Source: a virus
Taxonomy: Duplodnaviria > Heunggongvirae > Uroviricota > Caudoviricetes
Strand: one strand, 5' to 3'
Length of the DNA: 10,516 bases
Virus record (IMG/VR): IMGVR_UViG_3300018080_000111
The notes below the pieces were generated by a model. That model ran no database searches. It had not been told where the DNA came from and saw only the letters and a program-made list of their open reading frames with translations. This document shows, piece after piece, positions 1 through 10,516 of the stretch (position 1 is its first letter; the number at the start of each line of letters is the position of its first letter). The position numbers were made by a program, and so were the translations under genes.

Positions 1-1
1 C

Positions 2-637
2 TGGATTCGAGCAGGACGTATCCAGAATTCTTCCGGGTATGTAACAGTTCCAGAACAAAGAGTGGGACCATTCTCGGTTCCATCCTCCCCAAATTCTCGA
101 ATTGATTTAGTATATGTGGATACAGATGGAACGGTTACTATTCAACAGGGAACGGCCGCGGTAAGTCCTACCGCCCCCAGTTATGGGAATAAGTTGGTAG
201 TGGCGGAGGTGACTTTAGTAAATGGGGATACCAGTATTCCATCAAGTAGGATTCAGGACGTCCGATCTTTTTTGAATGGGTTTACTCCAAACGTGACCAA
301 CATTGGGTGGAACTATTCTGGGGTAAATATACATACCGGAAATGTGACAACCACATGGACAGAGGTCGACGTGTCGGGAATTGCCGGATCTGGGCGGAGT
401 ATGTTATACATCTATGCAAGTGCCGGGGCAGGAACCAATCGAGGTTTGTATCTTAAACCTCAGGATGAATCCGACTCGAACTACAATTCTTCTTATTATC
501 CGGCAGGAACAAATAAAGTATGGGATCAAGGATTAGTTTTGGTTCATACTAATAATGGAAAAATAAAGATCAGGGCACACGCATATACTCGGTCCTGGAC
601 CATAAAACTTATTGGGTGGCAGAATTTTGTGGGTTAA
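2..637 (+). CDS. 5'-truncated putative virion structural protein (phage tail fibre / minor tail protein-like)
   Basis: The frame is open from base 2 (WIRAGRIQNSSGYVTVPEQRVGPF...), so the GTG at 62 is probably internal. The segment RIDLVYV...GTAAVSPTAPS...VAEVTLVNGDTSIPSSRIQDVRSF matches the R-x-D...GT...P..P...A.V.....T.I....I.D.R pattern I recall from phage minor tail/fibre proteins. A beta-rich C-terminal domain follows (WTEVDVSG...TIKLIGW). About 20% Ser+Thr. The CDS is confident; the product call is pattern recognition only. Confidence 0.55.
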   Translation, partial: WIRAGRIQNSSGYVTVPEQRVGPFSVPSSPNSRIDLVYVDTDGTVTIQQGTAAVSPTAPSYGNKLVVAEVTLVNGDTSIPSSRIQDVRSFLNGFTPNVTNIGWNYSGVNIHTGNVTTTWTEVDVSGIAGSGRSMLYIYASAGAGTNRGLYLKPQDESDSNYNSSYYPAGTNKVWDQGLVLVHTNNGKIKIRAHAYTRSWTIKLIGWQNFVG

Positions 638-640
638 TCC

Positions 641-1375
641 GTGGGATACTTGCGAATGCGTAGAGTTGGGTCTCGGATAATTCCCAGGAAGGCAAGTCCA
701 TGTAAGGCAAAGCCCATTACGGACCTTCTGAATTGTTCCTCCTGGGAAGGAAAGAGATGTTTCATTCTTTGTGGCGGCCCCAGCTTAGAAAATTTTGATT
801 TCCTAACCATACAGGATGAAAAAACTATTGGAATAAATAAAGCGTTTATACAGTATAATACCAACATCCTGTATGGAATGGACCAAAGATTCTATGATAG
901 TATTTCTTTTTCAAATCGAGCCGATCAGGAAAATGCTGCGGTCCATAACTCCTGGCTCCGGTATTCCGGGATAAAGGTATTTCTTCGGACTTCATATAAA
1001 ACAAAATTTGATCCTAGTGTCTATTTTGTCAATGGATTAGAAAAGAAGCAGATAAGTTTGGATATTTCTCGGGGAATTTATGGTGGAGGAAACTCTGGAT
1101 TTGGTGGGATGATGCTCGCCATTTCTTTAGGCTGTAAAGAAATCTACATGCTGGGTTTAGATCTAAAAGTGGATGAGAAGAGGAAGAGGACTCATTTCCA
1201 CGAAGGATATAAGAACCAGAGAATAGAAAATGTTATAAAGGTTTTAAAGGATTTTAAAAAGGAATTTGAGTCTTTTGCTTCGTCGATTAAGGAATTAGGA
1301 ATTTCTGTGATTAATTTGAATCCAGACAGTTCCTTAGAATGTTTTCCAAAAAAGGATATCCGAGAGATCCTGTAG
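641..1375 (+). CDS. DUF115 / MptE-like / Maf-family putative glycosyltransferase
   Basis: Motifs CFILCGGPSL, TIGINKAF, YGMD, GGNSGFGGMMLAISLGCKEIYMLGLD, THFH, VINLNPDSSLECF. Start is GTG 641 or ATG 656. Confidence 0.8.
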   Translation: MGYLRMRRVGSRIIPRKASPCKAKPITDLLNCSSWEGKRCFILCGGPSLENFDFLTIQDEKTIGINKAFIQYNTNILYGMDQRFYDSISFSNRADQENAAVHNSWLRYSGIKVFLRTSYKTKFDPSVYFVNGLEKKQISLDISRGIYGGGNSGFGGMMLAISLGCKEIYMLGLDLKVDEKRKRTHFHEGYKNQRIENVIKVLKDFKKEFESFASSIKELGISVINLNPDSSLECFPKKDIREIL

Positions 1376-1395
1376 ATTCTTTCTGGAGAAGAAGA

Positions 1396-2190
1396 ATGAA
1401 TGGGAGAAGTGTTTTTGTTGTGGGAGGCGGACCGTCTCTTTCCGGGTTCGATTTCCAATCTCTTCACGGGAAGAATACCATCGCAGTCAATTCTTCGATC
1501 TTCTTCGTCCCCAATCCCGATTATTTCATCACGATGGATTTTACCTGGTTTGGTAAAAATGGAATCCAGTATGATTCATCAACAGAAGGAAAACAAAAGA
1601 TTTATAGATCAACAAAGGCCAAGAAGTTTTTTGTTGTGGCATATGATAAGGGACGCTTTGTGCATACACCTAATGGTGTTTTAGACACAAGGTTCGATTT
1701 AAATTATGACCTAAGAGTGGTAGATGAGGTCATATATTCATCTTCCTATGGTGGGGTAGGTAGCTCTCTTCAAGATTTTCATTGTGGAAGTGATAGCGGA
1801 TATAGTGGGATTCAATTGGCTGTAGCCTTAGGATACTCAAAGATTTACCTCCTGGGTATGGATTTTGATATAACCTCATCAACTAATAGAACTTCTGCTC
1901 CAACTATAATTCCACCCTCTGAAGTAACCCTTTTAAGGTCCTCCAGATCCAAAAAGATTCAGGTATCGAAAATTTCTGTCCGGAAGAGTTCCCATTTCTT
2001 CAAAAAGATGAGTTCTTCCGAATTGAAAAATTTCAAGAAAAAATTAGATGAGTATCTGACACCATATCCCAGTTTGTTCAAGGAGATTTCCGAAAAGACC
2101 TCCAGCCAGATTTTTAGTTGTTCTCCAAATAGTAGATTAAATCAATATATAGATTATGTTCCTTTGGGGAAGGCCATAAAGAATGATTGA
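1396..2190 (+). CDS. DUF115 / MptE-like / Maf-family putative glycosyltransferase (second paralogue)
   Basis: Motifs VFVVGGGPSL, TIAVNSS, ITMD, SDSGYSGIQLAVALGYSKIYLLGMD, IFSCSPNSRLN. ATG 1396 is preferred to the track's 1339 because GGAG lies at 1385-1388 and it avoids overlapping the upstream gene. Confidence 0.8.
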   Translation: MNGRSVFVVGGGPSLSGFDFQSLHGKNTIAVNSSIFFVPNPDYFITMDFTWFGKNGIQYDSSTEGKQKIYRSTKAKKFFVVAYDKGRFVHTPNGVLDTRFDLNYDLRVVDEVIYSSSYGGVGSSLQDFHCGSDSGYSGIQLAVALGYSKIYLLGMDFDITSSTNRTSAPTIIPPSEVTLLRSSRSKKIQVSKISVRKSSHFFKKMSSSELKNFKKKLDEYLTPYPSLFKEISEKTSSQIFSCSPNSRLNQYIDYVPLGKAIKND

Positions 2191-2971
2191 AACAAGTATA
2201 GTGATGACATATTACAATCGGACCAGGCAACTGAGAAACTCCCTCAAATCCATCCGGAGACAAAAAAAGGACCTTCAGAATACTGAGATTATAATTGTAG
2301 ATGACGCCAGTGATGAAGAAAAAAGAGCCCGATTGATTACGAAGGATTTTAAGGAACTTAACATCCAAATTGTAGAGGTTAAGAAGGAAGAGAAGTATTG
2401 GATAAATCCGTGTGTTCCTTATAATATGGGGTTTAGGCGGGCCAAAGGAAAGATTATTGTGATTCAGAATCCCGAATGTGTTCATTTTGGAAGGATTCTT
2501 GGATATGCTAAGGAGAACATTGGTGAAGGAAAGTATTTAAGCTTTCCCTGTTATTATGTGACGAAAGAACAATTTCAAAGATTTTGTAAATGGAAAGATC
2601 AACCGGATGATCTTTTTCTAAAGAAGGTTTCCAGAATAATTGATCCATTAGATAATCGACAATGGTATAATCATTCTTCTCTTCGTCCAACTGGCTATCA
2701 TTTTACTTCAGTGATATTGAAAAAGGATTTGGACAGAATTGGTGGGGGCTTCAACGAAGATTTTGCCACGGGCTATTGTTTTGATGACGATGAGTTCTTA
2801 TTCAGATTAGATCAAGGAGGCATGGATCGTCAAATTACACCTCATCAAATGGGTTTTGTAATACATCAGTGGCATCCCAAAAGCTCCATCTACGTTGGGA
2901 GGTGTCCGGAATGGTACCGAAATAGGGCCCTTCTGGAAAAGATAACAGGAAAGGAGTATAAAGAAATATGA
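2183..2971 (+). CDS. Glycosyltransferase family 2 (GT-A) with GT7C-like C-terminus
   Basis: SIVMTYYNR, IIIVDDAS, YNMGFRRAKG, GGFNEDF...FDDDEFLFRL, VIHQWH. The DxD position reads QNPE. 8-nt overlap with the upstream stop. Confidence 0.85.
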   Translation: MIETSIVMTYYNRTRQLRNSLKSIRRQKKDLQNTEIIIVDDASDEEKRARLITKDFKELNIQIVEVKKEEKYWINPCVPYNMGFRRAKGKIIVIQNPECVHFGRILGYAKENIGEGKYLSFPCYYVTKEQFQRFCKWKDQPDDLFLKKVSRIIDPLDNRQWYNHSSLRPTGYHFTSVILKKDLDRIGGGFNEDFATGYCFDDDEFLFRLDQGGMDRQITPHQMGFVIHQWHPKSSIYVGRCPEWYRNRALLEKITGKEYKEI

Positions 2972-4314
2972 TAACTGTATTTACTTCTTGTCACAACCAA
3001 GAAAAGTATCTTGCTAAGGCCATTCATAGCGTTCTGACTCAAACAGAAAAGGATTTTGAATACAGGATATATGACGATGGCTCTACCGACGGAACTTGGG
3101 ATATAATTCAAACATATGCAAAGAAGGATAAAAGGATTATAGCAAAGAAATTGGAGAAGACAGACAACGTCGGTGTAGTGGCTAAGATGTGTATGGAGGA
3201 GATGAAAGGTAAAGTCTGGACCTGGTGCCCTAGTGACGATATTTGGCTTCCCACTCTTCTTGAAACCAAAAAGAAATTCTCGGAAAACCATCCAAATTGT
3301 ATTCTCTATTCTGATTGGATCGTCATTGACCAAAACGGGAAGGAGTTGATGGAGAAACATCCTCGACTTTCCCCAAAAGAATTTAGTGAAGAAATCTGGA
3401 CTGGTTGCCCAATTGGATTTACAGGAATCTGGATTCCAAAAACCGTAATTGATAGGGTTGGCCCTTTCCCCACCCATTTGAAGTATAGTGAAGATTTTTA
3501 TTGGATGCTTAAGGCTAACGTCCACAAGATTCCCTTCGTTGGGGTTAGGAAGACCCTATATAAGAAGAGGAAGCATACTAATACTCTTACCCATAAAAAT
3601 TTACAATCAATTCTAGATCAGATTCCTGTCCTCGTTTCCGACATAAGGACGTATCAATCAACTTTACAGGAATCCGTTGAGGATAGTTTTGGGTTGACGG
3701 ATTGGTGGCGATTTCATCATTCTCATGAAGATACCCAATATCTAACTGGCTCAGATCCAGAATATGTTTGGAACTGTTTGAATATTAAAGATAAGATAAA
3801 GAAGTCTCGGTCTATTCTGGACATAGGGGTAGGATCTGGAAGTGAAGTAAAGGCACTCTCTAGGTTGGGTAAGGAGGTTTCCTGCTTAGATACTTGTCCT
3901 GAAGCGATCTCTAAAGTTTCTGATTTCATTGAATTCGGATACATATTTGGAGAATGCAAACTTCCGGAAAATTGTTTCGATTTGGCTATATCTCATCTGG
4001 TAGCCCAACATATGTCGGATACTAATTTAAAGAGGCAACTAAGAGAGGTTGTTCAGAGCCTATCCTCGGATGGTGTTTTGGCAATACAAATCGCAAATTC
4101 TATCCAGAATCAGCAGGGGGAAGTCGATTGGAAAAAGAACCAGAGCCTTCTTAATCAAAAGAAGGGTGGGGTTCTTAGAACGATAGAACAATTTGAGGAA
4201 CTAATTAAGGAGTTCGGTGAGATCGTTTGGGTATCCGATCCTAAATATTTGGGAGAGAGTGGGAATATTATTTTTCACTACCTTCACATCAGGAAGAAGC
4301 AAAATGCGGCCTAG
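2968..4314 (+). CDS. GT2 glycosyltransferase fused to C-terminal class I SAM-dependent methyltransferase
   Basis: N-terminus: VFTSCHNQEKYLAKAIHSVLTQT, IYDDGSTDGT, CPSDD, SEDFYW. C-terminus: ILDIGVGSG (SAM motif I), CLD, FDLAISHLVAQHM, LSSDGVLAIQ. ATGA overlap with the upstream gene. Confidence 0.85.
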   Translation: MITVFTSCHNQEKYLAKAIHSVLTQTEKDFEYRIYDDGSTDGTWDIIQTYAKKDKRIIAKKLEKTDNVGVVAKMCMEEMKGKVWTWCPSDDIWLPTLLETKKKFSENHPNCILYSDWIVIDQNGKELMEKHPRLSPKEFSEEIWTGCPIGFTGIWIPKTVIDRVGPFPTHLKYSEDFYWMLKANVHKIPFVGVRKTLYKKRKHTNTLTHKNLQSILDQIPVLVSDIRTYQSTLQESVEDSFGLTDWWRFHHSHEDTQYLTGSDPEYVWNCLNIKDKIKKSRSILDIGVGSGSEVKALSRLGKEVSCLDTCPEAISKVSDFIEFGYIFGECKLPENCFDLAISHLVAQHMSDTNLKRQLREVVQSLSSDGVLAIQIANSIQNQQGEVDWKKNQSLLNQKKGGVLRTIEQFEELIKEFGEIVWVSDPKYLGESGNIIFHYLHIRKKQNAA

Positions 4315-4840
4315 TACCAAATTCATCCAAGATACTTTTGGTAAACTCCCATTGGTTGGGGCAGAGATTGGGGTCTTAGCTGGAACGAATGCTAAGAGTC
4401 TGTTAGAAAATTTGAATATAAAATGGCTCATACTTGTCGATCTTTGGGATTCATATATTCAAGAAGGAAAAGAGATTAAGGAAACTACCCAGTATTATGA
4501 TAAGGTAACTGAAACTTTTGGTCATCTTTCTAAGGTTTGCATACTTAAAGAGCGTTCGGTTGCTGCCTCCAAAAGGATTGATGAACACTCCTTGGATTTT
4601 GTTTATATAGATGCATGCCACGATTACCTATCCGTTAAAGAAGATATTGATTGTTGGTTTCCAAAGGTGAAATCCGGTGGTGTCATTTCAGGACATGATT
4701 ATGGGACAAAGAGATGGCCTGGGGTAACAAAGGCAGTAGATGAATTTGTTAAATCTAAATTACTTTTCTTGAATACGGGAAAAATAGTTCGAAGAAGATC
4801 CCCCAAAGCGGTATCCGATTGGTTTATTGTTAAGGAGTAA
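4304..4840 (+). CDS. Class I SAM-dependent methyltransferase (Methyltransf_24-like)
   Basis: VGAEIGVLAG, VDLW, LDFVYIDACHDYLSVKEDIDCWFPKVKSGGVISGHDY. ATG 4304 (11-nt overlap, AGGA at 4291-4294) is preferred to the track's 4217. Confidence 0.88.
   Translation: MRPSTKFIQDTFGKLPLVGAEIGVLAGTNAKSLLENLNIKWLILVDLWDSYIQEGKEIKETTQYYDKVTETFGHLSKVCILKERSVAASKRIDEHSLDFVYIDACHDYLSVKEDIDCWFPKVKSGGVISGHDYGTKRWPGVTKAVDEFVKSKLLFLNTGKIVRRRSPKAVSDWFIVKE
4832..4837 (+). promoter_or_regulatory. Shine-Dalgarno site (AAGGAG) for the 4844 gene
   Basis: AAGGAG 6 nt upstream of the ATG. Similar purine-rich SD motifs precede most starts (1385, 2951, 6003, 6703, 7466, 9041). Confidence 0.7.
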
Positions 4841-4843
4841 AAG

Positions 4844-6004
4844 ATGAAGAAATTGATTATTTGCTATGGTCCGGAAAGAAGTGGGAAAACCTCTTTTTCG
4901 AAAACAAAAACCAATTATACTCGCATTAGATTCGACGACTACTGGAGGCAACGGGACTATTCCCCAGCAACAAAATCTCACGGATTTGATTATGTTAAAC
5001 TGCAATCAGATTTGATTTCTACCTTTTCGAAATCCGAAAAAGTTATTTTAGATGGTTGGATGAGATGGGACGAACTTCACTCGGTTCTTAAGGAAGTCCA
5101 AAAAGTAACCTCGGCAGAGATCTGCATTTATTTGATTGTAACGAATGTGGTCGCTATGGCCGATCGAAGAATTCAGGAAATTGAGAAAAAGAAACTTGTG
5201 GTTACCCCGAGACAAAATTATGAAATGTATAAGGTAGCCTTAAAATATGTCCAAAACTTCCCTTACCCCTCTTTTGTCCTGAATAATAATAATCTGGACT
5301 ATTCACGAATATCTTCTACGATTACCCCAGAAGACTTTGAAAAATTATGTTATCCCCAAATTAATTTTGAAAAGGCGGATAAATTCATTTCTGGTTTGGG
5401 TCAATTATATCATGGAATAGAAGTAGGAACCCGGAAGTATGGAAACTTTTCTCATTGTGAAGAAGTCTGGAAACATATTTCCAGTAAGGTAAATTTTGTG
5501 GGTAAGTCTGTTTTGGATTTGGGATGCTACTATGGGTTCTTTACCTTTCGAGCAGAAGAAAATATGGCAAGAAAATCTGTAGGGTATGATATAGGTGGAT
5601 TGGTAAATAGCTGTAATCGGATTGCACGATACAAAAATTCTAAATCCAAATTTGAGAATAAAGATCTAGATACTTTGTCAATAAAAGAGAAGTGGGACAC
5701 CATCTTGGTTATGAATGTTCTTCACCATCTTAATGCTCCTCTTCAGGTATTGAATGAGGTGTTTAAGTCTGCTAATAAATCTGTTGTTGTTGGAATAGAT
5801 ATACCGGAATCTCCAGATCTTAGATCCAGAAGAGTGGTAGAGGTTGGCGGGTTTCTAAAAAGAGCACAGAAGGGGAGAGGGGTCCCATTGTGGATATCTG
5901 TTCCAGTTCTTGAGGAGTTTGCGAAAGAGTATGGGTTTAAGCGGGTAGCTCATTTTAATAATTCTAGAAAAGCAAATAGAAAGCTTTTTATCTATTCCAA
6001 ATAA
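4844..6004 (+). CDS. P-loop kinase-like domain fused to class I SAM-dependent methyltransferase
   Basis: N-terminus: LIICYGPERSGKTS (Walker A), RFDDYW, KVILDGW. C-terminus: GKSVLDLGCYYGFF, VGYD, WDTILVMNVLHHL. AAGGAG lies 6 nt before the ATG. Confidence 0.78.
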   Translation: MKKLIICYGPERSGKTSFSKTKTNYTRIRFDDYWRQRDYSPATKSHGFDYVKLQSDLISTFSKSEKVILDGWMRWDELHSVLKEVQKVTSAEICIYLIVTNVVAMADRRIQEIEKKKLVVTPRQNYEMYKVALKYVQNFPYPSFVLNNNNLDYSRISSTITPEDFEKLCYPQINFEKADKFISGLGQLYHGIEVGTRKYGNFSHCEEVWKHISSKVNFVGKSVLDLGCYYGFFTFRAEENMARKSVGYDIGGLVNSCNRIARYKNSKSKFENKDLDTLSIKEKWDTILVMNVLHHLNAPLQVLNEVFKSANKSVVVGIDIPESPDLRSRRVVEVGGFLKRAQKGRGVPLWISVPVLEEFAKEYGFKRVAHFNNSRKANRKLFIYSK

Positions 6005-6014
6005 GGATATAAAA

Positions 6015-6704
6015 GTGAATTGCGAGAATGCCGACAGTTGTTTAGTTTTAAGTATTCCTCGATCAGGAACTCATGTTGTAATGCAGATACTAAATTCTTT
6101 AGGAATGAAAGAGTATCCGGCATTGGCTAAGCAGGATGACTTCTGGACAAAATGGGATACCCATATACAAACTATTCCAGATAAAGGATACTTCTGTTTT
6201 GGAAACCACGCTTATCCGGGCAAAGCTCGCCGATTGGTTGAGGCGAATCGGAAAGGGGTGTTCATCTCCAGAGATCCAAGGGACTGGGCAGTGTCTTATG
6301 GATACCACTTTAGGTTGACAAGTGGATTCAAACATATTTATGAGCAGTTTGGAATCAATAGACTTTTTGAGGAGTCCATTAAGAGGTTTCCAGGACAGTT
6401 AAAAAGACTGAAGTGGAGAGATTATCCTAACGTCTATTCGACAACCTTTGAGAGACTATTCCAGAATTCATTTGAAGAATTTACCAATATCTGCAACTTC
6501 CTGGGGATCAAAATAACTAAGAAGGAAATTAGAAGAAAGATAAAAGAACTAAACTCGTCTTCTCCAAAATACAAGAAAAATTTTAGGAGGGGGGTTGTCG
6601 GTGATTGGCGGAATTATTTGCTTCCTGAGCATATGGAACTATGTAAAAAACTTCTAGGACAGCATTTAATTGACGAAGGATACGAGAAAGATTTGGATTG
6701 GTGA
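6015..6704 (+). CDS. PAPS-dependent sulfotransferase domain protein
   Basis: 5'-PSB loop LSIPRSGTHVV, 3'-PB ISRDPRDWAVSY, TTFERL, C-terminal FRRGVVGDWRNYL. GTG start with AAGGA at 6003-6007. Confidence 0.88.
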   Translation: MNCENADSCLVLSIPRSGTHVVMQILNSLGMKEYPALAKQDDFWTKWDTHIQTIPDKGYFCFGNHAYPGKARRLVEANRKGVFISRDPRDWAVSYGYHFRLTSGFKHIYEQFGINRLFEESIKRFPGQLKRLKWRDYPNVYSTTFERLFQNSFEEFTNICNFLGIKITKKEIRRKIKELNSSSPKYKKNFRRGVVGDWRNYLLPEHMELCKKLLGQHLIDEGYEKDLDW

Positions 6705-6713
6705 GGCGGTAAG

Positions 6714-7484
6714 ATGCAGATTTTGATTACTGGAATAGGTAGGACGGGAACTACTGGGCTGTTTTCTAAGGTAAAGAATTCATTACCTGAGAATAACCAA
6801 TTTCTCCATGAGCCAAAAGTTGTGAATTCCTTAGGTAAAAATTGTCTGGTGAAGTTGAATATCTTCCGAGTTATGGAGAACCCCATACTCCTTACAATTC
6901 CAAAGAAGATCCTTCTTATTCGGGATCAGAGGGATAGAATAATCAGTTCCCTTCTATTTGGACTTTTTCAGACTTGGGAAGGAAAAGAAAAAAGATTATT
7001 TAAGGTGTTAGATCTGTTAAAGCAAAAGGAAAGTTCTCCAGAGTCTCTTTCTGTATTGAAACTTCATGAGCATCTGCATCCGAATTGGGATTTAAGGAAT
7101 CAGGCAAAGAAATATTGTAAAGGACTTATAAAATTTAGTAGGGAACAGAAAGTTCTTGTATATTACTATGAAGAGTTTGTGAAACAGAATTTTAAGCCAT
7201 TGGAGGATTATTTAGGTCTTCCTCTTTCAGGATCCTCTGATCTAGGAAAAAGGAAATATGTCCTTCGAACCGGTTCATCTGGAGATTGGGGAAATTGGTT
7301 CTGTAAGGAGGATATTGACTTCTTTCGTCCTTTGCTTCAAAAGTACATGGAAATTTTTGGATATGAGGATAATTGGAATCTAAAATCTCCCCAAAGAATT
7401 CCACCGGAGGTCGCTTCGGATTACGTCCTTAAAATAGTAAATGATTTAAGATTGAGAAATGGTTTGGAGCCGGTAGATGTCTAA
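6714..7484 (+). CDS. Sulfotransferase family protein (second, divergent)
   Basis: ITGIGRTGTT, FLHEP, LIRDQRDRIISS, YYEEF, LRTGSSGDWGNWF. GAGG at 6703-6706. Confidence 0.78.
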   Translation: MQILITGIGRTGTTGLFSKVKNSLPENNQFLHEPKVVNSLGKNCLVKLNIFRVMENPILLTIPKKILLIRDQRDRIISSLLFGLFQTWEGKEKRLFKVLDLLKQKESSPESLSVLKLHEHLHPNWDLRNQAKKYCKGLIKFSREQKVLVYYYEEFVKQNFKPLEDYLGLPLSGSSDLGKRKYVLRTGSSGDWGNWFCKEDIDFFRPLLQKYMEIFGYEDNWNLKSPQRIPPEVASDYVLKIVNDLRLRNGLEPVDV

Positions 7485-8178
7485 AAGTAAGACTCTAGTA
7501 ATGGGAAGTTGCAGACTTACTGAGCCATTTAAGGATGATCCTAACTTCATTCTCTATCCTGGAGGGCATGCTCACTGTACCAGCGCCTTCCTTCAAGCTC
7601 TCGACGTTATGGCAGGAAAGGTGGTTGTACCCAAGAAAATAGAGGAATTTGCTTTTCGGGGTTGGGGTTCTAACAATCCGGATAAGGAAGTGGACTTATC
7701 TAAAGTGTCGAATGTCGTAATGGAGCTTTGTTCATTTAAATGCGTGAAGTATGGCGACCTAATTTTAAGCCATGTATGTGCAACATCAAATGGTCGAAAG
7801 GGGCTTCCAAAGGCAAAAACGGTAAAAGTCCATATTGAAGCCCCAGATGAAATCCGATCTAATCTATACAAACTAAAAAAGAGGTTAAAAGGAAAAACTC
7901 TAATATTTGTTCTCAACAACAATATAACTGGTGTAATGCTAAGGTACAAGTTGGGCTATATCGTTTCGGATTGGTGCATAAAAAATAAGGTGACTTTTTT
8001 CGATCCAACGTCATTAATAGCGACCTATGGGATACCCTTATGTTTTCCCACAAGTGATTCGCATCCAAAGAAATATCAATTTAATTCTACCACGTATGAT
8101 CCGTATCATTACACGGAGTTTATGAAGAGGATTATTCATGAGCACATTCAAACTCTCATTGGACCGAGTGAAGAATAA
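7477..8178 (+). CDS. Hypothetical protein, SGNH-hydrolase-like (candidate glycan O-acetyltransferase/esterase)
   Basis: N-terminal LVMGSCR resembles block I of the GSCFA/WcbI-type families and C-terminal DPYH is a DxxH. GGAG at 7466-7469; 8-nt overlap. The CDS is confident; the function is tentative. Confidence 0.5.
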   Translation: MSKSKTLVMGSCRLTEPFKDDPNFILYPGGHAHCTSAFLQALDVMAGKVVVPKKIEEFAFRGWGSNNPDKEVDLSKVSNVVMELCSFKCVKYGDLILSHVCATSNGRKGLPKAKTVKVHIEAPDEIRSNLYKLKKRLKGKTLIFVLNNNITGVMLRYKLGYIVSDWCIKNKVTFFDPTSLIATYGIPLCFPTSDSHPKKYQFNSTTYDPYHYTEFMKRIIHEHIQTLIGPSEE

Positions 8179-9049
8179 ATCACAAAAGATACCGAAAGTT
8201 ATGAACTTCTTCTGGTCCGGGGAAACCCTTTCTTGGATGAGGTATATGACTCTTTACTCCTTCCGGAAATTGAATCCAGATTGGGAAATTGTTTTGCATG
8301 TCTTTCCATATTCCAGACAGAAAGAGAAACCCTGGCCGGATAAGAATTGTCAGGATTTCTTTAACTTTCCCTCTTCTGACTATCTAAGTAAGGTACCCGA
8401 ATTGGGTGTGCGGATCTCTCAGATTCCCCTAAATAAAAAATATTCTAAGTTGGATCCGGTGAGGTTAAGTGATGTCTTTCGTTGGTATCTTTTATATACG
8501 AATGGTGGATTTTACTCAGACATGGATATTCTATATGTAAAACCCATGGAGAGTTTTTATAATAGAATATCTAAATATGCAACTGTCTTGGCCTACACTA
8601 CAAAACCGACTCATTACTTTTCGATTGGTTTTATTGGGTCTACTCAAGGGAATCCATTCTTTAGAGATGTATATAAGATTGCGACTAATCGACTAAACAG
8701 AAAAGGATGCTATCAGACTGCAGGATCCGTCGCAATCTATGAATTGATAGGGAAGGCAAAAAATTGGAATGAGATCGTCCCCCACACGAATCAATTAGAA
8801 TTATACTACCAGAAATATGGAACGGACATTTACTGGGATTTTCAGAGAATAGTCTATCCCTATTCATATAGGCAGATACCTGAAATATTTTTTAATCCCA
8901 AATCTACTCTACCGGAAGAGAGTATTGGGCTTCACTGGTTTGCTGGTGCTGAGATGACTCAGGAGTTTAATCGCAACCTATCAAAAAACAATTATTTCGA
9001 ATACAATAATTTATTCTGTAATCTGGTTAAGAGAGTTCTTGGAGAATAG
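8168..9049 (+). CDS. GT32-like / DxD sugar-binding (Gly_transf_sug) glycosyltransferase
   Basis: IPKVMNFFW, TLYSFRKLNPDW, LSDVFRWYLLYTNGGFYSDMD, LHWFAG. The start is uncertain: GTG 8168 (11-nt overlap), ATG 8138 or ATG 8201. Confidence 0.82.
   Translation: MKNKSQKIPKVMNFFWSGETLSWMRYMTLYSFRKLNPDWEIVLHVFPYSRQKEKPWPDKNCQDFFNFPSSDYLSKVPELGVRISQIPLNKKYSKLDPVRLSDVFRWYLLYTNGGFYSDMDILYVKPMESFYNRISKYATVLAYTTKPTHYFSIGFIGSTQGNPFFRDVYKIATNRLNRKGCYQTAGSVAIYELIGKAKNWNEIVPHTNQLELYYQKYGTDIYWDFQRIVYPYSYRQIPEIFFNPKSTLPEESIGLHWFAGAEMTQEFNRNLSKNNYFEYNNLFCNLVKRVLGE
8231..8286 (+). repeat. 56-bp perfect direct repeat, copy 1 (inside first GT32 gene)
   Basis: TCTTGGATGAGGTATATGACTCTTTACTCCTTCCGGAAATTGAATCCAGATTGGGA, identical to 9097-9152; the flanking bases differ. 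Confidence 0.95.
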
Positions 9050-9051
9050 CT

Positions 9052-9951
9052 ATGATACCGAAGGTTATGAAATTCTTTTGGGGAAATGAAAAATTATCTT
9101 GGATGAGGTATATGACTCTTTACTCCTTCCGGAAATTGAATCCAGATTGGGAGATGGAATTACATTTATGTCCTCCTAGCACAATAAAGTATAAAACCTG
9201 GTTGGATGGGGTACAACAGGATTTCTTCAATTTCTCAGGGAAGGATTTTACAGGTAAACTTAACTCTTTGGATATTGAACTTAAAGAGTGGTCTCTTTTC
9301 CACAAGAATGGGAAGAGTATGCAAAATTGGATGGGTCCTTCCCATAAAAGTAACTTCTTTAAGTGGGGGGAGATGGCCACAAATGGTGGATTTTATTCTG
9401 ATTTAGACATCCTATATACAAAACCCTTGGAAGAATACTATGAAAAGGTAAAAGAGATGGATACCATCTGCTGTTATCATCATGATTACTTTTCCATTGG
9501 GTTTTTAGGGTCTTCGGGAAATAATCCATTCTTTCAGGATATCTACGATTTCTGTTTCCAGAGATTTAATATTAAAGAGTATCAATCGGCTGGAGTCCAA
9601 ACTGTATATACTTTTCTTAGGAAAGAAACAGAGATTCCTAATCCTGTTCCCAATTCAAAGATTAACTTTTGGAAGATTATCGAAGAAAAGTATCCAGAAC
9701 TGATTTTCTACAATAACCCAATGACTTTTGTTTACCCTTGGAAGTTTAATGAGATGGAGGAAGTCTTTTTAAAATTCCACGATGATCTACCTGAAGATTG
9801 TGTGGGAATACATTGGTATGCCGGCGATAAGATAGCACAAAAATATAACAATAAATTGACTCAAGGAAATTACAAAAAATTCAAAAATACATTTAGCTTC
9901 TATTTGGAGAAACTTTTACCTTCGAAAACTATTTTGGGGAAGAAGAAATGA
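9052..9951 (+). CDS. GT32-like / DxD glycosyltransferase (tandem paralogue)
   Basis: MIPKVMKFFW, TLYSFRKLNPDW, KSNFFKW...NGGFYSDLD, IHWYAG. GGAG at 9041-9044. Confidence 0.82.
   Translation: MIPKVMKFFWGNEKLSWMRYMTLYSFRKLNPDWEMELHLCPPSTIKYKTWLDGVQQDFFNFSGKDFTGKLNSLDIELKEWSLFHKNGKSMQNWMGPSHKSNFFKWGEMATNGGFYSDLDILYTKPLEEYYEKVKEMDTICCYHHDYFSIGFLGSSGNNPFFQDIYDFCFQRFNIKEYQSAGVQTVYTFLRKETEIPNPVPNSKINFWKIIEEKYPELIFYNNPMTFVYPWKFNEMEEVFLKFHDDLPEDCVGIHWYAGDKIAQKYNNKLTQGNYKKFKNTFSFYLEKLLPSKTILGKKK
9097..9152 (+). repeat. 56-bp perfect direct repeat, copy 2 (inside second GT32 gene)
   Basis: Identical to 8231-8286, at the same reading-frame position (SWMRYMTLYSFRKLNPDWE). Confidence 0.95.
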
Positions 9952-10516
9952 AATTAATGACCATTTTAGGAACTCGACCTGATTTAATTAAGATGTCAAG
10001 GGTTCTTCCCGCCTTGGATACCCATTTTGAGCATCTCTTTGTCCACACTGGACAGAATTATGACTATGAGCTTCATGGAATATTTTTCGATCAAATGGGA
10101 ATACGAGCCCCAGATATTTTTATGGGATGTGCGAAAGGAACCCCAGCGGATGCCGTTTCGGATATTATTTTGAAATCAGATCAGATATACGAAGAACACA
10201 AACCGGATGCTGTATTGTTTTATGGGGACACGAATTCTACGTTGGCCGTATATCCAGCAAAAAGAAGAAAAATACCCATTTTTCATATGGAAGCAGGAAA
10301 CCGAAGTTTCAATGCTTTAGTTCCTGAGGAAACAAACCGTAAAATTATTGATCATTTGTCCGATATAAATATGGTCAATTCGGAGAATGCCCGTAGATAT
10401 CTAATTAAGGAAGGTCTTCAGGAAGATCGAATAATAAAGACTGGATCTCCTATGTTTGAGGTTCTTGAGTATTATTCGGAAGACATTAAAAATTCTCCAG
10501 TTCTAAAAAATCTTAA
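9948..10516 (+). CDS. wecB: 3'-truncated non-hydrolysing UDP-N-acetylglucosamine 2-epimerase family protein, FnlC/WbjD/Cap5G-like
   Basis: Not in the ORF track. Manual translation from ATG 9948 (ATGA overlap): MKLMTILGTRPDLIKMSRV...VHTGQNYDYEL...GDTNSTL...IFHMEAGNRSF...PEETNRKIIDHLSD...KTGSPMFEV, open to the window end. HTGQNYDY and GDTNS resemble the Cap5G/FnlC subgroup; wecB is given as the family symbol only. Confidence 0.93.
   Translation, partial: MKLMTILGTRPDLIKMSRVLPALDTHFEHLFVHTGQNYDYELHGIFFDQMGIRAPDIFMGCAKGTPADAVSDIILKSDQIYEEHKPDAVLFYGDTNSTLAVYPAKRRKIPIFHMEAGNRSFNALVPEETNRKIIDHLSDINMVNSENARRYLIKEGLQEDRIIKTGSPMFEVLEYYSEDIKNSPVLKNL

Follow-up and report, generated by a model that had tools for sequence, protein, structure and literature searches.

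What does a tailed phage build with a long row of sugar-handling enzymes encoded directly behind its tail genes, and onto which acceptor is the product placed? The question is raised by a stretch of DNA of 10,516 nucleotides (the window), which corresponds to G000 19819-30334 inside a 60,950-bp IMG/VR phage record; the source is an uncultured tailed phage of ~145 kb whose hosts are probably planctomycete bacteria. A sequence-only reading of the window had described a glycan assembly line behind a tail-like gene, to be given up if the flanks proved cellular or capsule-like or the first gene non-viral; the flanks are viral and the first gene is receptor-binding-like. Extension of the contig upstream of the window gives a full contractile-tail and baseplate module, with genes for the tail tube, the baseplate hub, gp25-like and gp6-like wedge proteins, PAAR and Ig-domain tail proteins, and on the downstream side the enzyme island is closed by a DNA exonuclease gene (ORF18, G000 34309-35643, beyond the window). 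The GC content of the island (0.378-0.385) agrees with that of the phage (0.387-0.407), which points to long-resident phage genes. The island sits at the module boundary where tail genes pass into DNA metabolism, a kind of site at which auxiliary genes often gather, and host-like surface proteins, for example a TPS-domain protein, are encoded near it.

The window opens within ORF1 (2..637, + strand, C-terminal 211 aa, open at the 5′ end; full gene G000 19331-20455, 374 aa), the second of two paralogous putative receptor-binding/tail-fibre proteins, the other of which, ORF0 (G000 18190-19317), lies just 5′ of the window. Fibres of this type have a conserved N-terminal region of ~255 aa and a variable C-terminus (12 sequences compared). 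With the AF2 model of the ORF1 N-domain (pLDDT 70-90), Foldseek at E<1e-3 recovers 79 viral models, a large share of which bear the name 'Receptor Binding Protein', as well as the tail fibre of cyanophage A-1(L) (8kec) and the phi812 baseplate (9euj), all of these structural matches being domain-level only (TM 0.2-0.28). The tail-like character first assigned to this gene agrees with a fold that resembles phage receptor-binding proteins, and ORF1 is accordingly assigned to the receptor-binding or tail-fibre proteins.

After a gap of 3 nt, ORF1 is followed, as had been described, by 12 genes on the + strand (641-10516), among which the largest gap is 10 nt and most neighbours overlap. The cluster, however, continues past the last position of the window; the whole island comprises 16 enzymes from window position 641 to about 14510 (G000 20459-34328), so that its end lies about 4 kb further on. 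From ORF0 to ORF18 every intergenic space is <=21 nt, counting a DUF2061-like ORF of 75 aa beyond the window (G000 30900-31127), and terminators are not enriched along this stretch (14 sites vs 13.2 expected); because of these two features the island must be read either together with the tail gene block or from a start inside it. A T4-type late promoter motif was not found, and 'late' timing is therefore a matter of gene order only. Transmembrane segments are absent from all 16 island enzymes; among about 19 relatives, 116 of 120 island ORFs likewise have none, and no multi-pass membrane protein was found in these islands; the families Bac_transf, Glycos_transf_4 and Wzx were not detected in the phage record and four larger relatives in searches that included positive controls.

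The conserved core of the island is ORF2 (641-1375, +, 244 aa), a DUF115/MptE-like sialyltransferase-fold transferase (GT42/GT73-like), together with its diverged paralogue ORF3 (1339-2190, +, 283 aa; phrog_4603 3e-19, phrog_2111 8e-10), which in the relatives is always paired with ORF2. ORF2 matches phrog_4603 with E 9e-25, scores under the cut-off of the Pfam MptE-like family (27.9 vs 34.6), and belongs to a family whose profile matches Cst-II with E 1e-3. Its AF2 model (pLDDT 88.5) matches WaaZ (TM 0.64, E 4e-8), Cst-II and Maf 5mu5 (TM 0.51), the protein glycosyltransferase Maf standing below WaaZ and Cst-II by E-value. A common fold (TM 0.44-0.64) and two common nucleotide-binding motifs link ORF2 to WaaZ (a GT73 KdoIII transferase), to Cst-I/Cst-II (GT42 LOS sialyltransferases) and to Maf (DUF115), and in size it is akin to Cst-II and WaaZ; however, identity to these enzymes is just 12-17%, and the extra flagellin-binding domains of Maf are absent. 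Genes for a CMP-sugar pathway are absent from the phage.

The enzyme inventory first drawn up for the window, namely six glycosyltransferase (GT) domains in three classes, three methyltransferase domains, two sulfotransferases, a kinase, an SGNH-like enzyme and an epimerase, agrees with Pfam, PHROG, structure-atlas and fold evidence; the GT domains are two DUF115/MptE-like, two GT2 and two GT32, and the methyltransferase domains are ORF6 and the C-termini of ORF5 and ORF7. ORF4 (2183-2971, +) is a GT2 enzyme (Pfam Glycos_transf_2 7.9e-13) with homologues in the islands of 5 relatives (E 2e-16 or better), and in ORF5 (2968-4314, +) Pfam recognizes a GT2 domain (Glycos_transf_2 2e-20, residues 3-131) fused to a class I SAM methyltransferase (Methyltransf_11 1e-10, residues 284-373). 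ORF6 (4217-4840, +) is of the O-methyltransferase type (Pfam Methyltransf_24, 3.6e-13); its real start probably lies 3′ of the listed GTG, which gives a 98-nt overlap with ORF5. ORF7 (4844-6004, +) joins a class I methyltransferase (residues 216-368; Methyltransf_23 and others in Pfam) to an N-terminal region (residues 1-156) that resembles AAA_33/zeta/KTI12-type kinases (TM ~0.6, feature score 0.85) and is a candidate P-loop kinase fold, to be taken as a lead only. ORF10 (7477-8178, +) is a TviD_N/GSCFA-type SGNH-like protein (atlas score 0.95; TM 0.80 to the N-domain of the Vi-polysaccharide protein TviD and 0.68 to GSCFA) for which the searched copies of Pfam and PHROG hold no match, and which from its fold is a candidate glycan O-acyl transferase or esterase. 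ORF11 (8138-9049, +; Pfam Gly_transf_sug 8e-9) is a GT32 enzyme with a DXD motif and ORF12 (9052-9951, +; Gly_transf_sug 8e-4) its tandem duplicate, the two being marked by a direct repeat family spaced 866 nt that includes a 56-nt identical block. ORF13 is a non-hydrolysing UDP-GlcNAc 2-epimerase of the WecB type (Pfam Epimerase_2 5e-85; NCBIfam wecB 226.1 bits vs a cut-off of 210.15), with its first 189 aa in the window (9948-10516, +; full gene G000 29766-30878, 370 aa). Beyond the window follow ORF15, a GalE-like SDR (G000 31856-32830), ORF16, an RmlD-like reductase (G000 32842-33669), and ORF17, a Nucleotid_trans GT (G000 33666-34328).

Sulfation is represented by a block of its own. ORF8 (6015-6704, +) is a PAPS-dependent sulfotransferase (Pfam Sulfotransfer_1 3e-19, 69.8 bits vs a cut-off of 22; 1.2e-19 in a six-frame search of the record), and ORF9 (6714-7484, +) a second, diverged one recognized in the structure atlas (feature score 0.98, TM 0.90 to a Sulfotransfer_1 cluster), its sequence matches being weak by themselves. 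Just outside the window ORF14 (G000 31120-31893), a fusion of APS kinase and an HxGH adenylyltransferase, probably provides PAPS for both. The block is found here and in one sibling, and possibly in one further relative. In the atlas, stand-alone TviD_N-like clusters and related sulfotransferase clusters are mostly viral, Nucleocytoviricota included, and Nucleocytoviricota glycosylate their own particles.

What stays fixed across relatives is the pair of fibre paralogues, ORF2 with ORF3, and the last GT (ORF17); the genes between are hypervariable, a pattern that parallels the hypervariable C-termini of the fibres. Syntenic loci, proposed earlier as a check, were found: ORF2/ORF3-type genes follow an ORF0/1-type fibre gene in each of the 13 clade loci in which they were detected, abutting it in most and standing within about 1.2 kb of it in L050 and L053, and they are absent from clade loci without this fibre type. 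The fibre type is kept without ORF2/ORF3 in L059/L060 (7 kb seen downstream) and in L054 and L064 (2-2.4 kb seen). The island of one sibling phage includes a TauE-family permease.

Gene content, viral context, enzyme solubility and the synteny pattern are established. The viral flanks, the searches of the phage records that gave no wzx or phosphoglycosyl-transferase family, and the receptor-binding type of ORF1 together make the virus-encoded glycan line behind a tail gene real, and to this extent the elaborate glycan line first proposed stands, whereas its last step, the coat on the virion, we infer. Operon continuity, the ORF2/ORF3-fibre adjacency kept in relatives and the absence of export machinery are the grounds for that step, and the reading favoured here, with confidence about evenly balanced, is that a soluble cytoplasmic assembly and tailoring line glycosylates virion surface proteins, probably the fibres.

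The main alternative, of lower probability, is that the enzymes remodel the host envelope: by way of lipid-linked intermediates of the host (lipid A-core or Und-PP-sugars) and its flippase and ligase, they would give the LPS or capsule of the infected cell a sulfated and methylated glycan of Kdo type that it did not have before, so that the receptor is masked against superinfecting phages or progeny do not stick to debris. The nearest structures of ORF2, WaaZ (LPS-core KdoIII) and Cst-II (LOS), work on lipid-anchored glycans, ORF10 is akin to the N-domain of a capsule enzyme, ORF13 is of WecB type, the site is a module boundary typical for auxiliary genes, and the sibling's permease indicates that the phage acts on host physiology. 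The reading in print of GT-rich fibre-side islands in pelagimyophages and cyanomyophages is likewise modification of the O-chain or cell wall (PMC7029224; PMC12801897), although these published readings are inferential and without experiments. An initiating phosphoglycosyl-transferase, Wzx or multi-pass membrane protein was not found in the islands of about 19 relatives or in five phage records, yet an envelope product would be feasible without export genes because soluble GTs can use host undecaprenyl-linked intermediates. Gap-free packing behind tail genes suggests co-expression with the tail, and so probably late expression, which is poor for exclusion, and the presence of ORF2/ORF3 goes with a single type of fibre rather than with a host glycan locus.

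Another acceptor, such as a free or secreted sulfated oligosaccharide, a glycolipid, or a non-virion phage or host protein (adhesin, pilin or flagellin), is improbable: Maf-type DUF115 enzymes do glycosylate flagellins (the 5mu5 match, TM 0.51) and host-like surface proteins are encoded nearby, but the fibres are the sole candidate acceptor syntenic with ORF2/ORF3 across the clade and the island has no export or secretion component. That the GTs, kinase and sulfotransferases decorate modified genome bases against restriction is very improbable, for although phage GT clusters place mono- to trisaccharides on 5hmC, some of them near structural genes (bioRxiv 10.1101/2023.12.21.572611), a DNA exonuclease gene adjoins the island, and the N-terminus of ORF7 matches the 5-hmdU DNA kinase family very weakly (E 0.037), the record and four relatives contain neither PF00145 (C5-cytosine methyltransferase) nor PF00303 (thymidylate-synthase/dCMP-hydroxymethylase) in searches with positive controls, the three methyltransferase domains are of small-molecule types and not DNA methylases, and a set of seven GT domains, two sulfotransferases, an acyl enzyme and three domains of O-methyltransferase type goes far beyond the DNA glycans known so far. 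The search for TET/JBP gave no match, its control being silent too.

The first claim that no phage system is comparable was too strong, as GT-rich fibre-side islands of aquatic myophages, mycobacteriophage virion glycosylation and phage sulfotransferases are already in print, though none of these islands or sulfotransferases is characterised. One close counterpart is the GT-rich host recognition cluster (HRC) of T4-like pelagimyophages and cyanomyophages, likewise a large non-syntenic island of tail-fibre, GT and sugar-nucleotide genes in the structural region, with cassette differences among relatives, radical SAM genes included; the authors take its GTs to modify the O-chain of the host, a reading not drawn from experiments (Zaragoza-Solas et al. 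2020, PMC7029224). The HRC lies between VrlC and the neck gene gp14, whereas the present island lies between receptor-binding genes and a DNA exonuclease, belongs to another clade that probably infects planctomycetes, is bounded by constant genes (ORF2/ORF3 on one side, the ORF17 GT on the other), and carries sulfotransferases and a PAPS supply that are not described for HRCs. In the Xanthomonas jumbo phage XacN1, whose virions contain at least two Schiff-stained glycoproteins with identities neither given nor tied to ORF374/375 (PMC5852040), ORF375-ORF374 form the same phrog_4603 and phrog_2111 tandem, at the head of one GT and four large tail-module genes that reach to a tail-sheath completion gene. 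XacN1 is an unrelated 385-kb phage, its tandem is only 24-25% identical to ORF2/ORF3, and sulfation genes were not seen in the stretch examined. Among giant viruses, chloroviruses build capsid glycans with a GT-GT-methyltransferase fusion enzyme and Mimivirus bears fibril glycans, methylated bacterial-like glycans being assembled on particle proteins by virus-encoded, cytoplasmic and lipid-carrier-independent enzymes. GT-methyltransferase fusions like ORF5 are known from them, and Nucleocytoviricota hold many TviD_N-like and sulfotransferase-like clusters; the hosts are eukaryotic, however, and the virion architecture is unrelated.

The proposed mechanism itself has, in the accounts cited here, a sole experimentally shown case in tailed phages, that of mycobacteriophages, whose GTs glycosylate capsid and tail-tube subunits (Freeman et al. 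2023, Cell Host Microbe, cited in PMC12619734 and PMC12801897). As described there, soluble phage GTs are again encoded among structural genes, in some clusters with methyltransferases, but the enzymes are few against 16 here, the host is of Gram-positive type, and steps of the sulfation, kinase, acyl or ulosonic-acid type are not known in that system. The acceptors there are C-termini of capsid and tail-tube proteins, whereas here receptor-binding proteins are suspected.

For virion glycosylation in the present phage, donor sugars, step order, timing and especially the acceptor are what we infer. Transcription of the island would come last in the tail/baseplate gene block, and ORF13, ORF15 and ORF16 would convert the host's UDP-GlcNAc or UDP-hexose to less common sugar nucleotides. 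ORF2 and ORF3, with their sialyl/Kdo-transferase fold, may transfer an ulosonic acid from a host-made CMP-sugar, for example CMP-Kdo; the phage has no CMP-sugar pathway of its own. Five more GT-A enzymes (two GT2, two GT32 and one Nucleotid_trans) would extend the chain, and three methyltransferases, the P-loop kinase, the TviD-like acyl enzyme and the two sulfotransferases, served with PAPS by ORF14, would decorate it. The end product would be a short methylated and strongly anionic glycan, for which the gene order suggests the receptor-binding paralogues ORF0 and ORF1, encoded directly upstream, as the best acceptor candidates.

The IMG/VR record that contains the window (G000, 60,950 bp) is rated 39% complete by CheckV, and because a 144,814-bp contig carries proteins identical to those of G000 the phage is taken to be about 145 kb in size. 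The 19 kb located 5′ of the window hold a complete contractile-tail and baseplate module that was recognized by PHROG searches and consists of two tail-tube paralogues, a baseplate hub, a gp5-like hub, a PAAR-like protein, gp25-like and gp6-like wedge proteins (the gp6-like protein at E 6e-70), Ig/Hoc-like tail proteins and other virion proteins. The sequence-only reading had proposed a virion glycan line behind a tail gene, and the viral hallmarks (baseplate, tail-tube, hub, wedge and PAAR-like genes) are indeed found upstream; the flank is this tail and baseplate module rather than cellular genes or wzx/wzy/ABC genes, and ORF1 is not a non-viral protein. Past ORF18, the exonuclease gene at the far boundary, the gene strand switches to minus and the content is DNA metabolism. 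Rfam and tRNA scans revealed no RNA genes in the window, and the only repeat recovered there by a repeat scan is a tandem GT32 duplication. Minus-strand ORFs of 81-211 aa within the island overlap annotated plus-strand genes and are therefore treated as antisense shadows.

The module is followed by two paralogous receptor-binding or tail-fibre genes, ORF0 (G000 18190-19317) and, just downstream of it, ORF1 (G000 19331-20455, plus strand, 374 aa), of which the last 211 residues lie in the window and end at 637. An alignment of 12 sequences of this type, taken from seven phages, shows conservation over the first ~255 residues (~37 positions are invariant) and breaks down over the final ~110-150; this is the usual receptor-binding layout of a conserved anchoring domain followed by a variable binding domain. 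The AlphaFold model of ORF1, confident over residues 35-250, gave 79 matches at E<1e-3 against viral models, many of them labelled ‘Receptor Binding Protein’ or Mtd_N, and PDB matches to the tail fibre of cyanophage A-1(L) and a phi812 baseplate chain. These receptor-binding-type matches agree with the earlier description of ORF1 as tail-like and, being single-domain matches with TM values of 0.2-0.28, support its assignment as a predicted tail fibre or receptor-binding protein of no precise family. A predicted complex of the ORF1 N-domain (residues 1-262) with ORF2 scored 0.00, which counts neither for nor against an interaction. Residues 281-374 of ORF0 weakly resemble the PA2794-like C-terminal domain (E 3.4e-4, below cut-off), PA2794 being a nonulosonic-acid hydrolase (pseudaminidase) of Pseudomonas; the resemblance probably reflects no more than a common beta-sandwich. 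In one related locus (L015:8366-9981) the ORF0-type fibre gene is broken into two overlapping ORFs of 278 and 266 aa, for which a frameshift, a programmed shift or faulty assembly may account.

Twelve plus-strand genes follow ORF1 in the window, the first of them only 3 nt downstream, with spacings of -98 to +10 nt, and the enzyme inventory drawn up from the sequence alone proved correct for them gene by gene. ORF2 (641-1375) and ORF3 (1339-2190) are DUF115/MptE-like with a sialyltransferase fold, ORF4 (2183-2971) is a GT2 glycosyltransferase (GT), ORF5 (2968-4314) a GT2-methyltransferase fusion, ORF6 (4217-4840) belongs to Methyltransf_24, and ORF7 (4844-6004) joins a methyltransferase to an N-terminus for which a P-loop kinase fold is predicted. 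ORF8 (6015-6704) is a Sulfotransfer_1 protein (69.8 bits against a cut-off of 22); ORF9 (6714-7484) is supported as a second sulfotransferase by modelled structure and features only (TM 0.90, feature score 0.98), and ORF10 (7477-8178) is predicted to be an SGNH-like protein of the TviD N-terminal/GSCFA type (TM 0.80). The tandem paralogues ORF11 (8138-9049) and ORF12 (9052-9951) are GT32 enzymes that share an identical 56-nt block at 8231-8286 and 9097-9152, the rest being ~77% identical, which suggests recent gene conversion between them. ORF13 (from 9948 to G000 30878, plus strand) scores above the NCBIfam equivalog cut-off for a WecB-type UDP-GlcNAc 2-epimerase; a NeuC identity was rejected on scores of 226 bits for (non-hydrolysing) WecB against 79 for NeuC. 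The island extends beyond the window to a total of 16 enzymes (G000 20459-34328), with ORF14 (discussed below), two SDR sugar-nucleotide enzymes, ORF15 (G000 31856-32830, GalE-like) and ORF16 (G000 32842-33669), and the Nucleotid_trans GT ORF17 (G000 33666-34328), and it is bounded by ORF18 (G000 34309-35643), a member of the phage ‘DNA repair exonuclease’ family phrog_704 (E 1e-72). A UDP-L-FucNAc (FnlABC/CapEFG) route for ORF13, ORF15 and ORF16 found no support, as ORF15 is GalE-like and lacks a Polysacc_synt_2 match. A minus-strand radical SAM gene (G000 35933-36910; L003:15933-16910) converges on the island end, and a radical SAM gene occupies the same position in the sibling, a related phage on a 36,703-bp Logan contig.

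Of the two transferase-like genes that head the island, ORF2 belongs to a family of at least 72 clusters that are all metagenomic, and both proteins fall under the Pfam thresholds (MptE-like 27.9 and 25.1 bits against 34.6; CST-I 16-18 against 25). The AF2 model of ORF2 (pLDDT 88.5) is closest to the LPS-core protein WaaZ of E. coli and Salmonella, a ‘probable Kdo transferase’ (TM 0.59-0.64, E 2-4e-8), with further matches to Campylobacter Cst-II (TM 0.44-0.47), the Maf flagellin glycosyltransferase (TM 0.51), archaeal MptE and eukaryotic sialyltransferases. In the ORF2 family profile the nucleotide-binding motifs GGGPSL and SG...LG..IYL.G.D align with Cst-II, so that by model and profile ORF2 has the fold and nucleotide-binding motifs of the GT42/GT73/DUF115 CMP-ulosonate transferases. 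The known glycosyltransferases among these structural matches use CMP-activated ulosonic acids as donors, and NeuB and CMP-sugar synthetase families are absent from G000 and four larger relatives; the most economical assumption is that the donor, for instance CMP-Kdo, would be made by the host. A sialic, legionaminic or pseudaminic acid (nonulosonate) pathway built on the WecB-type epimerase and the DUF115 enzymes was set aside, there being no NeuB and no CMP-synthetase. Xanthomonas phage XacN1, an unrelated jumbo phage, also carries these two PHROGs as a tandem, which is followed by a GT and four large genes up to the tail-sheath completion gene, and Schiff staining of its virions revealed at least two glycoproteins of unreported identity (PMC5852040). 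This parallel is circumstantial but independent support for a virion target.

Conservation of the locus was examined in ~45 related loci gathered by way of ORF1, ORF18 and a gp6-like alignment, to which metagenomic contigs were added; a locus search with ORF2 alone returned no related loci. The syntenic loci looked for on the strength of the earlier reading thus exist and have a consistent gene order, namely one or two ORF0/1-type fibres, ORF2 and ORF3, variable enzymes, an ORF17-type GT and the exonuclease. In the 13 clade loci with ORF2/ORF3-type genes, these invariably follow the ORF0/1 fibre type, directly in most of the loci and within ~1.2 kb in L050 and L053. ORF2/ORF3 are missing from two loci that lack this fibre type, and also, although the fibre type is there, from the available sequence of three distinct phages, which amounts to 7 kb for L059/L060 and to 2-2.4 kb for L054 and L064; these associations are uncorrected for shared ancestry. 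Right after the ORF0-type fibre of L059/L060 lies a 1465-aa ORF (15252-19649) that looks like an alternative downstream module. The middle of the island varies and its ends are fixed in ~19 relatives, in whose 120 island ORFs the Pfam tally includes GT2 (18), methyltransferases (at least 12), Nucleotid_trans (6), GT32 and radical SAM (4 each), GT10 and GT1 (3 each), LicD (2) and also epimerases. Fixed ends and a variable middle suggest, from gene content, a swappable surface-glycan cassette that co-evolves with the receptor-binding domains. In the sibling the ORF18-type exonuclease, again after a Nucleotid_trans GT, is 718 aa long as against 444 aa here, and its faint match to LAGLIDADG raises the possibility of an inserted intein or homing endonuclease. 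Beyond the island, a minus-strand gene (G000 38797-39870; L003:18797-19870) encodes a two-partner-secretion (TPS) domain protein whose five closest bacterial relatives are all Planctomycetota (Sedimentisphaerales, Pirellulales, Phycisphaerae; 46-55% identity). The origin of this gene is a lead, not proof, for a planctomycete host, and the protein itself is a possible host-surface effector.

A source of PAPS for the sulfotransferases probably lies outside the window in ORF14 (G000 31120-31893; L003:11120-11893), ~0.8 kb past its end. The N-terminus of ORF14 matches Pfam APS_kinase (68.1 bits against a cut-off of 21.1, 1e-18) and falls short of the equivalog cut-offs of NCBIfam, as would fit a short, fused form; the C-terminus is an NMNAT-like HxGH adenylyltransferase that is nearest to archaeal NMNATs and is always linked to the kinase. 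The fusion family counts more than 4000 proteins, mostly metagenomic and uncharacterised. We infer that ORF14 would supply PAPS. No canonical ATP sulfurylase (Sat or CysDN) was seen; the C-terminal half may stand in its place as a minimal sulfate adenylyltransferase, and ORF14 may be a minimal PAPS synthase. The sibling island has two sulfotransferases and carries the ORF14 halves as separate adjacent genes, preceded by a TauE-family anion permease. G001, the record of another relative, has an ORF14 homologue (7e-75) and, alone among the five records searched with Sulfotransfer_1, a sulfotransferase-like ORF, at E 8e-6 and below cut-off. As homologues of ORF8, ORF9 and ORF10 are missing from the islands of ~19 relatives, and sulfotransferases are not among the 25 commonest Pfam families in these relatives' 120 island ORFs, the sulfation block is a cassette particular to this phage and its sibling, possibly also G001, within an architecture that is itself clade-wide. 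What looks like a 241-nt gap 5′ of ORF14 is occupied by a hydrophobic ORF of 75 aa and two helices (G000 30900-31127; L003:10900-11127) with a sub-threshold DUF2061 match, and at its site the sibling has the TauE-family permease and a DUF2490 protein; this hints at an anion-uptake component within the cassette.

For the product of the island we favour glycosylation of the virion itself, at about even odds. It is favoured by the continuity with the tail genes, which leaves no space for promoters of the island's own and places the GTs against the structural block, 3 nt past ORF1 and after the baseplate module, as in virion glycosylation of the mycobacteriophage type. It is likewise favoured by the solubility of all 16 enzymes and by the absence of lipid-linked assembly and export functions: neither initiating phosphoglycosyl-transferases (Bac_transf, Glycos_transf_4; positive controls in 10 and 12 of 14 genomes) nor Wzx (Polysacc_synt, with positive controls) were found in any of five phage records. 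Hydrophobic segments are absent from 116 of the 120 island ORFs of relatives, and multi-pass membrane proteins are lacking among these and the 16 enzymes; the exceptions, the DUF2061-like ORF here and the TauE permease in the sibling, belong to no glycan-exporter family. Further points in favour are that ORF2/ORF3 track the fibre type, that the island middle and the fibre C-termini are variable alike, and that the composition of the island is fully phage-like. Recent horizontal transfer from the host finds no support in composition. Upstream of the island genes no sites for a T4-type late promoter (TATAAATA / TATAAAT) were found, and a scan for sigma-70 promoters and terminators showed no enrichment.

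Remodelling of host-envelope glycans is the less probable, though still substantial, alternative. The nearest structural relatives of ORF2 act on lipid-anchored glycans, ORF10 resembles a domain of a capsule enzyme, and the island sits at a module boundary. Soluble GTs could use Und-PP or lipid A-core intermediates of the host together with host export, and comparable islands have been read in print as modifying the host O-chain or cell wall, although not by experiment (PMC7029224, PMC12801897). DNA as the target is very improbable, given seven GT domains with O-methyl, sulfate and acyl tailoring, and given that phage clusters that glycosylate 5hmC require a C5-cytosine methyltransferase and a TET-like dioxygenase (bioRxiv 10.1101/2023.12.21.572611), of which the former (PF00145) was found in none of five records while its positive control rang, the latter (5mYOX, PF12851) was likewise found in none of five but is uninformative as control genomes were equally silent, and the thymidylate-synthase/dCMP-hydroxymethylase family was not found in G000 and four relatives.

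A more specific form of virion glycosylation, which we offer as a long shot, is that a sulfated, methylated, ulosonic-acid-bearing fibre coat would serve as bait and not as a shield. Planctomycete hosts bind and take up sulfated algal polysaccharides, the coat would mimic these, and the capture apparatus of the host would draw the virion in; sulfate activation would be self-contained, by way of a permease as in the sibling, the minimal adenylyltransferase and the APS kinase. If true, a prokaryotic virus would for the first time be seen to have a sulfated glycoprotein virion, and adsorption would follow a new principle.

To our knowledge, self-made virion glycosylation has so far been shown only in mycobacteriophages, with simple glycans, and in giant viruses. 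GT-rich islands next to the tail fibres of aquatic myophages (PMC7029224) and cyanophages with 13 GTs (PMC12801897) have been published, and phage sulfotransferases have been reported with a role that ‘remains unclear’ (PMC10580990). The present locus resembles the host recognition cluster of T4-like aquatic myophages in being a hypervariable island of tail-fibre, GT and sugar-nucleotide genes. The position of that cluster between VrlC and gp14 is not shared, as the island here runs from the receptor-binding genes to the phrog_704 exonuclease and neither gp14 nor VrlC is among the annotations of its flanks. Particular to this case is the island with fixed ends and a variable middle that is anchored on a sialyl/Kdo-transferase-like pair right behind the receptor-binding genes; also particular are a sulfation cassette that would bring its own PAPS supply, and the likely planctomycete host.

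The main interest of the island is that it is a well-defined and directly testable case. Should its product rewrite the host surface, it would be among the most elaborate phage programmes known for that purpose. Should the product be located on the virion, it would show that tailed phages of Gram-negative-type hosts use enzymes of their own to build glycoprotein surfaces that are complex and charged, the host range, the recognition by antibodies or grazers and the particle stability of phages would have to be reinterpreted, and many unexplained GT and sulfotransferase genes of aquatic phages would gain a function.
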